From a bacterium (lineage in GTDB: Bacteria; Verrucomicrobiota; Verrucomicrobiia; Chthoniobacterales; UBA6821), in contig JBAXTN010000004.1 in NCBI GenBank assembly GCA_037130175.1, positions 45,606 through 109,605 on the forward strand: a stretch of 64,000 nucleotides of DNA, written 5' to 3'. Position 1 is the stretch's first letter, and each line of letters opens with the position of its first letter. Below are positions 1 to 64,000 of the stretch, piece by piece. The notes under the pieces were generated by a model, which searched no databases, was not told where the DNA came from, and saw only the letters and a list, made by a program, of their open reading frames with translations. The translations under genes and the position numbers were made by a program.

Positions 1-830
1 ACACGCAGACTCCTGATCTCATCAACTCATCCTATCAACCGAATGGGGAGGGATCACTTGCCCCGTATGTTATTAGAAAAGGCTCCATGATTTCGCTAGG
101 TGAACTCGGCCACATCATTGATCCAGCCCAAGTGGATGATCTTCTTCAAGCTCCCATGGCAGGAGTTCCCTCTTCACCGTTCTGCTGCGGCGGGGGACGC
201 ACACTGCGCATCGGTCAACCTGAATTTTCTGTTCTCAGTCCATCCGCCAGTTGGGATACCGATGGGAAGAGAGCGATCGAACTGATCGACATCTTTACCC
301 TTGCAGACAAAGGACGCCAACCTGGTTCCAACAACATCTCCACCAATGCAGGAATCCCCGGTCGCATCAACATCAACACCGCCCCTCACCCCGTGCTGAC
401 GTCGCTCTTCAGTGGAATTTCTGTCAGCTCGGACAGTCGTTTTACCAATTCCATCATCACACCGCAGACTGCTGATCAGCTCGCCACCATTGTCGAGCAA
501 AACAGACCCTATTCGCGGCTATCAGATTTGAGGGTACTCACGACGAACCTCTGCAATGCGGAAACCTTTACCCCTCCCCTTTCACGGAATCTACCCGGAG
601 TATCACCTGCTGTGGCGGATGTTTTTGACAGGGCAAGGGAAGAGGCTTTCGGAAAGATCATCGGTCACTGCACGGTGCAGAGTAGAACTTTCCGACTGTT
701 TGTGGTGGGGGATGCTCTTGATCCGAAAGGAAAACCGAATGCCCGCTCCATCATGGAAGCCATCATCTGCCTGACTCCCGATGCCTCTGGACAGCTCATA
801 CCAAAATTGCAGGATGTCCAGTGGCACTAG
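1..830 (+). CDS. GspK-like type II secretion / pseudopilin-associated protein, C-terminal part (5' end outside window)
   Basis: The frame of ORF 87..830 has no stop back to nt 3, so the gene is cut by the window edge. GRININTAPHPVLTSL followed by QLATIVEQNRPYSRLSDLRVL resembles the NINTA plus helix-hairpin-helix core of GspK-family proteins. Recognition by eye only. Confidence 0.4.
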   Translation, partial: TQTPDLINSSYQPNGEGSLAPYVIRKGSMISLGELGHIIDPAQVDDLLQAPMAGVPSSPFCCGGGRTLRIGQPEFSVLSPSASWDTDGKRAIELIDIFTLADKGRQPGSNNISTNAGIPGRININTAPHPVLTSLFSGISVSSDSRFTNSIITPQTADQLATIVEQNRPYSRLSDLRVLTTNLCNAETFTPPLSRNLPGVSPAVADVFDRAREEAFGKIIGHCTVQSRTFRLFVVGDALDPKGKPNARSIMEAIICLTPDASGQLIPKLQDVQWH

Positions 831-848
831 GGAAACGCTGATTTAAGA
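827..848 (+). repeat. Solo copy of the 22-nt motif TTAAGGAAACGCTGATTTAATC (exact 16-mer GGAAACGCTGATTTAA at 831..846)
   Basis: The exact 16-mer is shared with 39668..39683. It sits between the stop codon TAG (828..830) and the next ATG (848). Confidence 0.7.
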
Positions 849-1636
849 TGATTCTCCTGATCTCACTCCTTCTGGCCCAGTCATCTCCGACACCGGCTCC
901 CGTAGCCATGGATGTTACCCCTGCGGAACATCATCATACCCGGCACGCTCTGGTCTCTGCAACCCCATCACCGACACCGGAGGTTCGCATCACCTTGGTA
1001 AATGCCACGAGCGTTTCTGCCATCGCCCTCAATACCAGAGGAACCAATCGCCCCTTTGCCTATCCCTACTTTCCACAGGGCACATGGACGGGAAATGACC
1101 CGATCAAGACAAATTCGGTGGACTATCTGGCGCTCACGACCAATGGAGCTCTTCTTGCCAGGCACACTCAGAAGTTTCCAACCGTCTCCTCGCAGATCCT
1201 CCTGCTCACGGGTGACTTGAGCACCAGCGGACCGGCGGATTCACTACCGCAGATAGGGTTGCCTCCTCCGCCAAGCCTGAAACCATGGCCACCAAACCTC
1301 CAGTTTCATACCTATTCATGTTCCAAGTCAACGAATGCATCCCCTGAAAACAAAGACATCTGCCGTTACCGTGTCGTCAATGGGATGCCCTCCAAACTGC
1401 TTATTCTCCGTGCCTTTGCAGATGGGAATAAACCTGGGCGCCAACTCGCGCTCTTGGCTCCCGGCAATAGTGCCCTCTTTATCAAACAGCCGCCGAATCT
1501 GCGTTGGGAAGCTGAAATCGACGGACAAATATATCCCGTCGTCATGGAGCAGGAGGATGATCAACGAAACTGTCTTATCCCCTTTTTCCTAAGGAACGGC
1601 GTGCCGAGTTTTATCCGGGTTTTTGAAAATCCGTAA
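848..1636 (+). CDS. Hypothetical secreted protein
   Basis: 262-aa ORF 17 nt after the GspK-like gene. It has a hydrophobic N-terminus (MILLISLLLAQSSPTPAP) and Pro-rich stretches. I recognise no family. Confidence 0.45.
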   Translation: MILLISLLLAQSSPTPAPVAMDVTPAEHHHTRHALVSATPSPTPEVRITLVNATSVSAIALNTRGTNRPFAYPYFPQGTWTGNDPIKTNSVDYLALTTNGALLARHTQKFPTVSSQILLLTGDLSTSGPADSLPQIGLPPPPSLKPWPPNLQFHTYSCSKSTNASPENKDICRYRVVNGMPSKLLILRAFADGNKPGRQLALLAPGNSALFIKQPPNLRWEAEIDGQIYPVVMEQEDDQRNCLIPFFLRNGVPSFIRVFENP

Positions 1637-1685
1637 CTTGGGATTTAAAGATCCGCACACTTCTACTTCGCGAACACTCCCTTTC

Positions 1686-3281
1686 TCACAACCTCCTCAA
1701 CACTGTATCCCGTTGGAACTTGGCGTCGTCATGCCCCAAGTGGTCGAGGGTATAATGCAGACCCCTGCTCTCCCTACGGCTCTGGGCACAATCAACGATC
1801 AGTGCGGCAGTGGTTGCCAGATTGCGAAGTTCCAGTAAGTCGGCGGTAATTTTGAAATTCCAGTAAAATTCCTGAATTTCGGTTTGCAGATTGCGCAGCC
1901 GATGGGCCGCCCGCTGGAGGCGCTTATCCGTACGGACAATGCCGACATAGTCCCACATCAGGCGACGTATCTCATCCCAGTTGTGATAGATCACGACCAG
2001 TTCGTCGAGATCCTGCACCTTGCCGGGACGCCATTCGGGAAGCTCGATCTCGATTTCCTGACGATGATGATTGCGACTCGCCTTGACCTCAGCACGGTGG
2101 GCAATGACGAGGGCTTCAAGCAATGAGTTGCTCGCAAGGCGATTTGCCCCGTGGAGTCCGGTGCAGGCGGCTTCCCCCACGGCATAGAGTCCACGAAGGG
2201 TGGTCTCTCCATTGAGATCGGTCTTTACACCGCCACATTGGTAATGCGCAGCTGGTACGACGGGAATCGGCTTGCGGGTGATGTCGATGCCCAGACCGCG
2301 GCAGGTCTCGTAGATAGTTGGGAAGCGTTCCCTGATAAAGTCAGCCGGTTTATGTGAGATATCCAGATAGACACACGGCTTGCCCGTGCGCTTCATCTCA
2401 GCATCGATAGCGCGAGCGACGATGTCCCGGGGGGCGAGTTCCAGACGCTTGTCATACTTCTTCATGAAGCGATGTCCCTTGTCATCGGTCAGGACTCCCC
2501 CCTCACCGCGTACCGCCTCCGTGATGAGAAAAGATTTAGCCTTAGGATGATAGAGGCAGGTAGGATGAAACTGCATAAACTCCATGTTCGAGATCGCAGC
2601 TCCTGCACGCCATGCCATCGCTACACCGTCTCCCGTGGCGATGTCGGGATTGGTGGTGTAGAGATAGACACGGCCGCATCCCCCCGTGGCCAGTACCGTC
2701 ACATCGGTACGAAGCGTCTCTACCTCACCGCTTGCTTCGTTGAGCACATAGAGCCCGATACAGCTGTCCTGGATCGCATAGCCGAGTTTACCCGTCGTGA
2801 TGAGATCGACCGCCATGTGATTTTCCAAGACCGTGATGTTGGGATGTGCGGCAATCGCGGCCAGCAGGGTCTTCTCAATCTCAAATCCCGTTGCATCCTT
2901 GGCATGGAGAATCCTACGCTTGGAGTGCCCTCCCTCGCGTCCGAGATCCGGCTCACGTACTCCCTCGGGGGTCGTTCTTTCATCAAAATTCATTCCGAGT
3001 CCAACCAGTTCTGCGATCCGTTCCGGGCCTTCGCTCACAATCGTCCTGACAACATCCTCGTCACAGAGACCGTCTCCGGCAATCAGTGTGTCACGAACAT
3101 GGAGGGCAATGGAGTCTTCATTGCTTGTCACGCAGGCGATGCCTCCCTGTGCCCAAGCGGTGTTGGAATCAGCCCTTGATTTCTTGGTCACGATGGCAAC
3201 CCTCCCCTTTTCCGCGGCCTTGAGGGCATACGACAGCCCTGCAATCCCGCTCCCGACGACGACATAATCAAAGGTTTTCAT
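1686..3281 (-). CDS. nadB: L-aspartate oxidase
   Basis: 531 aa. FAD-binding [18 protein letters not shown] and [26 protein letters not shown] motifs. 4-nt overlap with panC. Confidence 0.95.
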
Positions 3282-4144
3282 TTAGAAACTCCGGATAGGG
3301 GTACATTATCAATCAACCTCACGCCACCAAGTTTCACCGCCACCAAAGCTCTGGCCTTGACAGCCCGTCCAAGCTTTTTCAAGGGCTCCAAGCTTTCAGC
3401 ATCGACGATTGCAGCGTAATCAGTCACGGCTCCGGGAATGGCTGCCAGATCTCTGAGTAATCCACGACGGAGTCTGGCCACAGATGTTTCCCCTGCCTCT
3501 GCCTCCATGACAGACGCAATCAACGCGGCATGGATGCGGGAGGAAAGGGCACGGTTTTCAGGAGTAAGATAGCTATTGCGTGAACTCAGGGCCAGACCAT
3601 CCTCCTCACGCACAGTCGGATGAGCGATGATTTTAACCGGCACTTTCAGATCCCTCACCATCCTGCGAATCACGGCTAGTTGCTGCCAGTCCTTCTCACC
3701 AAAAACCGAAGTCGTGGGACGCACTATTTGAAAAAGCATCGTCACGACAGTGCAGACGCCTGCGAAATGACCCGGTCTGGAAGCCCCACAGAGTCCGGCA
3801 GATAAACTGGATTCATTCACGACGACCGAGGCATCGGAGGCATACATCTCCGAAAGGGTTGGATGGAAGAGCAGATCGACCCCCTCCCGTTGGCAGATCC
3901 TCCGATCCTGATCAAGGGGTCGCGGATATTTAGCAATATCTTCCCTGGGGCCAAACTGCGTGGGATTCACAAAGATGGAAACGACCACGCTTCCCTTGGT
4001 TCCTGCAAGACGACGCGCCCGGCGGATGAGCGCCGCATGCCCCTTGTGAAGTGCTCCCATGGTGGGAACTAAAACGACAGAACCTTTCTTGGCTGCCCTC
4101 AGGCACCAGAGGCTGGCAGGGCCAATCCTCGACACCGTTTTCAC
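3278..4144 (-). CDS. panC: Pantoate--beta-alanine ligase (pantothenate synthetase)
   Basis: 288 aa. [19 protein letters not shown] (HxGH-type motif), FVNPTQFGP and FGEKDWQQL are typical of PanC. Confidence 0.93.
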
Positions 4145-4153
4145 CGTACCGTT

Positions 4154-4477
4154 TTACTTAGAAGGAGAGGCTGCCGGAACCGGGGCCTTCATCAGCTGCT
4201 TCTGAATCGAGGTCTGTCCAGCCGAAGTCTTCACATGAAGAACTGAAATCGTCAGCGTCAGGAGGAAGAACAATCCGCCAAGCCACACAGTGAATTTTGT
4301 AAGAACCGTGGTGGTCTGGGCACCAAAGAGATTGTCAGTGAGTCCGCCACCAAAGGCGGCACCGAGTCCCTCGCTCTTAGGTCGCTGCATGAGAATAGTT
4401 AGGATCATCAGGAAGCAGATGATCACTAGCAGGGTGATGAGGATAGGCATGAGGAGCCACATAGCACTCCAATACAC
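4154..4477 (-). CDS. secG: Preprotein translocase subunit SecG
   Basis: 107 aa. Two hydrophobic helices flank LMQRPKSEGLGAAFGGG..FGAQ, the SecG signature loop. Confidence 0.8.
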   Translation of the reverse strand: MYWSAMWLLMPILITLLVIICFLMILTILMQRPKSEGLGAAFGGGLTDNLFGAQTTTVLTKFTVWLGGLFFLLTLTISVLHVKTSAGQTSIQKQLMKAPVPAASPSK

Positions 4478-4582
4478 CTCAGAGATTTACCCGTGTAAAG
4501 AAAGCACTGCAAAAAAATCAGCACTTCCCTTGACCTTGACCAAGAACTAGAACCACAATCAATCCCTTCAACCAAAAACAGA

Positions 4583-5167
4583 ATGGCCCGCACATCTAAG
4601 ACCCCACCTAAGCCTTCACTCAAACTTTCTGCCAAAGCAGGGAAATCGACCAAGGCACACGCGTCAAAGTCAGCCTCCCCCAAAACCACCCCCAATCAGG
4701 AGACTCAGGAATTCAAGGATGTTCGCTCCCTGATTGAACTGATGAAGAAGAACGGTCTGGCCGTTTTCAAGTTTGAACAGGGTGACTTCAAGATCACCTT
4801 AAAAACCCCGGAAGGTGCAGCCGGTGGGACTACGGTTCTCCATGGGGCGCCCCCCTCCCCAGGTGCCGTAGCTCCTCAGGCAGTCAAGGCCACCTCTGAC
4901 ATAACAACGCCGTCAGAGCCGGAGAAAAGCAACTATCTGGAGATCAAGTCACCCATGGTCGGCACCTTCTACACGACACCTTCTCCCGATGCACCTCCCT
5001 TTGTTGAAGTGGGAAAGACCATCAACGCCGAAACTGTTGTCTGCATCATTGAGGCCATGAAAGTCATGAATGAAATCAAGGCCGAGATCGCCGGGAAGGT
5101 TGTCGAGATTGTAGCGGAAAACGGGAAGCCAGTTCAGTTCGGAGAAGTTCTCTTCCGGGTCAGCTAA
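4583..5167 (+). CDS. accB: Acetyl-CoA carboxylase biotin carboxyl carrier protein, with a Lys/Ala/Pro/Ser-rich N-terminal extension
   Basis: C-terminal biotinyl domain with the [12 protein letters not shown] motif, directly upstream of accC. The exact start is uncertain. Confidence 0.88.
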
Positions 5168-5188
5168 CGCAACCGGATCAAAGAACCC

Positions 5189-6553
<1,365 letters not shown>

Positions 6554-6598
6554 AAATTCTCGTGCTGACGAGGAAGGCAACATCCGGATCATCTTCCC

Positions 6599-7225
6599 AT
6601 GAAGCCCCTCTCACAATGCCTCCTTTACGGGATTCTGGACACAGGCTATCTCGATATCGGGCAGCTTGTTCCCACGCTGCACTCCCTAATTCAAGGAGGA
6701 ATCGATGTGGTGCAGTTCCGGGCAAAAAAAACCGTACCTGAGGAAATCTTGACCATCGCCAGTGAATTAGCCCCCATCTGCAGGGCTGCGGGAGTTGCTT
6801 TCATCCTCAACGATCATCCTGAACTTGTGCAACAGTGCGGAGCCGACGGTGCCCACGTCGGTCAGGAAGATTATTCAGTGGCCGAGGCCCGCGAGCTTGC
6901 AGGGTCGGGAGCCATCATTGGAAAATCAACGCATTCCTTGGCACAGGCAGTTGATTCTGCTGCAGAAGCACCCGATTACATAGGATTTGGGCCTCTCTTT
7001 GCCACACCGACAAAACCTGACTACAACCCGATCGGAACGCAGCAGATACGCTCTGTTTATGAGGCCCTTGATCTTCCAATTTTTTGTATTGGAGGGATCA
7101 AGCTTTCCAATCTTCAGGAAGTCATCAGATCGGGAGCACGACGCGTGGTGATCGTTTCCGATCTGCTTCAGGCTTTGGATCCACAGGCTCAGACGGCCGC
7201 CTGCAAGGCACTTCTGGAACCATAA
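6599..7225 (+). CDS. thiE: Thiamine-phosphate synthase
   Basis: 208 aa. VVQFRAKK, ILNDH, GADGAHVGQED, GFGPLFATPTKP and CIGGI motifs. Confidence 0.9.
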   Translation: MKPLSQCLLYGILDTGYLDIGQLVPTLHSLIQGGIDVVQFRAKKTVPEEILTIASELAPICRAAGVAFILNDHPELVQQCGADGAHVGQEDYSVAEARELAGSGAIIGKSTHSLAQAVDSAAEAPDYIGFGPLFATPTKPDYNPIGTQQIRSVYEALDLPIFCIGGIKLSNLQEVIRSGARRVVIVSDLLQALDPQAQTAACKALLEP

Positions 7226-7237
7226 AGCATCTGTTTT

Positions 7238-8356
7238 GTGAAGGGTGGGAATTCACACGGTTCTTCCAACAGAAGAATATTAGAATTCCTTCTAGGCATT
7301 CAGCAGGAATGCGAAGGAGTGATTCCCTTTGAACGATACATGAGGGAGGCCCTTTATCATCCCCTTCACGGTTACTATTCGAGACACATCGAGACAGTGG
7401 GGAGATCAGGTGATTTTTCAACCAGTACCACGCTTGATTCAAATCTCGGGGCTGCGCTGGCGGCCTGGATCACCAAAAGGGCACAGGAGTTTAGCTGGGA
7501 GCGCATTCCTATCATTGAAATCGGCGCCGGAAGCGGGCAATTGGCACGATTGATTCTGCGCCATCTCAGCTGGAAACTACGCGGACGGGTGGACTACATG
7601 ATCCACGAGAAATCACCCGTACTCGAGAAGGAACAGAGAAGCCGTCTCCGCTGGCGAGGTGTCCGATGGGTCAGATCCCTGCCGGAAACACTGACCCGAA
7701 CCTCTGGACGCGCACTCATTTTCAGCAATGAGTTGGTGGACGCTTTTCCCTGCAAATTATTTCAGAGAGCCGGAGAGTCGTGGCAGGAACTTGGGGTCTC
7801 CATCAGCGAAGAGTTTGGACTCACGGAAAAGGCATTCTCAAGGATTCCTTGTGACCCTTGGTTCTCCCAGTTCGGGAATATTCCGGAGGGACAGCTGGTC
7901 GAGATGACCAGCTCTTACAGGGAATGGATCAGCAGTTGGTATTCCAATTGGCATGAAGGTGCGATACTCACGATCGACTATGGTGATACCGCTGAAAAAC
8001 TCTATGATCGAAGGCCTAATGGATCGCTTCGTGCCTACTGGCGACATCAGAGGCTCACAGGAGCCAATCTCTTCGCCCGATTTGGAAAACAGGATCTGAC
8101 CGCGGATGTGAACTTTAGCGATCTCATCCGATGGGGGGATCAACTGGGATGGAAAACCTCCCTTTTTCAGACTCAACGCGATTTTATCAAGTCGTGGATT
8201 CCAGAAAATAATTTACACGGAGTTCTTCCTGATGAAGTTGGAGAAGCCTTCAAGGTTCTGGAGCAGCAACCCTTTAAGCCGGTAGTCTCACAGAGGATCA
8301 GTGACCGCTGCTTGTGGGAGCAAGAGGGCTCGATCCAGCCTGACTCGCGCCGCTGA
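7238..8356 (+). CDS. Class I SAM-dependent methyltransferase, MidA/NDUFAF7 (DUF185) family
   Basis: 372 aa. YMREALYHPLHGYYS, GDFSTS, the SAM-binding IIEIGAGSGQLA and FSNELVDAFP are typical of the MidA family. The 3' end overlaps the convergent lptD-like gene by 59 nt. Confidence 0.7.
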   Translation: MKGGNSHGSSNRRILEFLLGIQQECEGVIPFERYMREALYHPLHGYYSRHIETVGRSGDFSTSTTLDSNLGAALAAWITKRAQEFSWERIPIIEIGAGSGQLARLILRHLSWKLRGRVDYMIHEKSPVLEKEQRSRLRWRGVRWVRSLPETLTRTSGRALIFSNELVDAFPCKLFQRAGESWQELGVSISEEFGLTEKAFSRIPCDPWFSQFGNIPEGQLVEMTSSYREWISSWYSNWHEGAILTIDYGDTAEKLYDRRPNGSLRAYWRHQRLTGANLFARFGKQDLTADVNFSDLIRWGDQLGWKTSLFQTQRDFIKSWIPENNLHGVLPDEVGEAFKVLEQQPFKPVVSQRISDRCLWEQEGSIQPDSRR

Positions 8357-10682
8357 AAGCCAGAGGGATCGCAACCTGAGGAAGATCCTTGAGTGTGAAA
8401 CTTAGCAAGGCTCCATATTGATTCTGTGCGGATTGAGTTCCAGAAGCCTGATTACTTCGGACTTCCGCACCGAAAGAAACGATCCAACTGGAGAGATCCC
8501 TGTGGATCAGATAGCGCTGATAAATCAGAGAATTGTTCTGACCCTGACTCCCTTGGGCAGGCTGGGTATTGTAGATTTCCGAGGCACTGAAAGACCAATG
8601 ATCATTGGCCCGCCAATAAAAGGATATGGGATATTGATTGTTGTTGGCGGTACCATTGTAGTTGTTGATGTAACGGGTTCCGAAACTCATGCTGAACGAG
8701 CGAATCGGCATCACAGTAAAGTCGGTGTTGAACTCGGTAAATCCCTGACTCACAAGCGGGGTCTGTGCTCCCATTTGGAAATTAAACCAACTCACAGGGT
8801 TAAATGTGAGACGGTTATTAAGATTGGAAACCGGGCCGTTGATGTAGGGATTGACGCCATTCACATCTGCGAATGTATCAAGGTAGAACCAGTCATAGGT
8901 ATCCCCGTCACGACGGGTTTGAAGTCTATTTCGAAAACCAAGCCGCCAGATAGCCCAACTGTCAATGGCATCTACGGCAGCAAACTGGGAGAGATCGAGT
9001 GGTTCAAGCTGGGTGGAGCTTGGCTGAAATCCCGATTTTGTAGGAGCGAGGGGATTGTTGGGAAGGAGGCGATCAAACTGAAGCACCCTGTTTACATTGG
9101 GACCACCGGCATAGACTCCCGAAAGGATGCTGTAGGGTTGAAAAATATGGCGCAATCCGTCAAGTCCTAGCAGTCGTGACTGAATCGACTCAAAACTGCG
9201 GGAAAGCTTGAATGAGTTTTCCAGACTGGCGTTGAAAATGGCACGGGATGTCACCCCTGTCTTATAAAAGGTATTTCCGGCAGGTAGTCCTGTTGCAGGA
9301 TTTGTATACAGTCCGTTGGGGCTTGTTGAAGCATAGGGAAACGGATCGATCTGACCGTTTGCCCCCTGAAAGTATCCACCCTGACTGTAGAAGGTGCCGC
9401 GCATTCCGACTTTGGGGACAGCGGAGAGCCACCCCCAGAAGGTTTGCGGCGCGCTGACCTGACCAAAAGAATCAAACCGGGTGGCACCGTAATCCTGGCC
9501 GTAGGAATCATTGGCAAAGTTACGGTTAAGCTGCCCCAAGGAAGTAGTGCCGTCGTAATAGACGGGCAGACCGAAAAGAGGCTCCTGTTTAAAATCCAGG
9601 GAGAGTTCAGGCTTTCTTTCAGTTGTCTCCTGAAAGTTATTCATCTGCCAGCGGGTCACCAGGGCAAGACTGTACACATCATCCAGCTTGGTCACGGTGA
9701 TGTTGTTGTCCGGTTGGGGATTGGTCTGATTCTCCGTGGGATAAAAATCCTGCATGAAGTCTCGATCACTCAGCTTGGTCATGTCAAAAGTCGCATAGAT
9801 ATCGTCTGTCAAATAGAGTTTCTGTTGATAACCGACGCGATACCGGGTGTATTTTCCCGTCTCGGGAAGCTCACCAGGGCCTCCGACCTTCTGCGATGAT
9901 TTCTGGTCAAAAGCAACATAGGAAACAAATTTCCCCACATTGCGGTCGTTTCTACCAAATTTCATACTGGCATCAAATCCAGCCGCATAGCCGCGTAGCG
10001 ATCTGAGATCCTGACGGATTGTCGCAAGGAAACTGTCCCCTGTTCCCAAAGGAAAAGTATAGGATGTGAGAAGGTATCCACCCCAGTTGGAATCATAACC
10101 GGGAGAAATCTGGAACCCATTGCGGGTCAGACTCGAATAGGCATAGGGAAGCCAGAATATGGGAATTTTGCCAACATAGAGAGTGGAATTAAGCAGGACG
10201 ACCCGGTCATTGGGATAGAGCCGGATCGTGTGTGCATGCACATGCCAGTCTGGCATGGAGGAATCCGATGTTGTCAGATCGGAATCACGGAGGCGAAATT
10301 CCTTGATTCCAAAGCCCCTGGCAGAAAGCGATGAAAATTTCATGGGGCCATGACTGCCGTCAAATTCTAGAGCCCTCATCTGCTTTGTTTCGAGATTATA
10401 GAATGCCCTCTGGCCGTTGAATAGAGATTCACCGCTGTAAATCCTGACATTTCCCAGAAGCAGAACATCACGGGTGTCGGGGTTGTATTCCGCATGGTCG
10501 GAATAGATCGATGTGCCGTTGTAGTGAATCTGTACATTGTTGTCCGCAACCGCCACACCGTTCTCAAATCGGGTGTCTCCGTCAGCCGTGATCTCGACCG
10601 GCTTGTCTCCGAAACTCCCAAACTGGGCACGGAGAGAAACAGAGAGACAAAACAGAAGTGCAGGTATTAAAAAACGACGCAT
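8298..10682 (-). CDS. lptD: LPS-assembly outer membrane protein LptD/OstA-like
   Basis: I chose the internal start at 10682 (MRRFLIPALLFCLSVSLRAQ signal peptide) over the ORF-track start at 10958. An N-terminal OstA-like beta-jellyroll segment (VEITADGDTRFENG..IHYNGTSIYSDHAEYNPDTRDVLLLGNVRI) is followed by about 650 aa of aromatic/Gly/Asn-rich beta-barrel-like sequence. Confidence 0.7.
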   Translation of the reverse strand: MRRFLIPALLFCLSVSLRAQFGSFGDKPVEITADGDTRFENGVAVADNNVQIHYNGTSIYSDHAEYNPDTRDVLLLGNVRIYSGESLFNGQRAFYNLETKQMRALEFDGSHGPMKFSSLSARGFGIKEFRLRDSDLTTSDSSMPDWHVHAHTIRLYPNDRVVLLNSTLYVGKIPIFWLPYAYSSLTRNGFQISPGYDSNWGGYLLTSYTFPLGTGDSFLATIRQDLRSLRGYAAGFDASMKFGRNDRNVGKFVSYVAFDQKSSQKVGGPGELPETGKYTRYRVGYQQKLYLTDDIYATFDMTKLSDRDFMQDFYPTENQTNPQPDNNITVTKLDDVYSLALVTRWQMNNFQETTERKPELSLDFKQEPLFGLPVYYDGTTSLGQLNRNFANDSYGQDYGATRFDSFGQVSAPQTFWGWLSAVPKVGMRGTFYSQGGYFQGANGQIDPFPYASTSPNGLYTNPATGLPAGNTFYKTGVTSRAIFNASLENSFKLSRSFESIQSRLLGLDGLRHIFQPYSILSGVYAGGPNVNRVLQFDRLLPNNPLAPTKSGFQPSSTQLEPLDLSQFAAVDAIDSWAIWRLGFRNRLQTRRDGDTYDWFYLDTFADVNGVNPYINGPVSNLNNRLTFNPVSWFNFQMGAQTPLVSQGFTEFNTDFTVMPIRSFSMSFGTRYINNYNGTANNNQYPISFYWRANDHWSFSASEIYNTQPAQGSQGQNNSLIYQRYLIHRDLSSWIVSFGAEVRSNQASGTQSAQNQYGALLSFTLKDLPQVAIPLAFSGASQAGSSPLAPTSSGH

Positions 10683-10873
10683 GACGGCAGAAGTCACAAG
10701 GCTAGGCAGCCCCCCCCTTCGTTCAAGGAGAAAATCCCTGAAGCAGTCCGAAAACTCCATGCGTACAGGGGCGATGATTGAAGGGAGCGACTCTCCAAGT
10801 GCCCCTATCGCGCCTTGACCTGAGAGAAAAAAATTGGAAGTGCGCCCGACATCGGATTTTCTGGCAGAATCTG

Positions 10874-11572
10874 CTATGCGCTTTTGTTGGCCTGTGCCAA
10901 ATGACGGATGTCCTTCGCATGCACCGCAAAGACGATATCTTCCGCTATGTTGGAGCAATGATCACCGATCCGTTCCAAACAACGACCGATGAAAATCAGA
11001 TTCAGGTAGCCCGGAAGATTTTTTGAGTCATCCTGCATCTTGTTGACAAGGGTCTCCGTTAACTTCCTGTTGAGACGGTCAAGCTCCTTGTCCCTGGGCT
11101 TGATTCCCTTGGCCAGTTCACCATTTCTTTCGGCAAAAGCCCTGACCGCATCATCAAACATTTCAAAAGAAAATTTGATCATTTCATCCAGGAGATGCAG
11201 CTCGGGCAATTCGGGATGCTCGTTCAACTTCCGGGCTCTGCGGGCTATATTCACCGCCTGATCGGCCACTCTCTCGACATTGGCACCGATCTTGATTGAT
11301 GAAATCACCTCGCGAAGATCCGAAGCCACAGGCTGAAAGCGGCTCATCACCTCGATTCCCTCACGATCTATCTGCATCTCAAGCAGATCAATCTCCTCAT
11401 CATCGGCAATGCTGTTATTACACCAGTCATCATCCCTCTCAAACAGTCCCTTGATGGCATTTTCCAGATTGATTCGCGTCAGGCTGGAAATTCTGAGGAC
11501 ACTACTGCGTAGCTGATCAAGCTCAGCGGTAAAACTGGTCAACGTATGGGGGCGAGAAGGTTCTGCGTGCAT
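10874..11572 (-). CDS. phoU: Phosphate transport system regulator PhoU
   Basis: 232 aa with two PhoU repeats (ERVADQAVNIARRA / ERIGDHCSNIAEDIVF). Last gene of the pst operon. Confidence 0.92.
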   Translation of the reverse strand: MHAEPSRPHTLTSFTAELDQLRSSVLRISSLTRINLENAIKGLFERDDDWCNNSIADDEEIDLLEMQIDREGIEVMSRFQPVASDLREVISSIKIGANVERVADQAVNIARRARKLNEHPELPELHLLDEMIKFSFEMFDDAVRAFAERNGELAKGIKPRDKELDRLNRKLTETLVNKMQDDSKNLPGYLNLIFIGRCLERIGDHCSNIAEDIVFAVHAKDIRHLAQANKSA

Positions 11573-11591
11573 GATAAAGCAAAGTTAAAAA

Positions 11592-12404
11592 TCAACCAAA
11601 TCGACCGGTAATGTATTCCTCAGTCTGTTTTTGGGAAGGGTTGGTAAATATTTTTTTCGTGTCATCAAACTCAACAAGGTTTCCCAGATAGAAAAAAGCC
11701 GTTAATTCCGAGACCCTGCTTGCCTGCTGCATGTTGTGGGTGACAATCACGATGGTGAAGTCCTTCTTCAATTCAACAATGAGTTCCTCCACTTTGGCTG
11801 TGGCGATAGGATCAAGGGCGGAACATGGCTCGTCCATCAGAAGAATCTCGGGGCGACTGGCCACGGCCCGCGCGATGCAAAGTCGTTGCATCTGCCCCCC
11901 TGAGAGACCCAGTGCGCTGTCATGAAGGCGATCCTTTGCTTCCTCCCAGAGGGCGGCGGATCGAAGACAGCGTTCCACCGTCTCATCAAGCACGGAGCGA
12001 TCTTTCTGACCGGCAATTCTCAGGGGATAAACAATGTTCTCGTAAATCGACATGGGAAAAGGGTTCGATTTTTGAAAGACCATTCCGATACGACGCCTCA
12101 GGGCAATGATCTCCACCGAAGGATCATATATACTGGTGCCGTGAATGGTAATATCCCCTTCGTGGCGAACTCCTGGGATGAGCTCATTCATGCGGTTGAA
12201 ATTCCTGAGCAATGTTGATTTGCCGCAACCGGAAGGCCCGATAAATGCGGTCACCTGCCTCGATGGAATCTCCAGGGTAATACCGTGCAGTGCCTGCTTC
12301 TTGCCGTAGTAGAAGTTGAAGTCCTTTACTTGGATAAAATTTGACTCACCGGGAACAAAATCGTTGGTAAGCGGAAGCGGTGGTGTGTTATAAGTCGGTA
12401 TCAT
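11592..12404 (-). CDS. pstB: Phosphate ABC transporter ATP-binding protein
   Basis: 270 aa. Walker [10 protein letters not shown], signature LSGGQMQRL, Walker B ILLMDEP, and the PstB-typical N-terminus. Confidence 0.97.
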
Positions 12405-12463
12405 AACTGCATTTTTTAGCCGGAGTGAGTCTTTATGATTGGGAAAATGGATGAAGCTCGGAT

Positions 12464-13351
12464 TTATTGATGTTTAGGTCTGAAAATTACCTGTGCGGCA
12501 ACATTAGTCACCGTCACCAAAGTGACCAGAACCAGGGAAGCGGTCCAGGCCATCGCCACATGATGGGAATATGGCAATGCGGCAAAGTTGAAGATAAGCA
12601 CAGAGAGCGAAGCCGTTGGCTCCATCAGCGAATGAATCCAGTTGTAGCTGAAGAGAGCAGTGAAGAGCACCGGGGCTGTCTCCCCCGAAGCCCTTGCGAC
12701 TGCAAGCATGATGCCGGTCATCATGGCGGGAGACGCCTCGGGAAGAACGATTCTCCAGATCGTCTGAAACGGTGTGGCCCCAACTCCAAAGGAAGCCTCC
12801 CGGTAGGCATAGGGCACCCCCATCAGAGCCTGTTCTGCCGTGAGCAGGATCGTGGGAAGAATAAGAATGGAAAGCGCAATGCCTCCCGCAAGCGCAGAAA
12901 ACTTATGGGTCGTCATCACGATGGCGGCAAACGCAAAAACACCGCAGATGATTGATGGAATTCCTGTCAGCAACTTGGCCACAAACCGCACTGCCGAGGC
13001 CAGATTGGAAACAGGGGCATATTCGTTGACATAGACCGCAGCAAAGATCCCTAGCGGGACAGAGAAAATCAGGGAAATGCCCACCATGGCCAAAGTGCCG
13101 ACGACAGCATTTCCAAAACCTCCTCCATCTTGGCCGGGGGCGGGAGGAAGTTGCGTAAAGAGATTTGGCCCCAGCAAAGGCATCCCTTTCTGAAGCAACA
13201 GAATGATGATCGAGAGAAGGGGTATCAGCGTCAGCAAAGAGAGAAAGATGCAGAGCCCCGTCAAAAATTTATTTCTTAGAAGACGCAGGAGTGATGTTTG
13301 CCTGCCCGCTCCCGAGAAAAAATTTGGAGTGAGAGTCACGGTACTGTTCAT
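12464..13351 (-). CDS. pstA: Phosphate ABC transporter permease PstA
   Basis: 295-aa polytopic permease with an EAA-type loop ([21 protein letters not shown]). 4-nt overlap with pstC. Confidence 0.92.
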
Positions 13352-14310
13352 CGGAGTCCTGCGGTTGCTTTCTGGGTCTGGCGAAGGATGGCCTCACCCA
13401 CCATATTAACCACAAGCGTCATGAGCACCAGGAGCGCCGCTGCATACATCAGGGCATTGACCTGAATTCCATCTGCCTCTGCAAACTGATTGGCAAGAAG
13501 GGCAGAAAGCGTGTTGGACGGGGCTAGGAACGACCATGTGAGTCGTTGACTATTTCCGATCAGCATCGCCACAGCCATCGTCTCCCCCATGGCTCTGCCA
13601 AAAGCCAGGATACTTGAAGCCACAATACCGGAAGCAGCAGTCGGCAATATAACACCAAGGATACTCTCCCAACGAGTGGCACCGAGCGCATAAGAGGCTT
13701 CCCTTAATGTTTTTGGTACTGCCACTAAAGCTGATCTCGAAATCGCTGTGATCGTGGGTAGTACCATCAGTGCGAGCACGAGACTCGCTGTGAGAAGGCT
13801 ATTGCCATAAGCGGGTCCTTGAAAGAAAGGGAGAAAGCCAAGCTTATCAGCAAGAACTCCTCCATATTTCTGTACAAGCGGCACCACAACGAAGATACCC
13901 CAGAGTCCGTAAACCACGCTGGGAATTGCCGCGAGTAGTTCAATGACAAAACGAATCGACTGACGGATCGCCACCGGAAGAAAATCCTCGCTAAGGAACA
14001 GGGCAATGGCCAACCCCAACGGCAAAGCGAGAGCCAAGGCAATCAAACTACTTACAGCGGTTCCAATGAGAACAGGAAGAACCCCGAAGATATCCCTATT
14101 CGGACTCCATTGCACGCCGGTAATGAATCCCAATCCAAATTTCTGCATTGCCGGCCATGCCTTTATGAGGATTTCCCCAAGGATGAAGGCAAGCAGGACA
14201 ACTGTCACAATTGAAGCCAGCCAACAGATTCCCCTAAAAAAATCTGTCCGTGGACGATATTCCCGCGTGATCGGACTCCCGGATCCAACAGGAATAAGAT
14301 TTTCGCCCAC
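13348..14310 (-). CDS. pstC: Phosphate ABC transporter permease PstC
   Basis: 320-aa polytopic permease (REASYALGATRWESILGVILP). Located between pstS and pstA. Confidence 0.92.
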   Translation of the reverse strand: MGENLIPVGSGSPITREYRPRTDFFRGICWLASIVTVVLLAFILGEILIKAWPAMQKFGLGFITGVQWSPNRDIFGVLPVLIGTAVSSLIALALALPLGLAIALFLSEDFLPVAIRQSIRFVIELLAAIPSVVYGLWGIFVVVPLVQKYGGVLADKLGFLPFFQGPAYGNSLLTASLVLALMVLPTITAISRSALVAVPKTLREASYALGATRWESILGVILPTAASGIVASSILAFGRAMGETMAVAMLIGNSQRLTWSFLAPSNTLSALLANQFAEADGIQVNALMYAAALLVLMTLVVNMVGEAILRQTQKATAGLR

Positions 14311-14343
14311 GGTCGATTTGATTAATTGACGGGGTCAAATGCT

Positions 14344-15366
14344 CTATTTGACAGAATCCAGAGCGGCCAGCACCTTGGTCACCACGGATTCAGGAAGAGT
14401 AATATAACCGAGTTCAGGAGCCACGCTCTGACCGGCAGTGAGACCATATTTCACAAAGGCCTTCACTGCGCCTGCCTTGTCTGCGGCAGGATAAGACTTC
14501 TTCACAAGCAACCAGGTAAATGTGGCAATAGGATAATCTTGGGCACCTTCGGGGTCGGTAATGAAAGCCCTGAAATTCTCGGGGAGAATAACGGAAGCAA
14601 GTGTCGCTGCTCCGCTCTCAATGGTCGGAACAATGAAATTTCCCGACTTGTTTTGGAGGCTGGCCATGGTCAGAGAGTTGTGAACGGCATAGCCAAATTC
14701 CACATAACCGATCGCACCGGGTGTCTGCTTGATCAGAGCTGTGACCCCATCATTTCCCTTGCCGGCGACTCCGACGGGCCATGTCACGGATTTACCACTG
14801 CCCACTTTGGTTTTGAAATCGGCACTGACTGCATCAAGATGCGCCGTGAAGACCGCCGTGGTACCGCTGCCATCGGAACGGGCCACCACGGTAACAGGAA
14901 GTGACGGGAGCTTCAGATCCGGATTATCCTTGGCAATGAGCGGATCATTCCATGATTTCACAGTGCCAAGTAGGATTCCGATGTAAGCATCACGGGAGAG
15001 CTTCAGTCCGCCCTGCACTCCAGGAATATTGTATGCAAGAACAATGGTGCCTGCCGTGGCTGGAAGCAGAAGAACATTACCTCCTGCCTTGGCAATCTCC
15101 TCGTCACTCATCGCCACATCGCTGGCACCAAAATCGGTGAGACCAGCAACAAAATCCTTTACCCCGGCTCCGCTGCCCACTCCCTGATAGTTGACGGTGG
15201 TATCGGGATTGGCCTTCTTGAAATCCGACGCCCAACGCAGGTATAGCGGCGCCGGAAAAGTCGCGCCAGAACCATTGATGGTGATCGCAGCACTCAGCGG
15301 CATTACTGAAGAGGCAAGGACTGCGGCAGCAGGAAAAATACGCGTCAGAATTGTGGGTAGGGTCAT
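14344..15366 (-). CDS. pstS: Phosphate ABC transporter substrate-binding protein PstS
   Basis: 340 aa. Signal peptide, then GSGATFPAPLY, YQGVGSGAGV and ARSDGSGTT phosphate-binding motifs. Confidence 0.92.
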   Translation of the reverse strand: MTLPTILTRIFPAAAVLASSVMPLSAAITINGSGATFPAPLYLRWASDFKKANPDTTVNYQGVGSGAGVKDFVAGLTDFGASDVAMSDEEIAKAGGNVLLLPATAGTIVLAYNIPGVQGGLKLSRDAYIGILLGTVKSWNDPLIAKDNPDLKLPSLPVTVVARSDGSGTTAVFTAHLDAVSADFKTKVGSGKSVTWPVGVAGKGNDGVTALIKQTPGAIGYVEFGYAVHNSLTMASLQNKSGNFIVPTIESGAATLASVILPENFRAFITDPEGAQDYPIATFTWLLVKKSYPAADKAGAVKAFVKYGLTAGQSVAPELGYITLPESVVTKVLAALDSVK

Positions 15367-15476
15367 GGTATTTGGGTATGAAATTTCAATTCAGAGGACG
15401 AATCGCTTTCAGTGCAACAGATTTCTTGTGACAATTCCGACATAATTGTTCCGAAAGAAGAAATTTTGAAACTTTA

Positions 15477-16160
15477 CTAACGGCGTTTATTCCACTCATC
15501 CGACCGATACCGGTGATGGGCCAGTTCAAGGGCTGCTTGTTTCATTGTTTCAGAGAGAATTGACTCCCTTACATGGTTGCCGAGCGCGCTGGCTAACTGC
15601 TCATGGAGCAAGGCTTCCCTCATTCCCCAGGAAATCTCCCTGCAACCCTGTAAACTTCCTTGGTAGAGCAAGGCCCCTTCGCTTCGTCGCTGCGCTCCAC
15701 CGAGGATCTTGTTTCCCTGCCAGATGAGATCATCACGGGCAGGTGCACTGAAGCAGGAGGGCCCGGTGAGAATTTCACGATCACCTGCCATGACAATCTC
15801 CAATTTGGTAAACCGTGTGATCGCGGAGGCAAAGGCGCGGTGAAGAATTTTATAGAATTGTGCAGGAGAATACTGACCAAAGGCTACTTCCCGTGGAACC
15901 ATAAGGGAAAAAGTCAGATCAGCCCCATGTTCCACCATGCCGCCACCCGTCCAGCGGCGGACAAGGGGTGATGAAGGATGGGCAAATCTGACCTCGGTAT
16001 ATTTTTGAAAATATCCGAACGAGACACATGGTGCTTCCCATCGGTAAATGCGCATCGTGGTTTTGGAAACTCTCCTAAGCAGGACCTCGTCAAGAGCCAT
16101 TTGCATCGGTCCGTCGTACGATTCATCGGGTGGCAACACTTCTAGCTCTTCAAACATCAT
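15477..16160 (-). CDS. Lipoate/biotin protein ligase family protein (LplA/LipB-type catalytic domain)
   Basis: 227 aa. MQMALDEVLL..RIYRWEAPCVSFGYFQ..RRWTGGGMVEHG fits the BPL/LPL catalytic domain pattern. The exact activity is not assignable. Confidence 0.65.
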   Translation of the reverse strand: MMFEELEVLPPDESYDGPMQMALDEVLLRRVSKTTMRIYRWEAPCVSFGYFQKYTEVRFAHPSSPLVRRWTGGGMVEHGADLTFSLMVPREVAFGQYSPAQFYKILHRAFASAITRFTKLEIVMAGDREILTGPSCFSAPARDDLIWQGNKILGGAQRRSEGALLYQGSLQGCREISWGMREALLHEQLASALGNHVRESILSETMKQAALELAHHRYRSDEWNKRR

Positions 16161-16350
16161 CCACGAGCTTGCACATTCGGCATAAAAACAGAATGCGATT
16201 TTTTATATCACGATGCCGTTAAGGAAGAGCTGAATAAATCCCATGATGGTCACAGGCCATTTCCCATTGAAAAAATTTCTTTCGCGGCAAGTCCCGAGAG
16301 TACGCGACTTTTTCTTCCCCATCGCTCACGCGCTGCACTAGCATCATCGC

Positions 16351-17301
16351 ATGGCATCGAAAGAATCTGGCAAGGGAGGCTCTCATGAGAGCACTTCTTC
16401 CTTGGGTAAAAATCTCGGCAAAGGGTTGGGGAAAGGGCTTGGCGCGCTGATCAATCCCCGCGTGGCGGCTCCATTACCCTCTGAAGAACGAGGTGAGAGA
16501 ATTCAGAACATCCCCATTGATCAGATCGTTCCGAGCCCTCTCCAACCGCGCACGGAGTTCCGCGATGAACAACTACGCGACCTGATCGACTCCATTCGCG
16601 AGCGGGGTATTATTCAACCATTGATCGTCCGTCTTGCTGGAGGAAAATATGAGTTGATTGCCGGAGAACGCCGCTTCCGTGCTTCACTGGAAGTCGGTCT
16701 GACGGAGGCTCCCGTCATCGTACGCAAGGCCACCGATCAGGAAGTGCTCGAACTTGCCCTCATTGAGAACCTTCAGCGGGCCGATCTCAATCCGATTGAA
16801 GAGGCGACAGCCTACAACCGTCTCTCAAAAGAGTTTCATCTCACACAAGAGGAAATCGCCCGACGCGTGGGCAAGAGCAGGGCCTCCATCGCCAATGCCA
16901 TGCGTCTCATGGAACTGGATACAGAGGTTCAGATTCATCTCACCCAGGGCAGAATCACGGTCGGCCATGCCAAGGTACTGCTAGGCATCAAAAACACAGA
17001 TGAACAACGCCTGCTTGCTGCAAGAATCATCAGGCTAAACTCCTCGGTGCGTGATGCCGAAAACCTAGTCGAATCGCACCTTGCCGGTACAGGTGAAAAG
17101 AAAAAGCGCAGCATCCGAAAATCCGGGCTCGTATCGGAACTTCCTCCAGCACTGAAACATCTGGAGAACAAACTCCAGCACAGATTTTCCACCAGAGTCT
17201 CGCTTCATCATGCCGAGAAGAAGGGTCATATTGCGATCGAGTATTACGGATCGGACGACCTCCATCGACTGATTGGTGAATTTGGCATTTCAGCGGATTG
17301 A
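16351..17301 (+). CDS. parB: Chromosome partitioning protein ParB/Spo0J
   Basis: 316 aa. GLGKGLGALI N-terminal box, PRTEF, IIQPLIVR and YELIAGERRFRA ParB boxes, and an HTH (LTQEEIARRVGKSRASIANAMRL). Confidence 0.9.
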   Translation: MASKESGKGGSHESTSSLGKNLGKGLGKGLGALINPRVAAPLPSEERGERIQNIPIDQIVPSPLQPRTEFRDEQLRDLIDSIRERGIIQPLIVRLAGGKYELIAGERRFRASLEVGLTEAPVIVRKATDQEVLELALIENLQRADLNPIEEATAYNRLSKEFHLTQEEIARRVGKSRASIANAMRLMELDTEVQIHLTQGRITVGHAKVLLGIKNTDEQRLLAARIIRLNSSVRDAENLVESHLAGTGEKKKRSIRKSGLVSELPPALKHLENKLQHRFSTRVSLHHAEKKGHIAIEYYGSDDLHRLIGEFGISAD

Positions 17302-17315
17302 TGTACGATTAGCAA

Positions 17316-18272
17316 ATGTCCTCTACTTCCCTTCCCCGAAGATTTTTTTCAGGGTTTGTTCGTGCAGTTGATTCAGATTATTTTCCCTCGGGAGCAGAAG
17401 CAACCCGTGCTCTTCCGGAAAAGATGGACTGGGCCCGAGCCATTCCCTTCATCTTTCTCCATCTTGGCTGTCTTGGTGTGATTTGGGTGGGCTGGAGTCC
17501 TGTCGCTGTCACAGTCTGCGCCCTCTTCTATATCGTGAGAATGTTCTTCATCACTGGCATTTATCACCGGTATTTCTGCCACAAGGCCTATAAAATGAGC
17601 CGTTTGATCCAGTTTGTCTTTGCTCTGATCGGCCTGCTCTGCGTGCAGCGGGGTGCTCTTTGGTGGGCGGCTGTTCACCGACATCACCACGCTCATTCGG
17701 ATGAGGAAGTCGATGTGCACTCACCCCGCCAAAAGGGCTTCCTCTGGGCTCACATCGGCTGGATGACCAGTAGTCGTAACTTTCCCACCGACTACCGACT
17801 CATCCCTGACCTTGCAAAATATCCCGAACTTGTCTTTCTCAACCGCTTTGACCTGATTGGTCCTCTTATGGTGGCGCTACTGACCTACTCTTTCGGGGCA
17901 TTACTTCACAGACATTACCCCGGACTTCACACATCCGGCCCCCAAATGCTCATTTGGGCCGGTTTTATCAGTACTGTACTGCTTTTTCACGGGACCTGCT
18001 GCATTAACTCCATGGCCCATGTCTGGGGAACGCCGCGCTACGACACGGGTGATGACAGCAGAAATAGTTTCCTTTTGGCCATCATCACCCTGGGCGAAGG
18101 GTGGCACAACAACCACCACCGCTATCAGTCCTCAGCCCGACAGGGGTTCTACTGGTGGGAAATCGACCCCACTTACTACATCCTGCGAGGATTGGCTATG
18201 ATCGGAGTCATCGAGGATTTGAAAAAAGTACCCGAGAGTGCCTATCATCGGGAAAACTTCGTCAGAAAGTAA
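17316..18272 (+). CDS. Membrane acyl-CoA/acyl-lipid desaturase (delta-9-type, three His boxes)
   Basis: 318 aa. His boxes HRYFCH, HRHHHAH and HNNHH with intervening TM segments. Confidence 0.88.
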   Translation: MSSTSLPRRFFSGFVRAVDSDYFPSGAEATRALPEKMDWARAIPFIFLHLGCLGVIWVGWSPVAVTVCALFYIVRMFFITGIYHRYFCHKAYKMSRLIQFVFALIGLLCVQRGALWWAAVHRHHHAHSDEEVDVHSPRQKGFLWAHIGWMTSSRNFPTDYRLIPDLAKYPELVFLNRFDLIGPLMVALLTYSFGALLHRHYPGLHTSGPQMLIWAGFISTVLLFHGTCCINSMAHVWGTPRYDTGDDSRNSFLLAIITLGEGWHNNHHRYQSSARQGFYWWEIDPTYYILRGLAMIGVIEDLKKVPESAYHRENFVRK

Positions 18273-18309
18273 GCGTCACTCCATCTACTGACTACCGTCA
18301 ATAAAACTC

Positions 18310-19617
18310 ATGTCAACCATCACCGCTACATCACCACGCCTCTACACACACCCAGCAGACGAGTTGGTTGCGGCCATGGAACGGATTTACCGTTACAGCA
18401 TGACCACCACCTCGGGTGGCAATCTTTCCATCCGTGACGATGATGGCTCCATCTGGATCACCCCAGCCCGTGTGGACAAAGGGAACCTCACTCGTGACGA
18501 CATAGTCCATGTGCTCGCCGACGGAACGGTTCAGGGCCGCCATCCGGCCTCCTCTGAATTTCCGTTTCACAGGAACATCTACGAACTAAGACCCGATCTC
18601 AAAGCCATCGTTCATGCACATCCCGTGGCGCTCGTCGCATTTAGTATTAGCGGAATTACGCCCAATACAAGAATGCTGGCCAAGACGCATGTCGTTTGCG
18701 GCAAGGTCGGATTCGCTCCTTACGCGCTTCCAGGCAGTAAGAAACTGGGAGAAAATATTGCCAAGGTTTTTGCAGAAGGATTTAACTGCGTGCTCTTGGA
18801 AAACCACGGTGTTGCCGTCGGAGGAACCTCCTTCAAGGAGGCCTTTGACCGTTTTGAAACACTGGAATTTGCGTGTCGTACTTCCCTTAAATCAAGGGCC
18901 ATGGGAATCACCCCACATTTTCTGACAGATGAGCAAATTTCCCTCATCACATCCCGAAGCGTGAAAATGGAGACCTTTTCGCCCACCGTCCCGACCACGG
19001 GGGAAAGTGCCATCAGGCGCGATCTCTGCGAATTTGTTCGCCGAGGTTACCGGCAACGCCTTCTTATCAGCACGGAGGGCAGTTTCTCCGCAAGGGTGGA
19101 CAAAGACAGCTTTGTGATCACCGCCAACAATACCGACCGGGCGGGCGTGACAAGCGGTGACCTCGTTTTGATCCGGAAGGGAAAGTATGAGGAGGGGAAA
19201 AAACCGAGTAAAGCGGTTCTGATTCATGCGGCAATCTACGATAAATATCCGGAAATCCACTCCGTTGTCATAGCGACTCCGATCAACGCCACGGCATTCA
19301 GTCTGGCTCATAAAAAGCTTGATGTGCGCACGATCCCCGAAAGCTACATCTTTCTTAGGGATGTGAAACCACTTCCATTTGCATGGGCCTACGGTGATGG
19401 GCGGGAAATCGCCGAGGCAGTGACTCCCGAGTACCCCGTGGCCCTCATCGAAGATGAGGGAGCTCTGGTGATCGGTCGCACGATCCTGGATGCCTTTGAC
19501 CGTCTCGAAGTACTCGAGTCGACCTCGGAAGCCGTGATCAACGCAGGATTTCTCGGAGCGGTCAAACCGATGGATGATGAAGTCATTGACGAACTGATCG
19601 GGGCATTTTTGAAATAG
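18310..19617 (+). CDS. Tandem class II aldolase/adducin-domain protein (second domain lacks the metal-binding His residues)
   Basis: 435 aa. Domain 1 has SGGNLS, VHAHP and ENHGV. Domain 2 aligns to it but reads VIATP and EDEGA at the equivalent sites. Confidence 0.8.
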   Translation: MSTITATSPRLYTHPADELVAAMERIYRYSMTTTSGGNLSIRDDDGSIWITPARVDKGNLTRDDIVHVLADGTVQGRHPASSEFPFHRNIYELRPDLKAIVHAHPVALVAFSISGITPNTRMLAKTHVVCGKVGFAPYALPGSKKLGENIAKVFAEGFNCVLLENHGVAVGGTSFKEAFDRFETLEFACRTSLKSRAMGITPHFLTDEQISLITSRSVKMETFSPTVPTTGESAIRRDLCEFVRRGYRQRLLISTEGSFSARVDKDSFVITANNTDRAGVTSGDLVLIRKGKYEEGKKPSKAVLIHAAIYDKYPEIHSVVIATPINATAFSLAHKKLDVRTIPESYIFLRDVKPLPFAWAYGDGREIAEAVTPEYPVALIEDEGALVIGRTILDAFDRLEVLESTSEAVINAGFLGAVKPMDDEVIDELIGAFLK

Positions 19618-19687
19618 CCCTGAGAACCCGCTGCTCCGGAGATTCTTTATCCTGCAACAGGGTGATGAATCCTAAGATCGCTAAACA

Positions 19688-21013
19688 ATGATCAATCAAT
19701 CGCAAGGTTTCATGCCCCGCGTCGCTGTCATCGGCACAGGGGTTGCAGGACTTTCAGCGGCATGGGGGCTGAAAAAGATTGCAGATCTGACTCTCTTTGA
19801 AAGCGCTCATCGCCCGGGAGGACATAGCAATACGGTCACTCTGGATGAAGAGGGCAAGAGTCTGCCGATCGACACGGGATTCATCGTTTTCAACAGAATC
19901 ACATACCCCAATCTCTGCCGTCTTTTTGAGGAACTCAAAATCAATGCCATACCGAGTGAAATGTCCCTCAGTGTCCGTCATATCCCCGCCGGGTTGGAGT
20001 ACAACGGGATGGGGCTTAACAAACTCTTTGCCCAGAGAAGAAATATCGCCAATCCCATGTTTATCCTGCTCATCGCTGAAATCATGCGATTCTTCCGGGT
20101 TGGCAGGCAATGGTTAGGCGACGAGGCAGAGGGGGACATCTCTCATGAGGCCGATGAAGATCTGGCCACCTTCTGCAAGCGCCACCGCTTCAGTACCGAT
20201 TTTCTGGATCTTTATCTTGTGCCGATGAGTTCAGCCGTCTGGTCCACGGAACCAGGGCGCATTCTTGATTTTCCTGCATCAACCCTTCTTCATTTTTTTC
20301 ATAATCATGGATTTCTTGGAATCTCCACCCACCATCCTTGGTTCACGGTTGAAGGCGGATCCATTACCTATGTCGAAAAGATGCTCCAGGTTCTTGGCCA
20401 CCCCCGACTCGGTGATCCGGTAATTGGTGTTGAAGAAACTGACCAAGGTGCCTTGGTGAGCACTGAATCAGGAAAGCGCGAACAGTTTGACGCAGTGATT
20501 CTGGCCTGTCACGCCAACCAGAGTCTCCGTCTCCTGCACTCCCCCACGACGGATCAGCAGCGACTCCTCTCCCCATTCCAATATCAACTCAACGAAACCC
20601 TCCTCCACTCAGATTCCTCTGTCATGCCGGAGAGGCGACTGGCTTGGGGTGCATGGAACTTCAAGGTGGAACAGATCGCATCTCATCGCCATGCCACAAC
20701 ACACTACTGGATGAATGCGCTTCAGGGTGTTTCAAAAAATAACGATTACTTTGTCTCCCTCAATAGCAGTCAGCAGATCAATCCCAAAAGCGTGCATTAT
20801 GCAACAACCTATGAACATCCGGTGTTCACACTCGAGGCAATCCGTGCTCAACACGAACTACCAAGCCTGAATCGCTCGGGTCGCCTTTTTTTCTGTGGCA
20901 GTTACTTCCGCTATGGCTTTCATGAAGATGCCTGCAAATCGGGATTTGATGCTGCCGAAGCAGTCAAAGAATATCTCCCGAAGAGATATCGAGGAGAAAT
21001 CATGGATCAATGA
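19688..21013 (+). CDS. NAD/FAD-binding oxidoreductase (amine-oxidase-like, COG2907-type)
   Basis: 441 aa. N-terminal Rossmann motif RVAVIGTGVAGLSAAWGL..FES..PGGH. It is followed by a DUF1365 gene, as in the conserved neighbourhood of this family. Confidence 0.8.
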   Translation: MINQSQGFMPRVAVIGTGVAGLSAAWGLKKIADLTLFESAHRPGGHSNTVTLDEEGKSLPIDTGFIVFNRITYPNLCRLFEELKINAIPSEMSLSVRHIPAGLEYNGMGLNKLFAQRRNIANPMFILLIAEIMRFFRVGRQWLGDEAEGDISHEADEDLATFCKRHRFSTDFLDLYLVPMSSAVWSTEPGRILDFPASTLLHFFHNHGFLGISTHHPWFTVEGGSITYVEKMLQVLGHPRLGDPVIGVEETDQGALVSTESGKREQFDAVILACHANQSLRLLHSPTTDQQRLLSPFQYQLNETLLHSDSSVMPERRLAWGAWNFKVEQIASHRHATTHYWMNALQGVSKNNDYFVSLNSSQQINPKSVHYATTYEHPVFTLEAIRAQHELPSLNRSGRLFFCGSYFRYGFHEDACKSGFDAAEAVKEYLPKRYRGEIMDQ

Positions 21014-21050
21014 TTTCTTGTTTTTGAAATTTCATCTCTTCTCTTAGCGC

Positions 21051-21836
21051 ATGAACTCCTGCCTCTATGAGTGCGTCGTCTTTCACCGACGCATCGAACC
21101 AAAGAGACACGAATTTTCTTACAGGGTTTTTTATTGCCTCATCGACCTCGACGAACTCGATCTGATCCGAAAAGAATTAAGGCTTCTGACGGTCAATCGC
21201 CCCTGTCTTTACAGCTTTTATGAGAATGATCATATCAGCCACGGGTCTTCCTCCATACGGGAAAACATCTCACTCTATCTGCGGACTCATGGTGTCACTG
21301 TCCCGCTTGGTCGCGTTCGATTGCTCACACTTCCCCGAATACTCGGATATGTCTTCAATCCGATCTCCATCTATTTCTGTGACGACATAGATGGTAATCC
21401 CCTCACCTCGATTGCAGAGGTCGGCAACACCTTTGATGAGTGGAAACCCTATCTAGTGCCTCTGGGCGACGGAGGGATATTCCATCGCCGCGTGGTGAAG
21501 CATTTTTATGTCTCTCCCTTCTCCGATCTCGACCTGGAATTCGATTTCCGGTTCAAACAGCCCGAAGAGAGCTTGCAGATCGAGATTGATGATTACCGTG
21601 GAGAAACGCGTGAACTTGTGAGCAGACTCTCGGGCAAAAAAATTCCTCTTACTGACAGAAATCTCTCTCTGTTTTCTTTTAAATATCCACTCCTGACACT
21701 TCAAGTCATCCTTGGCATTCACTGGCATGCCCTTCGTCTCTGGATCATGGGACTAAGAGCACGCCGCAAAGAGGAAAATCCGGAACTTCAGAAGGATGTT
21801 CACCGCCCTCATAAATCACTCGCCAAGCAGCCCTAA
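21051..21836 (+). CDS. DUF1365 family protein
   Basis: 261 aa. MNSCLYECVVFHRRIEPKRHEFSYRVFYCLIDLDEL is the typical DUF1365 N-terminus (Y.G.V.H.R..P..H.F.Y). Confidence 0.75.
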   Translation: MNSCLYECVVFHRRIEPKRHEFSYRVFYCLIDLDELDLIRKELRLLTVNRPCLYSFYENDHISHGSSSIRENISLYLRTHGVTVPLGRVRLLTLPRILGYVFNPISIYFCDDIDGNPLTSIAEVGNTFDEWKPYLVPLGDGGIFHRRVVKHFYVSPFSDLDLEFDFRFKQPEESLQIEIDDYRGETRELVSRLSGKKIPLTDRNLSLFSFKYPLLTLQVILGIHWHALRLWIMGLRARRKEENPELQKDVHRPHKSLAKQP

Positions 21837-21879
21837 TCCTGCACCACTTGAATCACAACGACGCTTTCCTTACTCAACC

Positions 21880-22425
21880 ATGATCTCATCACCATCTGAT
21901 CCCCAGACTGAACTTCTGCAAAGCATTGCAACAAGCCTCAAGGGTATTCATTCCTCCCTCGATCGTCTTACAGAGGCAGTTGAGGGTGTTGCGGAATCAA
22001 TTGAAACGGCGCATGAGCCTGAGGGCGACCTCGGCCATCATCTGGTCGGTGCCCTGAAAGACATTTCCATCGCACTTCATAAACGAGCCCAGCAGGAACG
22101 CCTTCCCCAACCGCAACATCGACAGCATCAACCTCAGTATGCGCCTCGGCGTGATGAGAGATCACAGCAGAGAAATGATGAGCATGGAGATCTGGAGCGA
22201 CCAAATTATCGTCCTCCCTCTGATGAACTGGATTCCAATGATCCTGAAATCCCAGATCAAGGTGGACATTCAATTCCCTTCACGGAAGAGGCCTCCATCA
22301 CCCAGAATCCCCAGGCACAAGGACCTCGCCCTCGCAAGCCTCACCCCAACCGACGCAGGGGGGGAGCAGGTCATGGCCCCAAGCAGGTTTCTCACCAGGC
22401 CACCCCTGCTCAGGGAGCGGAGTAA
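21880..22425 (+). CDS. Hypothetical protein with a Gln/Pro/Arg/His-rich disordered C-terminal half
   Basis: I chose the internal ATG at 21880 to avoid overlap with the DUF1365 gene. About 70 aa of helical N-terminus, then low-complexity sequence (QQERLPQPQHRQHQPQYAPRRDERSQQRNDEH..). No family recognised. Confidence 0.4.
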   Translation: MISSPSDPQTELLQSIATSLKGIHSSLDRLTEAVEGVAESIETAHEPEGDLGHHLVGALKDISIALHKRAQQERLPQPQHRQHQPQYAPRRDERSQQRNDEHGDLERPNYRPPSDELDSNDPEIPDQGGHSIPFTEEASITQNPQAQGPRPRKPHPNRRRGGAGHGPKQVSHQATPAQGAE

Positions 22426-22492
22426 TACCATTTGCTCGCTGAGAGACAGGCAGCAATGAACCGCTGGGGTTCTGCTGCAAAAATGTCATGAC

Positions 22493-23221
22493 TCAGCGAC
22501 ACGCCGCCACAAAGCGTCTTACTTTTTCAGGATCTTTGCGGAAACGGATAGGTTTGCCCGAAGTATCCAGCAGATTGGTCGCCGTGCAGGTATCAACCCC
22601 GGCAGGGTGAGTGAAGTTGATTCCGTCGGCCACATTCTCCGGCGAAAGTCCACCTGCAAGGATCACGGGAATGGAACTCTGCATGACGAGATCGGCTGCC
22701 ACATTCCAGTCGCATACTTTGCCCGTGATGCCAACATGACCGGCCACCGGTTGCACCGCTCCGCTGACCAGCATCGTGTCGGTGAGGAACCAATCGCTTG
22801 CCGATTCAAGACAGCGGGCTAACTCAAGCGTAGGAACTTCCGTTCCGTAGGAAGGTTCCGCTATCGGAATGGTTCTCATGATCTCGACCTCGGGGAATCG
22901 CTTCCTAACGCCTGCTTGAAGGCTAATGCACAGATCAACCTTCCGTTCATCCACGGAAGTTCCATTGTTTAGAATCCCGCAAAAATGGATGATGTCAGGC
23001 TGATACCATTCGATCACACGATGGACAGCATCGGGATCTTCAAAAAGCGGGATGATGCTACTCTTGCATCCGGCCTGACGGATCGCCCCAACGGATTCCT
23101 TGAGTGCAGGGATCTTCCAATCCTGCACAGAAAGGATAACCCCTCCGATGTGATCGACGCCACATCGTGCCATGAGCTCAGCCTCATAAGGTGCTTGGAT
23201 TTCATAAATCTGGATAATCAT
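22493..23221 (-). CDS. Phosphoribosylanthranilate-isomerase-like TIM-barrel protein
   Basis: Start taken at MIIQIYEI (23221), which removes the overlap with the upstream gene. C-terminal GITGKVCDWN..IPVILAGGLSPENVADGI..PAGVDTCTATN matches the PRAI (TrpF) phosphate-binding pattern. No other trp genes are nearby. Confidence 0.55.
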   Translation of the reverse strand: MIIQIYEIQAPYEAELMARCGVDHIGGVILSVQDWKIPALKESVGAIRQAGCKSSIIPLFEDPDAVHRVIEWYQPDIIHFCGILNNGTSVDERKVDLCISLQAGVRKRFPEVEIMRTIPIAEPSYGTEVPTLELARCLESASDWFLTDTMLVSGAVQPVAGHVGITGKVCDWNVAADLVMQSSIPVILAGGLSPENVADGINFTHPAGVDTCTATNLLDTSGKPIRFRKDPEKVRRFVAACR

Positions 23222-23246
23222 CGCTGGGTCAACAGTGCGGGGTAAT

Positions 23247-24287
23247 CTATGCGGAGAGAAGCGGACGAAGGGTGGCCGCAAGATTCTCTCCCATCGTAAG
23301 ATGTCCATCGTCTGAGGGATGAAGCAGATCGACACTCAATCCAACCGTATCCTTGAGAATGGAATCAGCAGCAATGTGCCTGAGCATCGGATGATTTTTC
23401 CAAGCAATGTGATTCTTGATGATTTCCCGGAAAAGAGGTGTGTTGATCGCAGAGCAGTCCTGACGATCAAAGAGGTGGTCAGCCCTGTTGGTATAAATGT
23501 CGATCGTAAAAACCGGGCGAGCGGGATTTTTCGAATGAAGCAAATCAATCAACTCTTCGGCACGCTGACTGAACTCATCCGTGGTGGCATGTTCGGTCAT
23601 GTTAACCCCGAGTTCGAGGGTCGCAAAATCCCATACCGCAGAAGCAATATATTCTGCAGTTTCCCGTTCACACATGCAGGAACCAGGCAATCCCTTGTTC
23701 AAAACATCAACACCAAGTAGCAGTGCCGCCCGCTGCACATAAGCATTCGGAGCGAAGAGGACATTCCCTCCGAAAGTAATCGAGGAACCGTATGCCAGCC
23801 ATGTCCTGGCCGGGATCTCATCCTCCAGGGGAGGTCTCACCTCATGGCCGTAGGAATCGAGATGATGATAGAGAATCACTGCGTCCTGATTGAAAGTGAT
23901 ACGCCAAACCCTGGAAGAAAATCGATGGCGCCGGATCATGCCGGGATCGACCTGTTGAAAAAACGGGGGATCCTCCAAAAAGAGGGAGGTGACCACACCT
24001 GCCTTGAGGAAATGGCGTGAATGGGCTCTGTCGCCACAGTAGACAATCGCCTCAGAGTCCGCATCAAGGGATGACAGGGAAAGTCGGGAATATTTCCCCT
24101 CTGTCACAAACCGTAATTCACATCCGGAAGCACGATGGGAAAAGAAACGGCCTCTTGAATGATTCTTAAAACCGCAAACATTCCGAACCCAAGACGGAAA
24201 TCGCTGCAATCGAAGTCCTGAAAGTCCCGAAACGACCTCGAGTTCCTCGACATTATGGAAGGCAATCTGATCGTGAATCAATGGCAT
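23247..24287 (-). CDS. SGNH/GDSL-type hydrolase family protein
   Basis: 346 aa. The C-terminal half has AYGSSITFGG (block I Ser), GLPGSC and LHPSDDGH (DxxH block V). The N-terminal ~150 aa are unassigned. Confidence 0.6.
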   Translation of the reverse strand: MPLIHDQIAFHNVEELEVVSGLSGLRLQRFPSWVRNVCGFKNHSRGRFFSHRASGCELRFVTEGKYSRLSLSSLDADSEAIVYCGDRAHSRHFLKAGVVTSLFLEDPPFFQQVDPGMIRRHRFSSRVWRITFNQDAVILYHHLDSYGHEVRPPLEDEIPARTWLAYGSSITFGGNVLFAPNAYVQRAALLLGVDVLNKGLPGSCMCERETAEYIASAVWDFATLELGVNMTEHATTDEFSQRAEELIDLLHSKNPARPVFTIDIYTNRADHLFDRQDCSAINTPLFREIIKNHIAWKNHPMLRHIAADSILKDTVGLSVDLLHPSDDGHLTMGENLAATLRPLLSA

Positions 24288-24383
24288 GGTTAAAAATAAA
24301 TCAGAAATTCGGGTTTCATGAGAGGAAGCAAATCACCGTATGGATCACCTAACCTGTTCTGATTCAGTTTTGATAAAACGATT

Positions 24384-24458
24384 TGGCTCCAGCGGTAGGG
24401 CTCGAACCTACAACATGCGCATTAACAGTGCGCTGCTCTACCATTGAGCTACGCTGGA
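24384..24458 (-). tRNA. tRNA-Asn (anticodon GTT), CCA encoded
   Basis: The reverse complement folds as a cloverleaf: TCCAGCG-TA-GCTC-AATGGTA-GAGC-A-GCGCA-CTGTTAA-TGCGC-ATGTT-GTAGG-TTCGAGC-CCTAC-CGCTGGA-G-CCA. The anticodon loop is CT-GTT-AA. Confidence 0.95.
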
Positions 24459-24540
24459 ATGACAGGAAGAACGAGGAAACACCGCCTTGATTTACTTCGC
24501 AACAAAAAAACTCTAGATTGCACTTTCTTGGATCCTTTAA

Positions 24541-25608
24541 TCAGTGAGCGAAAAGGTCTTCCAGAATTTCGATAAGTTCCACGGTCTCGTGGGAGGAATG
24601 CCAGGGAAGATGATTTATGGTGGGTTTAGGGAGCAACCAGACTTGTTTGGGACTCCGTACCCAGGGTGCAAACATACCCTGATGTTTGCCTGAGAAGAGA
24701 ACGAGTGTCCTGCAATCGAGGGCCGTCGCTGCATGGGCAGCAGCGGTATCAACAGTCAGCACACATTTGGATCCAGCGAGCAGATCGATGAAATCCTGGA
24801 GATTTTCAGGTATGACGATCTTCACCTTGGAGTTAAACTCCGAGGATGCCGCCATTAATAGGTTCTTGAAATCTATCAGACGCTGCCCCTGATCTTTTGA
24901 GCCTGTGAGGACAAGCACTGGAAGCCTCCCTGCTCTGTGAATGGAGATGAAGAGTTCGACCCAACGATCAAGGGGATAATCTTTTTCAATTCCGCTGGAA
25001 AAGGGGGCGCAGACCCAGAACGGTGTATCCAGTGGCGGGAGCCCGACGGGATTGAGCTCCGGCCAGATCTCCCCGATGGCGACATCCCTGCCAAGAGCCT
25101 TGCTTACAAGGAGACGGTGAGCTTCAAGTTCGTTAGGAACTCCCTCGATTCTGTTCGGATAATCAATAATGCAGGGATGGAAGATGAGTTCAAAGGCCTT
25201 CTCCGTCCATCGACGAACCGGCCGCTTGGACTCCAAGAGTGGATTACTGCAAAGAAATCGTTGCCTCCCCCTGACACTAAAGAACAGAACGGTTTGGAGA
25301 TAATCCCTCATATTGCGGAGGGAAATAGAGACATCGACCCTTGTTTTCAGGAGGGTTATCCACGGGAAAAAGCAGTTCATGCAATTCGCCACAAACTTAT
25401 TGAGGATGACCCTCCTTGTTCTAAGAGGGAGTTTCACGATGGCTGCTTTGGGAAATTGTCCCCTCACCACGGACTCCATGATTGGAAGTACGGCAATTGT
25501 CAGATTTTCCTCGCCAAACTCGCCCCCCAGCAGGCGCACAACTCCCGTGGAGAGAAAGAAATCCCCGATACCGTCGGGTTTAAAGAGAAAACATCGACAT
25601 TGATTCAT
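24541..25608 (-). CDS. Glycosyltransferase family 9 (heptosyltransferase-like)
   Basis: 355 aa. N-terminal FKPDGIGDFFLSTGVVRLL and C-terminal LTVDTAAAHAATALDCRTLVLFSG match the GT9 pattern. Confidence 0.72.
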   Translation of the reverse strand: MNQCRCFLFKPDGIGDFFLSTGVVRLLGGEFGEENLTIAVLPIMESVVRGQFPKAAIVKLPLRTRRVILNKFVANCMNCFFPWITLLKTRVDVSISLRNMRDYLQTVLFFSVRGRQRFLCSNPLLESKRPVRRWTEKAFELIFHPCIIDYPNRIEGVPNELEAHRLLVSKALGRDVAIGEIWPELNPVGLPPLDTPFWVCAPFSSGIEKDYPLDRWVELFISIHRAGRLPVLVLTGSKDQGQRLIDFKNLLMAASSEFNSKVKIVIPENLQDFIDLLAGSKCVLTVDTAAAHAATALDCRTLVLFSGKHQGMFAPWVRSPKQVWLLPKPTINHLPWHSSHETVELIEILEDLFAH

Positions 25609-26069
25609 TTACCGGTCTGAGGAGTGTGATTCTTGAGCCACAACCTCACGATGCCCTTAATCCGCGTAAGAAGATAATAGACTGTTTGACTTCTCACCCT
25701 GACAAGTTCCGCGCCCACGATCGTTTTTACAATCTCATTGGGTATCGCAAGCACCTCTTCAGGAGATAGTGAATCAAGTCCTTTGCAGAGAATGGCACTC
25801 ATCGCCCTGGTCAGGGTCTGCACTTGTTTGCCGAGGGTAATACGAAAGTGACAGCGCCCCTCCTCAACCCGCAGGAAAACAGCGACCGTATCCGTGCACT
25901 CCTCATCCTTGCGAATATCTTCAAGATCAAAAACCTCTCCTTGCCTGGGTTCCTGAGAACTTGCCTGATCGGCATACGCTATCAGGGTTTCCCTCCTTTC
26001 CATCTCACTCAAAGAAGAAAAAAGATCGACCAATGCAGCAAGCTTTGGCGGAAAGCTCATCAAAGTCAT
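25605..26069 (-). CDS. SufE-like sulfur acceptor protein
   Basis: 154 aa. Its size, a single conserved-position Cys (DEECTDTVAV) and its location immediately after a rhodanese gene fit the SufE/Fe-S metabolism-associated domain. Recognition is moderate. Confidence 0.6.
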   Translation of the reverse strand: MTLMSFPPKLAALVDLFSSLSEMERRETLIAYADQASSQEPRQGEVFDLEDIRKDEECTDTVAVFLRVEEGRCHFRITLGKQVQTLTRAMSAILCKGLDSLSPEEVLAIPNEIVKTIVGAELVRVRSQTVYYLLTRIKGIVRLWLKNHTPQTGK

Positions 26070-26933
26070 TCAGATCGATCTCTCAATCGGAGCCCCCACA
26101 CGGTTTCCCCATTCGGTCCACGATCCGTCATAATTCCGAACTTTTTCAAAACCCAGTAAATATTTCAGTACGAACCATGTATGGCTGGATCGCTCTCCGA
26201 TGCGACAGTAGGCGATAATATCCTGATCGGGGTTCAAGTGCAGGTCTTCCTGATAGATCTTACGCAGTTCAGAGGCACTCTTGAAGGTGCCGTCCGTGTT
26301 GACGGCCTGCTTCCATGGAATGCTGCTGGCTCCGGGGATATGTCCGCCACGCAACACTCCCTCCTGAGGATACTCCGGCATGTGGGTCACCAACCCTTTG
26401 AATTCACCAGGAGAACGGACATCAATCAAAGGGGCACCATGTCGGCTCTGAGCCAGAGCCTGATCATAGAATGCACGGATCTCTTCATCCCTACGCAATT
26501 TTGGAACAGGATATGAAGTCGGTTGATATTCGGGTATTTCGCGAGTCAATGGACGCCCCTCGGCGATCCATTTATCTCGGCCTCCATCCATGATTTTCAC
26601 CTTTTCATGACCAAAAAGTCGAAAGACCCAAAGTGCGTAACAAGCCCACCAGTTGGATTTGTCTCCGTAAAAAACACAGGTGGTGTCGGATGCAATACCA
26701 TTTCTCTCGCAGAGAGCAGCGAATGCCCCGGTATCTATGTAATCCCGGATCGTCTGATCCTGGAGATCTTGCTGCCAGTCTATGTGAACAGCACCCGGGA
26801 TATGTGCCGTATCATATAGGAGAATATCCTCGTTGCTTTCAATGATACGGAGATTTTGATCCTTGAGGTGTTCGGCAACCCAAGCCGTGGTTACCAAAGC
26901 GTCAGGGCGGGCGTAGTTGTTGTCGATACTCAT
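26070..26933 (-). CDS. sseA: Thiosulfate/3-mercaptopyruvate sulfurtransferase (tandem rhodanese)
   Basis: 287 aa with two rhodanese domains and an active-site loop [11 protein letters not shown]. Confidence 0.88.
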
Positions 26934-27010
26934 GACTGAGTAGCGTAGATGGTTGATTCCCCACGGTCAAATCTACAAGAGATATGGATGAAGATTTCAG
27001 GTCATCACAT

Positions 27011-27043
27011 AAAAAAACGGGTGCCGGAAACATCCGGCACCCG
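27011..27043 (-). terminator. Rho-independent terminator after the rpmB / small-ORF unit
   Basis: On the minus strand there is an 11-bp perfect stem (CGGGTGCCGGA / TCCGGCACCCG), a 4-nt loop and then GTTTTTTT. It lies 33 nt downstream of the stop at 27076. Confidence 0.8.
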
Positions 27044-27075
27044 TATCCTCGGGGAGGAAATTAACTCCGACGGAT

Positions 27076-27279
27076 CTATTTCTTCTTTTTCAGAAGAGGA
27101 AGACCTGTCCGTTCGTTTTCTGAAATCTCGTATCCTGCGGGAAGTGCGTCAAGGGCTCCTTCCTTTGCCTCACCACCGAAGTAGTAGAGGGTCACTTTCT
27201 GACCGCCACGAAGCTCCTGAAGGCGGTGGTGGAGAAAATAGGTTTTGCCGCTTTTTTTGCTAACAACGCTGAATGCCAT
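27076..27279 (-). CDS. Small hypothetical protein (67 aa) co-oriented with rpmB
   Basis: The ORF lies between rpmB and a strong terminator. The sequence looks globular and ends in KKKK. No family recognised. Confidence 0.5.
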   Translation of the reverse strand: MAFSVVSKKSGKTYFLHHRLQELRGGQKVTLYYFGGEAKEGALDALPAGYEISENERTGLPLLKKKK

Positions 27280-27317
27280 ATTGTTGATGAGTTTGGGGTT
27301 TTGGGTGGGGTGATTTA

Positions 27318-27581
27318 CTAAATGATTCCTGCTTTCGAGAGCGTAGCATGAGCACCGTTCTTCGAAATTGTTTTCAAGGCCCGTGCCGTCACCTTGACGG
27401 TGACAAATTTTTTCAACTCGGGAACCCAGATCCGCTTGGTCTTGAGATTAGGCGTGAAATAGCGTGGTGTCACTGCTGTGACATGCATACCGATGCCCCC
27501 CTTCTTTTTGGCGAGACCTCGACGGTGAATTTTGGATCCGCGAACTGGACGGGAACCGGTGATGGAGCACTTTCTGGACAT
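27318..27581 (-). CDS. rpmB: 50S ribosomal protein L28
   Basis: 87 aa. The MSRKCSITGSRPVRGSKI.. N-terminus and basic composition are typical of L28. Confidence 0.88.
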   Translation of the reverse strand: MSRKCSITGSRPVRGSKIHRRGLAKKKGGIGMHVTAVTPRYFTPNLKTKRIWVPELKKFVTVKVTARALKTISKNGAHATLSKAGII

Positions 27582-27654
27582 AAATAGATGACGAATGAAG
27601 GTGAGATATGGTCAGTTTCAAGCAATATGGTCAAGAGTTTTTGAATCCAAGCTT

Positions 27655-28392
27655 TCAGATATTTTTCAGCACTTCTTCCTGCTTGAGCACAATTTCCGTG
27701 ATTCCACGCCGACCGTATTCAAGCATTTCTGCGAGTTGTGACTCCCCAAAGACACTCTCCTCTCCCGAAGCTTGAAGCTCGATGAACTCCGATTCTCCGG
27801 TCATGACAAGGTTGAGATCGACCTCCGCATCCTTGTCCTCAAGGTAATCGAGATCCAGCAGGACTTGTGATCCGACAACGCCGATACTCACCGCGGCAAT
27901 GCGTCGTGATATGGGTGATTTTGATAATTTGCCATCCTCAACAAGGCGATTGCAGGCTATTGCCATCGCAACACTGGCGCCGGTAATCGAGGCTGTACGG
28001 GTTCCTCCGTCAGCCTGAAGCACATCACAATCCACCCAGAGCGTCCTTGAACCAAGTGCCTCAAGATCGATGCCGGCTCGGAGGGATCGCCCGATGAGGC
28101 GTTGGATCTCCGTGGAACGGCCATCGATTTTTCCACGCGTGCTGTCGCGTGATTTGCGGGGAGTCGTCGAGTAGGGCAACATGGAATATTCTGCTGTCAA
28201 CCATCCCCCGGCAACCCCCTGCTCCTTCATCCATCGCGGCACCCCCTCTTCGATGCTTGCGGCACAGATCACTCGGGTGTTTCCAAACGATACCAAAACA
28301 GATCCTGACGCATGGGGTGCTATACCGGGTTGAAAAGAAATCTCGCGTAGTTGATCTGCGGACCGACCGCTGTGGCGTGGTGATGTGCTCAT
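27655..28392 (-). CDS. rph: Ribonuclease PH
   Basis: 245 aa. GRSADQLREI, GSVLVSFGNTRVICAA, LQADGGTRTASITGA and LNLVMT motifs. Confidence 0.93.
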   Translation of the reverse strand: MSTSPRHSGRSADQLREISFQPGIAPHASGSVLVSFGNTRVICAASIEEGVPRWMKEQGVAGGWLTAEYSMLPYSTTPRKSRDSTRGKIDGRSTEIQRLIGRSLRAGIDLEALGSRTLWVDCDVLQADGGTRTASITGASVAMAIACNRLVEDGKLSKSPISRRIAAVSIGVVGSQVLLDLDYLEDKDAEVDLNLVMTGESEFIELQASGEESVFGESQLAEMLEYGRRGITEIVLKQEEVLKNI

Positions 28393-28436
28393 GAAGCGGG
28401 CAGCCTTTCCTCTCCATCCGAAGAGCGCAAGGAAAA

Positions 28437-30419
28437 CTATCTTGGTATTACTATCGGCGAGGAATAGTTGATCTGCGGAGTAGCCGGATTGTCTCTGAGT
28501 GACTGGTGCGCAAGCAGGGAGGGAAGAATGTGCTGACGGACATACTGCGCCATTCTGGGATCCCCCGTGGCTTGAAAAACCTCTGCGGACTTTGTGGCGA
28601 CAAGGAGGGCCTGTTCAAAATCACCCACCTCGGCGTATGCAGCGCTCAAGGTAAGAAGGAAAAGAGGCACCTGACCTTGGGTTGCTTCCACAATTCCCCG
28701 TGCCAAGGCAAGAGCTTCCGCACCGTGACGCACGGTGTCATCAGGATGGGTGCCCAGCAACCAGGCCAGGGAACGCTGGTTCTGTAGATCATGCGGATCA
28801 ATCTGCATCGCAAAGCGATAGACTTGTGCGGCTTGCGAGGGGTTTGAACTCGTCAAAAGCAACGCCGCGAGATTTCGTGCCGCACCGGAAGTGGGACGAA
28901 TTTGAAGTGAAAGCTGAAAAGAGGCAATGGCTTCCTGATTGCGTCCCAGCTTCATCAGCGTCAGTGCCCTATCGTTGTAAGCTTCCGCATTGGAAGGTCG
29001 CAGACGGATAGCTTCCTCAAATTCGCGGAGTGCCTCGGGATATTTGCCCTGGGCATCAAGTGTGCATGCATAATTATGACGAGATTTCCAACTCTTGGGA
29101 TTGCAACTCAGCGTTGAGGGGAAAAAGTTCTCACCATCCCTCCATTGAGGCAGCCTGAGAAGAGTTAGCAAAGTCCAGGAGGAAATCAGCACCAACGGTA
29201 ACAGCACGGCGAGCCTTAAGGGAAGCTGACATACAGCCAAGGCCATCCCTAAAGCGACTCCCAACATCCCGAGGTAAAGGTAGTGATCACTTACTGTCGA
29301 AACGATCTGAAAATTAAAAGGAATAAATCCCAGCGTGGGCAGGACTCCTATTACTAAAACTCCCAGAGGAATCAGGTACCGCCTGAGCCTTTCAACATAA
29401 ATCAATGCCAGGGACAATCCGACCGGCAGCATCCATGTCCAGAACAGCACTCCCGACGCCAGCACGGCATTGGGAGATCTTCCGTAGTCGGCACAAAGGC
29501 TCCATGGCCAAGCAGGCCATAGAAGCTTGCCGAGATAAAAGCTGATTGCATCGAACGCCACAAATGGCCTCGCCCAAAAGGGAACCAAGGATCGGGCCAA
29601 TTCTGCCGCAGGCTGTGACTTCGAGGTCATCATGACTTCAACCACAGCCAGGAGGAACCAGGGTATGAGCCAATAAAGCCTGCTCAAGGGATAGTGCCGG
29701 GAACGAAGCAGCGAAACTCCAAGGAGCAGGGCGAGGGCCGGCGTCACCACACTCCCCGGCTTCGAGCCAAAAGCCAAAATTAGAAATCCTGTGGCAGACA
29801 AGTACAGGAGGAACTGCTTCAAGGGACGGGACTCCTCAAGCAGGGAGAGAAAGCAGGCTATGGCCGCCAGGGCAAAGACTCCTCCCAAGAGATCCCTCAG
29901 TCCGGAAACCCAAGCCACAGGCTCCACTTGAACGGGATGCAAGGCAAAGGCAAGTGCCCCGGCAACACAAGCCCACAAGATCCGCTCAGGGGATGCCTTA
30001 AGCGACGAATCATCCGCCGTTTGCGTGGCAAGTAACCGCCTAAGGATAATAAAAACAATCCCCGTTGAAAAAAGGTGCACCAGAAGATTGGCCCCATGAA
30101 AAAGCACGGGGTTAATGGGGCCGAAACTAATGCTAGTTCCTGCAAGGATACGGGACATTGCCACGAGTCCACCCCATACGGTATAAGTCACAGGAATATA
30201 GAGCTGCTGAAATGGGGCCTTCCAGAACAGAACGATGCTTTCCCAGGAAAGCGGGGAATAGAGCGGGTTGCGATGGATATTGGTGTCATCGTCCCAGAAC
30301 GGCAGGAAGTGAAAGCTGCAAACTTCACCATAGACGGCCGCGACGATCAGCAGCATTGACCCCACGAGGATTATCCTGGACCGGAAGACCCCTTGCAGTA
30401 GCACCCAAAAGCGTTGCAT
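28437..30419 (-). CDS. Polytopic membrane protein with C-terminal TPR repeats (TMTC/PMT-like putative glycosyltransferase)
   Basis: Start placed at MQRFWVLL (30419), giving a TGATG stop/start overlap with the upstream amidohydrolase. About 10 or more hydrophobic helices are followed by TPR units (YACTLDAQGKYPEALREFEEAIRLRPSNAEAYNDRALTLMKLGRNQEAIASFQLSLQIRP..). Confidence 0.65.
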   Translation of the reverse strand: MQRFWVLLQGVFRSRIILVGSMLLIVAAVYGEVCSFHFLPFWDDDTNIHRNPLYSPLSWESIVLFWKAPFQQLYIPVTYTVWGGLVAMSRILAGTSISFGPINPVLFHGANLLVHLFSTGIVFIILRRLLATQTADDSSLKASPERILWACVAGALAFALHPVQVEPVAWVSGLRDLLGGVFALAAIACFLSLLEESRPLKQFLLYLSATGFLILAFGSKPGSVVTPALALLLGVSLLRSRHYPLSRLYWLIPWFLLAVVEVMMTSKSQPAAELARSLVPFWARPFVAFDAISFYLGKLLWPAWPWSLCADYGRSPNAVLASGVLFWTWMLPVGLSLALIYVERLRRYLIPLGVLVIGVLPTLGFIPFNFQIVSTVSDHYLYLGMLGVALGMALAVCQLPLRLAVLLPLVLISSWTLLTLLRLPQWRDGENFFPSTLSCNPKSWKSRHNYACTLDAQGKYPEALREFEEAIRLRPSNAEAYNDRALTLMKLGRNQEAIASFQLSLQIRPTSGAARNLAALLLTSSNPSQAAQVYRFAMQIDPHDLQNQRSLAWLLGTHPDDTVRHGAEALALARGIVEATQGQVPLFLLTLSAAYAEVGDFEQALLVATKSAEVFQATGDPRMAQYVRQHILPSLLAHQSLRDNPATPQINYSSPIVIPR

Positions 30420-31654
30420 CACTTTGATTCGATCCCGGAAATCCATACCCTAGGTGGAAATCTGTTTGAGAGCACCTGCTCCGAGATGTTCCCCCTGCTC
30501 TCATCCGGTATCGCCAGAAAATCCGCGACAGCTCCCGGAGAGAGTTCTCCCAATCGCCCACCCCTCTCCAGTGCGGTGGCGGGACGCATCGTTGCCATCA
30601 TGATGATTTCCAATGGATCAAGATGCGGAAATGACTCCCCCATAGCCCTCATTTCGGCAAACATATTGAGATCCTGATTGCTGGCCAAACTGTCTGTACC
30701 GAGCAAGACAGGGATGTTAGTTTCGCGGAAAAACCGAAGGTCAAAGGGAGGACGATCGAAGAAGGCATGCGTCCTAGGGCAATGGATCACAGGAAATCTT
30801 GATTTCGCTTGCTTAAGAAGAAAGCGGTCATCTTTGGTGAGGAAATTCATATGCACTAGGAGAGATCCATCGGGAAGAAGGTCATTTTCCAAAATAATCT
30901 GCAGGGAAGATTTGCCCACGCAGTCATCCATCGGTCGTCCGATGGATTGTAAAAACTCATACAAAGGTCCTTCCCCACGCAAAAACATGGCACTCTCTTC
31001 CTCAGACTCGGCAAGATGCGTGCAGACCGGAAGCCGGTATTTCTCACTGTATATCTTGATCAGAGCAAAAAGATCTTTCGAAGCTGTATAAAGAGCATGG
31101 GGAGAGAGACCGAATCCACCTCTCCCCTCACCTGCCTGTTCAAAAAAATGAATTGCTCCGGCAAGTGATTCTGCAGATTGCAAACGGCTGCGAACATCCA
31201 TGACTTCCAGAAAACACCAGCTGCGAATGGGAGGATCGGGTAAAAACGGCACGAGTTCAGGAAACGATTCAATGTTGAGTACTGTCGTGCAACCCCAGTG
31301 ACTCAACTCTTTAAATCCTTCGGCGATTGCCTCAAGGTAATCACTTTGATCAAGCGAGCGGCGCATGGCGTTGAGTCGCTGAATCCAGGAGGCAAAGGAT
31401 TCGCTTCCAAACAGCGCACCCCTCATCATGGTGTAATCGAGATGGCAATGTGCATTGATCAGCCCGGGGAGTAGAATGACCTCCCCCAAGTCCTCCCTTC
31501 CTGCACCGGGATGCTCACTCGTCAGCTCATCCCACCGCCCCACTGCCAGAATCTCGCTTCCTCGCACGGCAATTCCAGCATCCTCAATGGGAGGGCGCCG
31601 CATCGGCAGCACCCTTCTGGCCCGATAGAGTCTTGTGTCAACAGGAGCAAGCAT
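30419..31654 (-). CDS. Amidohydrolase family protein (metal-dependent deaminase/chlorohydrolase-like)
   Basis: 411 aa. The GLINAHCHLDYT metal-binding HxH motif, plus later CTHLAE and HCP.. His/Asp sites. Substrate not assignable. Confidence 0.78.
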   Translation of the reverse strand: MLAPVDTRLYRARRVLPMRRPPIEDAGIAVRGSEILAVGRWDELTSEHPGAGREDLGEVILLPGLINAHCHLDYTMMRGALFGSESFASWIQRLNAMRRSLDQSDYLEAIAEGFKELSHWGCTTVLNIESFPELVPFLPDPPIRSWCFLEVMDVRSRLQSAESLAGAIHFFEQAGEGRGGFGLSPHALYTASKDLFALIKIYSEKYRLPVCTHLAESEEESAMFLRGEGPLYEFLQSIGRPMDDCVGKSSLQIILENDLLPDGSLLVHMNFLTKDDRFLLKQAKSRFPVIHCPRTHAFFDRPPFDLRFFRETNIPVLLGTDSLASNQDLNMFAEMRAMGESFPHLDPLEIIMMATMRPATALERGGRLGELSPGAVADFLAIPDESRGNISEQVLSNRFPPRVWISGIESK

Positions 31655-31676
31655 CTGTCTCCCTAACGAAGATCGC

Positions 31677-32086
31677 TCAGAGCTGCATCCTGCGCTTCAC
31701 GTGCAGTTGGGCAAGTGAACGAAGGAGCGAGGATTGAACTGTTGCCAGCTCTTCATCGGAGAGATCCCCCTTGCTGATCTGCTGCTCGGCCCGGGTAACA
31801 GCTTCCTCTGCCGCTGTCTCATCAATCTCATCATCCTTAAGGGCCATGTCAGTCAGCACAGAGACGCGATCTGGTCGAATTTCCAAAAAACCTTCACCGA
31901 CAGCAAGAAGCATCTCTCCCTCATCCGTCGTTACACGGAGTTCTCCAGGAAGTATCTGGGTCAGGAGGGGCATGTGATCAGGAAGTATTCCAAGACCACC
32001 CTCGACACCGGGAACAACAACAAAACTCGCGTTTCCTGAGAAAACACGCGTTTCTGGTGTGACGATTTCGAGGTGAAGCGTGCTCA

Positions 32087-32087
<1 letters not shown>
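31677..32087 (-). CDS. atpC: F0F1 ATP synthase subunit epsilon
   Basis: 136 aa. LHLEIVTPE..VVVPGVEGGLGILPDHMPLLT, directly after atpD. Confidence 0.9.
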
Positions 32088-33595
<1,508 letters not shown>

Positions 33596-33614
33596 TTATT
33601 ACTTTGGCGCAACC

Positions 33615-34472
33615 TTAGTTGAGCGCCATCTGGGCGGTGGAAATTTCTAGAAGTTCAGTGGTAATGCTGGCCTGACGGGCCTTGTTGTATTCAAGGGTGA
33701 GATCTTTGACGAGGCTCTTGGCATTGTCCGTGGCACTCTTCATGGCAATCATGCGGGCACTCTGCTCCGAGGCCCTAGCATCCAGAATCATCTGGAAGAT
33801 TGTAAAATGAAAATAATAGGGCAGAACCGAGTCGAGCACCTGATCGGCATTTGGCTCAAAGAGATAGAGGGCATCCCCCGTGCTGTCCGCAGGCGAGACA
33901 CCCGCGGCCACTGTTCCTGAAATCGGGAGGAGAGGAACAAGGGTTGGTTTCTGGATCAGGGTATTGACAAACTTGGGATAGAGAACCGAAACAGTATCGA
34001 CTTCCCCTGAAAGAAACTTCTCAAGACAGAATTTTGAAATCGCTTTGGTCTGAAGAAAGGAAGGGGCGTCAATCAATGGAAAATCAGCAATCAAAGATCT
34101 TCCGGTTCGCACCAGAAATGCAGCCCCCTTTTTGCCGGAGGCGACAAAAAGCGTGTTGCTCTGATCGAGCAAAGCAGCCTCCCGAAGGACATTTGTATTG
34201 AGTGCGCCGCAGAGTCCCTTGTCCGAGGTAATAAGCAGTACGAGATTTTTTTTGACGGGTCGCTGTTCAAGCAAAGGGTGGGCGCCTTCACTGACACGAT
34301 CCCTCAAGGAAACCAGCACACGATTTAGCACCTCGGCATAAGGATGCCCCGCCATGGCCACCTGTTGGGCCTTGCGCATCTTTGAGGCGGCAACCATCTG
34401 CATCGCCTTGGTGATCTGGGCGGTGTTTTTCACCGACTTGATGCGTCGGCGGATGTCGCGGGTATTGGCCAT
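33615..34472 (-). CDS. atpG: F0F1 ATP synthase subunit gamma
   Basis: 285 aa. RRIKSVKNTAQITKAMQMVAASKMRKAQ N-terminus and NKARQASITTELLEI C-terminus. Confidence 0.95.
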   Translation of the reverse strand: MANTRDIRRRIKSVKNTAQITKAMQMVAASKMRKAQQVAMAGHPYAEVLNRVLVSLRDRVSEGAHPLLEQRPVKKNLVLLITSDKGLCGALNTNVLREAALLDQSNTLFVASGKKGAAFLVRTGRSLIADFPLIDAPSFLQTKAISKFCLEKFLSGEVDTVSVLYPKFVNTLIQKPTLVPLLPISGTVAAGVSPADSTGDALYLFEPNADQVLDSVLPYYFHFTIFQMILDARASEQSARMIAMKSATDNAKSLVKDLTLEYNKARQASITTELLEISTAQMALN

Positions 34473-34505
34473 GAGTTAGGCGGTTCTGAGTCTTGGCAAG
34501 GAATG

Positions 34506-36041
34506 TTAGCGGAAGATAATTTTAAATTCGTCCACAGCCGCGGTGAGTTCCTTTTCAATTTCGGCATCAATCGCCCCCTTCTTGAGGATGGCTGCAAGAA
34601 CGGATTCCTTACGCGTGGTGAGAAACTCCGTAAGCTGATGTTGAAAGTCGCGTACCCTCGTAACTGGTATCGCATCCAGATATCCCTTCTGCATGGTCCA
34701 GAGAACCGCGACCTGAAGTTCGACGGACTGGGGATTATATTGCTGCTGCTTAAACAGTTCCACGATCCGCTGTCCACGGTCAAGTTGAGCCTTGGTACGA
34801 GCATCAAGGTCACTGCCAAACTGGGCAAACGCAGCCAATTCACGGAACTGAGCAAGATCTCCCTTGATTTTTCCTGCGACCTGTTTTGTAGCCTTGATCT
34901 GTGCCGCTGATCCCACACGGGAAACTGAAAGCCCCACTGAGATGGCTGGTCGGATACCCTGATAGAAAAGATCGGTCTCCAGGTAGATTTGACCGTCAGT
35001 GATGGAAATCACATTCGTGGGAATATAGGCTGATACATCCCCAGCCTGGGTCTCGATAATTGGGAGAGCTGTCAGGGATCCGTTCCCGGCAGCCTCGCTC
35101 AGGCGAGCGGAGCGCTCTAGGAGGCGACTATGAAGATAAAAGACATCGCCCGGATATGCCTCGCGGCCACTGGGGCGTTTTAGCAGAAGGGATACCTGCC
35201 TGTAGGCAACGGCATGCTTAGAGAGATCGTCAAAAACGATGAGTGCATCCATTCCGTGATCCATAAACCACTCTCCAATGGAGGCCCCGGCAAAAGGTGC
35301 CAGATACTGATTTGTCGCGCTGTCCGAAGCAGGAGCCGACACAATGATCGTATCCCTCAGTGCATCATTGGAGGAGAGAATATCAACCACGCGAGCGACA
35401 TTGGCATTCTTCTGACCCACCGCGACGTAGATGCTGTAAACAGGGCGGAATGAAGGATCTCCCGAAGCCTCTCCAGCACGGTTGATGCGGGACTGGTTGA
35501 TGATTGTGTCGATCGCGATTGTTGTCTTGCCGGTGGCGCGATCCCCAATGATTAGTTCGCGCTGGCCGCGACCGATGGGAATCATTGCATCGATAGCCAT
35601 GATACCGGTCGAGAGGGGCTGGCTGACACTGCGGCGTTTGATGATTCCGGGAGCAATCTTTTCGACAGGATAAAATGTCTTGGACTGGATCGGACCCTTG
35701 CCGTCGATAGGTTGTCCAAGCGCATCCACCACACGCCCCAGAAGCTCCTTGCCCACAGGAACCTGCAGCAGTCGTCCTGTTGTCCTGACCTCATCCCCCT
35801 CGGAAATTCCGGTGTAATCACCCAGAATAATCGCCCCAACTTCAGTCTCTTCAAGGTTCAGAGCAAGACCATAAATGCCACCGGGAAACTCCAACATTTC
35901 ATTGAGCATGACTCCGGCAAGCCCTTCGATTCGGGCCACCCCATCACCAATTTCACGGACGGTTCCGACATTTGATGTGGAGATAGTCGTATGACGGAGT
36001 CCGTCAATCTTTGATTCGAGTTCTTGCAGAAGGGTGCTCAT
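34506..36041 (-). CDS. atpA: F0F1 ATP synthase subunit alpha
   Basis: 511 aa. Walker [10 protein letters not shown], with [20 protein letters not shown]. Confidence 0.98.
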
Positions 36042-36093
36042 AGTGTGTTGTATTTAAAATTTTGCTTCAGGATGTAAATGGGTGATCGGTGAA

Positions 36094-36492
36094 CTAAGCA
36101 GCCACCGTCTTAAGGTGTTCGATACGGGAAAGCACCGTGCCGTCCCAGACTTCACTTCCAAGTCGGATACGGGAACCACCGATGAGAGAGGCATCCACTT
36201 TGCATTCCAAGGAGACTTCTCCACCATCCCTTTGTTGAAGGGATTTATGGATCGAATCCCGAGTCGCCGAATCAAGGGGGATCGCGCTTTCGATGACGGC
36301 ATGATGCTTTGCCGCTGCAAGTCGTATTAACCGGGTGTATTCCTTCAGGATTTGAAGGGTGTGACGCGGGGAGGCTTTGATCAAGACATCAGTCAATGAG
36401 ATTGCCTTGGAAAATTCCGGGCGCCCCGAAGCATCCACGGAGGCATCGAACAGCTCGCGGGCTTTGCGTCGGGCAATTTTTGGAATCTGCAT
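36094..36492 (-). CDS. atpH: F0F1 ATP synthase subunit delta (short, 132 aa)
   Basis: It sits between atpF and atpA. The C-terminal part (VDASLIGGSRIRLGSEVWDGTV..RIEHLK) matches the OSCP/delta pattern. An in-frame stop 5 codons upstream of the ATG bounds the ORF. Confidence 0.75.
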   Translation of the reverse strand: MQIPKIARRKARELFDASVDASGRPEFSKAISLTDVLIKASPRHTLQILKEYTRLIRLAAAKHHAVIESAIPLDSATRDSIHKSLQQRDGGEVSLECKVDASLIGGSRIRLGSEVWDGTVLSRIEHLKTVAA

Positions 36493-36555
36493 GGTATTGG
36501 GAGATTGTTAATGATGCGCCAAGTGGTTCTCAGACTCTCTTAAATAAGCATTTCC

Positions 36556-37056
36556 TTAACCTAAACACTTTTGTGCATCTTCAGTCAGTCGCTTTTGATC
36601 CTCAGGGGTGAGAATCTTCCCGGCGACCTGCGCCGTGGTTTTAATGACAAGGGAAACCATCTCTTTCTTCACCTCATCGATCATAAGGGTCCGCTCGGAG
36701 GCGATTTCCTGACGGGCACGATCGACAATTGCCGAGGATTCCATCACTGCACGATCCATTTCCTTCTTGGAGAATGCTTCGTTGTTCTTGCGGGATTCCT
36801 CGATGAGCAACTGGGCGTCGTCATTGGCCTTGCGGAGCATTTCCTGATAGCGAAGTTCCGCTTCGGCAAGCTGCTTCTTAATCCTCTCGGCATTAAGCTG
36901 GCCTTCCTCTATGCGCTTGCGGCGTTCCTCCAGGATTCGGAGAATGGGCGCAAAGGCGTAGCGATTGAGAACAAAATAGACGATGAGGAAGAGCACCAAC
37001 TGGGCGATGAACTTCGGCAGGGTGACTCCAAACTGGGTGAAAATTTCTTGTATCAT
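36556..37056 (-). CDS. atpF: F0F1 ATP synthase subunit b
   Basis: 166 aa. One N-terminal TM helix, then a long charged coiled coil. Operon position supports the call. Confidence 0.85.
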   Translation of the reverse strand: MIQEIFTQFGVTLPKFIAQLVLFLIVYFVLNRYAFAPILRILEERRKRIEEGQLNAERIKKQLAEAELRYQEMLRKANDDAQLLIEESRKNNEAFSKKEMDRAVMESSAIVDRARQEIASERTLMIDEVKKEMVSLVIKTTAQVAGKILTPEDQKRLTEDAQKCLG

Positions 37057-37140
37057 CTATTAAGGACTCTCTCGTGGGTTGAAACGTTTTTGGGGAAACG
37101 GGTCATCCCAGAAAGGGATGACCCATGAACCTGATTTTTA

Positions 37141-37383
37141 TTACTTACCCTGGAATGCAAAGATCAGACCGAAAATCGCGATGGCCTCAGCCAATGCGAT
37201 GGTCAGAATTCCAATCATGAGCACTTTTGGCAGTGTTGCGGGATTACGACCGATTGCTTCCACCATGCGGGCTCCGATAAGTCCGATTCCGATGGCGGCT
37301 CCGGCTCCGGCAACTCCGAGGGTGAAACTTCCCGTAACGGTATTTGCGGAGGTTGCAGCTTCAGCGATTATTGCGAGTAACAT
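37141..37383 (-). CDS. atpE: F0F1 ATP synthase subunit c
   Basis: The internal start MLLAIIAE gives an 80-aa hairpin protein with the GRNP loop (VEAIGRNPA) and a carboxylate helix (ALAEAIAIFGL). Confidence 0.9.
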   Translation of the reverse strand: MLLAIIAEAATSANTVTGSFTLGVAGAGAAIGIGLIGARMVEAIGRNPATLPKVLMIGILTIALAEAIAIFGLIFAFQGK

Positions 37384-37465
37384 ATTGCTTGGTATTTTGG
37401 GTTGGTGTTTTTCGACTGCCGTCCGCGTCCTGCACGATCCCGGCATTCAAAAATGATGAAATTTC

Positions 37466-38323
37466 TCAGTGTTCTTCGTGTGTGGTAGAGAGCTGTAGAT
37501 AGACAATAATAAGCAGGGTGAACACCATGGCTTGAAGAAATCCAACCAGAAGCTCCATAAAATAGAACGGTATGGGAACAATGCAGCTAAGAACATATGT
37601 CAACCACTGGGGAGCATTAAAAAGATGGCCAATATTGATCATCGTTCCGAGAAGGTTCTCACCAGCAAAAATATTGCCATAAAGTCGCAGCGAGAGGGAA
37701 ACCGGACGCACTAGAATGGAAAGCACTTCCAAAACCCCGACAAAGAGGAATAACGGAACAAGCAGAAAGAGTATGGGGCCGGACATTCCACCTTTCACCC
37801 CAAAGAGATCCTTGATAAAGGCTACGGGGCCCGTGGCCTGCATTGTCCAGACAAACCAGAGCGTCATGGAAACGGCAGCCAGCGCCATCGTCATGTTCAT
37901 GTCCGCAGTAGGAGGGCGGAGCAGTGGGATCTCGAGTTCCTTCAGGGTAAACAAACCATCCTTGAGCCCCCATCCGATGGAACCGACTCCCGGTATGAGA
38001 CCAAACCAATTTGAAATGAGAATGAAGATAAAAAGTGACGCGAGGAGTCCGAAAGACTTCTTAGCCATCTTGTCTCCCAAAATCCCCTCAATGGCCCCGT
38101 AAAATCCCTCGACGACAGCTTCAAGAAAATTCTGACCGGCACTGGGGATCACTTCAATCTTGCGTGTGCAGGATCGCACCATCCAGACAATCAATCCCAC
38201 GACCAGAAAAGTCACGAAGATGGAATTACTGAGCCATCCTAAAAATGAGTTTTCAAAAGCCGCGGGGGTCTCCGCGGAAAGGGATGCAGTGGCTAGCAAT
38301 GGGAGGTCAAAAACCATGAACAA
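37466..38323 (-). CDS. atpB: F0F1 ATP synthase subunit a
   Basis: 285 aa, polytopic. LSLRLYGNIFAGE (essential Arg motif). Confidence 0.9.
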   Translation of the reverse strand: MFMVFDLPLLATASLSAETPAAFENSFLGWLSNSIFVTFLVVGLIVWMVRSCTRKIEVIPSAGQNFLEAVVEGFYGAIEGILGDKMAKKSFGLLASLFIFILISNWFGLIPGVGSIGWGLKDGLFTLKELEIPLLRPPTADMNMTMALAAVSMTLWFVWTMQATGPVAFIKDLFGVKGGMSGPILFLLVPLFLFVGVLEVLSILVRPVSLSLRLYGNIFAGENLLGTMINIGHLFNAPQWLTYVLSCIVPIPFYFMELLVGFLQAMVFTLLIIVYLQLSTTHEEH

Positions 38324-38454
38324 AAAATCTGATGAGAAGAAAATCGGGGGAGGAGATGAAAATAAAGAGACGGCCCGCTGGCAAGCGCCTTTTTGCCCAT
38401 TGGGTAAGTTTTTTACAGATACCGCATCAGGACGACTCCAGAACTCCCATAATA

Positions 38455-39579
38455 TCAGGAATTATTCTCTTTAAAAAACGATTTGACCTTGGGATCCGAA
38501 TGGTAATCGGCAAAGGCGCTATCCATCATCAGCTCACGAAAGATAGTGGGCGGATAGAGATCCCTAGCGCGCTCAAGAAAAACCGCCGCTTCCTCGCTCT
38601 GTTTTAACTGCAGGGAAGTCAACGCTGCTGCCAAGGCCTGTTCTCCAGTCATGGCGGTCAATTCTGACAGGGAGGGGGCTGACTTGGCCGGTTCATTTTG
38701 CATCCTTGCAAGCTGTTCTTTTGCAGAGAGTAACTCCTTTGCAGCCTCAGGGTCGGAGCGGAGCACTCCCTTGTGCAAAATCCCAACGGCACTCCGATAC
38801 TCGCCTGTCGACCGAAGCAGATCGCCCAGTTTGGCGAAGGCTCTGGCATCATCGGGATGCGCTGCCATGTATTGTTTGATCTCATTTTGCGCCGTGACGG
38901 ATGGATCAGCCAGTTGTTGGGGTTCTTGTACACCTGATTTTGACTTTGCGAGATTGATGATGGCAAGAAGCATGCGGGCTTCACCTGTCAACTCGTTCTT
39001 AGAGACAGCATGCTGCGCCGCTTCCTGAGCCAATGCTTGCTCACCGGCTTTATTCGCAGACTCGGCAATCAGGTAATCGATTCCAAAAAGTGCTGGCTGC
39101 GTGTCCTGTGCTTTTTGAAAATCAAGCATGGCCACTCGATATTTACCATCCTGATAGGCGGTGAAAGCCGTATCGAGAAGTACCTCGGCCTCGGCCGTGG
39201 GGAGAGGAACCTCCTGTTGAGTGCTGCGGTTTGACACATCGGTATGTGTGCCGAACTTCTGACCGAAATAAAAGCCAATGGAGAGAAAGGCAACAGCGCC
39301 CAGGAAGCAACATCCTCCCATGATCCAGCGGTCGAGTTTTTCTCCGGGGGATCTCTTGTTACGACCCTTGGAGTGCGTTCTTGGTTTGGTACCCGAAGAG
39401 CGGGCGGTTTCCCGATCATGGCGTCGGCTCGATCGGTGCCGGTGAAGTCGCTGCTCAAGACCGTTCTCCGGCGTGGAACTGGGCGTGCTCGGAATCTCCG
39501 CGAAGGGATCCCGGGCAGATGACTCCTCGCCGGAGAAGTCACCGGATAAGGAGGAGGAAGGGGTACCCTGATCATTCAT
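38455..39579 (-). CDS. Membrane-anchored hypothetical protein with disordered basic N-terminus and TPR-like C-terminal domain
   Basis: 374 aa. A Ser/Arg/Pro-rich N-terminal ~85 aa, one TM helix (WIMGGCCFLGAVAFLSIGFYFG), then helical-repeat sequence. No family recognised. Confidence 0.5.
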   Translation of the reverse strand: MNDQGTPSSSLSGDFSGEESSARDPFAEIPSTPSSTPENGLEQRLHRHRSSRRHDRETARSSGTKPRTHSKGRNKRSPGEKLDRWIMGGCCFLGAVAFLSIGFYFGQKFGTHTDVSNRSTQQEVPLPTAEAEVLLDTAFTAYQDGKYRVAMLDFQKAQDTQPALFGIDYLIAESANKAGEQALAQEAAQHAVSKNELTGEARMLLAIINLAKSKSGVQEPQQLADPSVTAQNEIKQYMAAHPDDARAFAKLGDLLRSTGEYRSAVGILHKGVLRSDPEAAKELLSAKEQLARMQNEPAKSAPSLSELTAMTGEQALAAALTSLQLKQSEEAAVFLERARDLYPPTIFRELMMDSAFADYHSDPKVKSFFKENNS

Positions 39580-39663
39580 GGAGGAAAATTCTTAAGGAGT
39601 TAGATAAAATAGAGGGCAGGTCTGTTGATGAACAGCTTTCTGAAGGAGATCAGATAGATGAAA

Positions 39664-39945
39664 TTAAGGAAACGCTGATTTAATCCCATGAAGACCGCTG
39701 AGAACCAGTTGCTGATTTTTGAAGGCGCGAGTGCTGGGCGATACCCGCAGCGGTCTCGCCCGAGCGAGCAACGCAACAAAAATCGACAACTGACTCCAGC
39801 CCTTCGGGTTGCGGCGATAAAAGGTCGGCGACTGCGTAGGATTCGTGCTTACAGCCCACTGTGGGGATGCTCGCGCGAAGCCGCCTGGTCGGCGACCCCT
39901 TCTTGCCGCAACGGTCTCTATGTGATTAAATCAGCGGTTCCTTAA
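39664..39945. repeat. 282-bp element bounded by 22-bp inverted repeats (candidate MITE or structured ncRNA)
   Basis: The left arm TTAAGGAAACGCTGATTTAATC (39664..39685) and the right arm GATTAAATCAGCGGTTCCTTAA (39924..39945) are reverse complements with one mismatch. Nested complementary segments occur at 39692-97/39912-17 and 39725-31/39870-76. The interior is GC-rich. Confidence 0.65.
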
Positions 39946-40108
39946 AGCCAAGACTAGATTTTTTTGTTTCCAGTTTGCGAATTCGAGCAACTCCCTGTTA
40001 TAACATCCCTCTTCAATTCAAATTTCCGGGAAGCCTCCCCCTCATTGCTTATTCCCGGATCCAAGCATCCAAATATCAGCCTGCCATCCCAACCATATCC
40101 TATTGACC

Positions 40109-41704
40109 ATGAGTTCTATTCCCAAAGTTTTTGTTGCCGATCCCGTCTCCTCGCGTGGAGTTGAAGCCCTTGCCGAAGGAGGTGTCGTTGAGGTCGTCGT
40201 CAAGACAGGACTCAAGGAAGCCGAACTCATCGAGATCATCCCCGACTTTTCCGGCCTGGTCGTCCGCAGCCAGACCAAGGTCACTCCGGCTGTCTTTGCG
40301 GCGGCAAAAAAGCTTAAGGTCGTGGGCAGGGCCGGAGTGGGCATTGACAATGTCGATGTTGAGGCGGCAACCAAGCATGGTGTGATCGTCATGAACGCCC
40401 CTGGCGGCAATACCATCTCGACAGCCGAACACGCCTTTTCCCTGATGCTATCAGTGGCCCGGAACATTCCACAGGCCAATGCGAGCATGAAAGCAGGCAA
40501 GTGGGATCGCAAGAAATTCGAGGGGGTGGAACTCTACGAGAAGACACTGGCGATTCTCGGTATGGGCCGCATCGGAACCGAAGTAGCCCGTCGGGCCATT
40601 GCTTTCGGCATGAAGGTGCTGGCCTACGATCCGTACCTTTCCGCGAGCAAGGCCCGTTCTCTCCAAGTTGAGGTAGTAGAAAAACTTGATGATCTCCTCC
40701 CCCGTGCCGACTTTATCACCGTGCACATGCCCCTGACCGAGGAGACAATGCACATGATTGGAGCCAAACAGCTTCCCCTGCTGAAGAAAGGAGTGAGGAT
40801 CATCAACTGTGCTCGGGGAGGACTCATCGACGAGTCCGTCCTTGCCGAGGGGCTTAAGAGCGGACAAATAGCCGGAGCCGCGCTTGATGTCTTTGATGTC
40901 GAGCCTCCCGCCGCTGACTGGCCCTATCGCTCTATCGACAATCTCGTGCTGACCCCTCACCTTGGAGCCTCCACTGCAGAAGCTCAGGAACTTGTTGGTA
41001 TTGAGATAGCGCAGGCGGTGCGTGCAGCTCTTTTGGAAGGTGAGATTCGCAACTCGGTCAACATGCCCAACATTGATGCCAAGACGCTTTCAACACTCGG
41101 ACCTTGGATTAATCTTGGTGAAAAACTCGGCCTTTTCCTCGCACAGATTTCTCCCAAGCGCGCTGAGAAAATCAGCATCCGCTACAGCGGCCGCCTGGTG
41201 GATCAGGATCTTACAGCAGTCACACGCGCTCTTATCACCGGCTACCTCCGCCACATTCATGGCAATGAAGTGAATCCAGTAAACGCTCCAGCTATCCTGC
41301 GCAATCACGGACTTGAGGTTGTGGAGACCAAAGAGAGTGAAGCCGGTGAATTCACCGATCTGATTGAAGTGACCATCCAGCAGGACGGACATACGGCCTC
41401 CGTTGGCGGTACACTCTATGGTTCCAAACCGCGCATTGTCACGGTAAATGGCCGCTTCGTGGAAGGTGTACCATCGGGCGTTATTCTGCTCCTCGAAAAC
41501 CGTGATCGCCCCGGCATTGTCGGACATCTCGGTTCCTTGCTTGGGGCCAACAATGTGAATATTGCCAGCATGTCACTGAGCCGCAACGAAGTCGGAGGGC
41601 AGGCATTGACTCTTCTGAATCTTGATTCAGCCCCTGATGATGATCTGCTTGGCAAAGTGACCGCTGACGCAGACATCGCATCTGCCCAGGTAATCAGACT
41701 CTGA
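40109..41704 (+). CDS. serA: D-3-phosphoglycerate dehydrogenase (long form with ACT domain)
   Basis: ATG at 40109 preferred over TTG at 40103. NAD-binding LAILGMGRIGTEVARRA, catalytic INCARGG and TPHLGAST motifs, and a C-terminal ACT-type regulatory region. Confidence 0.95.
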   Translation: MSSIPKVFVADPVSSRGVEALAEGGVVEVVVKTGLKEAELIEIIPDFSGLVVRSQTKVTPAVFAAAKKLKVVGRAGVGIDNVDVEAATKHGVIVMNAPGGNTISTAEHAFSLMLSVARNIPQANASMKAGKWDRKKFEGVELYEKTLAILGMGRIGTEVARRAIAFGMKVLAYDPYLSASKARSLQVEVVEKLDDLLPRADFITVHMPLTEETMHMIGAKQLPLLKKGVRIINCARGGLIDESVLAEGLKSGQIAGAALDVFDVEPPAADWPYRSIDNLVLTPHLGASTAEAQELVGIEIAQAVRAALLEGEIRNSVNMPNIDAKTLSTLGPWINLGEKLGLFLAQISPKRAEKISIRYSGRLVDQDLTAVTRALITGYLRHIHGNEVNPVNAPAILRNHGLEVVETKESEAGEFTDLIEVTIQQDGHTASVGGTLYGSKPRIVTVNGRFVEGVPSGVILLLENRDRPGIVGHLGSLLGANNVNIASMSLSRNEVGGQALTLLNLDSAPDDDLLGKVTADADIASAQVIRL

Positions 41705-41721
41705 TCATACACCCCTGTCTC

Positions 41722-42747
41722 ATGACGTCCCCCTTACAGCCCGTACTCGCGGGGGATCTTGGCGGCACAAATTTTAGGATCGGTGTCTTTAGCGGAAGCG
41801 ATCTCCACACCTCGCATCCGACGATAAAAAAAATCCATTTTAAAAAATTCCGGAGTGCGGATCATCATTCCTTAGAAAAGATGGTTCAGCTGTTTCTTGA
41901 AGAAATCAATCTGGAGATTCCGCTGGCGGCTGCCTGTTTCGGGGTGCCTGGTCCTAATGTTGGCGGAGTAGTCAAGGCCAGCAACCTTGGGTGGCGCATC
42001 GACACACATTTGTTGCCCAAGATTCTAGGCATCCAGCGTGTCTCCGTGCTTAACGATCTGGAAGCAACTGCCTACGGACTTTCTGTTCTTAGCAAAACCG
42101 ACCTTGCCACACTTCAGGCCGGATCAGGATCCAGTGCCGGCAATCAATGCGTGATCGCTCCTGGGACGGGACTGGGTGAAGCGGGGCTCTTTTGGGATGG
42201 CCGGCGCCACCTACCGTGGGCCTGTGAAGGGGGGCACGCCGACTTTGCCCCAACCGATGAACTCCAGAACGAACTCCTGAACTCCCTTCGTGGCGATTAC
42301 GGCCGAGTCAGCTTTGAAAGGGTTGTATCAGGTATGGGGATTGCCAATATCTACCGTTTCTTAAAAAATTCGGACAAGGCCAAAGAAAATCCAATCGTCG
42401 CTCGTGAAATGCTTGAGGAGGATCCCGCAGCAGTAATTGACCGCCATTCCAGTGACGGTTCCTGTGATCTTTGCCGGACAACCATGGATCTCTTCATTCA
42501 GGCTCTTGGCGCGGAAGCTTCCAATCTGGCCCTCAAGACAATGGCCACGGGAGGAGTCTATCTTGCGGGGGGTATTCCTCCAAAGGTCATTCCGCTTCTG
42601 CGACGACCAATCTTTTTGGAAAGTTTTCTGAGCAAGGGGCGCCTGCGCTCCGTACTTGAGACGATGCCTCTACATGTCGTACTCAATGATGAAACAGCTC
42701 TCTTGGGCTCAGCCTGTCGTGCCTTCCGACTCTTGGAATCGGATTAA
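41722..42747 (+). CDS. glk: Glucokinase
   Basis: 341 aa. LAGDLGGTNFRIG ATP-binding motif, EGGHADFAP, and GGVYLAGGIPPK typical of the Glk family. Confidence 0.88.
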   Translation: MTSPLQPVLAGDLGGTNFRIGVFSGSDLHTSHPTIKKIHFKKFRSADHHSLEKMVQLFLEEINLEIPLAAACFGVPGPNVGGVVKASNLGWRIDTHLLPKILGIQRVSVLNDLEATAYGLSVLSKTDLATLQAGSGSSAGNQCVIAPGTGLGEAGLFWDGRRHLPWACEGGHADFAPTDELQNELLNSLRGDYGRVSFERVVSGMGIANIYRFLKNSDKAKENPIVAREMLEEDPAAVIDRHSSDGSCDLCRTTMDLFIQALGAEASNLALKTMATGGVYLAGGIPPKVIPLLRRPIFLESFLSKGRLRSVLETMPLHVVLNDETALLGSACRAFRLLESD

Positions 42748-43063
42748 AAATTCGCTCCCGATCACTTGTCAGCGGCAAGTTTTCCATTTACTCGATCCTG
42801 AAGATGAGGCAGCCACCCAAACCAAGAGATCTTGTCATTTCTTCTTTCAGACTCCGAGGATCGCCAAAGGATTTTGTCCGCCCTGAGCATCCTGATGTAG
42901 GGTTTGTGTCTTCTCGACTTTGTCAACAGTTGTGAATTTTCAGCCTTCGATGTCATTAATTTGTGTTTGAGAATTCTAATTCCATCCAGCCGACACAAAA
43001 CAGCGGGGTTGTGTGACCACGACCTCATTCTGGCGTTTTTTCACCACAATCAAAGTTGAGAAT

Positions 43064-43081
43064 TGTTACAGTCCTGTAACA
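43064..43081. repeat. Perfect 8+8 bp inverted repeat TGTTACAG-TC-CTGTAACA in a ~450-bp gap with no supported gene (function unknown)
   Basis: Read directly from the sequence. It is flanked by direct TTGAGAA repeats. Confidence 0.5.
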
Positions 43082-43194
43082 TTGAGAAACAGAAGGACTC
43101 TGGGTTTTTCCAAAGGAATTTATCTGCTCACTTGCCCTAAAATATCCTCGTCTGGATCCACTCTCAATGGCATAAGGCCCCAACTTAAACCTCT

Positions 43195-44238
43195 CTACCC
43201 ACTCCTCAAGGAAGGGGTAAGGAGTTCCGCAATTCTCTGAATCTCCTGAGATGACTGCAGTGAAGGTTGATCGAGAACAAAGGGAGTTCCAGCATCCGAA
43301 GCAATACGAATCTCCGGATCAAGGGGAATAGCCCCCAGAAACGGAACTCCGAGCGTATCAGCTTCTTTCTTTCCACCACCGTTTCCGAAGATTTCATGCC
43401 TGCTTCCATCACCGGGGGCGATGAAATACGCCATATTCTCAATAATCCCCAGAATGCGCACATTGGTCTTGCCAAACATCGCCACGGCCTTGCGTGCGTC
43501 AATGAGAGCGACCTCCTGAGGTGTCGTAACGATGACGGCTCCAGCCAAGGGAACAGTCTGCACGATAGTCAGCTGGATATCTCCCGTACCCGGCGGAAGA
43601 TCCAGAAGCAGCACATCAAGTTCACCCCATACGACATTGCGCAGGAATTGTTGCGTGTAGCGAGTGACCATGGGGCCACGCAGGACGGCTGGAGAATCAT
43701 CATCCAAGAGCAACCCCATCGACATAATCCGCAAACCATGTCTTACCACCGGGACGATATTCCCCTCCTGATCGGCAACAGGTCTTTCTGTGGCACCGCA
43801 CATCATGGCCACGCTGGGACCGTAAAGATCACAGTCACACAGCCCAACCTTCAGACCGCTGGAGGCGAGCGCGGAGGCTAGATTCACGGCCACCATCGAC
43901 TTGCCAACACCTCCTTTTCCACTGGCTACCGCGATCACTTGCTTCACCCCTGAAATGGGAACCGGTGCATTTCCAGCAGACTGGACGGGTGCTTGCACAT
44001 CAATGAGCACGCTGACGGAACGCCCCTCCGCAAGCCCTTCAACAGCCTTGATTACTCGATCCCGGAGTTCGGTGGCAACACCGGTGTCATTGGTAGCCAC
44101 CACAAGCTGCACGGTAATATTTTCCCCAATGGTGATCCCGCGAACCACCCCGAAGGAGATAATGTCACGGCTGAAGCCGGGATAAGGCACCTTGGAAAGG
44201 GCATCACGGATCTGTTGCTCAAGGGCTGATATACTCAT
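43195..44238 (-). CDS. apbC: Fe-S cluster carrier ATPase Mrp/ApbC (NBP35 family)
   Basis: 347 aa. N-terminal DUF59-like segment (VPYPGFSRDIISFGVV), deviant Walker A VASGKGGVGKS and a CDCDLYGPS motif. Confidence 0.92.
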   Translation of the reverse strand: MSISALEQQIRDALSKVPYPGFSRDIISFGVVRGITIGENITVQLVVATNDTGVATELRDRVIKAVEGLAEGRSVSVLIDVQAPVQSAGNAPVPISGVKQVIAVASGKGGVGKSMVAVNLASALASSGLKVGLCDCDLYGPSVAMMCGATERPVADQEGNIVPVVRHGLRIMSMGLLLDDDSPAVLRGPMVTRYTQQFLRNVVWGELDVLLLDLPPGTGDIQLTIVQTVPLAGAVIVTTPQEVALIDARKAVAMFGKTNVRILGIIENMAYFIAPGDGSRHEIFGNGGGKKEADTLGVPFLGAIPLDPEIRIASDAGTPFVLDQPSLQSSQEIQRIAELLTPSLRSG

Positions 44239-44249
44239 GAATTAACAGA

Positions 44250-45635
44250 CTAACACGATTTTCGCAGATGGCTTGGTAGAATACCTAGTTGTTCCCGATA
44301 TTTTGCAATGGTTCGTCTCGCCACTTTCAGGCCCCGTTCATCGAGGCGGGTGACAATTTCCTGGTCGCTGAGGGGATCACGGGAGGACTCCTGATCCACC
44401 ATCTCTCGGATGGCCTGCTTCACCATCTCATTACTCACAGCGGTGCCATCGGAATTCTGGAAGCCCGGTGTAAAAAAATATCTGAGTTCCAGCAATCCCT
44501 GAGGGGTATCCATATACTTGCCGGAAACCGCCCTGCTTACCGTGGTCACATGCAGCCCAACCACATCGGCAATCTGTGCCATGATCAGGGGTTTAAGCGC
44601 CGATGCTCCCATGCGAAAAAAATCCTCCTGTCTGGAAACAATTTCATTACCGATTGCGAGCAGTGTCTGCTGCCGTTGTTGCAGACTTCTCAGAAAGACG
44701 CGTGCCCCACGGATTTTACCCCTAAGATAGAGAAGAAGATCTTCATTATTTCCCCGTTCGGCCAACATATCCTTATACTCCTTGGAAATACGAAGCCGGG
44801 GCAGATCCTCCTCATTCAGTCTCACAACAAAACCCTCCCCGTCCGGGATCACGATCAGGTCGGGAATAACCCCCTGTTCATCAGCATTGGAAAATGGTCG
44901 CCCCGGCTTTGGCTCAAGTGTTGCGATCAACTTCGCAGCAGCTACAACATCGGCTGACGGAACTCTGAAATGCTTGGCTATTTCATCATAGCGATGCCTC
45001 GCCAGAAGTTGAAGATGGTGCCTCAGGATGCGTGCTGCCAAACCATTTCCCTCACCACGACGCGCCAATTGGAGCAAGAGAGAGTCTGCAAGATCGGACG
45101 CGGCCACGCCGGCGGGTTCGAACTGCCTCACTTTCTCAAGTGTTTTTTCCAGAAACGACTCGGACACGCCGCCTGCAACAGCAAGCTCCGCATGATCCAT
45201 CCGCAGATACCCATCCTGATCGAGATTGCCTGCAATGACCTCGACAACCCGTCTTTCCCTCTCATCCAATCCGGCGGCCTGGTCGATGATGAAATCCCTT
45301 AAAGTCGGGCGTGATGCGAGAGACTCAAAAAGATAGCGCCTCTTCTCCTCGTCCTGTGAGGAATAATGGGCTGTGGAGGCAGCCTGGGGCATGTATTCCC
45401 TCCATTCCTCCTGAAGGCTGGAGGCCCTTTCCGGGAGAGCTTTGTTGTCACGGAACGACTCAGCGGACTCAATAGCAGGCGATTCCTCTTCCAGCACAGG
45501 GTTGGATGCCAACTCTGCGGCAACAAGCTGCCTGAGCTCAGCAACCGGAGTTTGCAGGAGCTGCAAACTCTGTTGCATCTGCGGCGAGAGGGTTTGCTGC
45601 TGAGCAACCCCTATGATGAGATCCATTCCGGCCAT
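44250..45635 (-). CDS. rpoN: RNA polymerase sigma-54 factor
   Basis: 461 aa. Gln/Leu-rich region I (QQQTLSPQMQQSLQLLQ), an HTH, and the RpoN box ARRTIAKYREQLGI. Confidence 0.95.
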   Translation of the reverse strand: MAGMDLIIGVAQQQTLSPQMQQSLQLLQTPVAELRQLVAAELASNPVLEEESPAIESAESFRDNKALPERASSLQEEWREYMPQAASTAHYSSQDEEKRRYLFESLASRPTLRDFIIDQAAGLDERERRVVEVIAGNLDQDGYLRMDHAELAVAGGVSESFLEKTLEKVRQFEPAGVAASDLADSLLLQLARRGEGNGLAARILRHHLQLLARHRYDEIAKHFRVPSADVVAAAKLIATLEPKPGRPFSNADEQGVIPDLIVIPDGEGFVVRLNEEDLPRLRISKEYKDMLAERGNNEDLLLYLRGKIRGARVFLRSLQQRQQTLLAIGNEIVSRQEDFFRMGASALKPLIMAQIADVVGLHVTTVSRAVSGKYMDTPQGLLELRYFFTPGFQNSDGTAVSNEMVKQAIREMVDQESSRDPLSDQEIVTRLDERGLKVARRTIAKYREQLGILPSHLRKSC

Positions 45636-45753
45636 AGAGTCAGAATGGTAACTTGATCAACTTATGCAAGCAACTTTTAGGCCAACTAATGAACCAATTA
45701 GAAGATAAATCTCTCTTGTTTATCAAAATGTGCAGGTTGATAGTAAAGGTGCC

Positions 45754-46914
45754 ATGAGCTCATACGAGGGTAATCCCGAAGGTTTTTTCGCACCTTCAAA
45801 CCGCCTTTCTAGGGAGGATGTGGCCCGGCAGGTCAGCGAATTGGATGATTCCGGCTTGCTCACGCCCATCTTTGAAAGCATGCCCTATATGGTGATGATC
45901 CTGAACCGTCAGCGACAGATCATCTACGGCAACAAGGTTCTCCGCGAATACGGAGCGTCTCACGGGCACTCCGACTTCCTCGGTCTCCGTCCCGGCGAGT
46001 TTCTGGGTTGTCAGCGCGAATCCCGAGCCCCGTTCGGATGCGGCACCGGCGAAGCCTGTAGAAATTGCGGTGCCGTCAACGCCATTCTGGCCGGCTTATC
46101 AGGCCAGGACGCCTGTTTGGAGTGTCATATCGGGCAAGTGGAAAACGAGGCTCTGGATCTCAGGATCTTTGCAAGCCCCTTCCGATGGCGCACGCACGAG
46201 CATGTCCTGGTCATCGCAACAGACATCAGCGATCAAAAACGCCGCCAGATTCTGGAGAGAATCTTCTTTCATGACATTCTCAACACAGCAGGTGGCATCC
46301 AGGGACTTGCCGAACTCATGGTCAGCGATGCAGAAATGTCATCCGAACTTTCCCCTGACCTGCTTTCCAACGCTCAGAAGCTTGTTCAGGAAATACAGAA
46401 TCAGAAACTGCTCCTCGCGGCGGAAAATCATGACCTTGACTGCACATTAACTCCCCTCTCCTCACTGGTGCAGATGGAATCCGTGGCCACCTCTTACCGC
46501 CATCATGAAGTGGGACATGCCAAATCAGTGGTAATTGATTCCGATTCAAAAAACTGCACGCTGCTTTCCGACGAGGCAATTCTCCAGAGGGTCCTGGGCA
46601 ATCTCCTAAAAAACGCCCTCGAGGCAACAGATGACGGAGGCAAGGTAAAATTGGGTACGGAAACAAAAGAAGGGGATGTCATCTTTTGGTGCTGGAATGC
46701 AGGTCACATTCCTCGTTCATCTCAACTGCAGATCTTTCAACGCAGCTTTACCACCAAAGGCATCGGTCACGGCTTAGGAACCTACAGCGTAAAACTCCTC
46801 ACAGAGCGCTACCTTGGAGGCAGAGTCTCTTTCAAGTCATCCCAAGAATTAGGGACTCAGTTTGAAATCAGACTTCCACTAGACCGACCTGCACCAAAGC
46901 GACACGATACCTAA
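45754..46914 (+). CDS. Soluble sensor histidine kinase with a Cys-rich PAS-like N-terminal domain
   Basis: ATG at 45754 (a GTG at 45730 is also possible). H-box FFHDILNTAGG, N-box LGNLLKNALEA and G-boxes TKGIGHGLGTY. There is no TM helix. Cys pattern C-x9-C-x5-C-x2-C-x15-C-x2-C. Confidence 0.82.
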   Translation: MSSYEGNPEGFFAPSNRLSREDVARQVSELDDSGLLTPIFESMPYMVMILNRQRQIIYGNKVLREYGASHGHSDFLGLRPGEFLGCQRESRAPFGCGTGEACRNCGAVNAILAGLSGQDACLECHIGQVENEALDLRIFASPFRWRTHEHVLVIATDISDQKRRQILERIFFHDILNTAGGIQGLAELMVSDAEMSSELSPDLLSNAQKLVQEIQNQKLLLAAENHDLDCTLTPLSSLVQMESVATSYRHHEVGHAKSVVIDSDSKNCTLLSDEAILQRVLGNLLKNALEATDDGGKVKLGTETKEGDVIFWCWNAGHIPRSSQLQIFQRSFTTKGIGHGLGTYSVKLLTERYLGGRVSFKSSQELGTQFEIRLPLDRPAPKRHDT

Positions 46915-46921
46915 TTAAAGA

Positions 46922-46941
46922 GAGACCGTGAATCCGGTCTC
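46922..46941. terminator. Probable bidirectional terminator hairpin between convergent genes
   Basis: GAGACCG-TGAATC-CGGTCTC (7-bp stem) with ATTT on the plus side and CTTTAATT on the minus side. It lies between the stop codons at 46914 (+) and 46966 (-). Confidence 0.5.
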
Positions 46942-46947
46942 ATTTGC

Positions 46948-46969
46948 GATTAAATCAGTGATAGCTTAA
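46948..46969 (-). repeat. Degenerate copy (18/22) of the 22-nt inverted-repeat motif
   Basis: GATTAAATCAGTGATAGCTTAA versus the right arm GATTAAATCAGCGGTTCCTTAA, with an exact 11-mer shared. It overlaps the stop codon of the PEP-CTERM gene. Confidence 0.5.
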
Positions 46970-48048
46970 GGCGAGGTGCGTCGGCGAAGTACCACGGCAA
47001 GCACGACACCAGAGAGACCGAATAGGATCCAAGTTTTGGGTTCGGGTACTGTGATGACAAGGGTGGACATCAGAAGGGATTGTTGTGCGTAGTCACTATA
47101 GCCCGTGGTCACGACACCTTCGTTTGTATAGAGTTGGCTGTTGGTATCATTGAGTGTCCAAAAAGTACCAAAAGAGGCAATATTCGTTCCTCCCGCAATC
47201 CCAGTAAAATCATCTCCGATAATACTGTTTGTTCCAAGAACCGTGTAGTTTCCCACACCTGTGGTGAAGAGATTTGTGCCGCTGATATTTGTATAGTTCA
47301 ATACCGTGATGGTCTCATTGGTGGTACCGACCCCATAGATGTTGAATCCAAGGTGGACAATTTGATTGTCGGATATTCCTGAAAGCGCTGTACCATTATT
47401 TTTTTTAAGCACCTGATTGGTCACAGCATTATTTCCATAGGAACTTGCAGAGAGATTCCAAGTAGCCGCACCGTCTGATGTGGTGAGGTTAATGCTCATC
47501 AGCGCATTGCCCGCTGTATTGAGCAATGTCCATCCCATGGTGTCGAAATTTCCATTGGCATTTGCAGCACTTGTGTACATGTAAAAAGTACTGTCGAAGT
47601 GTATCATATTAATTCCTGTTCCTGTCAGCGTATTGGCCATGTAGGTTGTTACGCTTTGTGGGTAGGTGACGGAATTATTTATATCAGTCGAGAAAAAGTC
47701 ATCTCCTCCCAAGACATTAAAATTAGGGTTATTTTTATTAGCCAGTGCACTGTTGTGATAAATGACGCCCGGTCCGTATTGCGGCCCACCCTGCTGCGTA
47801 AGGTTCGTCCATCCATTCTGGCCGGATGTTTCTGTAGCCCAATATGTAGAGGAAGGGGGGATAATTACACTAGGAGTTGTGCTATTTGTTGTGTAGGTGT
47901 AAGAGCCGCTACCACTTGTGGCTGTACGGAAATCAGTAGCGTACACTGTAGTATTGGTGAGGCTTGGTACTGACTGAGCCTGAAGCAATGAAATCATGCT
48001 CAGAAATAAGACTGAACTATAGCAAACGACTTTAATTCTTTTGTTCAT
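46966..48048 (-). CDS. PEP-CTERM sorting-domain secreted protein (putative exosortase substrate)
   Basis: 360 aa. Signal peptide MNKRIKVVCYSSVLFLSMISLLQAQS, a Thr/Asn/Ser/Gly-rich body, and a C-terminus VPEPKTWILFGLSGVVLAVVLRRRTSP (PEP motif, TM helix, Arg cluster). Confidence 0.85.
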   Translation of the reverse strand: MNKRIKVVCYSSVLFLSMISLLQAQSVPSLTNTTVYATDFRTATSGSGSYTYTTNSTTPSVIIPPSSTYWATETSGQNGWTNLTQQGGPQYGPGVIYHNSALANKNNPNFNVLGGDDFFSTDINNSVTYPQSVTTYMANTLTGTGINMIHFDSTFYMYTSAANANGNFDTMGWTLLNTAGNALMSINLTTSDGAATWNLSASSYGNNAVTNQVLKKNNGTALSGISDNQIVHLGFNIYGVGTTNETITVLNYTNISGTNLFTTGVGNYTVLGTNSIIGDDFTGIAGGTNIASFGTFWTLNDTNSQLYTNEGVVTTGYSDYAQQSLLMSTLVITVPEPKTWILFGLSGVVLAVVLRRRTSP

Positions 48049-48088
48049 TGTGGGTTAGTGTGTGTTGCGGGGGAAGTCTTTTTAAAAA

Positions 48089-48283
48089 CTAAGCACTGTA
48101 AGGAGCCACATTTGGCGGTGACGGAGGCGCTTTCTTAGCACGCCCGTTGCTCGGGGTGGGCGAAGGGGTTGGAGTCGGAGTCGGCCCCGCGTTGGATTCG
48201 GACATGATTCCCAAGACAAGAATTCCCGAGAGGGTCATTATTGCAAAACGAAAACGATTGGTGCGAGTGAAAGGGGGATTCAT
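48089..48283 (-). CDS. Small putative secreted/membrane protein with a Pro-Thr repeat (64 aa)
   Basis: The ORF lies 40 nt upstream of the PEP-CTERM gene on the same strand. A hydrophobic segment (FAIMTLSGILVLGIM) is followed by GPTPTPTPSPTPS. Coding status is unproven. Confidence 0.4.
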   Translation of the reverse strand: MNPPFTRTNRFRFAIMTLSGILVLGIMSESNAGPTPTPTPSPTPSNGRAKKAPPSPPNVAPYSA

Positions 48284-48419
48284 TTAATTAACAAAATCTT
48301 ATGTCCTGATTCGAATGTCAACAAAAAATTCAATTTACTTTGAGATATCCGGAGCTTGATGGTGAGATGGACTTGATCCATATCAAGTAGGTGAGATTCG
48401 TGAATGATTTTTATTTGAT

Positions 48420-50912
48420 ATGAGAGCTCTAGGGAATGCAGTAACGGGAGGAAATGACAGCCACTGCTGCAAATCATTCTGTGGATTATCTTTTCTGATT
48501 CTTGCCTCGCTGGCGGCTATTTTTCTGGCTGGCGGACCTGCTCAGGGTGGGATGGGGATCTTTCTTGCGGTTGTCGGGACGGTGCTTCTGCTGATTACTC
48601 CCACGCGGGCGGTTCCGTGGGGATTTTGGGGCTTGAGCGCTCTGATTCTGCTTGCCGCTACTTCCGCGATGATTCCCGCAGACGGGTTTGGATCACCATC
48701 ATGGAGAGAAAACTTGCAGAAGCTGCCGGCTCTTGTTCTACCGCACCAAGTCACGCTGGATCCCAGGGCGACGCTCTTTTGGATTTTGCTTCTCTCATCC
48801 AGTATTCTGATCGCCCTCTTTCTTCTGGGATCGCCACTATCTGCGGAGGGCATGGAACGCGTTGCTCTACTTGCGGTTCTCGGGTGTTCGGTCTACGCGG
48901 TAGTCGCTTGGATGTCGTGGCAGACGGAGTGGCGTTATCCCTTTTTTCATCAGGAGTGGTGGATGCAGCCTGCATACGGTTTCTTTCCGAATCGCAATCA
49001 GACCGCCGGTTTTCTGCTGACAGGTGCGATCCTCTCTCTCGGGCTTATTTATCGTGGAATCACGGGAGGTCGCCTGCTGCCCGCATTGATTGCAGCAGCC
49101 TCCTTTGCGTTTCTTGTTTCGATGTTGCTGCTCTTTTCCAAGTCCCGTGGCGGGGTTGTCTTTCTGATTGTGGGTGTTCTCCTGTGGATCGCGGGGCTGG
49201 GAAGGCATCGTTCCCGATGGCTGGTAGTTGGTGCGACTGTACTCGGACTTGTGATCGCAACCCTCTTTCTGACTTCCGAAAGCGAGTTGCTCGTCCGCTT
49301 GCGGGGAGATTCCCCCCATGCTGCGGCCACTGACGGAACCGGCTCAGTTGAACAGGATCTCTCTGCGGGCGATTTCAATCCGTTTGCCGATGCCCGCGTT
49401 TCTATCTGGAGGGATACTTTATCCATGATTGCCGATTTTCCGGTAAGCGGAACAGGACTGGGCACATACCAGCTGAATTACCCGTTCTATGCGAAGAAAA
49501 GTTTGAGGGATAAGACAACCGCCCGCCATGCTGAGAGCGACTGGCTCACGCTTGGTGCCGAATCCGGACTGCCTGCACTCGTGCTGGTGCTCGGTGGACT
49601 GGCTATCCTCATATCTCGCATCCCCCGGTTGGAGCGAGATTCTGGAGCAAGCTGGCCTGTGCGATGGGCTTTCCTTTCCGCATTCTTTGCGGAGTTATTG
49701 CACGGGTTAGTGGATGTGCCCCTGCACAAGCCGGAGCTTGGTTGGTGGATCCTGTTGTTGGGTGGCATGGGTTTTGCCACGGCATGCGGGGAAGAACAGG
49801 TGAAGGGGGTTTCGCTCGGGATTCAGAGGGCGTTTTTCGTTGCAGGAGGGATCGGTATGATTGTTTTTGGTGGAGTTTGCATCTGGGCTCAATGGTTGAG
49901 CGGTTCGGCGCTTCCTCCCTATGCACCTGCCGCTGAAGAGAAAAAAGTGAGCGAACTTTTTGGTGATGGAGAAAAACCAAGTCTGGAACTGGCTGTTGCT
50001 GAATGTCGCAAAGCCATTGCGCAGTATCCTCTGGCTCACGCACTTTATTTTCAGCTTGGTGCGCTCATTCTGGATCTGGGTGGGGATCCCAAACAAAGCA
50101 TAACTTTCTTTGGTGTGGAAAACTCCCTTTCTCCGCATGATCCGATGGCGCCTTTCGAGCAGGGAAAGTTGCTGCTTCCGGTGGAACCAGAACCTGCGGT
50201 GATTCTTTGGGAGGAAGCTCTTCGACGGCAGCTTTTTTTGGACCATTTGCCGAATTCTCAGATAGCCCGATCTCGCGAATTGTTTCAACAGATCCTTGCT
50301 TATGCTGCGCAGTCGCCGCTTCTTCTTGCCCGGATGCCCGGCTTGGCGCGGCTTGATCCAAAGTTCCAACTCCTTTGGCTTATGAATCCGTCGTGCGACT
50401 CATCACTGATTGCTGCTGCGGTTCAGGACTCTGCATTCATGGAGAAGCATTCCCCCATAGAACAGGGCCGGTTAATCCATTCTTGGTATGAACGGGGAGA
50501 CAAGTCTGCAGTGCATACATTTCTCGATGTCCATCCGGCATATGGGCGCATTGCTGCAGCGACATGGGCTGCCATTTTCGCTCAGGACGGGCAGCACAGG
50601 GAGGCCTGTATGAATCTGATCGATACTTTCCATATTCCAGTATCGGAAATGAAAGTTGGTAGAGATGCAGCGATCCGTGGTGCTAATGGCGATGTGCCCT
50701 CCGACTCCCTTGCAGCAGCAAAGTATTACCTAGATCATGGCAATGAAGTTACCGCGCGCCGTCTGCTAGCAGAAGCCATGAGCACGGGACCGCGCACGGG
50801 CACCGTTGCCGAGACCCTTCGACTCCGCGCGGTGATGGCAATGCGTGCAGGGGACTGGAAATCGGCCCTATCCGATTTGTTGGACTATTTACATGTGAGC
50901 GGTCAGCTGTGA
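48420..50912 (+). CDS. O-antigen ligase/polymerase-like (Wzy_C) membrane protein with a long C-terminal helical-repeat extension
   Basis: 830 aa. About 470 aa are polytopic and carry the Wzy_C-type loop (TGTGLGTYQL..ARHAESDWLTLGAESGLPALVLVLGG). About 350 aa are a soluble TPR-like tail. Confidence 0.72.
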   Translation: MRALGNAVTGGNDSHCCKSFCGLSFLILASLAAIFLAGGPAQGGMGIFLAVVGTVLLLITPTRAVPWGFWGLSALILLAATSAMIPADGFGSPSWRENLQKLPALVLPHQVTLDPRATLFWILLLSSSILIALFLLGSPLSAEGMERVALLAVLGCSVYAVVAWMSWQTEWRYPFFHQEWWMQPAYGFFPNRNQTAGFLLTGAILSLGLIYRGITGGRLLPALIAAASFAFLVSMLLLFSKSRGGVVFLIVGVLLWIAGLGRHRSRWLVVGATVLGLVIATLFLTSESELLVRLRGDSPHAAATDGTGSVEQDLSAGDFNPFADARVSIWRDTLSMIADFPVSGTGLGTYQLNYPFYAKKSLRDKTTARHAESDWLTLGAESGLPALVLVLGGLAILISRIPRLERDSGASWPVRWAFLSAFFAELLHGLVDVPLHKPELGWWILLLGGMGFATACGEEQVKGVSLGIQRAFFVAGGIGMIVFGGVCIWAQWLSGSALPPYAPAAEEKKVSELFGDGEKPSLELAVAECRKAIAQYPLAHALYFQLGALILDLGGDPKQSITFFGVENSLSPHDPMAPFEQGKLLLPVEPEPAVILWEEALRRQLFLDHLPNSQIARSRELFQQILAYAAQSPLLLARMPGLARLDPKFQLLWLMNPSCDSSLIAAAVQDSAFMEKHSPIEQGRLIHSWYERGDKSAVHTFLDVHPAYGRIAAATWAAIFAQDGQHREACMNLIDTFHIPVSEMKVGRDAAIRGANGDVPSDSLAAAKYYLDHGNEVTARRLLAEAMSTGPRTGTVAETLRLRAVMAMRAGDWKSALSDLLDYLHVSGQL

Positions 50913-50951
50913 TGTTTAGGACATTTTCCCACTGAGCCCTTACATTCCGTG

Positions 50952-52514
50952 ATGCCACCATCCCGCCGACATTCCGCGTTGAAACCACGCCTGATTGCCG
51001 CACTGTTTTCCCTCAAGTTGCTTGCCTTCCTGCCGCATGCCTATGCCCAGGGCATTCCCACCGTGCAACAAAGCACCTTCCGTTCGCAGTGGGTTGGGGA
51101 GCAGGTTGATCAGATTCCACTCGGTGGCGGGGTGTCCCCCCTCAGTGGAATCGGAGGACTCGTTGGAAATTTGCAGACCCAGGATGAAGTGAAACGCGAG
51201 GTGGATGCCTCGCTCGCGGGAGTGAAGTCAAAATCGCCCTTCTCGATCAAGCCCGCCGTGGGGTTTGGATGGGAAGCATCCAATCAGGGTGTCACCAACC
51301 AGACAGCAGCGGGCACCACCTACTCGGCGGGCAGCAGTCCCTTTGTTGCCCCCAGCCTCGCCCTTCTCTATGATCGGGATCACGGCCCGTGGTCGGTCTC
51401 CGCAGGGTACGGAGCCGGATACAAGTATTATACCGATCCGAATTATGTCGCCAATGGATCGGGTTCCCTCCGCAACTCCTTTTCACAGACCGCCATGTTT
51501 CAGGCGATCCTCACCATGAGCCGCTACATGATCACCTCCCTGTTCAATGCCTCATCTGGCAATGGCTACGATGCCAGTTCAGGATCTAACAACCGCCAAA
51601 CCGCCCTGGGTGGAACCGTCGGTGCAAAGTATCTGCTTGGCAATTACGCGGGATTTCTGGCCAACGCGGGTTACAACTTTCAGAACTACTCGGGCTCCAC
51701 GGTGACCCCCAACAATAATACAGCCAATCTCTATGCCAACCTCGCTCCCATTTATTACCTCTCGGATAAAACCCACCTGAGCGCTCTATTTGGAGTAGGC
51801 AGCACTTCCCAGTCACTTCAACAGGGAAGCTATTCGGGCACTACCAACGCAGGTACAAATAGCATTCTGGCCAACAATCTCTCTGCCGCGCGAAATTACG
51901 CACAACTCGTGAACGAAGTCACCTACGACATCACCGGAAAGATCACCCTGGATGCCGGATTGGGAGCAAGGTACATTACCTCCACCTACTCCGGTGACTC
52001 TCGCTACCTCGGACTAAAACCTGCCTGGGTTCTGGGCATTGCCTACACGCCCACCACCAAGACTTCCATGACGCTGAGTGTTGGTGAACAAGGCTCCGAT
52101 ATCGTGCCCTCACTCAACTTTCTGCTTAACTGGAAGCCTCGTGATAAAACGACTTTCTCTCTGGCTGCCTCGCAGTCACAGAACTTTGCAAATTCCGTTG
52201 CTTCGCAGTATCAAGTCAGCAGGAGCCTTATCGGCACAGTCACCCAGAACCTTTTCACATCCGTTGTCCTTCAACTCTCGGCTGGATACGCGACACAGCG
52301 CTACATCAACCTAAATTCAGGCCCCTCCATCCTAACGATCAGTCAACTACCTTCGAATTACTACACGGCCAACGCCTCCGTCATTTGGAATATTCGTGAT
52401 TGGCTAACCCTCAATAATTCGGTGAATTACAACGGCGGTCAGACAGTTCAGGGTGCCAACGGTTCGTCGATTCCCCAAACCTGGTATTCCATTAGTTTGA
52501 ATTTCGCTCTGTAA
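50952..52514 (+). CDS. Outer-membrane beta-barrel protein (EPS-locus associated)
   Basis: Signal peptide (LKLLAFLPHAYAQG). Alternating Gly/Ser/Thr/Asn/Tyr-rich strands run throughout, ending WYSISLNFAL. Family not assigned. Confidence 0.6.
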   Translation: MPPSRRHSALKPRLIAALFSLKLLAFLPHAYAQGIPTVQQSTFRSQWVGEQVDQIPLGGGVSPLSGIGGLVGNLQTQDEVKREVDASLAGVKSKSPFSIKPAVGFGWEASNQGVTNQTAAGTTYSAGSSPFVAPSLALLYDRDHGPWSVSAGYGAGYKYYTDPNYVANGSGSLRNSFSQTAMFQAILTMSRYMITSLFNASSGNGYDASSGSNNRQTALGGTVGAKYLLGNYAGFLANAGYNFQNYSGSTVTPNNNTANLYANLAPIYYLSDKTHLSALFGVGSTSQSLQQGSYSGTTNAGTNSILANNLSAARNYAQLVNEVTYDITGKITLDAGLGARYITSTYSGDSRYLGLKPAWVLGIAYTPTTKTSMTLSVGEQGSDIVPSLNFLLNWKPRDKTTFSLAASQSQNFANSVASQYQVSRSLIGTVTQNLFTSVVLQLSAGYATQRYINLNSGPSILTISQLPSNYYTANASVIWNIRDWLTLNNSVNYNGGQTVQGANGSSIPQTWYSISLNFAL

Positions 52515-52542
52515 TTTTCCGAACGCCCGATTATAAACCAGC

Positions 52543-53295
52543 ATGGTCATCTTCCCCCATCAATCATTCGCAGCCTGGCGTCTCTGTGCCGCTGTCGTGA
52601 TGCTTCTGAGCGCCTCCCCTCGGATTATTTCGGCGCAGAGCGATCCCTCAGCCCCTCAATCCACGCGCCCAGCCGAACCCCAAGTCACCGTTTCCAAGCC
52701 GACCGGTGATGTCCTATCGTCCGGTCAGCAGCCAGGCACCCAGCTCTCCTCAGTCCAAGCCACCTCCCCATCCGCATCCTCCACAGGAGCCGTGAACGGG
52801 GATTACATCCTCAAGAGTGGTGATTCCATCGACATGGTGATCTACAGGGAACCGGATCTGAGCATCCGATCTAAAATTGGCAATGATGGATTCGTGCAGA
52901 TGCCTCTTCTTGGAGAAGTGAAAGTCGCCGGTCTCAGCGTGAGGAACGCCACCGCGCTGATCCGGCAGAAATACAATGCCGACTACCTTGTCGAACCGCA
53001 GATCTATCTGAATGTATCCGCGTATAACACCCGCAAGTTCACCATCATCGGACAGGTGGGAAGACCCGGAACCTACGAGTTCTCAGGCAGCGATTCCCTC
53101 GGTTTACTTGAAGCCATCGGCATGTCTGGCGGATTCACCAGAATCGCCGATCGAGGTCATATCGTGGTGAAGCGTCGCGAGGGCAACGGCGTGAGGACCC
53201 TCAAAGTGAACGCCAAAAAACTTGCCGATACTGCAGTGGATCGATTTGAGATCCAAGCCGGAGATGTCATCAATGTCGCCGAGAGTTGGTACTAA
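52543..53295 (+). CDS. Polysaccharide export protein (Wza family: Poly_export + SLBB)
   Basis: 250 aa. YILKSGDSIDMVIYREPDLS..DGFVQMPLLGEVKVAGLS..A..LIRQKY is the Poly_export signature. The C-terminal SLBB-like part reads QAGDVINV. Confidence 0.85.
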   Translation: MVIFPHQSFAAWRLCAAVVMLLSASPRIISAQSDPSAPQSTRPAEPQVTVSKPTGDVLSSGQQPGTQLSSVQATSPSASSTGAVNGDYILKSGDSIDMVIYREPDLSIRSKIGNDGFVQMPLLGEVKVAGLSVRNATALIRQKYNADYLVEPQIYLNVSAYNTRKFTIIGQVGRPGTYEFSGSDSLGLLEAIGMSGGFTRIADRGHIVVKRREGNGVRTLKVNAKKLADTAVDRFEIQAGDVINVAESWY

Positions 53296-53306
53296 CATTT
53301 CATTCC

Positions 53307-55631
53307 ATGCAATCCACCTCGTCAACTGCATCCGTTGCTCCCGCAGTGAGAACTCCCCGTCAAAATGAATTCGACTGGAGGGAGTATTACTACGCGATCA
53401 AGGCCCGATCTTGGATCATCCTCTTCACTACCATCCTCTCTGTTTTTTGGGGGATTTATTCGGCGGCCTCCCTCAAGGAAAAATACATCGCACGCTCTGT
53501 CCTCTTCATTCAGCAGGTCAAGAGCAATGTCCTCAGTGTCAAGATCGAGGAGGTCAGTGACGAGCAGATTAAGTCCCTGGACATGATCAACACCTTGGTT
53601 GACCTGCTTCAAAGTTATCCCTTCGCCCTGCGCGTGGTGAATAGCGAGAAGCTTGCGCAGGATCCCCAGTTTTTGGCCGCCGCAGGCATCCCGATCAGCA
53701 AGGCATCACCCGAAGCCTCGGCACAGTCCCTGACAAAAATGGTCAAAACGAGCTACAGGCTTAACACCCGTTTGATTGATATTTTTGTCACCACCCGCAA
53801 TCCCGCGCTCTCCATCCGATTGGCCAATGCCTATCCAACAGAGTACTTCCGCTACCTCAACGACAAGAGGGTTGAGTCATCCCGTTCAGCGAGTTCGTTC
53901 CTGATGGATGAAGCTGACCGCCTGAGAAAGAAAATGAGGGCCTCCGAGGAGGCTATGCAAAATTTCCGCGAACGGGAACGCGCAGCCTCCTTCGAGTCCA
54001 TGCTCCAAGAGTCCCAATCCCACATCACGGAACTCTCGTCACGACAGAACCAACTCCAGGCCAAAATTACCCAGATCACGAGTGATCTGGAGGTAGCGCG
54101 CGCCAATCAAGGCAACCCCCAGCAACTGCTGCGACTCCCCAGCGTGGTCGCCGATGCCAAGATTTCCGCCCAAGTCGCCCACCTTGCCGATCTCGAAAAG
54201 GAATTTACCCTCATCAAGCAGCGGTATCGGTCCAAGCACCCACTCTATATCTCCTACAAAACCCAGATAGAGCTGACTCATGAAGACCTCAATGCACAAC
54301 TCACCAATATCGTTGAGCTGCTTGATTCAATGAAGAGCAGCTTGCTCAGCCAGCAGGCGGCAGACAAATCCGAGCGCGAAGAGGCGGAGAAACATCTGCT
54401 CGCCGTGACCAGCAAATCAATCGAATACAACGATCTCAAGCGAGAACTGGAAAGTGACGGTGCGCTCTATGCCTCGGTGGTGGGGCGTATCAAGGAGGTC
54501 GATGTGACCAAGGAACTTGACTCCTCCCAAGTTCAACTTCAGGAGGCGGCTACAGGAGCTTCTCCATTCGGAGCCTCTCCCTTCGTGGTCCTGATCAAGT
54601 CACTGCTCACAGGATTTGCACTCGGAGTTGCCTTGGTCATCGGACTTCACAAACTGGATTCCAGCCTTAAGACCGTTGATCAAGTCGAGCAACTCGCCGG
54701 AATACCTGTGGTAGCGGCAATTCCACAGATAGGAGATCCCTCAAAAATCATACTCGGCCTTTTCTCCAAAGAGCAGTTCGTGCTGATTCACAATGCATGG
54801 AGAGGGGGCATTCATGCGCTTTTAGACAAGAGTATTGATTTTCCAAAACGACTTTCTGAGATGAAGGAAGCATTCCGACCAGTGATATCCATGCTGGGCA
54901 ATCCCAATGTGACCGCCCCGCTCTCTCAGGGAAGCGAATTCGTGGTCAAGGACGACCGGAGCGGAGTCGTTGCTGAGGCGTTCCGATGCCTCAGAGCGTC
55001 CGTCGCGATGAATGCCCATGTTGAAAACCAGCGCACATTCCTACTCACGAGTGCGGCTCCCTCCGAGGGAAAAACATTCTGTTCTGCAAATTTTGCAATC
55101 ACCCTGGCACAACAGGGACTCAGTACGCTGATCATCGATGCGGACCTTCGCAAACCAACGATTTCCCGTCTCTTTTTCGGGATGCACCGCAAGCCGGGAC
55201 TCAGCGAGTGCCTACTGGGTTTGACTCCATTGAAAGAGGCGGTTCAAGCCAGCCAGATTGAGGGGCTTTCAGTTCTCACCGCAGGAGGACGATCGCCCAA
55301 TCCATCCGAACTTCTCTCTGGTCAGCCTTTCAAGGAACTACTTGAAGAAGCCCTAAAAAATTACGACAGGGTAGTGATTGATTCCGCACCCCTTCTTGCG
55401 GTGAGTGATACTCAGCTTATTGCTCCAAGAGTTGATGTGATCTGTCTTGTGATCAGATCCTTCCTGACTCCCCGTAAGATGGTCAGTCGTGCGTTGAAAA
55501 CCCTCAATGAAATCCATATCAAGCCGACAGGCATCGTATTCAACTGCCTCCCGGCAGCTAGTTCCTATTCCTACTATTATTCAGGAAAGTATTACGGCAC
55601 CTATGGCAGCAAGGGAGTCTATGGAAGCTGA
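53307..55631 (+). CDS. Polysaccharide co-polymerase / BY-type tyrosine autokinase (Wzz domain + CpsD-like ATPase)
   Basis: ATG at 53307 (a TTG at 53286 is also possible). N-terminal Wzz-type TM and coiled coil. Walker A TSAAPSEGKT, A' LIIDADLRKP, B VVIDSAPLLAVSD. Eight Tyr in the last 22 residues (SYSYYYSGKYYGTYGSKGVYGS). Confidence 0.88.
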   Translation: MQSTSSTASVAPAVRTPRQNEFDWREYYYAIKARSWIILFTTILSVFWGIYSAASLKEKYIARSVLFIQQVKSNVLSVKIEEVSDEQIKSLDMINTLVDLLQSYPFALRVVNSEKLAQDPQFLAAAGIPISKASPEASAQSLTKMVKTSYRLNTRLIDIFVTTRNPALSIRLANAYPTEYFRYLNDKRVESSRSASSFLMDEADRLRKKMRASEEAMQNFRERERAASFESMLQESQSHITELSSRQNQLQAKITQITSDLEVARANQGNPQQLLRLPSVVADAKISAQVAHLADLEKEFTLIKQRYRSKHPLYISYKTQIELTHEDLNAQLTNIVELLDSMKSSLLSQQAADKSEREEAEKHLLAVTSKSIEYNDLKRELESDGALYASVVGRIKEVDVTKELDSSQVQLQEAATGASPFGASPFVVLIKSLLTGFALGVALVIGLHKLDSSLKTVDQVEQLAGIPVVAAIPQIGDPSKIILGLFSKEQFVLIHNAWRGGIHALLDKSIDFPKRLSEMKEAFRPVISMLGNPNVTAPLSQGSEFVVKDDRSGVVAEAFRCLRASVAMNAHVENQRTFLLTSAAPSEGKTFCSANFAITLAQQGLSTLIIDADLRKPTISRLFFGMHRKPGLSECLLGLTPLKEAVQASQIEGLSVLTAGGRSPNPSELLSGQPFKELLEEALKNYDRVVIDSAPLLAVSDTQLIAPRVDVICLVIRSFLTPRKMVSRALKTLNEIHIKPTGIVFNCLPAASSYSYYYSGKYYGTYGSKGVYGS

Positions 55632-55790
55632 TTAGTGGATTGGGCCGCAGGCTGTTAACTGTTAGGACTGAGGGGAAGATTCTCGTGCGGTCGTAATGCA
55701 GGCCTTCTAAATGCCCGAGGTCGGGCAAGCTGCCTCTGAGACTCAGCGAGAGATAATTCCGCCCTCCGGTATCATTCTTCTTTTAGCTTA

Positions 55791-57677
55791 TCACTTCTTG
55801 GGCTTCGTAGCTGCCTTTACAGGGAGCTTCTCCATCAAGAGTTCCCTCTCCTCCGGCCTCAGCCTTTGAGAATCCACAGACTCCAAGAGAGCATCTGCAG
55901 CGAGCGGATCTCCGGAAGCACGCAGGACGGCAACTCGGACAGCCTTCCATGGCTCAGGGGCAGCAGCCCAGTCGATTTGCTTCCCCCTATAAATTTGAGC
56001 CGCCGCACCGGGATCGTCCTTTCGTAAATAGCCCAGAGCCACGGCGCTGAGACGAGCAAGGGAGTCAGGCTGATTGGACAGTAGCGTTACGGAAGTGTCA
56101 AAGGCACCCTGAACATCCTCTTTCTTCAGAAGCTTGAGATAGGCCAGATCGCCCGTTGCCTCACTGAACTGAGGAGCGGCGGCGTTCAACTCCTCATAAA
56201 GGGGAATCATGACCGATGCTGATGCATTGACGGGCTGAGATCGGATTAGCCCCACCAACCCAGGAACCCTAGTTTCAGCACGGTCGGCCATCGTCCGGTA
56301 AGTCCTGGCGGCACGGTCGAAGGCCCCGATCCTCTCTTCATATCCGGCAATGTAGTTGAGGGTATCAGGTTTTTCCCGTTGAAGCGATCCACTGACACTC
56401 CTCCATTCCTCTTCGGCACCCGCGGTGTTTCCCCTCATGGTGGCGACCCTTGCCAGATAGAGATGTCTTACTGCTTCGGGAATACCTGCACCTGCGGGTG
56501 AGGAGAGCATTCGTTCCACGACCGGCCAGTTCTCTTGCGCACTTTGTGCATCGAGCACGATCAGCATCCAATCCGTGTCATCATAGGGATTATCCTTCCC
56601 TGCCAGTGAGATAACCTGATCATACAATCCATTTGCATTCAGCCACCGGGCCAGCTCAAGCAACTCTTGACGCGGAGCATTGTGAAAAGCCCCCTTTATC
56701 CGTTGCACAACCGCTTCTTTACTAGAGGGATCGGCCTTGATCTCCAGATCGGCAGCAAGGAGCACATCACCTGTTTGATGTCCCGGAAGGACTGGTAGCA
56801 AGCGGGAGACCTCCATCAGTTTGGCAGCGTCCAATCCCCCCCCCTCGATCAGATGGTTTTGCAGAGAGAGCCTCGCGAGCATTCTTGCGGCAGCGAGGGA
56901 AGTACTCGATTTTTCCCTCATGACACCCAACAGAATATCGCCCCCTCGTCGTGCAGACGCAGCATGATTTACGGAGAGTAAATAGAGAGCCGCCTGATTC
57001 CTAAGTCGCGCCGAGTCTTCTCCTCTTACAGACTGGGCTTTCTCAAGGCAAAATGCAGCAGCCGACTCGGGCCCCTCGTCCCTTTTTTTGATCAGAGCCT
57101 GGATCAGGGTCTTCCTCATTCGCTGAGACGGGCCAAGCACGGACGGGAGCTTTGCGACGGCTTCGCGGGTCACATCCCATTGCCCCTGTCGTGCCCCCAG
57201 CTCTGCGATCCCAAGAAGCTCTTCTCGATCCGACAACCCGGCATTCATCCGTTCCAGAAGCTTTTGAAGGGAAGTTTTATCCCCCACCCTGGCATTGTAT
57301 AACTCAACAGCATGCTGCACCGAGTCGCTTCCTGGAGAGAGCGCGAGGGCCTGTTTCATTAGAGACACTGCCCGCTCGTCATCACCGACGGCAAAAGCGG
57401 ATGCAGACGCGTTCATGATCATTCCGGCACGCCAACCCTTCAGCATTCGATACAGTGAGGGGATTGAAATCAGCACCACAAGCATCGCAAGAACGACGCC
57501 AATAGACTTCCATCTTAGGGGATCGGCATACCATTTACCACCTGCACTTGGCGGAACGGCATCCTCATCCACATAATCGGGAAGCTCCATTCCTTCACTG
57601 CCGCTGACTTGCCGCACGCCATGATCTCCAGAGAGTCCGGCCCCGTTGGAGTTTTTATTAGGTTCCTCGGTACTCAT
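55791..57677 (-). CDS. Membrane-anchored TPR-repeat protein, translationally coupled to the exosortase
   Basis: 628 aa. One TM helix (WKSIGVVLAMLVVLISIPSLY), then TPR-like helical repeats. Its start codon overlaps the exosortase stop (ATGA at 57674..57677). Confidence 0.65.
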   Translation of the reverse strand: MSTEEPNKNSNGAGLSGDHGVRQVSGSEGMELPDYVDEDAVPPSAGGKWYADPLRWKSIGVVLAMLVVLISIPSLYRMLKGWRAGMIMNASASAFAVGDDERAVSLMKQALALSPGSDSVQHAVELYNARVGDKTSLQKLLERMNAGLSDREELLGIAELGARQGQWDVTREAVAKLPSVLGPSQRMRKTLIQALIKKRDEGPESAAAFCLEKAQSVRGEDSARLRNQAALYLLSVNHAASARRGGDILLGVMREKSSTSLAAARMLARLSLQNHLIEGGGLDAAKLMEVSRLLPVLPGHQTGDVLLAADLEIKADPSSKEAVVQRIKGAFHNAPRQELLELARWLNANGLYDQVISLAGKDNPYDDTDWMLIVLDAQSAQENWPVVERMLSSPAGAGIPEAVRHLYLARVATMRGNTAGAEEEWRSVSGSLQREKPDTLNYIAGYEERIGAFDRAARTYRTMADRAETRVPGLVGLIRSQPVNASASVMIPLYEELNAAAPQFSEATGDLAYLKLLKKEDVQGAFDTSVTLLSNQPDSLARLSAVALGYLRKDDPGAAAQIYRGKQIDWAAAPEPWKAVRVAVLRASGDPLAADALLESVDSQRLRPEERELLMEKLPVKAATKPKK

Positions 57678-59251
57678 GGCTTGGCAGGGATCATACCATA
57701 TCCACCCGAGGCTTCCCGAAGAGTCCGTAGAAGCTCCTTTTTTGCCGAGATTTCATCGGGACAATCCCACAGGGCAACCTCCACCATTCGCTGCCCCTGA
57801 TTCCGACGGGCGGTCAGCAGGGATCTCAGCCTGCCACTTGGAGAGTCCTCAGGGGCATCAGGGTTTTTTCCTGCCTCAGCGCCATTTTCAATTAGTGCTT
57901 GAAAGACATAAACCGACCGACCGTGTTCCTCAAAGACCCATGACTTAAAGGGGATCTTTCCGGAACCAAGATCACATGTCAGGGGAGCGAGGCTGGATAG
58001 TAAATGCATCCCGACACTCGACAGACAAGCCTCCGGATTGTGCATGGCTACTGCTTGAACCGCCGTGCGGCCGGCAGGCCATTCAAAGAAAAACATCTGC
58101 CCTCTTTTCCCCTCTGGAGTGATCCATTTTTCCGAAAATCCCGTGGGGTAAAACAGCAGCCGAAGGGTGCTTGGCGAGAGTGGAACACCTGTCACACCCT
58201 GCACCCCCTCACGACGTCTAAGACTCCAGTCCCATCGTCCTCGATCGCCCTGTTCATGCGATACAAACCAGATCTCCGTGAGGACCAGCGAGCTTGAGAG
58301 AATAAGAGCGACCGCCGCGAGACACCATCCCGACCCCTTATCTTCTGCCTTAGTCGCTGGTTTTCGAGGGGCAGATTGCTCCTGCGCTAACGGATTTCGC
58401 ACCTTTCTTCTCCAGAAGTAGGCACATCCAAAAATTGTTCCGAAGGTGATCAGAAAAACCAAGATCCCGGCACGGTCATGCCATGCGGACACCGCTCCAA
58501 GTCCTTGCGATGAGGCAATAAGGGCAAGGAGTGCATTGCGAGCGACATTGCCCGCCACCGCAGCGAGGATCGCGACAATCACCAGGAGAACCCTGCGACT
58601 CGGGATAAGGCGAAACATCTCTCCCATGAAGAGCGCCGCCATCAGACCGCTTTGTAACGATCTGATGCCACTGCAAGCCTCCTCGATATCAAGTACGCCC
58701 GAGGGTAGCACGATCAGGTTTCCCTGACGCATGGCATCATAGCCTGCCCAGTGGAGGATCTCCAATGTCGTCGATGCATTCCATCTCATGAGACGGAACA
58801 TGACGAACTGCTCGAGATTCCGTGTCCACGGGACAGCGATCAGAAAGAAGCAGATTGGAAATGCAAAATACCTCATCCAAGCAACGCCTCCGTCCCATGC
58901 CACGACCGCAAGCGTGATCGTCACGGCAGCACAGGAGGCGATAAGCCCCAAGGGTCGCCAATCGGGGTTTGCCACGGACATCGGAATGGTCAACGCCAAC
59001 AAGAGTCCAGCGAGGCAGAACAGCACCGCCGCAATACGTTTTTCCCCTGGATGCAGAGTGGAACGCACCGGCTTCTCTTCCCAGCGTTTCAACAAAAGCC
59101 CGATCACCAGCAGCGGCACAAGGACACCGTAACTGTATTGAGGGTCTAATCTCCAGTCGGTCCAGAGTATCCTCAGTGTCGCACACCAAGTCAGCCCTAG
59201 GACAAGCAGTGGCAACAACCACTTTGGGAGAAATAATCGGTCAATCGGCAT
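57674..59251 (-). CDS. Exosortase (EpsH-type) fused to a C-terminal EpsI-like domain
   Basis: 525 aa. A polytopic N-terminal ~300 aa carries the exosortase signature DIEEACSGIRSL (Cys), GNVARNALL (Arg) and SAWHDRAGILVF (His). The C-terminal ~200 aa carries the EpsI-type HNPEACL motif. Confidence 0.9.
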   Translation of the reverse strand: MPIDRLFLPKWLLPLLVLGLTWCATLRILWTDWRLDPQYSYGVLVPLLVIGLLLKRWEEKPVRSTLHPGEKRIAAVLFCLAGLLLALTIPMSVANPDWRPLGLIASCAAVTITLAVVAWDGGVAWMRYFAFPICFFLIAVPWTRNLEQFVMFRLMRWNASTTLEILHWAGYDAMRQGNLIVLPSGVLDIEEACSGIRSLQSGLMAALFMGEMFRLIPSRRVLLVIVAILAAVAGNVARNALLALIASSQGLGAVSAWHDRAGILVFLITFGTIFGCAYFWRRKVRNPLAQEQSAPRKPATKAEDKGSGWCLAAVALILSSSLVLTEIWFVSHEQGDRGRWDWSLRRREGVQGVTGVPLSPSTLRLLFYPTGFSEKWITPEGKRGQMFFFEWPAGRTAVQAVAMHNPEACLSSVGMHLLSSLAPLTCDLGSGKIPFKSWVFEEHGRSVYVFQALIENGAEAGKNPDAPEDSPSGRLRSLLTARRNQGQRMVEVALWDCPDEISAKKELLRTLREASGGYGMIPAKP

Positions 59252-59387
59252 GGGATCAGAAACAACTTATCACGAAGGGCATCAATGGTGAAAAATTTGT
59301 GGATCGGTTGAATCGGATGAATAACCCGTTCTTCAGTCATTGCTCCCCCTACTCCCTCACATGTCAGTTAACCGCTCGTTCAGCCCC

Positions 59388-60914
59388 TCACCGTCCTTTG
59401 CCAAAGGTCATCACATGGAGGGTTTTAAGCAGCACCTCGGCATCAAGTCGGAGCGAGAAGTTCCTGATGTAGAAGAGATCATACGAGAGTTTCTGTAGCG
59501 TGTCGTCGAGTGATGCTCCATAGGGGTAATTCACCTGCGCCCATCCCGTGATTCCCGGTCTTACGAGATGACGGAAATGGTAGTTGGGGATTTGAGCTTC
59601 ATATTCCTCCACAAGCTTAGTCCATTCGGCCCTCGGTCCGATAAGGCTCATGTCTCCCTTAAGCACATTCCAGAGTTGGGGTAGCTCATCAAGGCGGACC
59701 TTGCGCAGAAAAACCCCAAGAGGGGTCACCCGGGCGTCACCCTCCCGCGTATACGAGTCACCCTGATCGCTCCCTAATTTCATGGAACGAAACTTATACA
59801 TGGAAAATGGCTTTTGATTAATCCCCACTCTCTTCTGTGAGTAAATAATTGGAGATCCATCCTTGATCCAGATAAGCAATGCAACGAGGAGCATCACGGG
59901 CGATAGGAGAATCAACGCGATCAGCGAAACGACCACATCCACGATGCGCTTAAGGGCAGAATAAATCGAGTTTTTAACCAAAACGAAATTTGCTTCAAAC
60001 GGCCACCCCGAGCCGACGATTTCGAGAGAAAGCCTGGACCAGAAGGTTTCGTAAAACGAGTCCATGGAGTAGACAGGCGTTTCCTCAAAATGAATCACTC
60101 CGAGCTGCATCATGATGGCTGGATCGATCTTGGAAAACCGTGATGCAATGACAATACCCTCGTAGTTGGCCGTGTAGCTTCGATTAAGCAAAGAGAGCAT
60201 CTTGCTGAGCGGATAACGCACAATCGGCGATCCTTCACCAGCAATGGGCTTGCCGAGCATGGAGGATCCTGCGGCAAAGCATCGCAGAATCTGATGCTGC
60301 CCGCTGCGAACGTATTCGGCATAAAACTGCGGCCCGTACAGCTCATCCACAATTGCTAGGATTTTCCCCCGCGAACGATATCGACAGTTTTTAAACCAGA
60401 AGACTCTCCTGCCAATAAGTGATATAATCGCAAATAGTAGGATCGATACTGAAAAAATAGCACGACTGGATCCCACCTCACTGCCAAACGAAGCTACTGC
60501 ATACTGGAAAAAAGCGGCTAAAGGGTAGGCCACCATACAGGCTATCAAGTGCTCGCTGGAGTAGCGTAAACACGCAAAATCGGTGTGTATTTTATAACCA
60601 CCAATCAGGGCGATCGAAAACATCAGTATCCCTATTGGAATGATTACTGAACCAACTGTGATGGCATTGTAGGAACCCGTGAGAGTAGATATTCCAAAAT
60701 AGAGTCCAAGCCAAAGGAGTAAATCGAGGACCAACGATGATAAGGCAAAGAGTGTTGCCGCCCCCCTTCCCCGGGAGCGAAACCGCTTTGCGGTTACAGA
60801 CTTAGATCTAGCAACAAGCTCCGCACGCGCTGCGGAACTACTTTCGGGACGCGGCGCAGTCCTTTTAGAGGTACGCGCTACAGTGCTGCTTACAGCGTAG
60901 CTATCGATATTCAT
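59388..60914 (-). CDS. Polyprenyl-phosphate glycosyl-1-phosphate transferase (WbaP/EpsB-type priming sugar transferase)
   Basis: 508 aa. N-terminal TM block, C-terminal bacterial sugar transferase domain (KRVGINQKPFSMYKFRSM..DELPQLWNVLKGDMSLIGPRAE..GITGWAQV). Confidence 0.9.
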   Translation of the reverse strand: MNIDSYAVSSTVARTSKRTAPRPESSSAARAELVARSKSVTAKRFRSRGRGAATLFALSSLVLDLLLWLGLYFGISTLTGSYNAITVGSVIIPIGILMFSIALIGGYKIHTDFACLRYSSEHLIACMVAYPLAAFFQYAVASFGSEVGSSRAIFSVSILLFAIISLIGRRVFWFKNCRYRSRGKILAIVDELYGPQFYAEYVRSGQHQILRCFAAGSSMLGKPIAGEGSPIVRYPLSKMLSLLNRSYTANYEGIVIASRFSKIDPAIMMQLGVIHFEETPVYSMDSFYETFWSRLSLEIVGSGWPFEANFVLVKNSIYSALKRIVDVVVSLIALILLSPVMLLVALLIWIKDGSPIIYSQKRVGINQKPFSMYKFRSMKLGSDQGDSYTREGDARVTPLGVFLRKVRLDELPQLWNVLKGDMSLIGPRAEWTKLVEEYEAQIPNYHFRHLVRPGITGWAQVNYPYGASLDDTLQKLSYDLFYIRNFSLRLDAEVLLKTLHVMTFGKGR

Positions 60915-60985
60915 GATCTGGGGTGGAGGGGTGAATCTTCATGTTTATTTGAATAATCGAAGCTACTGTGCCCACAGATAAATAA

Positions 60986-62176
60986 TTACGCAAGCATTTC
61001 TGAAACTGTTTTTAGAAAAAGTTCCGTTGCGTTCTGAGAACGTACCGAGTCCCGCGCTCGCAATCCTTCATCCCGTCCCCTTTCGCAAGAACCTCTATAA
61101 GCCTGAATTACAGAAACCATCCTTTGACTCTCCCCTGGAAGTGTTACCTCCCCTATACCTAGTTCTAAAATGACCTGCGCTATTTCTGACTCCAGCGACC
61201 CCACAAACAGACATGGTCTCGCGGATGCCATCACTCCATAGAACTTACTCGGCACGACCAAGCCCTCCATCCGTGGACGCATCGTGACAAGATGAAGATC
61301 TGCAGCAGCAAGACTCTCTCCCAGCACTGCAGATGACTGACCTGGCAGGAATTTCACATTCTGGAGGTTCCTCTGCGCCACCTCCTCCTTGAGCCAAGCC
61401 TCTCTTGGCCCGTTACCAACAAAAAGGAATGTGATTCCAGTCACACCCAGGTCCTGAAGCTTAACGGCCGCATCCAATACAGTCTCAAATTCGTGCGCCC
61501 TTCCCATATTGCCAGAGTATTCGATGATAAAATCGTCACCAAGTCCGTTGCGATCACGGAAGCCTCGATCCTCTCTTGGGACGACGGCAATCTCCTGCTC
61601 CACTCCCGTATTGGGAATGACCCGGATCTGATCATCCCTTAACCCCCTTTTCAGCAGTCGCTTCCTCATACAACGACCCAACGCGACCGTACGATCGTGG
61701 GCACGCATGGTGCTCGAAGAGAGAAAAGTCAGCACTCTGGCCGCCAATCCACCTTTGGGGAAAACTCCCAACTCCTCCGCCACCTCGGGATAGAGATCCT
61801 GCGCCCAGTGAACGAGCCTCGACCCTTTGAATAATCTGATCAGCGGCCCAATCACGAGCAGCATCGGTGGGTCGGTCATCGTCACCACCACATCGGCACG
61901 GGGCAGGAACAGCGATTTGAAAAAAAACGACGGGATCATCAGCGCATATCCAAAAGCCCGCAGGAGTAGGTTTTTTTTAGAGAAAGCCCCGCCAATCCTG
62001 TGAATGGCCACCCCATCCTTGAAGCTTAATCCGGCTGAGGACCGGCCTCCGGCAGTGACAAGCACGGAAACCGTCCACCCCTTGGCGACCAATCCCCGGC
62101 AGAGATACTCCAGCACTCGACCAGTCGCCCCCTCGTCTGGAGGATAAACCCTATTGATAAAGAGAATCGAAGGCAT
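60986..62176 (-). CDS. Glycosyltransferase family 4 (GT-B, group 1)
   Basis: 396 aa. N-terminal FINRVYPPDEGATG and a C-terminal E-x7-E-type region (ADLHLVTMRPRMEGLVVPSKFYGVMASARP). Confidence 0.82.
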   Translation of the reverse strand: MPSILFINRVYPPDEGATGRVLEYLCRGLVAKGWTVSVLVTAGGRSSAGLSFKDGVAIHRIGGAFSKKNLLLRAFGYALMIPSFFFKSLFLPRADVVVTMTDPPMLLVIGPLIRLFKGSRLVHWAQDLYPEVAEELGVFPKGGLAARVLTFLSSSTMRAHDRTVALGRCMRKRLLKRGLRDDQIRVIPNTGVEQEIAVVPREDRGFRDRNGLGDDFIIEYSGNMGRAHEFETVLDAAVKLQDLGVTGITFLFVGNGPREAWLKEEVAQRNLQNVKFLPGQSSAVLGESLAAADLHLVTMRPRMEGLVVPSKFYGVMASARPCLFVGSLESEIAQVILELGIGEVTLPGESQRMVSVIQAYRGSCERGRDEGLRARDSVRSQNATELFLKTVSEMLA

Positions 62177-62218
62177 CTGGGGTGAAAATGAACGGAAGGA
62201 TAAAACTGGAAGCCTTCC

Positions 62219-62809
62219 TTACGGGATGCGGAGCATCGGCGAGACTCCATAGATGAGCCAATATTCAATCGTCTTCAAGAACTCGATCATGGCAAACCGA
62301 TTCACATCTCCCTGACCTTCCTTGGCGCCCCACCAAGTGATGGAGGCGCCGACGATCCCGAATTTGACCTCGGGGATCACCTTTTGGAAAGTGGCCAAGG
62401 CTCGCCTTGTGTGAAACGGCGAGGTAACGATGAGAGCATTCTTAATCTGGGCACGATCTAGCAGGGGCTTCAATAAGCTGGCATTCTGATAGGTTGTCGT
62501 CGCGTTACGCTCCACGATGATCGCTGATGGCGGAACCCCCGCCTCCAGAAGCGAGCGCCTGTTGGCTTCCGAATCCCCTACGCCCGTCACAAAGATGATC
62601 GGCGCCACGCCGACCTTGAAAAGACGGGCTGCTTCCAGAGGTCTCGCCTGCGGCTCCCCTCCAAGCACGATGATGGCATCGGCCTTTTCTAGAGGAACCG
62701 AAACCACAAGAAGGTGATGCCAGAACCGAGAGAAGGCATTACCCTCAATCACAAAAAATGCACAGGCTATGAAGCCTAGCACCAGCAAGAGAGGAATTCT
62801 CTTCAACAC
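62219..62809 (-). CDS. DUF218 (YdcF/SanA/ElyC-like) protein
   Basis: Start placed at GTG 62809 (GTGTTGA overlap with the upstream stop) rather than the ORF-track ATG at 62962, which lies inside the acetyltransferase gene. One TM helix, then DAIIVLGG..IIFVTG and LIVTSPFHTRRA. Confidence 0.62.
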   Translation of the reverse strand: MLKRIPLLLVLGFIACAFFVIEGNAFSRFWHHLLVVSVPLEKADAIIVLGGEPQARPLEAARLFKVGVAPIIFVTGVGDSEANRRSLLEAGVPPSAIIVERNATTTYQNASLLKPLLDRAQIKNALIVTSPFHTRRALATFQKVIPEVKFGIVGASITWWGAKEGQGDVNRFAMIEFLKTIEYWLIYGVSPMLRIP

Positions 62810-63348
62810 GGCTTTGAGGAACCACTCCTTGGCACCGCAGGGTTGCCGATCAGTACCTGACCCGGACCCGAGCTTGCCAGCACCACGGCACCCGCGCAGC
62901 ACATGGAGCCCGACCGTAGGGTGACCCCGGGACCGACGAAGACATTGGCCGCCACCCAACATCCCTCTTCGATCACGATGGGCTTGGTCACCAGGTCAAA
63001 TGATTCGGAGTGAAAACGATGGGATCCCGTGCAGAGAAATGCCCGCTGAGAAATACAGACATGGGATCCAATGGTCACGGGCGCGAGACTTAGAATCATC
63101 ACCTCATCACCTATCCAGATATGATCGCCGAGAGAAAGCCTCCAGGGAAAAGAGATGTTCACTCGCGAACGGATGACAACCCCCTCACCTATCTTGGCCC
63201 CAAAGAGACGCAAAGCTGCCACTTTCAGACCAGAGGGAATAGGAAACCACGGGGCAAAGAGAAGTGACCTGACAAACCACCAGAGGATTTCCAGCGCTGG
63301 CGATGCGCCCCGAATAAAATTGGAATTGTTAAAAGAATCTAGTCTCAC
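62803..63348 (-). CDS. Hexapeptide-repeat O-acetyltransferase (WcaF-like)
   Basis: 181 aa. The N-terminus (FIRGASPALEILWWFVRSLLF..P..LKVAALRLFGAKIG) and left-handed beta-helix repeats (IGDEVMI..VTIGSHVCIS..GPGVTLRSGS) resemble colanic-acid WcaF-type enzymes. Confidence 0.82.
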   Translation of the reverse strand: MRLDSFNNSNFIRGASPALEILWWFVRSLLFAPWFPIPSGLKVAALRLFGAKIGEGVVIRSRVNISFPWRLSLGDHIWIGDEVMILSLAPVTIGSHVCISQRAFLCTGSHRFHSESFDLVTKPIVIEEGCWVAANVFVGPGVTLRSGSMCCAGAVVLASSGPGQVLIGNPAVPRSGSSKPC

Positions 63349-63457
63349 GGGTTGGAATGGCTCCTATCATTAGCATGAACTAAACGGCTCCAAATTCAGT
63401 CTACGCAAAGGGATTTATATTACTTTTTCTGAAGCCGTTCATCAAAAATGGATTGGA

Positions 63458-64000
63458 TTACAAAGATAAGTATTTATCAATATTCAAGGCTTTAAACCCT
63501 TCGTGTAGAATTAACGATGCGACAATTGCCGCAATACACGATAGAAGAAAATTCGCCAGATCATGTATTCCGGACTTTTGTAAAAGAATGGAACAAACAG
63601 GGAGCAGGATTGGCGTGTGCCAAAGATACACTGCACCGGCACTGAACGAACTCATGAATTTCCCAGCAATTGTCAAAGACTTGCAAGCCTTGATGCCTTG
63701 ATAGAGCCATACCGGCAAAAAAATAAACATCAAGAACACCTCATGAAAATAGAAAACAATCAATAGACCAGCGCAGGTTCCAAGAAGCAGAATTGCGTGC
63801 GTGGAGCGCATCCCCTTTTCCTCCCCAGCGAGCATCATTCCGAGGGTGTATGAGGTAAAATAGAGCCCGAGGCACTCAGGGTTGCCACCGTGCACTTCCA
63901 AATGCCCGACCATCACAAACTGTAGGATCACGCATGCAAGAGCGATGTAAAAAATATAATTTATTGCTATGCCTTTTTTCAGGAGGAATACCGCAAACGA
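63458..64000 (-). CDS. Acyltransferase-3 family membrane protein, C-terminal part (5' end outside window)
   Basis: The reading frame stays open from 63931 to the window end. Hydrophobic helices and the AVYLWHTPIL-type motif are typical of OafA/acyltransferase_3 C-terminal halves. Confidence 0.55.
   Translation of the reverse strand, partial: SFAVFLLKKGIAINYIFYIALACVILQFVMVGHLEVHGGNPECLGLYFTSYTLGMMLAGEEKGMRSTHAILLLGTCAGLLIVFYFHEVFLMFIFLPVWLYQGIKACKSLTIAGKFMSSFSAGAVYLWHTPILLPVCSILLQKSGIHDLANFLLSCIAAIVASLILHEGFKALNIDKYLSL

Follow-up and report, generated by a model that had tools for sequence, protein, structure and literature searches.

A palindromic 282-bp element upstream of serA as a probable copy of a dispersed MITE family with IS5-type ends

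Identity of the element

The 282-bp segment at positions 39664-39945 of the DNA analysed here (a stretch of 64 kb, referred to as the window) is, with high confidence, one copy of a multi-copy non-coding MITE (miniature inverted-repeat transposable element) with IS5-family ends, inserted at TTAA between two divergent genes, a TPR-like gene and serA. IS5-type ends, a 4-bp YTAR duplication, a small non-coding body, dispersed copies and a precise empty site were all found. Every sequence-level property by which bacterial MITEs are recognised (PMC10969869) is present, and the ends together with the duplication place the element with the IS5 group. It is regarded as an ordinary selfish element and not as a regulator of serA or a gene for a dedicated RNA. 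A first-pass annotation of the same DNA had hesitated between a MITE and a structured RNA, and had proposed a search for further copies; this search returned many copies at unrelated sites, with target-site duplications, which was the outcome named for a MITE. No description of this family was found in the literature, which yielded general MITE reviews only.

In the mechanism proposed here, an IS5-group DDE transposase encoded elsewhere would bind the terminal repeats of about 18 bp, GGAAnCGCTGATTnAATC, and move the element in trans, while insertion at YTAR sites by staggered cuts would give rise to the 4-bp duplication. The present copy landed between the divergent promoters of the TPR-like gene and serA, presumably with a neutral or mild effect on these two genes. 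The Y-shaped, rod-like fold reflects nested palindromes, typical of MITEs with these ends.

Organisation and predicted fold

The element consists of a 274-bp MITE body with a 4-bp TTAA on either side. Its parts, and a second member of the family in the window, are as follows.

39664..39667, no strand: left TTAA, target-site duplication (direct non-palindromic 4-mers in other copies; single TGAA in the empty site of relative L227)
39668..39685, plus strand: left terminal inverted repeat GGAAACGCTGATTTAATC (the same end flanks IS5-family transposase genes in L106, L022, L028 and L124, and forms the ends of ISBmu2)
39668..39941, no strand: MITE body, 274 bp, non-coding (about 100 related copies, 40 full-length copies aligned)
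39706..39792, no strand: internal hairpin or palindrome P2, which is conserved most strongly within the family (consensus helices 2-3, paired in 98% of cells)
39797..39811, no strand: small junction hairpin CAGCCC-TTC-GGGTTG, which competes with the base of P3
39808..39912, no strand: internal hairpin or palindrome P3, which holds most of the compensatory changes (helices 5-8)
39924..39941, minus strand: right terminal inverted repeat, GGAACCGCTGATTTAATC on the minus strand (repeat finding, comparison of copies)
39942..39945, no strand: right TTAA, target-site duplication (copy flanks, empty-site alignment)
16219..16262, plus strand: remnant of the same MITE family, a truncated left end (TTAA followed by GGAAGAGCTGAATAAATCCCATGATGGTCAC; nhmmer family profile, model positions 2-47, E 3.9e-5)

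The 22-nt terminal repeat reported previously was recovered at 39664-39685 (plus strand) and 39924-39945 (minus strand) with its single mismatch. It occurs nowhere else in the 64-kb window, and no chance match is expected, none having been obtained in 100 shuffles. The imperfect complementarity of the left terminal inverted repeat runs on to 39700, and repeat finding extended the arms to 37 nt with 86% complementarity (39664-39700/39909-39945); it also detected inverted repeats at two more places in the interior, 39706-39721/39777-39792 and 39808-39832/39888-39912. The subterminal sequence of the element is ATCCCATGAAGRCCGCTG. The previously described pair AGACCG/CGGTCT (39692-97/39912-17), the junction hairpin and the duplication of the 10-mer GGTCGGCGAC at 39823 and 39887 were likewise present. 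The segments GCGCGAG and CTCGCGC were located at 39725-31 and 39870-76 as described, but in the supported fold they are not paired with each other, each being engaged in a separate hairpin (39706-39792 and 39808-39912, respectively).

The predicted fold is Y-shaped and consists of a long closing stem and two long hairpins. The minimum free energy of the plus strand was -143.6 kcal/mol, compared with -98.1 +/- 5.2 kcal/mol in shuffled sequences (z -8.75), and that of the minus strand was -148.9 kcal/mol (z -10.3 relative to shuffles). The element is G+C-rich relative to its flanks, and the family as a whole contains about 58% G+C.

The window thus carries one full copy and one remnant. The latter is located in the spacer upstream of a ParB-like ORF (16351..17301), and no right end was detected near it.

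IS5-type terminal repeats

The ends of the element, GGAAnCGCTGATTTAAT, are those of IS5-group insertion sequences, and in several phyla transposase genes of the IS5 family are found at a distance of about 70 nt from them. The 21-mer TTAAGGAAnCGCTGATTTAAT was found at no fewer than 119 loci in GTDB representative genomes, and those listed span Bacillota, Bacteroidota, Desulfobacterota, Pseudomonadota, Planctomycetota, Chloroflexota, Verrucomicrobiota and one archaeal metagenome-assembled genome (MAG). At four of the loci (L106, L022, L028 and L124) an ORF of 327-334 amino acids begins about 70 nt inside the repeat. The ORFs of L106 and L028, which were the two scanned, scored 298-332 bits on the NCBIfam model NF033581 'IS5 family transposase', and that of L106 also matches DDE_Tnp_1 and DUF772 of Pfam. 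In Bacillota, Desulfovibrionaceae and Betaproteobacteria, DDE transposase genes of the IS5 family are flanked by these ends. Many other loci of the 21-mer are repeat pairs, with the inverted copy 44-282 bp away, bounding short non-coding elements whose interiors are unrelated. These MITEs of other phyla, which share the ends but are otherwise unrelated, are rod-like as well, with z values from -4.7 to -19 against mononucleotide shuffles.

Among annotated plasmids, the nearest named relative of these transposases was ISBmu2 of Burkholderia multivorans (63% identity). On pBMUL01 this insertion sequence begins with CTAG followed by GGAAACGCTGATTTATTC and terminates with GATCAGCGTTTCC followed by CTAG, and its ends GGAAACGCTGATTTATTC and GGAAACGCTGATCAATGG match the end core of the element. 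The terminal repeat core GGAAACGCTGAT of ISBmu2 and related IS5-group insertion sequences (NF033581) is identical to that of the element. In contrast to insertion sequences of the ISBmu2 type, the element has only 274 bp and contains no transposase gene, so that it would have to be mobilised in trans; past about the first 18 nt its interior has no similarity with the examined insertion sequences. By tblastn, no transposase gene of the IS5 family was detected in the 64-kb window or at the approximately 100 element-carrying metagenome loci (L126-L225), which represent partial genomes only. Several contigs of Verrucomicrobiota MAGs stop just past the same terminal repeat. The end GGAAnCGCTGAT, common to IS5-group elements and to many unrelated families of rod-like MITEs across phyla, offers a handle for the cataloguing of non-autonomous IS5 derivatives.

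Three further observations concern these ends. A nearly identical AT-rich MITE of 145-167 bp with the same IS5-type ends was present in L053, L059 (Paludibacteraceae MAG), L075, L085, L118 and L125 (Dialister MAGs); its occurrence in MAGs of both Bacteroidota and Bacillota points to horizontal spread or mis-binning. Minimal palindromes of 35-45 bp, made of two abutting IS5-type ends (e.g. TTAAGGAAACGCTGATTTAATCAGCGTTTCCTTAA), are common in MAGs of gut Bacillota and Bacteroidota (L007, L013, L026, L031, L072, L091, L109 and others), and may be the smallest derivatives of elements with such ends, or excision footprints. The single archaeal match of the 21-nt end, in the Nitrososphaerales MAG contig L089, was accompanied by no partner end or transposase within 4 kb and could be due to chance or contamination.

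Target-site duplication

The outermost TTAA on each side, which had earlier been counted with the structure of the element itself, is a target-site duplication located outside the inverted repeat. The 4 nt outside GGAA...TTCC were compared in 66 unique full copies, and were identical on both sides in 24 of them and different at one position in another 22. The identical 4-mers were CTAG, TTAA, TTAG, CTAA and CTTG. Non-palindromic direct pairs, such as TTAG..TTAG and CTAA..CTAA, were found 12 times, versus one pair of the inverted type. A 4-bp duplication of the YTAR type is expected for the IS5 group. Moreover, ISBmu2 has the same property, duplicating, like the element, 4 bp of a target of the YTAR/CTAG type.

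Dispersed copies and coding capacity

A metagenome scan with an internal 20-mer of the element gave 100 loci. With blastn and an nhmmer profile, 78 full elements were delimited, and the flanks of 69 of these are distinct. The copies are 76-96% identical to that of the window, and a length of 282 bp clearly predominates. They derive from freshwater, peat and soil metagenomes and from Verrucomicrobiota MAGs. Two or three copies were found on single contigs (L209, L128, L150, L154 and L204), the lake metagenome Ga0208327 carries copies on at least 20 contigs, and Ga0194052, one contig of which is identical to the window locus, has a further three on different contigs. One Verrucomicrobiota MAG has copies on two contigs (L054 and L014). 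Among the matches listed, all GTDB genomes with copies belong to Verrucomicrobiota ('Spartobacteria' and unclassified), which hints at where the window comes from, and as far as seen the family is confined to Verrucomicrobiota-like genomes of freshwater, peat and soil. Every copy is intergenic, and the flanking genes occur in all arrangements.

In other assemblies of the window locus (L002-L006) the sequence breaks off at the element or within it, as is expected for a repeat, and the same sequence as in the window is present in three independent JGI assemblies (L001, L002 and L004). The family has a practical significance, since it breaks the metagenome assemblies of freshwater Verrucomicrobiota-like genomes; the presence or absence of the element at a site can also be used as a marker for dating lineage splits.

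The 85-aa ORF at 39688-39945 had been described as not protein-like, and the comparison of the copies agrees with this in indicating that it is non-coding. The column variability at the three codon positions was 0.095, 0.058 and 0.073, without an excess at the third, the frame is open in about 70% of the copies and interrupted by stops or frameshifts in about 30%, frames on the opposite strand are open too, and no match for the ORF was obtained in Pfam or NCBIfam. It was rejected as a gene on these grounds. Gene callers annotate it as a protein, and it should be masked as a repeat.

Comparison with other MITEs

The Tourist-type MITEs of eukaryotes are mobilised by PIF/Harbinger transposases, which are relatives of those of bacterial IS5. 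They resemble the element in being non-autonomous, in having only the ends in common with the autonomous element, in their short A/T-rich palindromic target (TWA, versus YTAR here) and in their foldback structure; they differ in belonging to another domain of life and in having a 3-bp instead of a 4-bp duplication. Bacterial MITEs, including Correia/CREE, ERIC, RUP, QMITE and the Nezha/Chunjie type, have been reviewed (PMC10969869). Like these, the element is small, non-coding, multi-copy and intergenic, has terminal inverted repeats and target-site duplications, and its predicted transcripts are long stable stem-loops (PMC10969869). Bacterial MITEs are typically AT-rich (PMC10969869), whereas this family, as noted above, is not. 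Moreover, the element is Y-shaped with two internal palindromes, in contrast to the single hairpin of general bacterial MITEs, from which the family also differs in having longer versions (357-642 bp) with nested extra hairpin repeats.

Conservation of the fold among the copies

The structure was examined in 40 aligned full-length copies with a mean column identity of 90%. The RNAalifold consensus contains 84 pairs, and 97.6% of the cells are paired. Changes on both sides were found in 16 of the 84 pairs, compared with 10.3 +/- 1.6 in shuffled alignments (0 of 500), and the covariation score was 0.129, compared with 0.070 in the shuffles and 0.02-0.04 when the partners were slid. In P3 the pairs 184:217 (GC 24, CG 13), 187:214 (AU 20, GC 18) and 188:213 (CG 30, GC 8) are exchanged, and compensatory changes also occur at 169:232 and 171:230. 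At the apex of the right hairpin, the helix 180-188/213-221 exists in three haplotypes which differ at three pairs, each of them being fully paired. Helix 4, which corresponds to the junction hairpin 39797-39811, showed one-sided changes only, and its bases pair elsewhere in the minus-strand consensus. Paired columns are less variable than unpaired ones (0.061 versus 0.102), and P2 is nearly invariant (0.034), although the collection of the copies with an exact internal 20-mer inflates the apparent conservation in the vicinity of that 20-mer.

The divergence between copies is 0.116 per site, compared with 0.275 per site between the two halves of their own target-site duplications, and therefore purely neutral decay does not describe the interior. 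The interior is under some constraint or homogenisation, and its pairing is actively maintained or homogenised.

With regard to the strand, the consensus of the reverse-complement alignment was more stable (-134.5 versus -97.1 kcal/mol), the minus strand folded better in 35 of the 40 copies, and the conserved positions of the G.U type were evenly divided, six favouring the plus strand and six the minus strand. An assignment of the RNA strand from the counts of G.U versus A.C (240 versus 30) was rejected as an artefact of structure prediction on the plus strand, the minus strand having given the same G.U count. Template switching from arm to arm in quasipalindromes, together with gene conversion among copies, gives rise to strand-symmetric covariation without function. 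The strand-symmetric pairing fits the maintenance of a palindrome at the DNA level, or gene conversion, as well as it fits selection on an RNA. Because the pairing is symmetric in this way, DNA-level processes (template switching, gene conversion) and/or weak selection are a likelier cause of its preservation than a dedicated RNA function.

It could nevertheless be proposed that the interior of the MITE is also selected as a functional structured nucleic acid, either a co-transcribed RNA module acting in the stability, processing or termination of mRNA, or a mobile small RNA. The compensatory changes, the three fully paired haplotypes, the low variability of paired columns and the slow divergence described above would all agree with such a role, as would a slight preponderance of copies in the orientation of the downstream gene (24 versus 12) and the fact that stable stem-loops are common among MITE transcripts, which can be regulators (PMC10969869). 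However, the orientation bias was not significant (p = 0.065, with crude ORF calls), strand asymmetry was absent, and a promoter and terminator scan of 39400-40300 revealed neither a sigma-70-like promoter nor a terminator within the element or next to it; moreover, the window copy is situated between divergent genes, so that it may not be transcribed at all, and the covariation is of the kind that template switching and gene conversion also produce. Selection on the interior in addition to mobility is accordingly regarded as unlikely. The more specific proposal of a functional mobile module of structured RNA or single-stranded DNA, with a three-way-junction fold kept by selection, is given a slightly lower probability still; if it were true, the IS5-type ends would be a vehicle by which a structured element with a role in regulation or defence spreads among the genomes of Verrucomicrobiota.

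The empty site and the serA locus

The reading as an inserted MITE was compared with the situation at the same locus in relatives. The gap between the TPR-like gene and the serA start codon (ATG at 40109) is 529 bp, which corrects the 520 bp given by the first-pass annotation; that the two genes are divergent was borne out. Orthologs of the TPR-like gene were found at 92, 75, 62 and 59% identity (L226, L227, L230 and L231, respectively). The 75% relative reads GATGAAATGAAAGCCAAGACTAGATTTTTTTG, which equals the window sequence after removal of the element and of one TTAA, apart from a single substitution (TGAA for TTAA), the comparison covering the surviving TPR-proximal part of its spacer. In the 62% and 59% relatives serA is divergent from the TPR-like gene and is followed by atpB, and the spacer measures about 263 bp versus 529 bp in the window. 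The alignment confirmed that all three lack the element at the exact junction. The 92% relative has the element in the position that it has in the window, to the extent that its short contig covers it. Given the precise empty site in the 75% relative, the insertion is younger than the split from that lineage, and it predates the split from the 92% relative.

A block at 39950-40006 of the window, AAGACTAGATTTTTTTGTTTCCAGTTTGCGAAT...CTGTTATAAC, is conserved and includes the T7 run at 39959-39965. This run had been listed among the features of the element; it is present as reported, but it does not belong to the structure of the element, since the run and the sequence following it (TTTGCGAAT...CTGTTATA, about 39955-40005) are kept in relatives without the element, and both are ancestral intergenic sequence. 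The block 39950-40006 may contain a putative serA promoter (TTGCGA, a spacing of 17-18 nt, and TTATAA/TATAAC), and possibly a divergent promoter too; it was not called by the consensus promoter scan. The conserved block close to serA lies undisturbed downstream of the insertion, for which reason this copy probably has little effect on serA. The findings do not change the current understanding of serA regulation or of transposons.

The other reading put forward earlier, according to which the element is a structured non-coding RNA of one locus or a leader regulating serA in cis, would account for the strong predicted fold, for the G+C content, which exceeds that of the flanks, and for the position of the element, which ends 163 bp upstream of the serA start codon. 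It is refuted by the precise empty site, with the absence of the element from the spacer at 75, 62 and 59% identity, and by the dozens of unrelated loci, not syntenic with serA, at which the element occurs; the IS5-type ends with target-site duplications and the position of the conserved block, which lies between the element and serA, also speak against it. Nor did Rfam lend it support: with Rfam 15 at gathering scores the whole window gave only a tRNA match (24387-24458), and over 39500-40150 up to E = 10 only a 12-bit chance match to sR33 was obtained. At five loci with long variants the element was also unmatched, the only matches being to tRNAs. The families so covered include riboswitches, RNase P RNA, tmRNA, SRP RNA, 6S RNA, ribozymes and large non-coding RNAs. 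In annotation the element should be taken neither for a serA leader nor for a new non-coding RNA. A chance palindrome or an assembly artefact, for which only the breaks of some assemblies inside the element could be adduced, has a negligible probability in view of the fold (z -8.8 and -10.3), the approximately 100 homologous copies elsewhere and the identical sequence in the three independent assemblies.

The tRNA gene at 24387-24458, which lies on the minus strand and scored 71.2 bits, is the sole Rfam match in the window.

Size variants and nested repeats

Besides the common form, long variants of 357, 363, 396, 526, 564 and 642 bp were found, in which extra hairpin modules are present at fixed points of the core. 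Modules A and E, and in one case module C, occur outside the element too, in the same genomes, and at least some of the long variants are therefore due to the nested insertion of other small repeats. The interpretation of the long variants as expansions of a structured RNA was partly rejected for the same reason, as these modules also stand alone.

Module E is a REP-like repeat of about 35 nt, GCCCGGCCGTTGCTnCGCATCCGTTACGG, which is sometimes arranged in tandem. Direct and inverted intergenic copies of this repeat were observed in these Verrucomicrobiota-like genomes at L051:3700-3960, L206:7165-7580 and L197:1778-1816, and in some copies of the MITE (L183) it is nested in the apical loop.

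Follow-up and report, generated by a model that had tools for sequence, protein, structure and literature searches.

Exosortases are membrane proteases that sort surface proteins. Does the membrane protein encoded next to one of them belong to the sorting machinery, or do the two genes only share a locus? This question is raised by a 64,000-nt stretch of bacterial DNA (GCA_037130175.1 JBAXTN010000004.1:45606-109605; hereafter the window, with positions counted from its first letter), in which an exosortase gene with an additional C-terminal domain (57674..59251) overlaps a gene for a 628-aa protein that spans the membrane once and is predicted to form a TPR-like solenoid (55791..57677). A preliminary description, made from the sequence alone, had proposed a fixed 1:1 coupling of the two genes and, from that, a physical complex of the exosortase, its EpsI-like domain, and a TPR scaffold. 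Both genes lie on the (-) strand, to which all coordinates within them refer.

The upstream gene is one ORF of 525 aa, so the exosortase and the C-terminal domain are a single polypeptide, as had been described. PF09721 matched residues 19-280 (E 4.5e-45; 154.5 bits against a cutoff of 25.7), the TIGR04178 signature scored 54 bits (cutoff 23), and TIGR02602 fell just under its cutoff (98.1 vs 105.55 bits). Judged by these matches, the protein is a member of the exosortase (EpsH) family, of the cysteine transpeptidase type. It reached the cutoff of no named Xrt subtype among the NCBIfam models, the best scores being 106.9/208 for XrtA, 101.1/400 for XrtD, and 87.4/425 for XrtW. An AlphaFold2 model (pLDDT 80, pTM 0.79) shows the eight helices of the EpsH core (residues 12-280; 58412..59218), and translation verified an EEACSG motif with the catalytic-type Cys193 (58667-58684). 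C193, R238, and H258, the proposed active-site residues of the family, are invariant in an alignment of 30 homologues. The loops rich in Lys/Arg alternate in the pattern of an N-in protein, from which we infer that the catalytic-type Cys and the His lie at the periplasmic face. A Lys/Arg-rich linker (residues 281-304; 7 K/R), predicted to be cytoplasmic, leads from the core to a ninth TM helix (residues 305-330, 58262..58339; extending to residue 332 in the model) that is suggested by both the model and the charge pattern. In the model, an alpha/beta fold occupies residues 353-514 after this helix. Because the loop charges alternate in this way, the domain that follows is predicted to reside in the periplasm.

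We then asked what this domain is. The C-terminal 235 aa of the exosortase matched nothing in Pfam or NCBIfam, even at E<=10. There was no direct match to PF11984/DUF3485 or TIGR02914, nor a precomputed PF11984 match among 120 homologues. A profile of the domain retrieved 1181 relatives, including stand-alone proteins of ~200 aa at E~1e-31. Two of these (P0328 and P0332; E~5e-32 and 8e-32) are recognized by PF11984 above its gathering score of 26.1 (36.3 and 29.4 bits, respectively), and five further stand-alone relatives have sub-threshold PF11984 matches. The window domain also carries an HxPExC motif (MHNPEACL; 58022-58045, verified by translation), whose H, P, and C are invariant in a joint alignment with the stand-alone relatives. 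This transitive homology and the common motif give indirect support for residues 331-514 (57710..58261) being a divergent EpsI-family alpha/beta domain. The name given in the preliminary description is therefore kept, but it is not one that can be read from direct profile matches. The arrangement also agrees with the family: a TM helix followed by a predicted extracytoplasmic domain is fused to the exosortase in 80/80 genome loci, and the C-terminal domain is full length in all 80 homologues (the best 80 of at least 584). The best fold matches of the domain model were to the Mog1/PsbP-like group, at E 2.5e-3 to 0.1 and with weak TM-scores by target (0.39-0.50). The structures that it weakly resembles are 3lyd, SciW/EagT6 (DUF1795/Eag chaperones), DcrB, LpqN, and PsbP; the DUF1795/Eag chaperones, DcrB, LpqN, and PsbP have no sequence similarity to it. 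By this analogy, EpsI might bind a hydrophobic helix in the manner of the Eag chaperones, but this is no more than a lead.

The fusion had been presented as unusual, yet EpsH-EpsI fusion proteins were already described in the founding paper (Haft et al. 2006, PMC1569441), in a survey that found no EpsI in Verrucomicrobium spinosum. The window protein has in common with the EpsH/EpsI system an eight-helix core with Cys, Arg, and His, an extra helix followed by a fused C-terminal EpsI-family domain, and a location among polysaccharide genes and close to a gene for a PEP-CTERM protein. It differs in that its EpsI domain has diverged beyond the reach of PF11984 and TIGR02914 and in that no Xrt subtype fits. 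Both companions of an exosortase system, a PEP-CTERM protein and polysaccharide genes, occur within the 64-kb window. The candidate substrate is a 360-aa protein (46966..48048, (-) strand) whose tail has the canonical PEP-CTERM form of VPEP, a hydrophobic helix, and RRR (21.1 bits on PF07589, gathering score 20.7; 20.9 bits on TIGR02595, cutoff 16). Directly upstream of the exosortase, in the same operon direction, lies a polyprenyl glycosylphosphotransferase gene (59388..60914, (-) strand; TIGR03025, 309.5 bits vs a cutoff of 295.55). This priming transferase is one of several polysaccharide genes around the pair, the others being GT4, Wza-like, Wzc-like, and Wzy_C-like.

The product of the downstream gene is covered by no NCBIfam or Pfam family, and none of its 121 homologues is named. 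Its sole hydrophobic segment is a helix at residues 58-76 (SIGVVLAMLVVLISIPSLY; 57450..57506; mean Kyte-Doolittle 2.29), which by hydropathy would be a signal anchor. This helix follows a 57-aa tail (57507..57677) that is disordered (pLDDT <50 at residues 1-48) and, from the orthologues, predicted to be cytoplasmic. Since the only Cys in the protein is far from the helix, there is no lipobox; the single anchor, the N-terminus of ~60 aa, and the missing lipobox had all been noted correctly. A conserved YRxxKxWRA directly follows the helix, and a conserved LRPEERxLL lies near the C-terminus (55839-55862). The tail contains an LPDY motif followed by acidic residues (57573-57584, verified by translation); L32, P33, D34, and Y35 vary little or not at all, and the motif is present in 109/117 homologues. 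For the remainder, AlphaFold2 predicted an all-alpha solenoid of about 30-32 helices (pLDDT 84.7; residues 97-615, 55833..57389), and Foldseek returned 99 matches at E<=1e-3, all of them TPR superhelices. The protein is thus predicted to be TPR-like by fold. The repeats themselves, as first claimed, are not borne out at Pfam thresholds: TPR_7 (20.5/27.9) and TPR_14 (19.4/23.5) both stayed below cutoff at residues 94-121, scanning the TPR domain against Pfam and NCBIfam at E<=10 yielded no useful match, and only some homologues carry PF13428 or PF14559 matches. A family profile search found no sequence relative in the PDB. We also considered kinship with the C-terminal extension of the neighboring Wzy_C-like protein and rejected it (hhalign probability 0.4%).

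On which side of the membrane does the solenoid lie? The window protein alone is a poor guide, as its tail is net acidic (5 K/R, 10 D/E) and the charges of the 15-residue flanks of the helix tie (3.6 vs 3.9 K/R). Topology was therefore judged from the orthologues. Those coupled to an exosortase in the same way have N-tails of 62-82 aa that contain 9-18 K/R, partly in basic runs (PRRKK or RPRKK, for instance), and lack a signal peptide; translocation of a tail of this kind, with as many as 18 Lys/Arg, is very unlikely. In distant members of the family, the anchor is of the classic N-in type, for example, MKR followed by a hydrophobic helix. Two of them (P0117 and P0119) have no exosortase nearby on their contigs and for this reason carry little weight. 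Taken together, it is quite probable that the TPR domain is periplasmic and on the same side as the EpsI domain, which agrees with the prediction of a common compartment in the preliminary description. The same tails dispose of another idea, that LPDY, the helix, and a basic cluster mimic a PEP-CTERM signal and make the protein a pseudo-substrate. The motif is 22-25 residues from the helix, and in a tail that bears 9-18 Lys/Arg and lacks a signal peptide, it would be cytoplasmic; we rejected the idea on this ground.

The stop codon of the exosortase gene and the start codon of the TPR gene overlap in ATGA (57674..57677; TCAT on the + strand), exactly as first reported, and there is no terminator or promoter of note between the two genes. 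The overlap alone is unremarkable because three other gene pairs in the window overlap likewise, making four in total. The same overlap was seen in ~22 genome loci and ~15 metagenome loci and is not universal: it is frequent only in closer relatives, homologue spacing varies between -11 and +355 nt, and farther relatives have the TPR gene upstream of the exosortase or transcribed divergently from it. A fixed 1:1 coupling is therefore not upheld.

What is conserved is the neighborhood itself. Exosortases are widespread, and the lineage with the fused domain is itself large, occurring in at least 584 species-level genomes. We scored linkage in the best 80 of these at least 584 loci, all from Chthoniobacterales, and counted the genes as adjacent when a TPR-family gene lay <600 nt from the exosortase. 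Chthoniobacterales (Verrucomicrobiota) are a group of soil and freshwater bacteria. The TPR-family gene adjoins the exosortase in 66 of the 76 assessable loci and is thus conserved beside orthologous exosortases; five more loci have it 0.75-7 kb away, and at five exosortase loci with good flanks there was no TPR homologue within 10 kb. The expectation that this family always follows a fused exosortase holds only in part, since the exosortase precedes the TPR gene in 37 of the 66 adjoining loci, the genes are divergent in 20, and the TPR gene comes first in 9. In metagenomes, 37 loci have usable DNA upstream of the TPR gene, and in 33 of them the exosortase comes directly before it; in one metagenome lineage, no exosortase precedes the TPR gene. 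Distant TPR paralogues (~30% identity) are found away from any exosortase. Over genomes and metagenomes together, the gene pair is kept in >100 loci, and adjacency outlasts gene-order inversion and strand switching, with exosortases down to 32% identity.

We suggest, with a probability of roughly 55%, that the locus encodes a Chthoniobacterales-specific form of the PEP-CTERM/exosortase sorting enzyme, with the TPR-like protein as an accessory or adaptor subunit; the protein is probably a helper of the exosortase. The active-site Cys, Arg, and His would face the periplasm, and the ninth TM helix would join the core to the periplasmic EpsI-family domain. The TPR protein would be a type-II (N-in), single-pass protein whose 520-residue solenoid is held next to the EpsI domain on the periplasmic side. 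There, the solenoid may bind proteins as a scaffold and so bring PEP-CTERM substrates, or the acceptor of these substrates, to the exosortase or orient them on it. A possible precedent is LbcA-CtpA of Pseudomonas aeruginosa (PDB 7rqf and 8sxf), in which a TPR partner docks onto and activates a periplasmic protease; LbcA, itself among the Foldseek matches, is the best bacterial structural analogue of the 628-aa model (E 6.7e-5, TMq 0.33). The TPR protein might serve the exosortase as LbcA serves CtpA. However, LbcA is a lipoprotein without sequence homology to the 628-aa protein, and its protease CtpA is soluble and of the serine type, so the likeness can be only an analogy of mechanism.

Several other readings have to be weighed against an exosortase subunit, and the neighboring genes speak to two of them. 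Polysaccharide secretion often makes use of TPR scaffolds (e.g., AlgK, PelB, and BcsC), and the TPR protein might be a periplasmic scaffold of polysaccharide assembly or export that sits beside the exosortase only because both belong to common polysaccharide loci. The gene content of the window fits this, and so does the priming transferase, which adjoins the exosortase in 16/16 close-clade loci. But the transferase is there in only 1/30 distant-clade loci, Wza and Wzc are in the exosortase flanks of 2/30, and the Wza/Wzc operon of the window is near the exosortase in 0/16 close-clade loci, whereas the distant-clade pair persists in three arrangements. We consider a polysaccharide scaffold unlikely. 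Since the TPR gene is kept while the other polysaccharide genes are not retained beside the exosortase, these counts support a functional link between the exosortase and TPR genes. They bear equally on the possibility that the genes adjoin and overlap merely through inheritance of an operon structure with no functional meaning: ATGA overlaps are common, as the four in the window illustrate, and close relatives share overall synteny, but inheritance of this kind is hard to reconcile with a pair that survives inversion and strand switching down to 32% identity after every other neighbor is lost. We regard it as very improbable.

The two remaining readings place the TPR protein elsewhere. In one, the protein is N-out and its TPR domain is cytoplasmic, where it could, for example, hold the basic C-terminal tails of the substrates or link the exosortase to the cytoplasmic tyrosine kinase or the priming transferase. 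The net acidic tail of the window protein, YRxxKxWRA right after the helix, and the tied flank charges could be read in this way; the basic, signal-less tails of the ATGA-coupled orthologues and the N-in anchors of distant members could not, and we doubt such an orientation. In the other, the protein takes the functional place of PrsT, which is the TPR component of the PrsK/PrsR regulatory module and is associated with PEP-CTERM systems (PMC1569441); it would then act in signaling rather than with the enzyme. PrsT (TIGR02917) and the 628-aa protein have in common a TPR-type architecture, a genetic association with a PEP-CTERM system, and a probably periplasmic location. The window also has a histidine kinase gene (45730-46914) with weak similarity to PrsK (55.9 bits; model cutoff 300), as well as rpoN next to a PEP-CTERM gene, and distant paralogues of the 628-aa protein score 31-33 bits on the PrsT model (cutoff 312). 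However, TIGR02917 did not match the 628-aa protein, either whole at E<=0.01 or over residues 80-628 at E<=10. PrsT is a lipoprotein of ~900 aa, in contrast to a 628-aa protein with a signal anchor, a 57-aa predicted cytoplasmic tail, and no lipobox. No PrsR was seen within the 64-kb window, and the gene kept next to that of the 628-aa protein encodes the exosortase and no kinase or regulator, whereas PrsT is linked to PrsK/PrsR. By its sequence, the protein is not PrsT and not a lipoprotein, as the preliminary description had suspected, and a stand-in role is quite improbable.

Returning to the exosortase subunit, a bolder version of this reading can be drawn, in which the anchored TPR protein joins the exosortase and its EpsI domain in an obligate three-part periplasmic holoenzyme. 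The EpsI domain would grip the hydrophobic PEP-CTERM helix, as hinted by its faint resemblance to the Eag/DUF1795 chaperones, whose clients are transmembrane helices, and the TPR solenoid would select the substrate or acceptor. Meanwhile, the cytoplasmic LPxY-acidic motif might couple the assembly to a cytoplasmic partner, for example, a tyrosine kinase of the polysaccharide pathway. We think this version rather unlikely to hold in full; if true, EpsI would gain its first role in a mechanism, and an accessory subunit of an exosortase would be defined.

We found no description of an anchored TPR-like exosortase partner in the literature. At the strength of the main reading, the TPR protein would be a newly found accessory component of an established system and would not define a system of a new kind, and the overall picture of PEP-CTERM sorting is unchanged. 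The exosortase/TPR pair offers a marker for annotating a lineage that current NCBIfam and Pfam models leave unclassified, and the TPR protein invites co-expression, co-purification, and structural work. For this one lineage of exosortases, the TPR gene is a partner that has stayed at its side through three gene arrangements.

The exosortase gene (57674..59251, minus strand, 525 aa) and the gene for the TPR-like protein (55791..57677, minus strand, 628 aa) were both recovered by ORF calling. The plus strand reads TCAT at 57674-57677, which is ATGA on the minus strand; the exosortase stop codon and the ATG of the 628-aa ORF therefore overlap, as the preliminary description had it. Judged from sequence, the 628-aa ORF is correctly taken to begin at this upstream start. 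The first residues of the protein (M-S/N-x-E/D) align among homologues, and the overlap ATG is the sole start codon before the conserved region in most close relatives. Three more ATGA stop/start overlaps occur between same-strand gene pairs in the window (3278-3281, 13348-13351, and 25605-25608). Four-base overlaps are thus routine in this genome, and the overlap alone is ordinary.

We scanned genomes, one per species, with the exosortase alignment. At least 584 species-level genomes carry this exosortase lineage, and those inspected were all Verrucomicrobiota, mostly Chthoniobacterales/Spartobacteria MAGs. ORFs of the best 80 loci, every one of which encodes the full fused protein (80/80), were screened with HMMs for the family, among them a second one made from distant matches. 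The TPR gene lies directly downstream on the same strand in 37 of these 80 loci, directly upstream and divergently transcribed in 20, and directly upstream on the same strand in 9. It is 0.75-7 kb from the exosortase in five loci, five have no TPR gene within 10 kb, and four are too short to judge. An ATGA or GTGA overlap joins the genes in about 22 loci of the downstream arrangement; other spacers there measure +1 to +22 nt, or +36 to +355 nt in one subclade. With such spacing and three arrangements, neither the fixed coupling first proposed nor obligatory translational coupling is supported. At three loci (L032, L039, and L040), the exosortase is flanked by two paralogous TPR-family genes, one divergent upstream and one downstream on the same strand.

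A metagenome survey that began from the TPR family gave 37 loci with usable upstream DNA, and the exosortase is directly upstream of the TPR gene in 33. The four exceptions (L102, L103, L105, and L113) are one bog lineage with unrelated opposite-strand ORFs upstream of the TPR gene and no exosortase within 3-6 kb upstream; this arrangement may be an insertion or rearrangement. Distant paralogues of the TPR protein (~30% identity over half the length) do not adjoin exosortases. As a control, we counted other neighbors: a priming glycosyl-phosphate transferase is adjacent in 16/16 close-clade loci and within the flanks in just 1/30 distant-clade loci, and Wza and Wzc homologues occur in 0/16 close-clade and 2/30 distant-clade loci. 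The TPR gene is therefore the one neighbor kept with the exosortase through rearrangements. Profiling thus shows the TPR family conserved beside orthologous exosortases, and this comparison across genomes argues well for the two genes being functional partners.

The exosortase core is well defined. Residues 19-280 of the 525-aa protein match PF09721 (E 4.5e-45), the TIGR04178 signature is matched at 54 bits (cutoff 23), and C193, R238, and H258 are invariant among 30 homologues. None of the named Xrt subtype models in NCBIfam reached its cutoff (XrtA, 107 vs 208; XrtD, 101 vs 400). In an AlphaFold2 model (pLDDT 80, pTM 0.79), the helical core is followed by a disordered linker, then by a ninth helix (305-332) and an alpha/beta domain (353-514); a Foldseek search of the PDB with this model returned no exosortase or EpsI structure. 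Because Lys/Arg-rich loops alternate in an N-in pattern and the linker ahead of helix 9 carries 7 K/R, the positive-inside rule would have Cys193 and His258 face the periplasm together with the C-terminal domain, an inference from sequence.

The EpsI-like domain (57710-58261, minus strand) is cryptic. Pfam and NCBIfam scans of the last 235 residues of the exosortase returned nothing even at E<=10, and none of 120 homologues carries a PF11984 match. The domain nevertheless has strongly conserved motifs (PxGFSE, WPxGRT, MHNPExCL, and RNxGQRxxExAxW), and a search of 1.84 billion representative proteins with its profile yielded 1181 relatives, among them fused forms as well as stand-alone proteins of ~200 aa. 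Two of 10 stand-alone relatives exceed the PF11984/DUF3485 gathering score (36.3 and 29.4 bits vs 26.1), and five others give sub-threshold matches. The invariant HxPExC motif (MHNPEACL, residues 403-410; 58022-58045, minus strand) is common to the window domain and the stand-alone relatives, bona fide PF11984 members included. Because these relatives match PF11984/DUF3485 and share HxPExC, we accept the C-terminal domain, on profile evidence, as a divergent EpsI-family domain. The claim of an EpsI-like domain in one polypeptide with the exosortase thus stands through intermediate relatives and the motif, but not through a direct profile match. The fusion itself is not unusual, EpsH-EpsI fusions being known since the system's first description (PMC1569441). 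The survey in that paper did not detect EpsI in Verrucomicrobium (PMC1569441), which fits the divergence of the window domain. The conserved His and Cys of HxPExC might mark a metal site or else an additional catalytic site. By Foldseek, the domain model weakly resembles the Mog1/PsbP-like group (3lyd, SciW/EagT6, DcrB, and LpqN, E 2.5e-3 to 0.1; also PsbP), with TM-scores by target of 0.39-0.50. The Eag/DUF1795 chaperones SciW and EagT6 hold transmembrane helices.

The 628-aa partner matches no NCBIfam family, and its Pfam TPR matches (residues 94-121) are all sub-threshold. Its TPR character, asserted earlier, is upheld by fold but not by an above-threshold profile match: the predicted structure (pLDDT 84.7) consists of about 32 helices arranged as an all-alpha solenoid, and its 99 Foldseek matches at E<=1e-3 are without exception TPR superhelices, among them Ctr9, the OGT TPR domain, IFT70, APC subunits, and LbcA. 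No sequence relative of the family was found in the PDB. A single hydrophobic segment (residues 58-76) follows a 57-aa disordered tail, and no Cys lies near it, hence no lipobox; the single anchor described before is confirmed. We rejected PrsT as an identity, there being no TIGR02917 match, no lipoprotein signal, and a different size. Three features are conserved in the family. LP[D/S/A]Y (residues 32-35; 57573-57584, minus strand), followed by acidic residues, occurs in 109/117 homologues and every coupled orthologue, invariant within an otherwise disordered, variable tail; YRxxKxWRA immediately follows the helix; and LRPEERxLL (residues 606-613; 55839-55862, minus strand) lies at the end of the solenoid, close to the C-terminus. 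The last is retained as LNP(Q/E)ERxLI in ~30%-identity paralogues away from exosortases. LP[D/S/A]Y is probably cytoplasmic and a possible docking or tyrosine-modification site.

We favor, at a probability of roughly 0.55, the reading in which the TPR protein serves the exosortase as an accessory or adaptor subunit. Beside the EpsI domain, on the periplasmic face, it would offer the enzyme its PEP-CTERM substrates or the acceptor. An analogue is LbcA, a TPR protein that partners CtpA, a periplasmic protease. As to topology, the 15-residue flanks of the helix average 3.6 vs 3.9 K/R, so a simple charge rule is undecided. However, in the L012-L030 orthologues, which keep ATGA coupling to a 40%-identical exosortase, the N-terminal tails are 62-82 aa long with 9-18 Lys/Arg and no signal peptide; their translocation across the membrane is very unlikely. 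Because of these long, basic tails, the LPxY-bearing tail is probably cytoplasmic and the solenoid periplasmic, and a cytoplasmic TPR domain is unlikely. The solenoid would then, with similar likelihood, share the side of the EpsI domain and the exosortase active site, in agreement with the co-localization suggested previously.

A polysaccharide-export scaffold is about as doubtful as a cytoplasmic TPR domain, given how rarely the priming transferase, Wza, and Wzc accompany distant-clade exosortases. A PrsT-like regulatory role for the TPR protein is improbable, and we give very little credence to the exosortase and TPR gene being unrelated in function.

Elsewhere in the window, a PEP-CTERM protein (46966-48048, minus strand) with a canonical tail of VPEP, helix, and RRR is a candidate substrate. 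To its side lie a histidine kinase weakly similar to PrsK (45730-46914, plus strand) and rpoN (44250-45635, minus strand); no PrsR-type regulator was seen in the window. Sigma-54 control of PEP-CTERM genes is described in Proteobacteria, and the cluster at 44250-48048 recalls it. An 830-aa Wzy_C/O-antigen-ligase-like membrane protein (48420-50912, plus strand) has a C-terminal extension of ~360 aa with no family match; the extension was discarded as a relative of the TPR partner (hhalign probability 0.4%). Between this gene and a Wza-like gene, a 521-aa ORF (50949-52514, plus strand) with a signal-like N-terminus and a weak beta-barrel porin match (BBP2_2, E 0.0019) may be an outer-membrane component of the locus.

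As a whole, this is a PEP-CTERM/exosortase module of an established type. What is new is an unnamed family of membrane-anchored TPR-like partners, without a match in family libraries and with no description found in literature searches, and a large exosortase lineage of the Chthoniobacterales, one whose EpsI domain is cryptic and which no curated subtype model captures. Scoring below every named Xrt cutoff, this lineage would merit its own subtype definition.
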